Assembly: GCF_035594765.1 (NCBI RefSeq)
Contig: NW_026943824.1
Location: 8,875,451-8,939,450, forward strand
Length of the DNA: 64,000 nucleotides
Direction of reading: 5' to 3'
Origin: Anolis carolinensis
Taxonomy: Eukaryota
A program made the translations under genes and the position numbers. Below the pieces are notes generated by a model. That model saw only the letters and a program-made list of their open reading frames with translations, ran no database searches and was not told the DNA's origin. Below, in pieces: positions 1-64,000 of this stretch. Position 1 is the first letter of the stretch. The number at the start of each line of letters is the position of its first letter.

Positions 1-31
1 AGAGCTCCAGGAAAGAGAAAGATCTCTCAAC

Positions 32-240
32 GGGTTGCTGTGAGTCTTTTGAGCTGTATGGCCATATTCCTGAAGTTTTCTCTCTTGGCATTTCGCCCAC
101 ATCTGTGGCAGGCATCCTCAGAGGTTGGGAAGTATGCCTGCCACAGATGTGGGCGAAAAGTCAAAAAAGAAAATTTCTGGAACATGGCCATACAGCCCAA
201 AAGACTCACAGCAGCCCAATGATTCTGGCCATGAAAGACT
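32..240. mobile_element. Penelope-like fold-back element
   Basis: Inverted arms of about 85 bp around a short loop; same family near 14390, 22943, 38838, 40446 and 54417. Confidence 0.7.
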
Positions 241-364
241 TCAAGGACTCCATGGAACTATCTGCAATACATCTTTGGAGGAAGACATTTTTATCATAAA
301 AGGTCCTGGCGACTACAATTAGCGCTCAGCCTTTCCCCCACCTGGGACAGAGAAACGAACATTA

Positions 365-370
365 TTTATT
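365..370 (-). terminator. Candidate MOSMO polyadenylation signal (AATAAA), implying a 3' UTR of about 2.4 kb
   Basis: TTTATT on the plus strand at the end of a long stretch without recognisable transposons downstream of the stop; not confirmed. Confidence 0.35.
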
Positions 371-2754
371 GGCATAAGCATCCATGATTAAGTATCAGTC
401 CCTGGAGTGCAATTTTCTCATCTCAGCTCAAGGTTTCAAGGTTCTTCTGAGCCCTTTCCATTTACAAGACCCAGTTTCTCCACATGATGTATTTTTGCAA
501 AGCACATTTCCAAATTGAAGATAAGCAAGTCTGGACAGGGGCATATTTTAGGAAAACACATTAGACTTCACAAGGGTTTTTTTTTTTGTAAGAATTCATC
601 AGCCAGCTGAGTGAACCAATTGGACTTCAAACACTCAAAAAACAAAAAGCAGTTACATATTCGGGGTGTGTCATGTCAATCATTCATACAGTTGACAGAG
701 AAGACAGTTTGATAACATGAAGTGAATCCCTTGCAACAACTGGGAAAGTTTACATGATTTTTCATTTAGCATTTGGAACTTATTCTACCACAGAGAGCCC
801 CACATTTTGCTACACATTTTCCATACAACTAGCCAAGAATGCTGTCTAATCCAAAGTAAATCCAACATTCTTCTGCTGAGATGATGGCGTATCTCAACAC
901 ACACATATAATATTTGTGCAGATGTTAGCTCTTTCCTTAGGGAGGGAGCACCACAGCATGTTATAATGCAAGTATATATCAATATTCCCCTAACAATTTG
1001 TAGTGACTTCTACTGTAGTTGTTGCTGTAAGAAATTGACTTCAAAGCTATCCCGTGGCCCCAATCTCTCTCGGATCACTAGTTCAAAAGAAATAAGCATT
1101 TGATACTGAACTGGATAGAGTTGGTATCAGGCATTTACCAATGCAATCTGCCTTAGCAGGAGGTCAAAACACATTGCCTATGACCAATGATGTGTCAAGA
1201 AAGAACTATTAATGTTGACAGGTTGGTAAGTAGTGTTACTCAGGACACTGACAAGAGGCAGTTGCTCAAATGTCCCTTTCTGGCCACTGTAGGCCAGCTG
1301 TCACCTTTGGTAGAATACTAAACACTCCCTTGACACAACTGCGAATTGCCCTGCAGCCGAGTGGAGTGAGCAAGATTAGCTTGCGAGAAGACATGGGTGG
1401 GAACACAATTTTTGTGCATTATGAAGGACCCAAACAGAACATCAATTCATCATCTTGTTCTTTTTGATCTGAACACGAAAGTATGTTCCTATGTTTCAGC
1501 CAACATGAATATAACAAGTAAAGACAACGGGGTGTGGGGAGAGATACCCACCTCCAGAACGTAACAGTTGCCCATAATTTAAGTAGTGTAATTTCCCGTT
1601 ACGAGGTTGGGACTGTTAAAGAGCATGACATGATTTCACCTTCTATTCCCAATATACAAATAAATTACCATACAAAGAAAAACAAATGAACCGTCTTAGC
1701 TTAACTTAAAATTGCACCTAGGAAGGCGTGGAGTTGTTGTACCTATTACAAAAAAACCAGTTAAAACCAAGGGCTGCTACAAAGAATGAGGTAAACTGAA
1801 GACTTCCCCAGCTATGCAGCCTTCAGATAAATGGCTTTGTTTTCTCCCCCCCCCTTTTTTTTTTTTCCTTATCCAGTTCTAGGTTTTTCACACCACAGTG
1901 TTTTGCTAGTGAAGCTCCCAAGAATACTCTTTAAGGAACTTGTGTATGTTTGCGTGTGTGTGTGTATCTGTCTTGTCTGTCTGTCTGTTTGTGTCTCTAT
2001 ATATATACATATATATGTATACACATTCTGCATACTGCATCAGCAAAATATATATATATATTTATATAAATATAAGGAAAAATTCCCAGCCACCTTCCCT
2101 CCCCGCCCCACAAAGTTCCTTGGTGTTTGTACAGATTGCAGGGTTGGGGTCAGTGGCAGATGAGCGTTTTGTTGTAACCAGTTTCCAAGAATACCTTTTG
2201 ATCTATTGGCTTCAGGGTGTAGTTAGTGTAACATTGATCTCTTCGCTTGTTTTGTTTTTGATGGCAAACACTTCTTGCCTCCTACAGAAAGAAGACTCTA
2301 ATCTCCTAAAGAGAGTGAGGCCAGCCCCACTTCCAACTCCCTTGGCAAACCTCTGGTCAACCAAAGTCCATAAATACTTTTTGAGATTTTCAAAATTGTC
2401 ATATTTTCTTTTCAGGGTACAGTACAGCGATGTGGAGAGGGGCGACGGCACAATAACGCTGCTCGGTTATGTAGAAAATAAATTCTCCTCCTACGCGAGT
2501 TCCTATCACAGTGCACACTTGACCGCATCCAGATGCTCAGGAGATGAGTCAAGATTGTCTGTATTTGGTTATGGGAAAGGCTCTCCATTGTAAAAATAAA
2601 ATAAAAATCTTAAAAAAATCCAAAGTGCATAGTGAAAACAGAGACCTCCTCCTTCTGGTTAGGTGGGCAACAGCCCGACACTGGCATCCTCCCGAGAATG
2701 CGTAGGGCGTCCTACTCTCCTTCATGACTGAACGGTGCAGCAGCTAGATGTTCG

Positions 2755-2939
2755 TCAGCCCGGTAAACATACTTTGCCAGCAAATAGAAGTCCCACTATT
2801 GTAAAGAAAATGGATAAAACAAACAGTACGTAAGAGGAACCAACGACTGTGTTGTTCGGCAGTTTATAAGGTTGGCCTCCCACTTCATTGATGTAAAATC
2901 CTATGGGGAAAATTAGGGCTGCCATGCAGAATAGGACCA
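2755..2939 (-). CDS. MOSMO: MOSMO exon 3 (last coding exon)
   Basis: Acceptor AG at 2941-2940; [27 protein letters not shown]...CLPG; TGA at 2757-2755. Confidence 0.96.
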
Positions 2940-4397
2940 CTGTGAGGAAAAGACAGAGAGAGAGAGAGAGAAAAGAAACAGGTTAATGAAATCCAAGGAG
3001 ATGAGGCAGGGTGACAATTTACAGCACCAAAACCACACAGTCTTTGGGACTTTCACTCCATCCCGGATTACAAAAGTACCTGGGGACCACACTAAGTCGT
3101 AGCCTGCCTTTCCTTTTATATGCCCAGTCCACTTTAATAATTTTTTTCTGAAGTAAGTTTTAATCAGACTTATACATAAACAACAAATTACAAGATTTTT
3201 ATTATTTTTAGACTGCTGGGGTCTTTGCTATTTTGTCATACAATGTTTTAAAAATTTATATGAACTTTTATTCTTTCAATGAGCAGAGAAGTTAGAGATG
3301 CACAATTGTGTGGACCAAAAAAGCCCCCCTGCATTAATAGTCTGAAACAAACTTGGAGGCTCATGGTTTCGCATGCAATAAATGGCAAGTGACTATAACC
3401 ACTGAACACCTGCCCAAAAGAGATAGCATTCCCATTCAAATTTGAAATGTAACAAAAAGGCTTAATTCGCTTTATTAGGACTCAGTTAAACCATACCACT
3501 AGAGGGAGCTTAAAGCTTTCCATTTATGCAATACTAGAGGAATGATGCTAATGGGGAAAAGGATGCATTTAAAACAGTGGTTCCCAACCTTTGGGCCTTC
3601 AGGTGTTTTGGACTTCAGCTCCCACAGTTCTTAACAGTTGGTAAGTTGGCTGTGATTTCTGGGAGTTGAAGTCCAAAACACCTGGAGGCCCAAAGGTTGG
3701 GATAATAATAAATAAAACTTTATTTATATACCGCTCTATCTCCCCAAAGGGACTCAGGGCGGTTTCCAACATAGGTAAAAAAGTCTATTACCAGTACAAA
3801 ACATATAACACAACCATAATAAACATTGACATAATTACTGTGACCACTGGGAACCACTTATTTAAAACATCAAGGGGTACTTTACCAAAGTCCCTAATCT
3901 AAACAGCTTCCAGCTTTGCCATCTGTAAAGCGACTGCACAATTGTATTTGTTGTTCACATTGGCAGATTTTTAAGTGGCAAGGGCAGTGAAATATCATTC
4001 TTGGCTCTCTGCATCTAAATTTAGTGCAACTTTATCATTAGTATCGAATGCATGCTGGGTCTCCACATGCATGCAGAGTGAGGTGAACGAGGGTGATAAA
4101 ATGGATTGAGTACTTCAAAAGAGAAGTGGTAGATATCAGTTTTGATTATTCTTCTATGTTGAAAGAAACCTAACTCCTTGCACAGAAAAAAACACTACAT
4201 CCAAAAAATAAAGGAGCCTCTCTCAGAACACAGCAGGCAAGCTTCCTTGTGAGAGAGGCTCATTCATCTGCAGCCTAAAGTGGTGTGGTCTATTCTTCCA
4301 CTTTACTCCACAGCATGGCAAAACCAGGCTTTTATTTGCCTACACTACCAACAGAATTTTATTTTGGGATGTGCAGCAGCTCAGAGCAGAGAAGTCC

Positions 4398-4459
<62 letters not shown>

Positions 4460-7400
4460 TTATATTCCATCCTGTCTCCCTGAGGGGACTCAGGATGGTC
4501 TACAACAGATATCGGCAAACCTTCCCCTCGATTCCTCAAAATCTAAAATGGGACAAAGTCACTGGTGTAAACCAAAAACGGTAAAATTCTACTTTGTCCA
4601 GCCACTTTTTCCACATAGAATTACATCACCTTCCTCTTAACAACATCAAGGGTTGCCCTGTTGGATCTAGTTTAGGATCCTGTACCCAAAAGAATAGGAT
4701 ATAGAAGGGATGAAGATTTTTGGTCTTCTTGGTGTTTTCGAGAAGACCTTCAACTCTACTGTTGTTGGCCATGCTGGGAATAGCTGCTGAAAGCTGCAGG
4801 CAAAAACATCTAGAAGGAGAAAATGTCTCCACCCCTGGAATACAGAAGCTGACTTATGCCAGATCACACTGTTAAGTCTATTTAGTTAGTCCATCTACTG
4901 ACTGGCAAAGGTTCTTCAACTCTTGGGTGGAGGGTTTTACTCCATCATCTGCTACTTAAAAGTAACTGGATATTTCAGAACTTTGTGTGCTACTACATAC
5001 TCCTGGGAACCAATATTCTTCCCAGAAGCTAGCAAGACCACTGCTAGGCTATGTGGCAGAAACTCTTCCCTGCTATTTCCATTAGCCTCTCCCCCAGCAT
5101 CCAGAATTGGAAGGTAGAAGTCCTATTTAGCTTGCATGGTTGCGACTGCAAATGACTGCTACTGCTATTGTCACTGTCTGTAAACTAATGTCTGACTTTT
5201 AGAACAATTATTTTATTGCGTTATTAAGAAATATTCAGTTTACTTTGCTTATGACATATAAGAATAAAGAAAATAAAAATACTGTGCTTATGACAAACTA
5301 GCAGAATAGGGGTGTCCAGGCAGTGGTTTTTGACCTTTTGCAAAGACAGAAAATGCTAGCTTGGTTATCTGTCCTTCAGTAGATGAGAGGCGAGGATGAA
5401 CAGCCGGAATATAGATGCTTTCTGTACACAAAGAAGCTTCAGGCTCCCATGGGGAGAGAAGGATCTGAAAAGCTTGGAAGCAGCTCCAGACACTGCAGGG
5501 CAGGCAAGCATCCTCTTCTGCTGACATCCCAAAAGACAAGGTGACTCTGAAGTTTGGCCTGCATCCCATACCTATTCTGGAGTCACACAAGGGGACACTT
5601 ACTTCCAGTGAATGCTATCCAGCGTGCATATTTAGTTGCTTCTCTTCGCCAGTGGGAAGCCACTAGCAAGCCACATGTGACAGTCAGTGAAATGATGCCC
5701 ATGATGATGAAAAATAAGGTGGTGACCCACTCAGGAGGCAACCGAGGAGGGATACAGGTCCTGTCACGTCCATGAATGGTTTGACACTGTTGCACAAGGC
5801 CAACTGTGAGAGCACCTGAAATGACACACACAAGCCATTAATGGAGGTTTCAGGGAAAGCAGATCCTGACTGTGTCCATTTCTCTCCTCCTTTAGAAATG
5901 ACAATATTTAGAAGAATCCTGCTATATCAGAAGCAAAATTCAGTTTCAATTCAGAATTTTCTCTCCTCACAAAGACTTATTAGATGCCTACAAAGCAGGA
6001 CAATAAAGCCAACAGTACTCACCCACTACGGCTTCCTAGAAGTTAACATTCAGTAGCATGTGGCCTCTGAATCTGGAAATTATAATTAGCAGCCACTGCT
6101 TTAAACGTTGAGATCAGAGCATTCCAAACTGTGTGTCGTGACACTTTAGTGTGTTAGTAGCAATGTGCAGTGTGTCGTGTGAAGTAAAAAGAAAGCACTA
6201 TGTGAAATACGTAACAAATCATACATTTTAAAAAATATAAATGAAATATTTTCATGAGATATTCTGCATCTCTAAACATTTTGTTCTTACAATTTATGTA
6301 CGTGTCCGTGTTTCTTAAAAGGAGTTGGTTTAACCTCCAGTTTGCTAGTGAAACTGAAGTACTGTGTTGCAAAATGTCTAAAAAGTGTGTTACCAACATG
6401 AAATGTTTGGAAAGGTCTATTTTAGATAGTGAAGGAGACTTAATGTTTGCAGTAACTCAGTGATGTTCTCTGATGAGAGACGGGGTTTGTGGCTCTCTGT
6501 GTGTTGTTGCTACCTGCCATAACATGCATGACCAACAATCAGGAATGATATAAATCATAGTCCAAAAATATACAAAGAGTCACAGACTCCCTACCTCTTA
6601 CTCTCTCTCCTTAATTAAACCAAACCTGTATAATTCCTTATATCCAATTGGGAAAGGACAGAGTAGAGTAAGAGTTCAATTAAATGCATAATGCGCTGCT
6701 TGCCTTCTCATGTAGTACTAAACTAATGTTTGGTGGTTTGGCCTCACGCACACTCCCACCTCTGGCACAGTCAGAAGACTAAAAGTTTCCATATTATATT
6801 AACCACAATTCAGTATTATTTCCAAAAGTCAAGCTTATTAATCCTAATTTTGGTTAGTTCAAACCAATCAGCGTCAGTCTGAGGTTGACTTATTTAAAAT
6901 GCTATTCATTTAAAATGCAAATGAAAACTTCCCAATATCTTGCAGCCATTCCTACTGTAGAATGGAATGCGCAAAATCTCAAATCCAACATTGGTCCCAA
7001 ACACACATTCACACCCCAACTATAATCAATCATGAACAATTATAACTGTGGTGGCCTTGAGGAATGCATTTAACAATGAATCTAGACAACCCCTCAATAT
7101 CATATTGCTAAAAAAGCTTCATCTATTTTTCTTCAAGTCTCATATATATTTCCATGTGAGGAGTCTCTTGCCTGGTCAGCAGCTTCATTTATCCTTTGGG
7201 TGACAATGTAAAAATACACATAGCTTGTCTCATTTCTGCATGTAGCTCCTCCCACATCAACATGTGATAATACTTTCCTTATAATAATAATTGAGCAGGA
7301 CAGTGCTGGTCATAAAAGAAAAACTCAGAGAAACACTGATGAGATGATGCCCCTGCTAAAGAATTCATCTGAAGACAGGCAACTATGAGGATGTTCCAAG

Positions 7401-10400
7401 TTACGTGCAGCAGTGCCACATGTCTTCATATTATCCACAGTTCACAATTCGTTCCTTTAAAGAATGCATGTTTTGAATCAGTTTCTGAACATTTCCAACT
7501 ACATCGGAGAGATCCACAGATTGTGGCCAAATGAGAAAGATGGCTTATCACAGCTTTGAAAATTGCAGACAATCACAACTATTTCAATTGTTACACATGT
7601 CCTAATGGTTTGGCATAGTGTACAGCCCTCATTTTTCCAGGAAATTAGGGCAAGTTAATTAACAAAAGATGGCTGTGTGATGAATAATCTTCATATGCAA
7701 TGGAAGATTTGTACCACATTGGATCGATTCAGAAAAAAAAATAGATCAGTGTAACACGCCTTTGTGTATACAACACAAAATAAATACATAATCATGTGTT
7801 TCATATTAGTTAAAAGCAAAGGATTTGGGTTTGATTGAATTACAGTTATTGCATTTAAGAAACACATGATTAGATGCCTTGAAACTGTCTGTGATACAAC
7901 ATGTCCTTCAGTGCTGCAAGTTAAACAAATTATCATTTCTGCTATTTGTCTGATTTGCATCAGGATGCAAGCCTATAACTCTTTTCTTAATTTCTTTCCC
8001 GCTTGCTCTATGAAACATTTTCCCCAATGGTTGCTCTGGGGTGGGGCAAATGAGGATATCCACAAGTGCAGATCCAGAAAACAAAGAAGGAGATCTTTGT
8101 CCAGCAGGGAATGGAATATAACATTTGGGGCAAGAAGAGGTTCACACAGGGCGAGTACTCAAAACAGAAAGGGAGCAAGTTAACCACTGATTTGTTCTTT
8201 CCCCTCCTTCCCCATTCAAGCACAACCCTGCATGATCAGATCAGAAGACTATCTGCACAGTTTTCTGTTCACACAACGGTAGACTCGTTCGTTGCAGAAT
8301 TTTAGCCGTTCTTTGCTGTTTAAAGAAAGACTATACAAAATAAATGATGTAGTTAATCAGCTTAAGAAAGAACACTGAACTGGATTGTCAACCATGCCAT
8401 TTTAAATTGCTCAAATTTCCTTTCAATGCAATTAGAATAGACATCTTTATAATTTAAGCCTCTTAAATATAGAATAACTTGTGTCAGTTCAGAGGATTAT
8501 CAATGCAAAATCAAGGTGTTATTTCTAAAAGGGCAAAAATAATGGATATATACATACAGAGGCATACTCACATACATATATGTATACATACACACACATA
8601 TGTAAGGTATAAATGACCTAGAAGGGGGAAAGGAGGCTTCTTGGGATTTGATCTGGAGTAGAAACATAGTTGAGCTTTATATTTTGTGGTTTCCTAAGAG
8701 GAAACTAGTTTACTTTCCAAAGCCAAGCCACTGACCAAAGTGATGGCTGGTGTTTGTTCTGCAAGAGCCAAGTGGAAGCATCAGCATCTCTAGGGAATAT
8801 AGGTTCCAGATCAATGAATGCAGGGCTTTCTCACTCACACCCACCACTAAGACAGGCAAAGTCAGATTGCAAGTTTCAGACTGCTGCTATTTGACATAAT
8901 TCAGCAATGTCTGTTCAGCTGCAGAGTTAGAAGAAAGCTGACTCTAGCAAACACAAGAACCTTCCAGCCAGATTAAAGTCCATCTAGTCTATCAACCTGT
9001 AGGATTTTCTTCAGAGCTCAACAGTTGAGAACAGTGTTCCCATATGGTTTTCACCAACTGTATTTAGAGCAACAGCAGAAAGGATGCTGTGATTCAGTAT
9101 GGTGGCTTCAACCCTTATTACAGCTGCAAACTCCATATGCAACCTAAACTAAGGCACCGCCTCCCTTTCCAATACAGGGCTGCTGTAAAGATTATCAGGA
9201 TACTACGGTATACAGAGAACCACTCTGAACACTGAAGTTACTAAATAAATACAAAGTATCATTATTTTCATTATTTCATTAGGAGGTTCCATTAGTTACC
9301 ATGTGCTGCTGACAAACCATGAATTGTTTTCAGTCTTTTTTGCTACTGAATCCATCCACAAAAAGGTTTAGAAAATGCAATATGAGGTCCTTCTTATTTA
9401 AATCCCTTTCCTTCCTCCAAACTAAGAGATGCAAATGCTTTAGCCTTTTTTAAAATAGGGAACCTGATCCAACTTTTGACAGTGTCAAAAGCAAATTCTG
9501 TTTTCCATCATTCTTTTCTTCAGTTTCTCCATCTCTATAGTATAATACAAGTAAACAAATACAGTAGAGTCTCACTTATCCAAGCTAAACGGGCCGGCAG
9601 AAGCTTGGATAAGCGAATATCTTGGATAATAAGGAGGGATTAAGGAAAAGCCTATTAAACATCAAATTAGGTAATGATTTTACAAATTAAGCACCAAAAC
9701 ATCCTGTTATACAACAAATTTGACAGAAAAAGTAGTTCAATACGCAGTAATGTTATGCTATAATTACTGTATTTACGAATTTAGTACCAAAATATCACGA
9801 TATATTGAAAACATTGACTATAAAAATGGCCTGGATTATCCAGAGGCTTGGATAAGCGAGGCTTGGATAAGTGAGACTCTACTGTAAATGCAATGCTCTT
9901 TTTGAACATGGATCCATCACCCTCTGAGTTTTCACAAGACCACAAGGTGTACATTGCTCTTATATTTTAGGGAAGTTGCTAAACAGCACTCTCTCTTTCT
10001 CATACATCAATTAAAACAGAAGAAGCTCTACTAGCAATTCAGATCCTTTAAGGGCACAGATTTGGGCCAAGTGGAAATTCCTAGGTAGGAGACCGAAAGG
10101 GGTCTGTCTGGAGTTTTTGTACAGAGAATTTACTGCTGGAAGAGAATTTGCTCAAAAGGAAAATTTGAGGGATACCACTTACAGACATCACATTTTTGAC
10201 TACAAAAGTGAACCAAAATATTTGTCCAATTTTTTTCTCAAATTAATGCAAATTCTGACTATCTTAGCATTTTCAGTTTTCAAGATTATGAGAAGAATTA
10301 ACTGAAAGAACTCCCCTGTAATGGAAAAAAATAAAAAGGCCTGCAAACTATGTTACAAAGCATTTTCTTGTCATTTGCAGAGGGGAAAAAGGCCCATTTA

Positions 10401-13400
10401 TTGTACTCTTCTAGATCTCAGTACAGGAAAACCAGTCCATCGGAAGTCGGTAACTGACAATTCAACCTCTGTTTCAAGATGATTCTCAAAAGCAGACATT
10501 GTTCTGCCTACGATTTGATTGAGCAACTGTGTCAGAGCACAGCTCTTCTTCCCTCAAAAGAACCGGTTTCTTTGGGACTTGATGATTTCACAGTGTCAAA
10601 AGCACATTCTGTTTTCCACTGAAAAGAGAATAGGGATTTTGACAAGCTGTTCCACTGGGGATATCAAAAGGACGGCATGCTTATTTCCATGCAGTTACAC
10701 ATGTAGAGACCTATTGTCAATAATGTGGTCCCTGAGGGCCAAGCAGCGCTGTTACAGGTGACAATTTGCACGGAAGAATTAATCCAGCTTCGTTTGAAAG
10801 TCTCAAGTTGTAGCAACAGCGTTGTCCTTCTGCACAACCCACTCATCATTGCTAAAACTGGCAATGCTGATCAGCATCTCCCAGCCAGGGACTAGGAGAC
10901 CACTGTGATCTAAAAGAGCATTTCTGGATGGACAGATGCAGCAATAAACCCAACAAAGTCTTGGGGTTAAAGATAATGTGGTCCAGCATTTCTGTGTTCC
11001 CAAATAATATTTATTTATTTATTTATTTACATCATTTCTACCCCGCCTTTCTCACCCGAGGGGACTCAAGGCGGCTTACAATAATAGGCAAAGATTCAAT
11101 GCCTGACACAATACATTCACCAACAGTTCTGATAAATAAATAACATAACATAGTAAAATACATAATACAAAAGTTAAAAACATATCCATATGCTGTGTCC
11201 AGGTTGGTTCATCAAGTGCTCTGCAGTGGCTGATTTTTCTGGTTGAATTAGTCTGCAGTACATTAACCCAAACTCAGTTTTAAAGCATGAAAGAGAAGGA
11301 TAGTGGAAAAAACCAAGGATATTACAGCAGGTATACAAAAGGATATTAGAGGCAAAGATGAAGTACTTTGGCCACATAATGAGAAGACAAGAAAGCCTGG
11401 AGAAGACAATGATGCTGGGGAAAATGGAAGGAAAAAGAAGGACGGCTGACCCAGGGCAAGATGGATGGATGGTATCCTTGAAGTGACTGGCTTGATCTTG
11501 ATGGAGCTGGGGCTGGTGACAGCCAAATGGGAGCTCTGGCATGGGCTGGTCCATGAGGTCACGAAAAGTCGGAAGCGAATGAACAAATAAACAATAACAA
11601 AAAACAAAAAGAACAAGAAAGAAACCATACTGTCTACTCTCCCTAAGAAGGGAAGCAGGCAGATGTAAACTCTGCCCATTCAAGCCGTCAGGAGAGCCTG
11701 ATGAGAAATTAGGAGGAGAAAGAGAAGGAGAACCAAGCAGGACATCACACAACCAGACATTACATTTCTGGTTCATGTGGACAACACACACCATCCAAAT
11801 CAAACTTTTGTCATCAACCAATGGATTCCTTGTATTTTTGGAAATACAGTTCAAGACATACTATTTGAACCTGTTAATTCTAGGTACCACTTTGGAGATG
11901 ATGGCCATGGCTTAAAATGTTGCACTTGTTTGCCGCTACATTCTCACAGATGAATTAGAAATGGGAGGAGAAAATGAGACGACCCCTCTATTTTTCAGGG
12001 CAACATAATTCCGGGCAATTTAAAAGAATTTCAGCAAATCAGTGGGGAAAAATATTAGGCCGAGATAGAAGATAGTTCTGACAGTTAATAGTTCAGACTC
12101 CATCTCATCATCAACATGTCAGGCGAGCCTGGTTTCCTAGGTAACAAACAAGGAAGAGCATGCAATAAAAAGGAAGGAAAAACACAGACCGCGGCACTTG
12201 CTTCTTCCCCACTTAACACCTTTGAATTATTCAAAGTGTCTCAAGGCTGGGAGGATAGCATTAACTGTGTCACCCACCCACCATCCTACAAACAGATCAT
12301 TACGAACAATCTACAGCCCAGCAGAGAACAGACACACAGAGAAAAGCAAATTCCTTCTCCTCCTTACAAAAGTATCAGCCTGAGAGTAATAGGTTACACA
12401 TAATGCAGATCCCCTTGGAGATTCTTGGCACATCATCCATCTTAGAAAGGCACTAAGAAAGTGGAATACCTAAAAATAATTATTCATTATTTATAAATAA
12501 TTATTTATAAATAATTATTCAAAGCAAAGGACTTATCTTATACTTGGGTAATAAATAATACGCACTGAAAGAATGAAGAAGAAGGCAAGAATAGCCTGTC
12601 CACACTTTTATCTGACTGCAAGATTCCTGTTCTGACTAAATTCAGAGTAGATCTTAGAAAATCTGTTTAAAAAATAGCTGAAATATTAACTTAGTAATTG
12701 TTTTCATATTATGTGGCTTCATGAATTAATATGTCATTGATAACATGAGCAATGAAAATCCTTATTTCATTAGCTTGGTACTTTTTAAATAAAGAAGTCC
12801 CAGGCGGTCTACAAGGACCTCTTCCCTGAAAAACCTGCTCTGGCTTTAAATAGCTCCATATTATCCAATAACTAGGAGGAAATGGTGACAAAACAACAGC
12901 CAAAGAACAGGCTCAAAACCAACTGTGCTGCCAAAAATGTAACAAATGCGAGTGTCATTAAGCTAAAAATGAAGTACAAAGTTTCCTCCTCATTATTAAA
13001 AAAAACCACAACAAATTAAGACCAATGCTCCAAACATATTATTTCCATGCTCTGATTCATATATCACATGAAATCACGGTTTGTGGTAACCACAGTTTAT
13101 AACTCAAAACAACTTTTTTTTCTCCCCGCAGGGCTCTCTTTTCACAAGTTACCGCCATAATGCTACCACAGGGATTGTGGCAAATGTGCATGATAAAACA
13201 AACGTCTATCTAATAGAAAGTGAAGTATTTTCAAAATTGCAAATCCATTTTTAGTTCAAAACTGTGATCAGTTACACTTTGAAATCAGACACATTTAAAG
13301 GATGGCAATACATTACTTTCGATCACCAAAAACGGGGTGGGTCTGGACCTCTGTGAGACTGGAAAAAACGTATTGTGACTACAGGTGAGACAGAAGTAAA

Positions 13401-16400
13401 TTTTCAATAAAAATTGAAATGGCCATAATAGACTTCAGCTAGGGATAAGGAATATGTGGCCCCTGTAAGATGTGGACCTTAGCATTTGCTGTCCTTGCTA
13501 GGATTGCTGCAGTCCAACAATATCTGGAGACAATGTGTTCCCAATGCTGAGAGATATCGAACCACTAGACAGACAACACAATTCACCCCAATTATATAAG
13601 TACTGCATTTTCCTCAAAACACATGTTGATCCTTCATACTATTTTATTTTATTATCCTGAGGCTAAATGCTGAAAATGAACATCAATTTATGGGCAGGTA
13701 TTTGTCCAAGCGGAATCCCTATGGCATGGTTAACAGCACTCCTACATTAACAGCACTTGCTGTTCAACCCTTTTGGCAACAAAAATGATATTACAAGGTG
13801 GTTTGGGTGAATTCCTAGGCTCCCAGGGTAATATTCAAAGGCTTTCAGAAGTCTAGAGAAAAACTCTCTGGAAAGAACAGATGCTGTCTGCATAAACACT
13901 GCTCTCGGGTGCTCTCTCTCTCCCCCCCCCCCCCCCCCCAACTTCTTCTCAATGTTGGCATAATCAAGACAAGAAAAATATGAAATCTTTGTTCTCACAG
14001 AGAAGGTTTGGTTATGCGGGGAAATTCATGCACAGGTTTGGTTTTTTAAAAAAAAGATTTAACTAAGATTGAAAGAGAATTTTGATTCCACCACACCCAT
14101 AAGTGTTAGCATTCTGCAGACAAATAAATAAGAACAGAGGGGGAAAAACAGCATCTGGTATAGATTTTGGCACCAAACAACTTTTCAGTTTTATGCTATT
14201 GCTGTACATTAAAGATGTAATACTGGACACATGGCCAAGGCTTTATTTTGGTTACTAGAGTTTCCAATTCACCATGTCATTAAAAAAACTTTTAACTTTG
14301 TGTTTTCAAATACATTACAACTTGTACCCTTGGTTTGCTTCTGACATAAATAAAATAACCATGTCATTTAGGAAAGAGGGAATTGCCATTGGCCAGCTTG
14401 ATTAGCATTGAATAGCCTTGCACCTTCAAAGCCTGGCTGCTTCTTGCCTGGGGAAATCCTTTGTTGGGAGATGTTAACTGGCCCTGAATGTTTCTTGTCT
14501 GGAATTCCCGTCTTTTAACACATCCCAAGAAAGGATTCCCCCAGGCAGGAAGCAGCCAGGCCTTGAAGGTGCAAGGCTATTCAATGCTAATCATGCTGGC
14601 ATTGCAACATTCACACTTGCCTTTTTCATAATGGATGTACACTGGCAAGGTATATTCATTTAGTTCTATATGCTCATCAGTGTTCACGCTTGTGCAAAAT
14701 GTAGATAGATTTTTAAATTTAAAACTGCTGAAGGACACCTGTTAGAGACAGTGTGCGTGTGCCGGGAGCCCAGACTTTGAAGGAATGAAGGATGTGTAAA
14801 ATACATCCATAATTTAGAGATTTCACACTTTTTAACCGGTGTCGTGTTTCTATTTCTGAAAACCGCTGAATTACACTGGTTTTTGAAACACTATTAGAAA
14901 ACCCAAATATGTAACCATGAAGGCAATGCTTTGGAATGAAAGCAAGACTATAGATTGAAGCTGTTATGCTATTGTGAGCGGCAGTGGAATTTTTACTAAA
15001 CACAGTTATTTGGCCCCAATGCAGCCCTTCTGTAGCTCTGTTCCACTTAATTTGCTCGTAAACTACGGCTTTCATAATGTTATAAAAACATCTGTTGCTA
15101 ATCTTGCTGCTGAGTACATTTTTTGTTCATCTGTTTTTTAATTTTAACAACCCAACCAACTACTGTATGCAGCCCTCTGTCACCACGAATTGATGAGCTA
15201 TTTAGAAAGAGGTGCAAGCAAAACAACAGCTGAGGGACCGATAGATTTGTGCATTACAGCATTACAACAACAACCCTGTATCCAACTGTATGTGTATTTG
15301 GCAGCCAACGACATCTTGCACACAAAGAAAAGACATTCCCATAATAGGGTGGTATAAAATCAAACCAAATATTTCATCATTTATGGGATTTAAGCACATT
15401 TAGCCCTGAAGATTCTTGTGCAAAAAAGTGCAAACTACTTTGGATATGGCAATAATGTCCAAAGAACTTTAGTTTTCATCAGCTTAGATTAGGACAGTTG
15501 CTACAAAGACAACGCCACTGCATATGTCTGTATGTACTACATAAAGCACATCAGTTTCAATTTCATTATAAATTTCACAGATCATCAGCACATCAGAGTT
15601 CAGAGTGCTTTCATTACCACTATCTATAATGTCGTTCAGCAGTGCATTATGGAACGTCTTTGGAGGCCTGATGAAGGCTCCTTTGTTTCACAGGCATATT
15701 ATTTTTAGAATGACAGAGTAAAATTACATTTTTATGCCAAATATTGACCCTAACCTGATTAGCAAGCAACATTTATATTAAATCTCTCATTTAGCCATTC
15801 TGATCTCAGCTCGGGGACAATGGAACTAATATCATCAATATAATGTCTTCTCTTTATTACGCCCATTTATTCTACATTACCACATAAATGCTCAAGACAG
15901 ATTTCATTAGAACCACAATTCCTCAAGGGTGAGGTAAAAACCATCCAGCCGGCTGCAAGTGCTTTATAAGTAGGTCACTGGATGAGAGCAGAAAACTTTG
16001 GGGAGGGGGAAAAGGAAATGGGGAGCACAATGGGCTGCGGCTCACCTTATTGGATGTATGGGACGACTCTCCCAGACTGTGACTTGGATAAGCCAGAACA
16101 ACAGATACCCAACACTTGAAATAAGAGCATACAGCATCATATAAATAGTTTCAATTAATTACATTGAGTTGTGTATATAAGAAAAAAATGCCTTGAGTAA
16201 TGAAAAACATTGCATGAACGTCTGGCACAATATTAACTATGATGAGCAAAGGAAGAGATAATACTAGAGCTAGTGCTCTAAAGTAGTAATCTGGACATAA
16301 AGGGTCTTTATGCGTGTTATGTTGCCAATTCTTGAGCAAGTTGCTTTAAATGGGAGTGTCTTTGAATAAAACCCATGAAGATTCTTTGCCTGTTAAAATC

Positions 16401-19400
16401 TTCCCAGACAATGTTATAATAAGTAAGTTGTACCATAAACAAGAAATCAACTGCTCCTTTATAAATACCTACAAAGAGGATGGAAAGAAAATGCTGTGAC
16501 TAATGCACTTTTTTTAAATATTCATGGCACACTACCTCCACACTGTGTTGTGATAAACAAATAGATGTTCATAAGGGAAATGCTTTTAGAAAACTGAAAG
16601 ACACGAAAGGTGCAGGAGGAAGAATGGATTAACCAGATCACCAGATAAAATCTATCATTACAATTCATAACTGATTTATGTCACCATATAGGAGCTTATG
16701 GGGTTATTTCAATCTGAAGAAGAACAAGGTCACTTGTATGCACTATATTATATTTAAGAGACACACAGCCGAATTTACAATTTAGACATAGCAGCTCACA
16801 AGTCAAGAAGACTATGGCAAGGCTGACACATCTTTGGCAAACAATATGGCCATAACAAGAAGATGCTCTACTCTAAGTGATGCATCCTCTCATTTTGCGA
16901 ATTTGCTTCATTGGGATTTAGCAGTAAAATTCCAACGTCTATGATAATCTCATAGTGGTTATAATGCAGCTACTCTCTATATTGTGGGTTGCCACTGAAC
17001 AGATGCTCAAAAGACAGCTGTACGGCGCAGCCAGGAGTGGCTGAAGGCACAGGCATCCATTTCAATTTCACAGATACACAAGCCTTCCTTCTTGTGTGTG
17101 AAACGGTGGCTCGGTTCTTACTGGGAGTGTGAAGAGAATTCTCAAGTATTTCCAAATTACCCACAATTAAATTACAGCTTAATTTAAAGATGCTAAGTGT
17201 AAAGAAATTAAAATAAGATATCTCTTCTAAACCCCACAGAGAAATAAAAAGTGCTTATGTTAATTTAAAGTCACTAAATTTCCACAAGGTACAAACACTC
17301 ACACATCCCTACATATAATTATCATGTAATTATATATATAATCTCATTCAAATTCTGCTAGAGAATTTACCGTTGAAGCTGAAGAAGACCAATCTTTGTA
17401 AGAAAGGTGTATTTTGCAAGCTACAGCAGTCCAAAGCTATTTTAAAAATGCCTTTTAAACTAGAGTTCCAGGAAGCCATCTTTCAACATGGCACCTACAT
17501 TCCAAAATAATAACTTTTCTAGAGTACAAAGACTAATACTAGTCATAGTCTGGGGGCTCTAGTCAGATTCTAAATTGTGTATTTCAGTCAGTGGCATAGT
17601 GATTAGCAGTCATTTTTTAAGCTGATGAGCGAGGCTCAACTTGTGGTCAATGCATGATCAGTTTTGTGAATGAAGAGCTCATGTGGCTAAAACTGAAGAG
17701 TTATGTTCCTTGTGAAATTAAAAAGAGGTCACGGAACAATGCTAAGAAAGACTCAAGGCACAAACACATAAAGCAGGGGTCTCCAAACGATGGTTTGCAG
17801 GCTGGATGCCACTTGGCAGAGGTAAAAGCAAAATATCCCATAAACTATAAGACAGAACTAGGTCCTCCAATGCAGCTCTACGTCATTCTTGGCCCATTAG
17901 TCCTACATTTAAATAGGGTTCACAATTATCTACAGTTCTGCATATCTACATGAAGTCTGAAATGTATCCCCACAGATAAGGGACCGTGGGTAGTAATAGT
18001 TAACTCAACTGAGAACCTTTCACCAGAAAAACTCACAATGGCATCCTCTCTAGGAATTTTCTAAGTCTTCCAATGTAATGTTATGGTAACCTTCGGTGGT
18101 AGCACACCGTTGAATTGACAGGAGGATGTAAAAAATCCCTAGAGAGAATAGATTATACCAGATGCTAGGAGGTACAAGTCTCAAAGATAAGTGGGTTGTA
18201 AATACAAATATCTATTGCCGGTCATACATTGCTTATTTGCTTTGCCAAAGTTTTGGGTATTCTTAAGAAAGGAATGTCCTCTTCTTCACCCAAAATAGCC
18301 CAATCTGCCTGTTATTAAATTGCATCATGCTGCTGCTAGCAAGTCTATTTCATTTAATAGTGCTTTGCATCTGTTCATAGTGTTCTGCATCTGCTCATAG
18401 AGAGGTTGTGCAACAGAAACGATGTACAGTTATGTTGCCACACAAACAGAAGCTCAAGAGATTCACAAAAATTAAGCCAACCGATGATTTTTCCAAGAAA
18501 AACAACAACAATAACAACAACACCAGATGATCCAGGGCACTGATGTTGAGCAATGGTGCAAGTTCTGCCTAGGTTCTATTATGACTATACCAATAACAAC
18601 TAGCAAAGCACTGAGGAATGGAAAACAACTGCTGTCACCATGGGGAAATTTTGAGCAAAAAACATCAAGTACTGACAAGTGACTAAAAGAGAAAACTTGT
18701 AAGAGGCAATAAATTCTATAGTTGTATAGCACAATACGATTTTAAATTTAGGAAAAATGACAGGTTCCTGTACCAGCAAGTGTGAAATACATGTTATACC
18801 AGCACACACTATAAGCAGCAAGCTTACTACACGTAAAAGGGGGCAATCCTACTTATACAGTAAGAGAACTACCATCCTTTTTGACAGTGGTTGTCAACCT
18901 GGGTTCCCCAGATGTTTTGGCCTTCAACTCCCAGAAATCCTAACAGCTGGTAAATTGGCTGGGATTTCTGGGAGTTGACTTGAAGACACATAACAGAAAG
19001 CAGTATCTATGTGAAATTATCTATGTGCAATTACTACTTGCTCCAAAGTTATACTGAACAAGCAATGTTGTCTGTTAGAAAGTAATTTTGTATTTGAACA
19101 GGTACTTATAGGAAAGCCTCACAGTCCAATCCCCCACGAAACTCCAATATCAAGTAAAGTATTTGATTGCAAAAAAACCCCACCAAACTGTACCATTTTA
19201 AAATGAGTTACTTAATTTGAGGAACAAAATAAAACTTTTTGTATTATGGAATCAATGTGAGTGACACAGTTGATGATTTATATATATTGAACCTGAATCT
19301 CTTTTAAATCTCTGTTTTGTGGAATCACAGAGACATCAGCCCCCTACATATATTCCTGTCTGCTGTCAGGAGATACTCATTATGGTAGGTTTTAAACTAT

Positions 19401-22400
19401 GAGAAAGAGAATAAAGAGAGGATTACGTATCCTATTGAACTACAGGTTAACCTGTTCTTTCAGGTAAACCTCACTACATATCAACATAGAGAACCCCATG
19501 GCATTAATTAAATCTATTCTTGTTGATGTACCCTCTGGCACTGCAATTTAAATCCTTATTTTAGGCAAGTTCGCCTACACACAAAACGTTTAGCATTTAT
19601 AACTACATCAAGAAATACAAAAACACCAGCACCAACAAAACCCATACTGACATCCCAGCATAGCCTTTCAAGTGGCTGCTACTCACTGTCCCATTTACAA
19701 AACAAAGTGATCAAATTAAGATTTATCATGCTGGGGAAAAAAAATCAATTCCCTCAGCAGCCTTTCTCAGAACAAATACACCAAATCTGTCTTGATACAA
19801 CTAAGCAATAGTATAATAAGCACTTCTTTCTTTGGGGGTCATATGCAAATACACTTCAAAGATGACCCTAATGTTGACAGATAAAAAGGCTACAACTGTT
19901 GCTTATTTCTGTGATTAACCCACCCACCCACACCTTTTACTTTACAATGTTTCAATTCTCTTTTCCAAAGAAAGATATTTCTCTTTCGTCTTTCATTTTA
20001 GCCACTATAAAGCCAAGTTAAGTCTCATTGTTTATGATAACCATTCAATCTCGGCTTCTTCCAGCACAAAACTGGCAAACATTCGGTACTTCAAATGTTT
20101 TGGGTTACTAATCCCTCACCGCTATCCACTCTGGCCAGGATTTCTGGAAGCTGCACGCCAAGACATCTTGAAAAGAAGAAGATCAGAGGTTCTCCACCCC
20201 AGCTCTAACTTTTCTTTTCAGCCCATGGTTCAATGAACTGGGATTGGCTTCTGGAAGCTGCCCCTGCAATTCCTCTTCTCATTGTGTCTTCCCATCACAT
20301 CCAAAGCTTAAAAGAGAATGCAGGATGCAGGGACAGAGGTTCCAGGGATCTGTAACAGGGAGTTGAAAAATCACTGGCACAAGCAGCTTCTGGATCCAAA
20401 CAATTCTTTTCAGTTCTGTTTACATTCACCGGCTCCAAAGTAACAATTTGGACCACCCTCTTCTGGCAAACCAAGATTGTTTCCTCACTTGGTGTGAGCC
20501 CAGTTTGCAACTTCTCGCCAACTCTTCATTCAAAATTATGTTTTATAAAGTACTATTTGCCTGAGCTGAAGATGCCAAGACTCAGAGCTTGATCTTTGAC
20601 AAATCCAGATGTAATTAAGACTCCTTTCTCTCAAGAACATGATTAGTGCAGAGATCATCTGCCCCTTTCACTGTTCATCTCATATCCTCTTCAGCATGAG
20701 CTAACAGAATAATAGTATTTTTCTTTTTGACTGCACGCTCCCCGGAGAAACCATGCTGGGTCTATACAGTTGTCCCTCTATACCCATGTTGTCTGCATCC
20801 ACAGATTCTACTAGGCATGGCTTGAAAATATTCAAAAATTCCAAAAAGAGAACCTCAATTTTGCCATTTTAAGATAAGGGGCCATGGCACTGTATATAAT
20901 GCGTCAGGAGCATCCACTGATTTTGGTATTCACAGGGGGCCCTGGAACTAAACCCCAGCTAACACCAAGGTCTCGCTGAATAGTCAGTTATTCTACATAT
21001 TACTATAGAATTGTTCCCATTAATAATGGAAAATTATTGTTAAAGAATACCGATTTTATGATGGTGCAGCATCACTGCATGCAATCAAAAAACTGATAAC
21101 CTTTGAGTGTGGCAGAACACAGTTTACAGCCTGATTTAGAAAACATCTACAGAAAACACAAGATTTTTACTGCCGTTTCAAATCCTCTAAAGATAAAGCA
21201 GAAACCACTGTAATTAAATCGCTTTGTATATCATTCACAAATTCACTCTCTCAGTGGAAACCAGTCTTCCCAGTTATTTGTCATACGTTTGCCTCTCTAT
21301 CTGTGATCTACTTCATATTCTTCCTTTCCAAAGCTTAGAGTAGGAGCAGACACTAGGCAGCCTAAGACTTGATGGCATGTCCTGGGGTGATCTGCAGTAA
21401 ATCCGCAAGGCTTTCTCTTTTCTGGTCATTTAACTATTACAAAAATAACAGATCTTTCTTGCCTCCTAAATTGGGTGGCGAAAAATCAAGAAACCTCTGC
21501 GAAAACCAGAAGCAGAGCTTTTCCTAGTTCTAAAACAATTTCCTGGGCTGAGTATGCGTTGAAAGACAATTTGTTCCACAATGCTGCATGGGCCTTCCTG
21601 AACCACTACTTTTCTCTCAGATCATCGGTAAAACTTTTGCTCAAGAATAGTAGATAGTACCATAAATTTCAAATGTTGCCTGCACTGGTTTAGTCAGAGT
21701 GGTAGGGAATCTGTGACCCTCCAGATGTTGGTGGACTACCTCTCCCATCATCTCGGACAACTGGCATTACTGAGAAGAGTTGGACTTAAGAAAAATTTGG
21801 AAGCTACACTGATTCCCCATTGATTTTCTGATATACTAATAATAATAATAATTCTTACCCTCCTCTCCTTGTGGCTCGAGTCGGGTTATAACATCTGATG
21901 TAAAGAAGAAAGAAGCATCTCTGGCATTTCTGTTGCTAATAATTACAATATGAAGATTCTAATGGATCAGACTAAAGGTCCTTCTAGTCTAGCTTTCCCC
22001 AGCCCTGCATTCTCCATACACTGATCAACAAAAAACATGTCCAAACATGTCCTCTGGTCCTATCTACACTGGGAATTTCATGCAGTTTTGAACCTGTATT
22101 GAAGATTTAAGAGTGCAAAACACCTTGAGGGAGGGCCCAAGTTGACCCAGGCCTGGCTTTAGGTCAAAGTCAGTAATGATGGTTCTCTATCCTGTCTTGG
22201 TCAAAATGGAAGGTGACTAAAATGCTCTTCCAACACTACCATTTCTGTGACCGTTTCATGCTGGTTCTCTTCAAGTTCAGAAAATCACTCAGACTCTTCA
22301 GGAAGTATAGGAAGGATGCTAGTGGCTTCCCTGTTTCTCCGCAATGGCTGACTTCTTGGATTGTGTCAGCCATTCGACTTGCCTACAAAGCCCATTCTGC

Positions 22401-24531
22401 CACCTCTTCTTCTTCTTCATGGTCTCTGTAGAATCAGATACATGGGTGACTACTGAGCTTGGAGATGGGTTCATGCCATGCGGGAAAGGAGCACAGCTCT
22501 TCCAAAGGCAGCATCCCTACCGGCTGTTAGGAATTGTGGGTGCTGAAGTCCAAAACACCAGAAGGGCCCATGTCTGCTCTAAGAGGAGACATCCCACTTG
22601 CAGCGGGGGATGCAACGGTGCTTCTCAGAAAAGAGTTCAAGCCGTAGTGACAGCACTAAGTGAATGACCCCTGATGTGATGGGGGAAATCTTGTCCTGTA
22701 AACTGGAAGGAAAAGCTGCAGTTCATGAAGATATGAGATACCGGACATTGGGGCGTATCTTGGCAGTAATTATGGAATAATTTGGAAGATTTTGTACATA
22801 CGCTTGTTCCATAGACGTAAAATGCTAGCGGTTAGATTCTGGAAGTTTTGTTTTATCCATTCCAGAAATGGTAGTGTTGGAAGAGCATTTTGGTCACCTT
22901 TCATCTTGAACAAGGCAGAACAGAGAATCTCCATTACTGACATTGTGTTGTCAAAGGCTTTCATGACTGGAATCACTGGGTTGCTGTGAGTTTTTTGGGC
23001 TGTATGACCATGTTGCAGAAGCATTTCACCCACATCTATGGTAGGCAACCTCAGAGATTGTGAGGTTTGTTGGAAACTTGGCAAGTGGGGTTTATATATC
23101 TGTGAAAGGTCCAAGGTGGAAGAAACTCTAAAATCAGGACAGTAAATAAAGAACAACAGAATGGAGGACACCTGGCTCGATGGCAGTACGTGTGAAAAAG
23201 CTCTTGGAGTCCTCATGGAAAACAAGTAAAACATGAGCCAACAATGTGATGCGGCTGCTAAAAAAGCCAACGGGATTCTGGTCTGCATAAATAGGGATAT
23301 AGCATCTAGATCCAGGGAAGTCATGCTCCCCCTCTATTCCGCCTTGGTCAGACCACACCTGGAATACTGTGTCCAATTCTGGGCACCGCAATTGAAGGGA
23401 GATGCTGACAAGCTGGAAAGTGTCCAGAGGAGGGCAACTAAAATGATCAAGGGTCTGGAGAACAAGCCTTATGAGGAGTGGCTTAAAGAGCTGTGCATGT
23501 TTAGCCTGCAGAAGAGAAGGCTGAGAGGAGACATGATAGCCATGTACAAATACGTGAAGGGAAGTCATAGGGAGGAGGGAGCAAGCTTGTTTTCTGCTGC
23601 CCTGCAGACTAGGATGCGGAATAATGGCTTCAAACTACAGGAAAGGAGATTCCACCTGAACATAAGGAAGAACATTCTCACTGTGAGAGCTGTTCAGCAG
23701 TGGAACTCTCTGCCCTAGACTGTGGTGTAGGCTCCTTCTTTGGAGGCTTTTAAGCAGAGGCTGGATGGCCATCTGTTGGGGGTGCTTTGAATGCTATTTC
23801 CTGCTTCTTGGCAGGAGGTTGGACTGGATGGCCCATGAGGTCTCTTCCAACTCTACTATTCTATATTCACTCAAAAAACAGGGGAATTCCATACAGGAAA
23901 CAATCAGGGCCAGCTAATCATCTCCCAACAAAGGATTCCCCCAGGAAGGACGCAGCCATAACCTGAAGCTTAAAGGCCATTGAATCAAGCTGGCCAAGTG
24001 CAACATTCACAACAGACAAGAGTTCTTTCTCCCACCCTGGACATTATTCCATAGATATATGAACCCTACTTGCCTAGTTTCCAACAGACTTCACAACCTC
24101 ATAGGCAGCCTGCCATAGATGCGGGCCAAACGTCAGGAGAGAATGCTTCTGGAACATGGCCATTTTGGTCAACTCCCATGTTGACCAAGGCACAATAGAG
24201 AAGCACCATATTGACATTAAGACAGAGCCAGGCCTGGGCTAACTTGGCCCCTCCATCCGGGTGTTTTGGACTCCAACTCCCACCATTCCTAACCGCTTAA
24301 GCGGCTGAGGGGGAAAAGCATGGGGCCTGAGGCTGTGAGGAATAGCGGGAGTGGGAGTCGAAAGCCCCCGGATGGAGGGCCCAAGTTGGCCCAGTCTTGG
24401 GAGTAAACACTCGGCCTCGACCCACCCGCGGATTCTCCGGTGTTGATCCAGTCCGGGTTGGCCAGGCTGGCGATGGCGAAGATGTCTGCGGCCAGAAAGA
24501 GGCATCCTGAGATGATGGTCAGTTTGTCCAT
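2755..24531 (-). CDS. MOSMO: Modulator of smoothened (C16orf52/ATTHOG), tetraspan membrane protein; join(24531-24426, 5815-5603, 2939-2755), 167 aa
   Basis: Three exons (106+213+185 = 504 nt) with GT-AG junctions give one [25 protein letters not shown]...[12 protein letters not shown], recognisable as vertebrate MOSMO. CpG island at exon 1. Confidence 0.96.
3496..3509 (+). promoter_or_regulatory. Candidate CTCF site in MOSMO intron 2
   Basis: CCACTAGAGGGAGC closely matches the CTCF core consensus. Confidence 0.5.
4399..4458. repeat. (TAA)n microsatellite, about 20 copies
   Basis: Read directly; similar tracts near 32131, 33980, 47242 and 63085. Confidence 0.95.
5603..5815 (-). CDS. MOSMO: MOSMO exon 2
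   Basis: ttcAG acceptor, GTAAGT donor, 213 nt, phase 1-1; [29 protein letters not shown]...WIAFTG. Confidence 0.96.
9562..9884. mobile_element. Tc1/mariner (pogo/Tigger-like) MITE, about 320 bp; 12 copies of this family in the window
   Basis: TIR CAGTAGAGTCTCACTTATCCAA, TA TSD. Other copies start at 25136, 25513, 26096, 26924, 27289, 32965, 35148, 40996, 52095, 57968 and 59429. Confidence 0.92.
11331..11585 (+). mobile_element. RTE/BovB LINE 3' fragment
   Basis: Encodes [26 protein letters not shown], typical of RTE C-termini. Confidence 0.85.
22300..22400 (+). mobile_element. Degraded DIRS tyrosine-recombinase fragment
   Basis: Peptide [21 protein letters not shown] resembles the DIRS YR motif (S.qrlS.WI..aI..aY). 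Confidence 0.5.
22943..24163. mobile_element. Penelope-like element with inverted ends, interrupted by CR1
   Basis: Left arm from about 22943 and inverted right arm at about 24020-24163. Confidence 0.7.
23160..23866 (+). mobile_element. CR1 LINE 3' fragment
   Basis: ORF 23233-23718 [21 protein letters not shown]...RRLRGD is the CR1 ORF2 C-terminus; ATTCTAT-type tail. Confidence 0.93.
24229..24399. mobile_element. Hairpin MITE beside the MOSMO exon 1 donor
   Basis: CAGGCCTGGGC...GCCCAGTCTTG ends with inverted arms. Confidence 0.8.
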
Positions 24532-24860
24532 GTCCTCCTCCTCCTTCTCCTCCGGCCTCAGGCGGGGGCCCCGGGCCGGGGGCTCCTCACAGCCGCGGCT
24601 CCATGGCGGGCGCCTCCCCCCGCCCGGAAGCAAAACCCGAGCCGCATGACCCGGAAGCAGAGGCTCGCTCGTTCAACCCTCGTCCTCAGCTCCCCCGCTC
24701 CCCCGCCCGCGCCTCACACTTTCCCCCAGACGGGGCGGGGCCACCACGATGACGATCGATCAGGGCGGGGCTTCGGGGGAATGGGCGGGGCTGAGGAGAG
24801 AACAGCTAAACGAGAGGGGAAACTAGACCCGAGGGAAGGGAGCCAGTGGGCGGGGCTTAT
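24400..24860 (-). promoter_or_regulatory. CpG-island promoter of MOSMO with GC boxes and ETS (CCGGAAG) motifs
   Basis: GC- and CpG-rich segment in an AT-rich background; GGGGCGGGG boxes near 24732; CCGGAAG near 24624 and 24651. Confidence 0.75.
24426..24531 (-). CDS. MOSMO: MOSMO exon 1
   Basis: ATG at 24531, [37 protein letters not shown] donor at 24425-24424. Confidence 0.96.
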
Positions 24861-24874
24861 ACTAATGCATAGCA

Positions 24875-26923
24875 TAATATAAAATATATAATATAAATAA
24901 AATAATGTAATAAAAGGATATGATAATAAAATAATATAATAATAAGATATAAAATATAATAATACTATATTAATATTATAATATATTGTATATACATGTA
25001 ATATTAATAATATGATGTAATACAATGTAATAATAATTATAATTCACTATTATAATTGCATATTTATATTACATGCAATATTACTAATAATATTGCAATA
25101 TAGTCGCATGATATAATACATTGTATGTATATATACAGTAGAGTCTCACTAAACGGGCCAGCCGAACCTTGGATAAGCGAATATGTTGGATAATGAGGGA
25201 TTAAGGAAAAGCCTATTAAACATCAAATTAGGTGATGATTTTACAAATTAAGCACCAAAACATCATGTTATACAACAAATTTGACAGAAAAAGTAGTTCA
25301 ATACGCAGTAATGTTATGTAATAATTACTGTATTTATGAATTTAGCACCAAAATATCACGATATATTGAAAACATTGATTACAAAAATGCGTTGGATAAT
25401 CCAAAAGCTTGGATAAGCGAGGCTTGGATAAGTGAGACTCTACTGTAATAATATAAAGTATATAATATAAATAAAATAATGTAATAAAAGGATATTATAA
25501 TAAAACAATATACAGTAGAGTCTCACTTATCCAACACTCGCTTATCCAACATTCTGGATTATCCAACGCATTTTTGGAGTCAATTTTTTCAATACACCAT
25601 GATATTTTGGTGCTAAATTCGTAAATACAGTAATTACTACATAGCATTACTGTGTATTGAACTACTTTTTCTGTCAAATTTGTTGTATAACATGATGTTT
25701 TGGTGCTTAATTTGTGAAATCATAACCTAATTTAATGTTTAATAGGCTTTTTCTTAATCGCTCCTTATTATCCAACATATTCGCTTATCCAACGTTCTCC
25801 CGGCCCATTTACGTTGGATAAGTGAGACTCTACTGTAATAATAAGGTATAATATATAATAAAATATAATATATATAATATAAAATATAATATATAATTAT
25901 GCAATATAATATGTAATATATCATAAAATATAATGAAATAATATTCATTTATATAATATATAATTGTGTAATAATATAATATCATATATATATATATATA
26001 TATATACTGTAATATATAATTATGTAATATAATAAATAATATAGCAGAAAGCAATAAATAATATAATATATAATTGTGTAATTCAATATGTAATACAGTA
26101 GAGTCTCACTTATCCAACAGTTGGATAAGCAAATATGTTGGATAATAAGGAGGGATTAAGGAAAAGTCTATTAAACATCAAATTAGTTTATGATTTTACA
26201 AATTAAGCACCAAAACATCATGTTATACAACAAATTTGACAGGAAAAGCAGTTCAATACGCAGTAATGTTATGTAGTAATTACTGTATTTACGAATTTAG
26301 CACCAAAATATCACGATATATTGAAAACATTGACTACAAAAATGCGTTGGATAATCCAGAACGTTGGATAAGTGAGACTCTACTGTATATAAAAATAATA
26401 TAAAATAATAAAACAATATGTCTATATTAATATATAATGATGTAATATAATATGTAACATATCATAATACAATATAATATATATATTATATGAAATATAT
26501 AATATATAATTATGTAATATAATATGAAATACCATAAAATAATACAATAATATATATATTATATGTAACCTATAATAAAGTAATATAAATATATATACTG
26601 TAATATATAATTACATAATACAATATATATCAGAAAGCAATAAAAATATAAAATATAAATATGTAATACAATATATAATATATAATAAAATTAATATGAA
26701 ATAATAAAACAATATCTTTATATTAATATATAATTATGTAATATAATATGTAATATATCATAATATATAATATATAATTATGTAATATATGTAATATCAT
26801 AAAATAATGCAATAATATATATTATATGTAACCTATAATAAAGTAATATAATAAAATAATATTATATAGTATATATAATTATATAATATAATATATAATA
26901 TATACAATATATAATTGGTTATA
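24875..26923. repeat. Extremely AT-rich low-complexity tract upstream of MOSMO
   Basis: Near-pure A/T sequence interrupted only by MITEs. Confidence 0.9.
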
Positions 26924-37000: not shown

Positions 37001-40000
37001 TTAAGACAAATATACAAATGGAAGAGGACGGGTTAGGCTTAATACTCATCCAAAATGGGCCCTACCTCCAGATTGCAAGTCTAGTAGAGAAGAGCGCAGC
37101 AGAAAGAGATGGAAAACTGCAATCAGGTAAGGAAGTAGCCTATCCCTGGCTATGTTTAGTAAAAGCAAAATGTGATCTCACTCCAGTTGATCGAATGCTT
37201 TGTTGCCTTGGTGTGTCATTCAACCTTCTTTGCTACTCTCACCAGGGGATACACTTCTGAAGATCGGACATGCGAATGTTTTAGGATGGACCCTGCGAGA
37301 GCTCAGGCAACTTTTGCACAACACCCCCATTGGGACAGTTCTGCAGATCCAGGTTTACAGAGATTTTATGAAGCTGCCCAAGAGATGGGAAGCTGCTGTC
37401 AACAACATTCCTGAAATAAGGGGACCTGAGATCGAAGAGTAAGGATCTGCACATTCCCGAGAGGCATTCTGGGGGATCCTGGGCCAATATAGTTCCTTGA
37501 AGGGTGAATCTGGACTAGAACTGAGAGCCGAGTGGAAGAAGGCTTTGTCTCTATGTCTTTGGGGAGTGTTAGGAAAAATCCTGCAGAACCACAGCTGGTC
37601 AATACAGATCAGGACTCGGAAACTTTAGAGCAGGGTCTTCACATTTTTTAAGCCAAGGGCTGGTTCAAGGTCCCTCAGACTGTTGGGGGGTTGGACGATA
37701 GTTTGAAAATATCAAAGAACAATACAATATTTCAAATGAAGAACAATTTTAATCAACATAAGCTTACCAGTAAAAGGAACCCCGGTGGCGAAGTGTGTTA
37801 AAGTACTGAGCTGCTGAACTTGCACACCAAAGGTCCCAGGTTCAAATTCCGGGAGTGGCGTGAGCTGCCGCTGTTAGCTCCAGCTTCTGCCAACCTAGCA
37901 GTTCGAAAACATGCCAATGTGAGTAGATCAATAGGTACCGCTCTGGCGGGAAGGTAATGGCGCTCCATGCAGTCATGCCAACCACATGACCTTGGAGGTG
38001 TCTACGGACAACGCTGGCTCTTCGGCTTAGAAATGGAGATGAGCACCAACCCCCAGAGTCAGACATGATTGGACTTAACGTCAGGGGAAACCCTTACCTT
38101 AAGCTTACCCGTAATTTTAATGGGAAGTGTGGGACTGCTTTTGGCTGATGAGAGAGTCAAGTTAATTAGGATTGTTATTATGTATCTTCAAGTTGTTTCT
38201 GACTTAGGGCAATCCTAAGTTTAGGGCAAGGTCTTGGATGGTCATATCCGGGCCATGGGTCTTCATTTGGGGACTCCTGGTTTAAAGGGCGATGGTTCTA
38301 TTTCCCCATCACTTCTGTACTTGCATTAGGTCAATTCTGATTTTGAACAATTACGTTGTCAGGAGGTCTGTGCTTGTTTACATCCCTTTTTTAATCTCGC
38401 ATCTTTGTTTGGCAATCTAATTTCGGGGAGAAGTGAGGGCTGCATGCAGCTTATGTAATTCTCATCCTGGCATATTCCATATATGGATCAGTGCATTACT
38501 CAATATAAGACATCTTGCCTGTGGTGAAGGCACTATTTCCCCTTGTTTTTCCTGACTTGAGAAACTTCAAGTCATTTCTGGCATGAGAGAATTGGCCGTC
38601 TGCAAGGACGTTGCCCAGGGGACGCCTGGATGTTTGATGTTTTACCATCCTGTGGGAGGCTTCTCTCATGTCCCTGCATGGGGAGCTAGAGCTGACAGAC
38701 GGGAGCTCACCCCACTCCCCAGATTCAAACCACTGACTTTTCAGTCAACAGTCCTGCTGGTACAAGGATTTAACCCATTGCGCCACTGGGGGCTCAATTT
38801 TCCCACTGAAAAGTAGCAGATAAACCAACCAGCAGTAGGTTGCTGTGAGTTTTTCGGGCTGGATGGTCATGTTCCGGGAGAGAAAGCTTCTGGAACATGG
38901 CCATACAGTCCAAAAGATACACAGCAATTCCGTGATTCCAGCCATGAAAGTCATCGACACCAGCAATGTGTTGTCGAAGGCTTTCATGGCCAGGATCACA
39001 GGGTTGTTGTATGTTTTTCGAGCTGTGTGGCCATGTTCCAGAAGTATTCTCTCCTGACGTTTCACCCACATCTATGGCAGGCATCCTCAGAGGTGGCCTG
39101 CCATAGATGTGGGTGAAACGTCAGGAGAGAATCCTTCTGGAACATGGCCACACAGCCCGAAAGACATACAACGACACCAGCAATGGTTTTATACTAAAGA
39201 TAATGTGGCTAGATATTCTCTGCTATGTGGTCAGCTCTATGTAAGTTTCACAAAATCCACAAAATCATTCTGATAACTGTGGGAAGGGAGTATGGTTACA
39301 TTGGGGACCTCCAGCGAAGATTAACAATTGGGTTGGTTTTTGCAAGGAGCACTTCTCTTTGCGACAACCTCTGCTTGGTTTAAACAACATTTCAAGATCC
39401 ACATAGCATTGTTTCCAAAACTTGCAGTAGCATTGCCCTGGCTTTCTGTAAACACTCAGTGGAATTAATTTGTGTTTAACAGTCTTTCCTATCCTAGTGA
39501 TTAATGTGGACATTTATTACACCAAACAGATGTTTTCTCCATCTCCAAAGAATTGTATTGTTAAGTTACATAAGGAATGGAGAAAACAAGTAATGGAAAG
39601 CTCGGCTGGCAGACAAAACCAGCAGCTGTATTCTTCAAAAATTGGAAGCACTTCCTAGTAAAATACCTTGACTGGAGTCAGCTTTTTTATAAGGGCATTA
39701 TCACCAAACAGGAACACAGGAAGACCATTTTTCCAGCTCATGGTTGTCTGTATGTCTTTTCTACGGCTCTCTAACGTTTCAGAGAAGGATCGTATCTTGA
39801 GAAATAAGGTATTTTGTAAAAGTAATTGCATTGTAAATTTTAGGACATCAAGCTGTGCCAGCGAAGAAGCGTGGACAAGCAGCGAAGGCTCTGATGAGAT
39901 TGTTAGTGACCACCTTCCTTGCAGTGGTGGCAACGAAGAGGACAAAGTGGCACGCGAGTCCAACACAGTCTGCTTCGATGAGGACGGCATCTGCACTCGA

Positions 40001-40360
40001 ACTGGAGTCACAGGGGCTCCTGTCAGCAGCAGAAGTGTCCACTCAGAGACTTTTCCTAATGTGAGGGCTGTACAGTCAGTTTCTTTTGAGCCTTCTAACC
40101 AACCAAAATGGATCTCTAAAGACTGGCACATCGTTGAAAGGAAAACATATACATTTACTGTGGGTTCAGATATTGGTTGCGACATCATGATTCATACAGA
40201 TTCTAAAGAGGAAAATGAAATGGATATTTCAAGTTCGTATGTAACCTCTTCCTCACCATACTGGACTATGGAAAAACATCATGTGGGTGCGTCATCAGGG
40301 TCTTCATCTTCTGTTTCTGATGCATTTTGGCTTGATAAGCATGCTTACGAATATGAATAA
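30400..40360 (+). CDS. PDZD9: PDZ domain-containing protein 9; conserved exons 36953-37126, 37246-37438, 39844-40360, plus candidate 5' exons 30400-30667, 31330-31383 and possibly 33492-33551 (401 or 421 aa)
   Basis: [50 protein letters not shown] and SDAFWL all match recalled PDZD9 sequence; lies between MOSMO and UQCRC2 as in mammals. Confidence 0.85.
30463..30588 (+). repeat. 36-bp coding tandem repeat (3.5 copies), RRRSSSPRR(P/L)SY
   Basis: Units start at 30463, 30499, 30535 and 30571. Confidence 0.93.
30862..31118 (+). mobile_element. tRNA-derived SINE
   Basis: GGTGGCGCAGTGG A-box and GGTTCGAATCC B-box; related copy on the minus strand at about 38563-38795. Confidence 0.75.
31330..31383 (+). 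CDS. PDZD9: Candidate PDZD9 54-nt exon ([18 protein letters not shown])
   Basis: ttgttttctctacAG acceptor and consensus CAG|GTGAGT donor; phase 1-1; open frame. Confidence 0.65.
32046..32860. mobile_element. hAT-type non-autonomous element
   Basis: TIR CAGGGGTCCCCAAACT and 8-bp TSD CTCTAGAA. Confidence 0.88.
32178..32560 (+). mobile_element. R4/Dong-clade non-LTR element 3' fragment with duplicated tail, inserted in (TAA)n
   Basis: [16 protein letters not shown]...[16 protein letters not shown], flanked by TAA microsatellites. Confidence 0.7.
32965..33287. mobile_element. CAGTAGAG MITE
   Basis: TIRs and TA TSD; interrupts the DIRS-like terminal repeat. Confidence 0.9.
33492..33551 (+). CDS. 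PDZD9: Candidate PDZD9 60-nt cassette exon ([20 protein letters not shown])
   Basis: Poly-C tract plus ttctcAG acceptor, GTAAGA donor, phase 1-1, open frame. Confidence 0.4.
33787..34439. mobile_element. Tc1/mariner-type MITE, second family
   Basis: TIR C.GT.TATACTCGAGTATAAGC, TA flanks; second copy at 62134-63022. Confidence 0.8.
35148..35470. mobile_element. CAGTAGAG MITE inside L1
   Basis: TIRs and TA TSD. Confidence 0.9.
35715..36596 (+). mobile_element. Solo LTR (Gypsy-like), 882 bp, inserted into an L1 remnant
   Basis: TGTGA...TGACA termini, 5-bp TSD ATAAT on both sides, AATAAA at 36529-36534. Confidence 0.85.
36953..37126 (+). CDS. PDZD9: PDZD9 exon, N-terminal half of the PDZ domain
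   Basis: tttAG acceptor, CAG|GTAAGG donor; [34 protein letters not shown]. Confidence 0.9.
37246..37438 (+). CDS. PDZD9: PDZD9 exon, C-terminal half of the PDZ domain
   Basis: accAG acceptor, GTAAGG donor; [41 protein letters not shown]. Confidence 0.9.
37776..38100 (+). mobile_element. Sauria SINE, near full length
   Basis: tRNA-like A/B boxes (GGTGGCG..., GGTTCAAATTCC) and ACCTT tail; related copies near 52361, 54549, 57169, 58536 and 62481. Confidence 0.85.
38838..39172. mobile_element. Double fold-back Penelope-like element
   Basis: Four alternating arms; 13-bp direct repeat GACACCAGCAATG at 38956 and 39173. Confidence 0.7.
39053..39093 (-). ncRNA. Minimal type I hammerhead ribozyme motif (Penelope-associated)
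   Basis: Minus strand reads CCTCTGAGGATGCCTGCCATAGATGTGGGTGAAACGTCAGG. Confidence 0.6.
39844..40360 (+). CDS. PDZD9: PDZD9 last coding exon
   Basis: tttAG acceptor in phase 2; [32 protein letters not shown]; TAA at 40358-40360. Confidence 0.85.
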
Positions 40361-40445
40361 ACAGGCAAAAGTTTTGTACTTCCAGGAACTGGGTCTCTCC
40401 TGGATCTTTCTCACACTTGCCATCCTGCAACTAATAATAAGATTG

Positions 40446-40773
40446 GGGTTGTTGTATGTTTTCTGGGCTGTATGGCCATGTTCCAGAAGCATTCTCTCCT
40501 GACATTTTGCCCACATCTATCACAGGTATCCTCAGAAATTGGAAACTAGGCAAATGGAGTTTATATATCTATGGAATAATGTCCAGGGTGGGAGAAAGAA
40601 CTCTTGAGAAACCCCACTTAATGCCTAGTTTCCAACAGACCTCACAACCTCTGAGGATGCCTGCCACAGATGTGGGTGAAACGTCAGGAGATAATGCTTT
40701 TGGGACATGGCCATACAGCCCGGAAAACATACAACAACCCTGTGATCTCAGCCATGAAAGCTTTCGACAACAC
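40446..40773. mobile_element. Penelope-like fold-back element just downstream of the PDZD9 stop
   Basis: Inverted arms at about 40446-40560 and 40610-40740. Confidence 0.72.
40648..40688 (+). ncRNA. Minimal type I hammerhead ribozyme motif (Penelope-associated)
   Basis: CCT-CTGAGGA-stem II (GCCTGC/GTGGGT)-GAAA-CG-TC-AGG; the conserved core boxes are intact. Confidence 0.6.
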
Positions 40774-40995
40774 AACTGATGATCTGAAAACCTGGTTTTT
40801 GAAACAAGGGATGTCCTTTTAATGTGGCACAGGGAATAACAATCTTGCAGACATTGTTTTTCAATGTCTATTAGACAAACTTCAGACTATAACTGCAAGA
40901 CTAGCATGCAGTTGTTTTCCACTTTTAAAGGTAATAGCATGAACTTCAAGATAATTCTAATGTACTAAAATGAATCCACTTTAAAAAATCTATTA

Positions 40996-41318
40996 CAGTA
41001 GAGTCTCACTTATCCAACATTTGCTTATCCAACGTTCTGGATTATCTAACGCATTTTTGTAGTCAATGTTTTCAATACATCATGATATTTTGGTGCTAAA
41101 TTCGTAAATACGGTAATTATTACGTAGCATTACTGCGTACTGAACTACTTTTTCTGTCAAATTTGTTGTATAACATGATGTTTTGGTGCTTAATTTGTAA
41201 AATCATAACCTAATTTGATGTTTAATAGGCTTCTCCTTAATTTCTCCTTATTATCCAACATATTTGCTTATCCAACGTTCTGCCGGCCCGTTTATGTTGG
41301 ATAAGTGAGACTCTACTG
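40996..41318. mobile_element. CAGTAGAG MITE
   Basis: TIRs and TA TSD. Confidence 0.9.
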
Positions 41319-42558
41319 TACTTGCAAGCATCCATATGTTGAGGTCAGGAATGATAGGGGAGTTAGGATATCGTCAGGAACAATAGGGGAGTTGTTCTAA
41401 ACTTCTAACCGCAACCCTATTTGCAAAATGTATGTGTATGCTAGAATTCTTGGCCGGTTTGCTGGCCTCTTTTGTGTAGCCATATGGTTGTCAAACTGCA
41501 CATGAGAATCATGTTGGCTAGAGTTTCCCCAGTCATACAAAGCTGCTCCTTGTCTTCTATATTTTTTAATTAACTTTATCTCATCTTTCCATACACCCCC
41601 CAAAACCCCTTAAAAACAAGCAAGACACTTTTAAACATTTGATGAAGCTCCACAAGTTTGGGATTTAAGGCCGTTAATAATTCCCTAATTTAGATTTAAA
41701 GAGATACATGAACAGAATGAATTAGAATTCTAAAACATGTATACCTCTCATATTTCCATCCTACCAGATTCTACAATAAAGTGCAAATGAACCACAACTA
41801 AATTCAAATTGATTAACAGGGAAACAATGCCATTTAGAAAAAAGACAAACACACACCACCTCAAAGAAGTTGTAAAGTGGTCATCTAAAAGCTAGGAGAG
41901 ATAATGCCAAATATCTATGTGATTCACAGATTAGGGGCCCATCTCTGATCCTGTCCATACAGTGCCACCCAGCTGACTTTGCAAAAAGACCACCAAAATA
42001 ATCTTTAACAGATGTACAATACAGGAAAATGCAACCATCCATTAGTTACATCAGAGTCCAATCTTTCCACTAAACGGCACAGATTGCTTGTAAGTATTAC
42101 TATATTTCTTCAGTTGTAAGATGCCACTGACTGTAAGATGTGCCCCAATTTCAGTCCCACCACACCAATAAAAATACATAAGATACATCTGCGATTCTAA
42201 GACACACCTCATTTTTAGAGATGTTTTTAAAAGAAACATATGTCTTAGAATCGAAGAAATACAGTGGTTTTAAGAGATGCTATAAAGGAGGGAATGAGAG
42301 CCAGCATGATACCATGGTCTCAATACTGAACAAGGACAATGGGAGACCAGGGTTTCAATCCCTGCTCAGCCATAGAAATCCACTGGTAGGCCCTGGACAA
42401 GTCACATTCTCTGAGCCTCAGAGAAAACCAATGGCAGATCTCTGAATAAAGGTTGCTATAAGCCGGAATCAACTTGAGGGCACATAACTACAACAGACCA
42501 CAATGGATACAGAAGACACAGAGCTGCTAGGAATCCTGTAGGAATATGAGTTCTGAAC

Positions 42559-42564
42559 TTTATT
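42559..42564 (-). terminator. UQCRC2 polyadenylation signal AATAAA
   Basis: About 130 nt downstream of the UQCRC2 stop. Confidence 0.6.
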
Positions 42565-42692
42565 CCACCTGTGCGCACTGAGAGATCCAAAGCGCTAGGA
42601 ACTTATAAATAATAATGCAAGATGATAACAGGTGTCAATGCAACTGCCTTAGAACCGAGTTTGTTTTGAAGTTATTCCCCATGATTTAATTC

Positions 42693-42776
42693 TTACAACT
42701 CGTCAACAAAAGGAGTATGTGCCAAGTCCCCGCTAGCTGCCATTGACTTCTTTCCACTAGCAAATTTCTTTGCAGC
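42693..42776 (-). CDS. UQCRC2: UQCRC2 exon 14
   Basis: [27 protein letters not shown] then TAA, 84 nt. Confidence 0.96.
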
Positions 42777-45700
42777 CTGAAAATCAAGCAGAAAAATTGC
42801 ATATGAGGAAATGTTAACATTCAATGAAGCGCAAGAAACGCATTACAAAAATATCTCTAATCCTAAACATTCAATAAATTGTGTTGTTTCTAGTTAGAAT
42901 AATTTTGGGGCATGAAATCAATTCAAAATAAAATCAAAATCTTCTCATATTTCTACCAGATCTAGGCCTCCAAATGAACAATTATAAAAATGAGACGCAA
43001 AGCCACTCTTCGAGGACTGTGAGCACCCAAAACATGGGAAAATACTTTCACACTTAATGCCCCCAAATTAACAGCATATGCACTTGACAAATAATTTGAG
43101 TAGAGGACTCCACAGTCTAGGAGCCACTACACAGAAAACTCTGAGCACAACACATATTCCTTCTCAAACTAGAAGCATAAGAAGCAAAGCTCCAACATTG
43201 TGAGGACACAAAAAAGTAGGTAACTTATTTTGTCAGTAGCATTGAACGGCTCCCACTTCTCCATTCTCTAAATTCAGAGACAGAATTCTATTCAGTACAG
43301 TAGCTGATCATGCTATAACATTAGTTACTGGCACATGGCTTACATTCACAATGTCGGCGGTGGTCACAGCATCAATCTTCTCAACTATAGTGGCTGGTGA
43401 AGCATATGTCCCAGAGGCAAGGGCCTGGGAGCCAATTTCATCAAGCAAACCTTCTGAAGACTCAACAGACATCAAGAAAGCGGCCTTCAGCTGGTTTCTG
43501 TCAAAGGTTTGTGAAAAACAAAGGTGAGTTCAGCAATATCTCCTCCTTCATAAGTATCATGGACATTTCTAAGCTCTTTTTGAAAGGAAAAATGTGCTAT
43601 ATCTAATAGGTAACCAGTGATTTTTTTAAAAATCAGAATTGCAGATTAGAAGCAGCCGCCAATCCGAGACTAGCTACATATAAAGAAAAACCATCCCTGT
43701 ATGCAAACAACTGCTCCTGACAGGAATATAGTAAGAGGCTATTGTGGTTTTGAGCCACTCAGTCAGAATTTGTGTGGCAAGCAAAGCAGAAATGAGGCTG
43801 CCTTTTGGCTCTGGTGGTTTCTCGACATCTCTCAGAACCTATTGAGAAGGGAGGTGTTCCTAATCGCCAAATTAATTTTGTTTCTATTCAACAGATTGCC
43901 ACAAATTGCAAGATAAGAAATTATATCCCTTTTCGTTCATGAATCAGAAAATGTAGCCTGGTTTTATGAAAAGTTAAGTGTTTGACTCAAATGAGACAAT
44001 TATAATTCATGCAACATTTCTGGATTTTGAGCACACTTCCATCACCAAAATAGCTTTGGGAAGACAACTTACTTGGCTCTTGTGACTTCTGCATCAGTCA
44101 GTCCACCCTGGGAAATAGCCTTTGCCTGGCCTACTGCAGCTTTGATTACCTTGGTCCCAAAATACAAAAAAAAAAAAATATTTCTGTCTGCAGCAGTTTG
44201 AGTTGTCCTGTCCACGCCTAGGTGCCAAACACACATTTTGCTAAATACAAAAGATACTATCATGTATTAAAAGGCTTCTTGTGTGAATTTTGTAGATTCT
44301 AGAGGTAACTGGAAGGAGATATTAAGGACTTAACCTGTATGTAAAACATGTATTCAATTAACAATGTATACTCCTTTCCCAATTAGATCTACTTGTTCCT
44401 ACAGCTATAATCACCAAAGTTTCATGTGAGATTTCTGACAGGAGTGAATCCATCTCTCTATGCTAAGTAAAAGTTCATCGTTGTTATTTTTAGGATATCC
44501 TTCCTGGAATCAGAACACTACTGCCAGAAACACATCATTTATTTATTCAACTCCGTAAAGCAGAAGAAATTTATTCTCATCAAAACTTGCAGGTTGAATA
44601 AATTTCTAGGTAACTTGATTAAACAATGACATACCTCTCCAGCAACAGAAGCCTGAGAAATGGTATAAATCCCAAAGAGTCCAGAATCGGCATAATTCAC
44701 ATTAAATGCTGCTGCCTGCAAAATAAGTAATTTTGTTACTTAAAGCTGCTGGAATTGACACAGACCAGAATTTTTTTATTTTTCTTTCTTTCTTTGGTTA
44801 TGGAACTCTTGCCAATAACTATATTTTAAACTGTGTAATAATTTATTTGTATTCTCTAGAAATACATCTGAACTAAATAAATAGTTTTGGATTTATGATG
44901 TGTAAATAAGTTCAAATATTATTAAAATATTTTTAGAATATCTACTAACTGATTTTTGCATAAGGATCAAATATTTAGATGTGACAACACTGTCAGAACC
45001 CAAGGTCACAGTCCACTGAGAACTTGCAGCAAATACAACTCCCATTCATTAGAGAGGGATCTGTGCAAGAAATGCTATCTTCCCTGTGTGTTTTGCACAA
45101 AAACGGTACACAAAATCCTTCCAAAAATATACATGATATATTATTTCTCTCTTCCCTCTTCTTGCCTTGGTAAAATAATAAAAACAAGCCCAAGTACTTA
45201 CATCAAATGGCAAGGAAGATGCCTTTGAAATGGCCTGGGTAAGTTTACTAGTAACTCTGCTTCCTCTCTTAATAAGAGGCCCTGCCCCAAGAATATGTTG
45301 AAGGACACTGAATGCGTTTGCCTCGGCACTTCCTGTGGCAGCTCCTTCTGCTACAACAGCAGCGTGAACAAGGCTCTGGTCATTCTGCTCTCGGATTTCA
45401 CCTTCACAAAAGATAAGATGTTTTATCAACTAGTCAAAGTACTGTGCATCAACATTACTACTAAAATTGGTGAGCTGAGAATCCACTATGAATCTGCCTA
45501 GGAAACTATGTGTGTTGGAAAGGGCTATGGTGGACATTGTACTGTGCGTGCTGTATATTTGCCTATCAGCCAGTAAGTGCTTCCTTTAAAAAAATAACTC
45601 CCAAGCTGTAGAGCTCAATGGTGGTAGACATGTTTACTTTTGGGGAAATTTGCCTAAAGTTGCCAATTTAGTAAGTGAAGATCCCTCACCTTGTTTTCAA

Positions 45701-47238
45701 AAACAGCAGAATTCTCTGGAAATAGTTGGTAAAACCTGCATTTATGGTATAACGCAATTTCTTGGAATTATCCAATTACACTTTCAGCCCGTAGTGAACT
45801 CCTTTGCCATGAAGTATGGTGAGCACAGAGTTTAGAGCCCAACAGGACCTTAAGACCCAAAACACTGACAAAACATGTTGAGCAGGATTTTCAAAGCAGC
45901 CAAGAAAAGCTGTTCTACTTGATTCCTTAAAATGAGAACACAGCTGTAATTTGGCACTTGTCTGGGACAGCAAATCAGGGCCCACAGACCAGCATGATGT
46001 AGCAATGGGGACCCTTTGATTTGAACCTACTCCAGCTTGATTAAAATTTTGAATAGCCATAAAAATGATTGAGGGTCAAGTTCCATTGTTTATTCCACCA
46101 AAAGATTATTGTGATGGTGGGGTGGGTGGGAGGACACACAGGATTCTTAGTTCAGTAGCAGAGGATGTGCTGTCCTTGAAGAAGGTGCACAGAATCATAG
46201 AGTTGGAACGGACTACAAGGGACGTTGAGTTCAGCCTGCTTCTATCCTGGTAGCTTCAGTTAGCATTATCAGGCGAGTGACATAAAGGATCTCCCTCCAA
46301 TTCTGGGGTACAGCTGTCAATTAAACTGGATGATCTAGATTAGGGGGAGAGGACCATATGTCCTTCCAAATGGTGTTAAACTCCAACTCCTATTGTCACT
46401 CATTACCGGATATCTTGGCTAGAACAGATCAAACTTGCAATTCATCATCATTTGGTTGGCCACACTGCCTATTACTAATCCAGAGAATGACTTAAGATAT
46501 GACATTTTATGTTTCTCTAAAGACTAGACATCACTACTAATTCCTTGCCAGAGAATGTGGGTTAAGACAAACATATTGGGAAAAAATGGAATTGTAACCT
46601 TTTATAAATATAAACCTAGTATACATTAAGGGACATGAAAAAGCTATCTGTTCATACAGAGTTAAACAAAATACAATAACTGCAGGGCGGCAGTGCAAGG
46701 TTGCAAGCCAACAGATGGTTTCACAGCAAGAGGTTGGTTTGTAGGACAAACTTATTCATCAGCATAATTTATTAACAATATACTATTAGCATGGAAGAAC
46801 TCAGTGAAATGCATTTACCTCCACGATACTTGGCCTTCTCGCCAGCTAAGCCAGCTCCACTGCGAATATTTAAAAACTGTTCTCCCACTTGTTTCAAGTC
46901 AGAGTGGCTGACGCCTGTAAGAAATGCCTGAGTCAGACAGAACAATGCAGGACTTTTCTCTATTTAAAAGAATGCAGCACAGCTTTAAGACGCAGAGGAC
47001 AGCTGACGTACCTAGTCCCACCAGAGCCATTCGGGCACTTGTAAAGTTGTTCTGTACAAACTGGTGCAGCTATGATGGAGACAGGAATACACATTTTAAT
47101 ATTTTATCCAAAGAGTAGAAATGTGAGAAGAGTCCTGCAGGCTCACATCAAAGATACACCTTTATTTTTACCAGATGCCTCCCCATGGGGCCTTACTCCC
47201 AGTTCTTCAACATGTTGCATGTGAACTTAAAGGTTAAG

Positions 47239-47297
<59 letters not shown>

Positions 47298-50200
47298 CTT
47301 TATTTCTAGACTGCCCTTTCTCCCCGAAGGGACTCAGGGCAGTTTACAGACACAAGTTTGACTATAACATCTTAGGACCAGAGCAATATTCAGATGTACC
47401 TGTTCGGATGTAATCTTCCCAACCATATAGTCTGGACAGTATAAGGAATTGGAAAGGGCGTTCCGATAAGCTGCTGCATGCAAATTTTCAAGGACACCTG
47501 AACATAAAATAAAGGGCTTTTGCTATACCACAGAAATGACCCAAAGGTACTCATACCAAAACTGTCTATACAGAGCTTGCCTTGAACAATAAAGTAATAT
47601 CCTTGCACAAATGGACCATGTGATTTACTGAAAAAAGAGCACCAGTGTTTGCTGTCCAGTTTATTCTAAAGCAGGGGTGTGCAATAGCCCACAAAATATT
47701 GTTGGACTAAAATTCTCATGTCCTATAATGTCAAGAGATAGTGGGAATTGAATCCCAGCAACATTTGGAATTAATGAACGCTGGTGTAAGAAATATCTAG
47801 AATCGTCCTTTAGCCCATAGAAACTGTTTAGCAATTAAAGGGCTAAGGAAATTTCATAGTCCACAAAAGTAGTTTCTTTGAAAAACAGGTTTCTTTTCAA
47901 AAGCTGCTCCTGAAACTCTACTTGGCACATAGGAATGCTGTCCAAGTCCATAGCCCCACCTTCTTATGGGACGCATCAGAAATACCAAATTAAACATCCT
48001 TAATGGAAAATAACTTCAAATTTCTAAAAATAAAAAATTAGTACTAGAGGTTGTTCACAGGGTTTATTTTGTTAGTTTCACTAGTACTATCAGAGAAAGA
48101 CTATGATGCTATTGACACAAAACTAGTTCCTATTAAACAAAAAAGCAGATATGAAGCCCATTTTTAAAATCTCCCTGGAAGAAACCACTTCTGGCAAGGG
48201 CAATCTGCCCCTTCCTCCACCAAGAAGGAAGGAGATAGAAAAAAGCTTGGATAAAGAGAAAGGCGACGTCACACATTTGACCTCTGCCCAATATAACCTC
48301 GAACAGAAAAAAGCTTCTTTATCTTTGTTCACAAAAATTATTGTTGGGAGTCTAGCAGTTTAGGAACACTTACCAACTTGCGGGTTTTGAAAGGCAATTG
48401 CCTTGTCAATTCTTAAGCGGGGATTCACATCAGCTACTTCCCAGCGCCTGAATTCTGGAGCCGTAGTAACATTTATTAGGTATTCCAGGACAGTATCACT
48501 GAATAAATTAAGAAAAGTGATATATATTTAAGAAGACTCAAAACAATCTGTTATGGTTGAGCCTTCTGGCTCCGATACTAGGAGACGGGGTCGTAAGACT
48601 CCTCGTGAGTCAGACTCTTTTGAGGAGCGTGAAAGGAAACGGCTCCGGGACTTATTTGCAGAACCAACAGATGAGGACTCTTTTGAGGGTTTTACCGAGG
48701 GAATGGAGGAAGAAATGGTCAGCTCGGAGGAGGATGACATGGAGTGGACTCGTGTGAGGGAGGATTTGGGTGTCCCCGGTAATGAAAGCATGGGAGGCGA
48801 TTGGCGGGTTGCAGGATCAGACCCATGGACGGGCTGGAGGGATGGAGCGGGATCCACAGCTGGGGATGCTGTGGGGCGTAGTCAAAGGTGTTTTAGCTCT
48901 GATGAGGATGATGATGATGAGGCACCTGGGATTAGGATGGCAGCTGACAGCGATGATGAGTTTGAACTGGGATAAAATGGGGTTTAGGATCAATGTCTAA
49001 TTGCGTTGGGCAAGGTAATCTGGACGAACGCTTGGGCTCTTGTTGGGGAACTTCCTGAAGACGGGTGTGATTCGTTGCTGGATACGTAAGTTACTAAGGA
49101 CACTGGGCATAGACGGCGGGAGGTACTGTGTGGGGTTTTTCTGTGCAACTTGTGTAGCTTGGACCTCCGTCGTCTTTTTGACGGACATTAATTACCTACT
49201 CTGGATTGACGCTGGACTGACTGACTTCGACCCCGGATTATCCCTTCTGTGGCTATCGGTGGGACTTGTGGAATTCTAGACGTCTGCACTTGGCTTTCGA
49301 CCTCGGACCGGATTGAGACCCTGCTGACTGCCGTTACCCTGATTGATGTGCCTGGACCCGGATTTCGCTCGTTGCACGGAGGAGTAAACAGCCTGATTTA
49401 CTCATCTGTAGCTTTTGAGTAGCAGAGAGGAATCTGCTGCCAGTTTATTGTGTTCATTCTGACCTCTGTTAATCCTCTTTTGTTTGCTAATCTTGCCAGG
49501 CTGAAGTAAACACTTTTGATTTAATCCGGATTAAACTCCTGTTTAATCCGGTTTATTCTTTTGAACCTTTTTAGTTCAAACGGAGCTGTTTTTGTTACTT
49601 TTCACACTGAAGTCAAGTGTTTGCCTAATCCTTTGTTTCCTACGGGCATTTTCAGTTTTGTAACCTCAATAAACTGAGTTTTACTCTATTTGGTGGCGTT
49701 CTGTCTTTGACACAATCAGTGTTCCTTAAATGGTAAGATATGTCAAGGATAAGATGGTCTGCTGAAATATATAACCTTTTAAAATATGTGTATAGCATGC
49801 TGGTTTGGGCCAATGGGAGTCATAGTATAAAAATATAGAAGACACATATATGGGGAGCCAGGAGAAAAAAAAGTAAAATCTTTCTTCCAGATGTACAAAA
49901 AAGTAGCTAGGGAGCACTCAAATGTGCGGGGACATTTTAGTGTGAACTGCTTGAAGGTAGACACATACAATTGTCCCATGACCAGGGAAATCTGAGAATG
50001 TACTCGGGGAAAAGGAAAAGGAAATAGAAAGAAAGAAAGCACTTCTTATTTTTTTTTGTTTTGTTAATAAACAGATATGTGTCAAATTTCTGAGAATAAA
50101 ATAGGACTGCACAGTTCAAGAGAAGGAGAAAAAATCTTATTGTGCAATGACATTTTGTAGCTTCAAGGATTAGAAAGCTTGCAAAATGCCTTGAAAAGTG

Positions 50201-53200
50201 ATTTGCTATACATGATACTTACATATAGTCACGCAAACATTCAACCGAATAAACCATGTTCTCTCTGGTAGAAGTCACACTAAAGGAGAATTTAAGAAAG
50301 ATGTTTTCAGGATTTGAATGAGTTATCACCCAATCTACTGCATGTATTTGCAGTTAAGCTTCCTCTTTAGGTATAGTTTCTTTATCATCCTTAACTGACA
50401 TCCCATTTCCATAGCTTTCTTCAAAAGTCTCAAGTAATTACAGACCTTAGGCTACCACCAACAGCTTCAATGCCACGGGTTATCTTGAAGGAAGAGGCTC
50501 CTTTTGTAGTCTGCAGGAAAAAAACCCAACATTTTAAGCATCAACTGCTAATATGTCAAATTTCTTCTAAATAATTTTAACGTGACTATGAATCAGTAAA
50601 GAACATCAGTCAAGTTGGAAATCATTGGTTTATTTACCTCAGAAGTGGGAGAGTTCTTACTAGAGAAGATGTACAAAAATAGGGTGGGGGGCAAGTAGCA
50701 AAACTTTGAGCTTATCATTCTATTACAGACCATATTTATCCAATTCTGACATCAAAATAAACTAAGCTGTGTGTCTGTAATCATAGGTTGGCATAATTTT
50801 GACTTAACCTTGATTGGAAATTGCTTCTCCCCAAAAATGGCAGTCAGAAATAGACTTGTTTCTGCTTAACATAGTAGTAGGAATGTTCTGTTTATAGCAC
50901 TCCTACTGAACATTTACTACCCCTGTGAAAAGTAATGAAGCTGCACCTGCCCAATTTTCAATCTTTACAGTCATACTCTTTTTTTTGTTTCAGACTGGAT
51001 GTGACCATTTTTTTTACATCAGAGGCCACCAAAAATACAATTATGGAACCAAAGTCTGGTGGGATAGGGTTACAATGGAAAATTACAACCATTGGAGGCT
51101 AGTCAGGTGGGGGATACAAACATATTTTGGGGGACCACTTCTCTTTCAGAGGTCAAATCATGACTTGGATCATGCATGTGGTCCATGGGTTGCACACTCT
51201 CCTCGTTTTAGGGTCTTAGTTCTAAACAACATCCCAAATCTAACCTAATCAAAAGAGAAAAACTCACCAGGTTTGATGCAAGACGGAGCAGATGAGCGGT
51301 CCCCAAATTGGTGCCAGATTCATATCTGCTGCCTGCTTTGATGAAGACACCAATTCTTGAAGCTGGAGAATGATTTTCCAAAGAGGCAATCACCAAGCCA
51401 TTTGGCAGTTTTGTGATCTGCATTTAGGTGAAGAGATGTCAGATAAAATCACACTGTTCTTCTCTGATCTCTTCTAATTATAAGAAACAGTAAAACATAA
51501 CGTGATTTCGACTAACCTCAAGCTCTTGAGGGTGCAGCTGTATTTTTGCTCGTTCTGCTGCCGCAGAAGCTTCTGCTTTTGGTGCAACTTTGAGAGAATA
51601 CCATCTCCTCTAAACAAGAGAGCATGAACAATAAAAAGTTAAGGGTTTGACCAAATAGATTTCATTTTCATTAGTAAAATCAAGACTAACTAGAAAAGAC
51701 AATACTGGTAAGATAAGAAGTAGTAGGAAAAGGAAAGGCAGCAATAAAGATGGATGAACTCAATCAATAAAGTCACAGCCGTGAGTTTGCAAGACCCGGG
51801 AAGGGTTACTGAAGATATCTTGGATGTCTTTCGCTCATGGGGACATAAGTCAAAGGTGACTTGACAGTAATTAACAATGACATTTAATAATATATTAACT
51901 TCTGTTTGAACAATTTCTGCCTTGAGATCACTTCTGTTTCATTTCTTGTTAAAAATGTAACAGTTTTTAGGGAGAGGCATTTAGAATGTAGGTATTTACT
52001 TCATTTATACCCTGCCTTTCTCACCCCATGGGGGACTCAAGGAGCTCCAGAGCTTCTCAAATTACAAATTTCTGAATGCCACAGAATCATAATACAGTAG
52101 AGTCTCACTTATCTAAGACTCACTTATTCAAGGTTCTGGATTATCCAATGCATTTTTGTAGTCAATGTTTTCAATATATTGTGATATTTTGGTGCTAAAT
52201 TCGTAAATACAGTAATTACAACATAACATTGAACTACTTTTTCTGACAAATTTGTTGTATAATATAATGTTTTGGTGCTTAATTTGTAAAATCATAACCT
52301 AATTTGATGTTGAATAGGCTTTTCCTTAATCCCTCATTATCCAAGATATTTGCTTATCCAGGGCCCCTGCTGGCACAGTGTTCAGCGCTGAGCTGCTGAA
52401 CTTGCGGACCAAAAGGTCCCAGGTTCAAATCCCAGGAGCGGAATGAGCGCCTGCTGTTAGCCCTAGCTCCTGCCAACCTAGCAGTTTGAAAACATGCAAA
52501 TGTGAGTAGATCAATAGGTACCACTCCAGTGGGAAGGTAACGGCGCTCCATGCAGTCATGCCGGCCACATGACCTTGGAAGTGTCTACGGAAAACGCCGG
52601 CTCTTCGGCTTAGAAATGGAGATGAGCACCAACCCCTAGAGTTGGATACGACTAGATTTAACATCAGGGGAAACCTTTACCTATTCGCTTATCCAAGGTT
52701 CTGCCGGCCCGTTTAGCTTGGATAAGTGAGGCTCTACTGTAGTTGAAAGAGAATGCATGGCTGTCCAATTCAGCACCATTAATGTGACAGGGACTAATAA
52801 TAATACCAATAGTAATAATGTGACAAGGACTAATAATGTAGCTTTAAATGATAAATTGTCAATGGAAATGAGAGTGTTCGGGGGGGAAACTAATAGATCT
52901 GATTTTGATTTATACTGGTCAGTTTTTATTAAATATGTTCTAGAAAGTGAAAAAGGAAAACAATATAATCATGTTGGTCAGGAATTTTGGATATAACATT
53001 TGTTTAATGGTTTATTTATTTATTTGCTACATTTATATGCCGCCCTTCTCACCCTGAAGGGGACTCAGAGCGGCTTACAAATTAAATTTACATACAATAT
53101 TATATTATTAGGATAGTACAATACTGGCAATAAGTTATTATATTGTACTATATCAATATATTGTAATATTATTAGTAATATTACATGTAAAATATAATAT

Positions 53201-54175
53201 ATAATTAATATTATTATATTGTATTATTAGTATATTGTATTACAATATAATATTATGAATATTATATGTTTATACAATATGTTATAAATATTATATATTA
53301 AATTATACATTAATAGTATTATTATTATTATCACCCCATCTCTATATATAGGCCTGGGGCAATTTGGGCCCTTCAGGTGTTTTGGACTACAGCTTAAGTG
53401 GTTGAAGGGGAAAAGGAAAGGGCCTGAGACTGTTGGGAATAGTGGGAGTTGTAGTTCAAATCACCTGAAGGGCCCAAGTTGGCCCGTGCCTGCTCTTAGT
53501 AATCTAGGGAGGCTGGTTGACTTATAAATCTTATGGTAAAGGAAATGATACTTGTTCAGGCCTTGGTGGGGGTTATGTGTTTTTAAAATGTTCATTGCTT
53601 TTGTGTTGTTGTTAATGTATGTAAATAAAAATTATTTTTAAAAAAAGAAAAGGATAGAGTCAACGATTCTGCTCCAGATAGGAAAAATGTTGGCTTTGTG
53701 CAAAGTCCCACTTTTTTGTACAAATGGATTTCTTTTTGCAAATAAACAAATAAATCCAGAAATAACAACAAAAACAAAACAAACAAGGACTAATAATACT
53801 AATAATGTGTCAGGGACTAATAGTAATAATGATAATGTGACAGGGACCAATAAAAACAATAATAATAATAATAATAATAATAATGTGTCAGGGGCCAATA
53901 ATACTAATGCGACAGGGCACAATAACAACAATCAGAACAGCGGTGCTGCTTCCTCGCCCCAAGGACTCCCGAGGGAGCAAGGCCCGACTGCCCTCCACCT
54001 CTATCTCCACCTCAGCCAAGGTCGTCCCTTCTCTTCCCTTCCCTTCCCGAGCTCCGCCCTGCTCGCCCCAGGCCCAAGACCCTCCTCCTCCTTCCCCGTT
54101 CCCCTGGCTCCCCTCCCGGCCTCCCTCGCTCACCGAGAGGCACCGCGCCGCCACCACCGCCGGGATGGGCCTCAT
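42693..54175 (-). CDS. UQCRC2: Cytochrome b-c1 complex subunit 2, mitochondrial (peptidase M16 family core protein II); 14 exons, 459 aa
   Basis: 14 exons totalling 1380 nt, all GT-AG with consistent phase; motifs [46 protein letters not shown]. Confidence 0.97.
43344..43497 (-). CDS. UQCRC2: UQCRC2 exon 13
   Basis: [26 protein letters not shown]...ADIVN, 154 nt. Confidence 0.95.
44073..44149 (-). CDS. UQCRC2: UQCRC2 exon 12
   Basis: [26 protein letters not shown], 77 nt. Confidence 0.93.
44635..44715 (-). CDS. UQCRC2: UQCRC2 exon 11
   Basis: [27 protein letters not shown], 81 nt. Confidence 0.96.
45202..45401 (-). CDS. UQCRC2: UQCRC2 exon 10
   Basis: [19 protein letters not shown]...SSLPFD, 200 nt. 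Confidence 0.96.
46819..46914 (-). CDS. UQCRC2: UQCRC2 exon 9
   Basis: [31 protein letters not shown], 96 nt. Confidence 0.95.
47012..47069 (-). CDS. UQCRC2: UQCRC2 exon 8
   Basis: [19 protein letters not shown], 58 nt. Confidence 0.95.
47400..47497 (-). CDS. UQCRC2: UQCRC2 exon 7
   Basis: [32 protein letters not shown], 98 nt. Confidence 0.95.
48374..48498 (-). CDS. UQCRC2: UQCRC2 exon 6
   Basis: [21 protein letters not shown]...FQNPQV, 125 nt. Confidence 0.95.
48549..49712 (+). mobile_element. Solo LTR (Gypsy-like), 1164 bp, in UQCRC2 intron 5
   Basis: TGTTA...TGACA termini, 5-bp TSD CAATC on both sides, AATAAA at 49668-49673, CpG-rich and probably young. Confidence 0.87.
50223..50279 (-). 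CDS. UQCRC2: UQCRC2 exon 5
   Basis: [18 protein letters not shown], 57 nt. Confidence 0.95.
50446..50510 (-). CDS. UQCRC2: UQCRC2 exon 4
   Basis: [21 protein letters not shown], 65 nt. Confidence 0.95.
51268..51417 (-). CDS. UQCRC2: UQCRC2 exon 3
   Basis: [15 protein letters not shown]...LLRLASNL, 150 nt. Confidence 0.96.
51517..51609 (-). CDS. UQCRC2: UQCRC2 exon 2
   Basis: [15 protein letters not shown]...HPQELE, 93 nt. Confidence 0.92.
52095..52739. mobile_element. CAGTAGAG MITE containing a Sauria SINE (about 52361-52681)
   Basis: TIRs at both ends; the SINE is flanked by a duplicated TATT.GCTTATCCA. Confidence 0.88.
54134..54175 (-). CDS. UQCRC2: UQCRC2 exon 1 (transit peptide [14 protein letters not shown])
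   Basis: ATG in a CpG island; GTGAGC donor, phase 0. Confidence 0.85.
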
Positions 54176-54280
54176 CGCTGCAGGGCACCACCGATCCCTC
54201 CCTCAGGAAGAAGGCCAAGATGGCTACGCAGGAAGCGGAAGTCTCCGGCATTCCCAGCATCCACCGCGCAGAGCGCTTCT
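54176..54280 (-). promoter_or_regulatory. UQCRC2 core promoter with a YY1 site (CAAGATGGC, 54216-54224) and tandem GABP/NRF-2 ETS sites (CAGGAAGCGGAAGT, 54229-54242)
   Basis: Motifs read directly; this combination is typical of nuclear-encoded respiratory-chain genes. Confidence 0.65.
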
Positions 54281-54416
54281 TCTCTCTTTACACTAAATCA
54301 TAGAGATTCTACACTCTCTTGCCTTGTGCCCAGATGTAATTCAAGAGTCCGGCCCAAATTGTCTTCTCGTAGACACGCCCGGTTCCCTATCGCAGCTGAT
54401 GGAAAGAATCATGCAG

Positions 54417-55347
54417 GTTGCTGTGAGTTTTCCGGGCTGTATGGCCATGTACCAGAAGCATTCTCTCCTAACGGTTCGCTCACATCTATGGCAGGCATTC
54501 TCAGAGGTTGTGCGGTCTGTTGGGAACTAGGCAAGTGGGACTTATATAAAAAGGTAAAGGTTTCCCCTGACGTTAAGTCCAGTCGTGACCGACTCTGGGG
54601 GTTGATGCTGAACTCCATTTCTAAGCCGAAGAGCCGGCGTTGTCCGTAGACCCCTCCAAGGTCATGTGGCTGGCATGACTGCATGGAGCGCTGTTACCTT
54701 CCCGCTGGAGCGGTACCTATTGATCAACTCACATTTGCATGTTTTCGAACTGCTAGGTTGGCAGGAGCTGGCGCTAATAGCGGCCGCTCACGCCGCTCCC
54801 GGGGTTTGAACCTGGGACCTTTCAGGCTCGGGCTGTGGCGCAGGCTGGAGAACAGCTGCAATGAATCACTCTGACCAGGAGGTCATGAGTTCGAGGCCCG
54901 CTCGGAGCCTATGTTTGTCTTGTCTTTGTTCTATGTTAAAAGGCATTGAATGTTTGCCTATATGTGTAATGTGATCCGCCCTGAGTCCCCTTCGGGGTGA
55001 GAAGGGCGGAATATAAATGCTGTAAATAAATAAACGCACTTCGCCACCGGGGCTCCTGGGCTTATATACCTGTGGAATAATGTCCAGGGTGGGAGAAAGA
55101 ACACTTGTCTGTTTGAGGCAAGTATGAATGTTGCAATTGGCCACCTTGGTTAGCATTGAATAGCCTTGCAGCTTCAAAGCCTGACTGCTTCCTGCCTGGG
55201 GGCATTCTTTGTTGGGAGGTGTTGGCTGGCCCTGATTGCTTCCTGTGGGTGAAACTTCAGGAGAGAATGCTTCTGGAGCATGGCCAACATAGCCCGAAAA
55301 ACTCACAGCAGCCCAGTGATTCCGGCCATGAAAGCCTTTGACAACAC
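54417..55347. mobile_element. Penelope-like element with nested SINEs
   Basis: Same arms as the other copies; inverted right end at about 55245-55347. Confidence 0.7.
54549..55058 (-). mobile_element. Sauria SINE with a nested tRNA-derived, L2-tailed SINE (about 54826-55033)
   Basis: AAAGGTAAAGGT tail on the plus strand; the insert has a B-box GAGTTCGAGGCC and a (TAAA)n tail. Confidence 0.75.
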
Positions 55348-55584
55348 TTTGACAATGTTGGTGTTTCTCAAACTTTGAACTTCCTGACATTTTGGATTTT
55401 AGCTCCCAGAATTCCTGGTTAATTACTGCAGTTCAATACTCTGGATTTGGTGGCCATCTGTTAAGGGTGCTTTGATTGTGCTTTTTTTGTATGGCAGAAT
55501 GGGGTTGGACTGAATAGCCCTTGGGGTCTCTACTTGATTCTATTATTCTAAGGAAGAATGTTGTTCATAGTGGGTATGTGGGTT

Positions 55585-56102
55585 GTGGAAAGAGCCAACT
55601 GTTACCCTAAAAGGTCACTGGAGGGTAGTGGAAAAAAGCCAGCTATTATCCAGAGGTCACTGGAGGGTCCTGGGAAAAAGCCAGCTGTTACCCCAAAAGG
55701 CCACCGGTGAGTCATGGGAAAGAGCCAGCTGTTACCCCAAGGGGTCACTGGAGGGTCATGGGAAAAAGCCAGCTGTTACCCCAAGGGGTCACTGGGGGGT
55801 AGTGGGAAAAAGCCAGCTGTTACCCCAAGGGGTCACTGGGGGGTAGTGGGAAAAAGCCAGCTATTATCCAGAGGTCACTGGAGGGTCCTGGGAAAAAGTC
55901 AGCTGTTACCCCAAAAGGCCACCGGTGGGTAGTGGGAAAGAGCCAGCTGTTACCCCAAGGGGTCACTGGAGGGTCACGGGAAAGAACCAGCTGTTACCCC
56001 AAGGGGTCACTGGAGGGTCACAGGAAAGAGCCAGCTGTTACCCCAAGGGGTCACTGGTGGGTCACGGAAAAGAGCCAGCTGTTACCCCAAAAGGCCACTA
56101 GA
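55585..56102. repeat. 44-bp minisatellite, about 12 copies, with higher-order duplication
   Basis: Unit GGGAAAAAGCCAGCTGTTACCCCAAGGGGTCACTGGAGGGTCAT/TAGT recurs every 43-44 nt. Confidence 0.92.
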
Positions 56103-56388
56103 GGTTTGCTACGGAGAGCTAAATCATCCAAGTGTGCTCACTACCCGAGGGACAGAGAAAGTACTGCTTTGTGTTTCATTCTGGTGATAGAACCATCCCA
56201 ACAATCATAATACTAACAATTATTTTTTTTACTAATCAATACCATTACAAAACACAAAACCAGGCAACACTGGGTACCTAAGCTGGTCTACATATTAGTC
56301 GAAGAATACATACAAAGTCTCTTTCACTGCTTGATGAATCCAGACTGGGTAGCCCTTGGGGTCTCTTCCAAGTCTAGCATTGACTTGA

Positions 56389-61418
<5,030 letters not shown>

Positions 61419-62133
61419 TAACTTTGCTAGGGAGCATGGCATGAACATAAATTCTGTTTGCTTTTGCTGTTAGGTTTGGTGTCCAACCATATTAGTCTGT
61501 ATTGAAGAGACAGGAGAGAAGGAAGGATGGAAGGAGAAATCAAATACAGTCTGGATCCAAACTGCCCTATATCACAGGATCTGATTCCAGATTATCTGCT
61601 TTGAATTGGATTATATAGCAGTGTAGACATATATTCAAAGTAGATAATGTGGGTTATCTGCTTTGATAATCTGGGTTAGATGGCAGTGTAGAAGGGGCCT
61701 AGTTTAGTCTCCTTCTCTGTAGCAGAGGCTGAATGGTTATCTGTCAGGGGTGCTTTGATTGTGTCTTCCTGCCTGGCAGAACTGGACTAGATAATCCTTG
61801 GAGTCTGTTCCAACTCTAGAATTCTGTGTGCAAAGCTCGGAAAAGTTATATTTTTGGACAGTTTGGTCATAATGATGAGCATCTCTCCATAGCTGTGAGA
61901 TTCGCGCTAAGATCCTTGTCTTTCTTTCTGAGTTGCTTGCAATAACTGTATTAGACTAATGTTTTTAAATGTGTTTATTTATTTCTTAGTGTAAATGTGT
62001 TTTGATAAGCTATTGTTTCATATATATCTATATCTATATATATATTGTTTTGTATTGTCTTTTATATAATGGTGTGAGCCGCTTTGGGTTCCGTTTAGGG
62101 AGAAAAGCAGGATACAAATAATGATTTATATTA

Positions 62134-63022
62134 CTGTATATACTCGAGTATAAGCCTAGTTTTTCAGCCCTTTTTTAGGACTAAAAAAAAACCTCCTCGG
62201 CTTATACTCGGGTGAGGGTCCTGGTGGGCTTATATTCAGGTTAGATTATAATCAAGTATATATGGTATATTTATTATTTTTCTCTATTATTATTATTGGT
62301 ATTGTTACATTTATTATTTTACTCTATTAATTATTATTATTATATTTATTATTTTACTCTATTATTGTTGTTACTTTTACATTTATTTTACTCTATTTTA
62401 TTATTATTAATACATTTATTATTTTACTCTATTTATTATTACATTTATTATTTCACTTTATTATTATTAAAAGCATACATAAGCCCTGGTGGCGAAGTGT
62501 GTTAAAGCACTGAGCTGCTGAACTTGCAGACCGAAAGGTCCCAGGTTCAAATCCCGGGAGCGGAGTGAGCGCCCACTGTTAGCTCCAGCTTCTGCCAACC
62601 TAGCAGTTCGAAAACATGCAAATGTGAGTAGATCAATAGGTACCGCTCCGGCGGGAAGGTAATGCCGCTCCATGCACATGACCTTGGAGGTGTCTACGGA
62701 CAACGCTGGCTCTTCGACTTAGAAATGGAGATGAGCACCCAGAGTCAGGCATGACTGGACTTAACGTCAGGGGAAACCTTTACCTTTAAGCACATTTACA
62801 TTGAAGAAGATGAAAATAATGATTTAATCAGAGTTGAACAGTCATATCTTAAATTACAGTTTGATGTAAAGATTCAAAAACATGTAAACTACTGATGCCT
62901 CAATTAATGTGATTTTATTGGTATCTCGGCTTATACTGGAGTCAATGTTTTCCCAGTTTTTTTTGTGGTAAAATTAGGTGCTTCGGCTTATATTCGAGTT
63001 GGCTTATACTCGAGTATATACA
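62134..63022. mobile_element. Tc1/mariner-type MITE, second family, containing a Sauria SINE (about 62481-62787)
   Basis: Same TIR and internal sequence as 33787-34439. Confidence 0.8.
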
Positions 63023-63083
63023 TTATTGTTTACACAAAGACAGAATATGACACAGCAAACGAGATATATATGCTGGCAGCATA

Positions 63084-63132
<49 letters not shown>

Positions 63133-64000
63133 TATTCCGGCCCCAAGCATTTGGAAACAAGCCTCACTCTGATAGTGGCAGGATGAGATGCTCCTTTCTC
63201 GTTCCGCTTATGGGTGACCGCATTTAAACTGGGCTTCAACTGGGTAGTCCTTCAACTTTCAAAGGGATGTCTGTTTCCTAACAAACAGAGGGCAGCCGCA
63301 CAGTCATTGTGACAGAGGCTGAGTCTCGGCTAAGAGTAAATAGAGCATGAAGGCTGCCGTCTGATCTATGTCTGGGGAGCATTTGTGGGGTGGATGGATG
63401 GATGGATGGAAAGGAACCCCCTGCTGCTTCCTCTCTTGCATCTTGCCCACCCTTTTCTTTGGATAGCCCAGTCTGTTTCTTTTCTACCAAATTGACAGGG
63501 ATTTGTGGAAGTGGGCCAAATGCAGGAATGCCATCCCCGCATTTCCCCAGCCCTGCCTGCTGTTCTCTCCCCCATTCCTTCCTTGTCCTTAATAAGTGCT
63601 TTGTCTCCACCGTGTCTCCACTTGTGATGAAGAGTGGCCTGGAGCATCAAGGGACAATTCATGTCTTCATTCAATGCTGTGAAGCAGACACAAAAGGTCG
63701 CCTCCTTAGTTTTCTCCCTCCCACTTCTTCTCCAGTGAGCCTAATGTCATTAGAATAGATTTTTAATGCAATCCCTTGCTTCACTGTTAGCAAGGCCAAG
63801 CAAAGATTTGAGGCTTGATTTACACTGCCATATAATCTGAAGTATCTGTTTTGAACTGTTTTGAAGGAGCCTGAGGCTAGGAATTGTAGGAGTTGAAGTC
63901 CAAAACACCTGGAGGGCCCAAGTTTGCCTATACCTGGTTGAACCTATTAAGGGAAAAGCTTCAGCACTTTGGAGAGCTCTTTCGAGCTCTGCATGACACC

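Follow-up and report, generated by a model that had tools for sequence, protein, structure and literature searches.

The locus studied here raises a simple question: to what protein does a frame of 140 codons belong that opens almost at the first nucleotide of a solitary long terminal repeat (LTR) in Anolis carolinensis, and what might that protein do? Our window, the whole stretch of 64,000 nucleotides that was analysed, contains no second copy of this LTR. The TG...CA ends and the 5-bp duplication CAATC on both sides agree with the solo LTR proposed in a first-pass annotation, and a contig joint that skips 1169 bases, the length of the LTR plus one duplication (one contig, in one of four public runs), fixes the ends of the LTR and reveals an empty allele. 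In the contigs of the four runs summed depth climbs to 1e5-2e6 within the LTR from ~35 on either side of it. A solo LTR that is both multi-copy and matched by an empty allele is likely a recent insertion. The proposed setting, an intron of a housekeeping gene, is likewise borne out: the exons to either side lie on the minus strand and align with residues 110-128 and 131-171 of UQCRC2, and the LTR is antisense to this gene. This intronic position is a single insertion and has no bearing on targeting. The features discussed below are collected in Table 1.

Table 1. Positions, within the window, of the LTR, its tail-coding frame and the surrounding features.
Feature	Position	Strand	Basis
UQCRC2 intron hosting the LTR	48499..50222	-	GT/AG ends; flanking exons match UQCRC2
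Left target-site duplication, CAATC	48544..48548	+	Single copy kept in the empty allele (joint skipping 1169)
Solo LTR, Anolis Ty3/gypsy family	48549..49712	+	1164 bp, TGTTA...TGACA; high copy number; presence/absence polymorphic
140-codon frame, C-terminal Pol/integrase tail	48553..48975	+	92-93% identity to P0019 and P0017 C-termini
Basic patches RRRGRK and RERKRLR, NLS-like	48580..48648	+	Predicted from sequence
Predicted TIM helix, residues 23-34, with L31/L34/F35 anchors	48619..48657	+	AlphaFold2; L31 and F35 invariant in 28/28
Eight-residue acidic linker with CK2-type site T39-x-x-D	48658..48681	+	Sequence; TIM linkers described as 8-16 residues (PMC9987994)
FxGF (F44-E-G46-F47)	48682..48693	+	F, G and F fixed in 28/28 tails; x changed once
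GATAAAA, TATA-like	48971..48977	+	Overlaps the ORF stop codon; promoter role putative
AATAAA polyadenylation signal	49668..49673	+	Near the LTR 3' end; one in the LTR
Right target-site duplication, CAATC	49713..49717	+	Sequence

Several observations concern the insertion and its surroundings in their own right. The LTR lies 50 nt from the UQCRC2 splice acceptor (48499-48548), near the likely branch-point region, and as a polymorphic element it could alter UQCRC2 splicing between alleles. Within its non-coding part, joints in other LTR copies skip 50-95 bases at 49075-49206, which represents subfamily length variation, and an 11-pair inverted repeat (49526-49551) precedes the poly(A) signal by ~115 nt. 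A motif look-up over the whole LTR found no TATAAA; a bacterial promoter scan was set aside as irrelevant to Anolis. Between 9554 and 59761 the window also holds a ~330-bp repeat, present in at least 10 copies and in either orientation, as well as a tRNA-headed SINE-like repeat in four copies, and the frames at 24289-24672 (-), 36868-37260 (+) and 56877-57194 (+) are ones that we take to resemble exons of MOSMO, PDZD9 and CRYM.

Protein searches with the window frame returned two relatives of nearly its own length and seven longer ones, eight of the nine named Anolis, and several of them carry the frame as the C-terminus of a Ty3/gypsy Pol with reverse transcriptase (RT), RNase H, integrase and SH3 (GPY/F) domains. 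P0019 and P0017, with whose tails it shares 92-93% identity, both bear RT and integrase. Among the 41 proteins of the family set, which includes the cluster members listed (15/46, 15/75 and 4/4), the SH3 end is present in 32, and in 29 of these Pol stays in frame across a linker and on into the LTR as far as FxGF, the linker being 33 residues long in 28 and 31 in one; the other three shift frame or stop early. Of the remaining nine proteins, five stop short of the SH3 end, and the other four are gene models that are chimeric or consist of the tail alone. The YLDD, DDE and HHCC patterns are kept in all 14 full-length Pol proteins that bear the tail. Given this continuity, the close identity of the tails and the intact Pol patterns, the window frame is the C-terminal tail of an integrase, encoded by the 3' LTR and passively copied into every LTR. 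The observations of the first-pass annotation fit this reading well: its frame starts at LTR nucleotide 5 and stops within GATAAAA at 48971, its basic patches and DEDSFEGF (48670-48693) are present as described, its derivation from an LTR retrotransposon now takes the form of the end of a Ty3/gypsy Pol, and two of the checks that it suggested, for full-length elements extending into the frame and for retention of the frame, both come out positive in the same 29 of 32 proteins. The solo copy itself is probably not translated, since its frame lies upstream of the presumed promoter, marked by the TATA-like box, and runs antisense to UQCRC2.

Beyond the family the frame is hard to trace. Pfam assigns no domain to the whole window frame (P0001); a search of 1.84 billion representatives returned only two family members and P0011, a fibronectin-repeat-like protein that we take as an unrelated chance match; the ESM Atlas gave no usable match to the Anolis tail; and metagenome and viral contigs yielded no relative of the element. 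Separately, the gene models P0004, P0007, P0010, P0012, P0200 and P0201 join these LTRs or Pol frames with pieces of LINEs or with host genes (by name OGFRL1, PCBD2 and KCNQ5), probably through annotation read-through of insertions, and chromodomain-bearing sister families appear in gene models as well.

To which lineage does this Pol belong? Pfam finds the order protease-RT-RNase H-integrase with GPY/F-SH3 in P0008, P0009 and P0041, the protease match being partial. We took as relatives the best 120 of 1432 matches to the family integrase, of which 3 belong to the family itself and 117 to others, and in these best matches precomputed domain assignments place a chromodomain (PF00385) in 110 of the 117, whereas Pfam finds none in P0003, P0005, P0006, P0008, P0009 and P0041. 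Between the end of SH3 and the LTR junction lie 42 residues in the family versus 106 in its nearest relative (four rows compared); residues preceding that junction suggest a putative polypurine tract. Trees were built with FastTree from the 99 of 126 rows covering RT to SH3 and with IQ-TREE from 19 chosen rows, all drawn from the search with the family integrase, with no non-chromovirus outgroup. In both, a Podarcis family that bears a chromodomain is the sister group of the Anolis family (FastTree 99; IQ-TREE 99/99), and the pair falls inside a squamate group (support 96; 90/96). The phylogeny of RT, RNase H and integrase thus puts the family among chromodomain-bearing elements, as expected of a chromovirus, and on this evidence the family is a chromodomain-less derivative of the chromovirus lineage, the simplest reading being that the chromodomain was lost on the Anolis family branch. 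The element resembles the vertebrate Sushi-type chromoviruses in domain order, in tree position and in its AATAAA near the LTR 3' end, a trait that the relevant part of PMC3601003 ascribes to Sushi-type LTRs; it differs from them in having no chromodomain and in encoding ~137-142 integrase residues inside the LTR.

Some chromodomain-bearing sister families have tails of their own. P0047/P0185 (Podarcis) and P0053/P0057 (Anolis) read ~95-116 residues into the LTR, with no FxGF, and RRSAR[LI], or a sequence close to it, forms the end of the tail in 5 of 15 and 17 of 30 proteins, respectively; we presume that these ends resemble the HMGN nucleosome-binding core. Squamate LTR-encoded tails may thus carry differing chromatin motifs.

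The Anolis tail in turn contains a short stretch that resembles the host ligands of the LEDGF integrase-binding domain (IBD) and related TNDs. As defined in those portions of PMC9987994 that treat them, TND-interacting motifs (TIMs) consist of an obligate helix with F/V/L/I anchors and an acidic linker of 8-16 residues that is often CK2-phosphorylated; FxGF matters especially for LEDGF and HRP2 ligands, and several other TNDs need no more than the helix and the acidic linker. In an AlphaFold2 model of the tail, based on a six-row alignment, the helix at residues 23-34 is the sole segment with pLDDT 70-90, the rest being low-confidence coil; eight residues, four of them D or E, link F35 to F44; and FxGF is present in all 34 family sequences that reach the position. 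The resemblance first noted is therefore fuller than it had appeared, with helix, acidic linker carrying a CK2-type site, FxGF and disordered surroundings laid out as in the TIMs of JPO2/CDCA7L, IWS1, MLL1 and JIL-1, from which the Anolis motif differs in being carried on a retrotransposon integrase and in that its binding is predicted. The reading of DEDSFEGF as [DE]-x-E-x-F-x-G-F holds for FxGF and fails at the third place, where the window copy has D: the strict consensus published for LEDGF ligands, D/ExExFxGF (PMC8022399), occurs in 13 of the 34 family sequences, and the remaining 21, the window copy included, have D. Fly JIL-1 is described as binding a LEDGF domain through DFxGF (PMC6877644).

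A structural counterpart was found for a sister-subfamily protein, P0009, whose 37-residue peptide matched PDB 6EMO, the complex of the LEDGF IBD with JPO2 motif 1, with identity at 12 of 20 residues overall and at 11 of 15 core residues (E 0.092), in a search prompted by prior knowledge of the JPO2 motif. The entry ranked second of nine matches, behind a designed repeat protein, and was the best non-designed one. This match came from one of five PDB searches; the other four, run with the whole of P0001, a three-row profile and the window and Podarcis peptides, retrieved no TIM complex. Matches to a syntaxin-binding protein, designed proteins, haemagglutinin HA2 and EsxB (E 0.16 or worse) were put down to chance. 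We also considered that the motif was captured from host CDCA7L, but no longer homology to it or to any other host protein was seen among the 1.84 billion representatives, which makes mimicry likelier than gene capture. Taken together, the layout and the JPO2 match lead us to posit that the motif probably binds a TND, most likely that of LEDGF or HRP2.

How far selection has kept the motif can be judged from 28 distinct tails, after exclusion of four that were frameshifted or short and the merging of two duplicates. L31, F35, F44, G46 and F47 are invariant in all 28, while identity of the tails between subfamilies is only 63-86%, as against 91-97% in the Pol core, so that the FxGF conservation anticipated at first pass is found, and changes in the linker are I/L, S/T, D/E, A/T or E/A exchanges or single events. 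The fixed anchors have to be read against a background in which 59 of 113 tail columns are invariant, which puts the chance of five fixed anchors at ~0.04, and against a sample of annotated proteins (15 of 46 and 15 of 75 members in the two larger clusters) that is biased to open frames. At acidic sites, 7 of 16 shared changes are D/E exchanges, versus 15% expected (p 0.005); conservative changes are equally enriched among singletons (14/28) and shared changes (23/50), a control that did not discriminate. Half of the ORF variants (5 of 10, among 40 of 107 variant rows listed) are synonymous (p 0.04-0.11), one of them inside the motif, and among the rows listed none of the indels with at least a 10% share falls in the ORF, versus six in the LTR's 3' portion; a few low-depth contig joints skip parts of the ORF. 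We regard this conservation of the tail motif as suggestive only, and the U3 DNA may be constrained as a promoter. A second block, residues 96-113 (48838-48891), is as conserved as the FxGF motif, with 4 changes in 18 columns, and might represent either a motif of the protein or an element of the U3 DNA.

These numbers bear directly on the alternative that survives best, in which pol merely lost its stop before a purine-rich U3, FxGF arose incidentally in an acidic disordered linker, and the conservation reflects promoter DNA and young copies. In favour of such passive read-through, sister families extend into their LTRs without FxGF, and the length of the frame by itself is within chance, a stop-free stretch of at least 140 codons occurring in 21% of 3000 random LTR-like sequences. 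The tail moreover diverges as fast as the internal linker, 2.4% of 200,000 shuffles contain FxGF by itself, and the tests of selection are weak. What makes this account unlikely in our judgement, though a serious competitor, is the combination of parts: a hydrophobic residue-F pair followed after 6-12 residues by FxGF, a pattern chosen post hoc, occurs in only 0.04% of the same number of shuffles, the core of the sister-subfamily peptide matches JPO2, the D/E exchanges and the synonymous variant inside the motif point to constraint on the protein, and the same pattern recurs in just one other of the 117 relatives listed, again behind the integrase.

That other relative is P0067 of Podarcis muralis, the only one among the 117 matches listed (137,932 residues) in which a hydrophobic residue-F pair, an acidic linker and [FL]xGF occur together, a pattern set after P0067 was known. 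P0067 has it twice, both TIM-like motifs lying at residues 1091-1138 directly behind the chromodomain and outside the LTR, ahead of its inferred junction. Both are kept in all 10 members of the 12-member cluster (P0067 and P0161-P0171) that reach the tail, with R, W or Q as the x of FxGF. The predicted fold of the Podarcis tail has a mean pLDDT of 51 and only a four-residue helix, before the second motif, and ESM Atlas matches to it scored under 0.8 throughout. A tree uniting the Anolis and Podarcis motif families was rejected (p-AU 0.013) in a comparison whose group was named after the first tree and whose branches are long, and independent gain of the motifs in the two families is the likelier history on these data. 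In the P0067 chromodomain E takes the place of the W-x-G-Y aromatic found in most relatives, and [DE]x[DE]xFxGF was also seen in the gag region of 3 of the 117 relatives, again among the matches listed.

Returning to the Anolis family, we suggest the following sequence of events. Pol reads through SH3 and the 33-residue linker into the 3' LTR and so adds an LTR-encoded tail at the chromodomain position; the tail would stay on mature integrase, disordered except for its one helix, with an acidic linker that CK2 could phosphorylate. The helix-acidic-FxGF motif is predicted to bind the IBD of LEDGF or HRP2, and through this binding the integration complex would likely be held at transcribed chromatin that carries H3K36 methylation, which would bias insertion accordingly. 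That the tail replaces the chromodomain, binds LEDGF/HRP2 and thereby likely tethers integration to such chromatin is a proposal that we hold tentatively, at somewhat less than even confidence.

The second alternative accepts the ligand and parts company only at the last step: the motif would serve nuclear retention or chromatin docking, or bind another TND protein such as IWS1, TFIIS, Elongin A or MED26, and insertions would be broad. Basic NLS-like patches adjoin the motif, helix and acidic linker are enough for several other TNDs (PMC9987994), and in the Ty1 work, as far as the pertinent section of PMC7459421 goes, recruitment of integrase to Pol I genes yields no integration there. Against it stand the description of FxGF as special to LEDGF/HRP2 ligands and the tail's occupation of the position of known targeting domains, and we consider a ligand that leaves site choice untouched rather improbable.

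The coding sequences of HIV nef and MMTV sag overlap U3, and a separate accessory protein of this kind, as the first-pass annotation had envisaged, would start from the LTR's own ATG, also in solo LTRs. An in-frame ATG does stand at LTR nucleotide 5, and the gene models P0002, P0019, P0004, P0007 and P0010 start or read through there, but this idea can be set aside as highly improbable, because nef and sag are separate genes whereas the Anolis frame forms the last part of pol, precedes the TATA-like box and owes its ATG to the att end of the LTR, TGTTATG fitting the general consensus TGTTRNR (given in the LTR section of PMC3601003) and the Met recurring at the same junction in sister families that have no FxGF motif.

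How does the preferred reading, an integrase tail that mimics a LEDGF/HRP2 ligand, compare with known systems? Its closest parallel in design is the plant CRM group A, in which pol extends into the 3' LTR and encodes a putative targeting domain, the CR motif, at the chromodomain position (described in parts of PMC3059260 and PMC3605345), much as the 3' LTR of the Anolis family supplies an integrase tail where relatives have a chromodomain. The CRM elements are plant and centromeric, with no partner named in the portions of those papers concerned, whereas the Anolis motif resembles a host ligand of an active-chromatin reader; we assume a shared design and no membership, the nearest relatives being squamate and the CR motif having been compared by description only. 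Among yeast elements, the passages of PMC7459421 on Ty1 describe a short motif in the C-terminal integrase tail that binds a host factor and sets the integration site. Unlike the Anolis element, Ty1 and Ty5 are copia elements whose targeting motifs are not LTR-encoded, and the Ty1 partner is AC40. For Ty5 integrase, the partner is Sir4. HIV integrase, in turn, binds LEDGF through folded domains and not through an FxGF peptide, and the Anolis element is Metaviridae-type, not a retrovirus. The likeness to lentiviral integrase-LEDGF/HRP2 tethering lies in the same predicted host domain and in predicted gene-body integration (compare the tethering part of PMC9987994), and the lentiviral integrase site on LEDGF is reported to overlap that of MLL1 IBM2 (PMC8022399).

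On a wider scale, we offer as a more speculative possibility that squamate Ty3/gypsy elements have at least twice evolved LEDGF/HRP2-ligand mimics on their integrase tails, switching from heterochromatin reading to the active-gene tether of lentiviruses by a different binding mode, in Anolis with an LTR-encoded JPO2-like motif that replaces the chromodomain and in Podarcis with two motifs behind a chromodomain that was kept. A targeting module at the C-terminus of integrase is of a known kind; its TIM-type version may be new, as searches of open-access papers and preprints brought up no integrase of a retrotransposon that bears FxGF or a TIM, nor any LTR retrotransposon of a vertebrate that is tethered in the LEDGF manner. 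A 2023 Drosophila paper raises the use of LEDGF by fly LTR elements and, in the passage concerned, states that no data support it (PMC10018349). The Anolis family offers a concrete test, with a defined 25-residue peptide, a solved host complex in 6EMO and, in the chromodomain-bearing Anolis family, a natural control within the same genome. If the proposal is true, retrotransposons and lentiviruses would have converged on one host domain, and LTR-encoded integrase tails would be a place of targeting-module swaps in animals as in plants.
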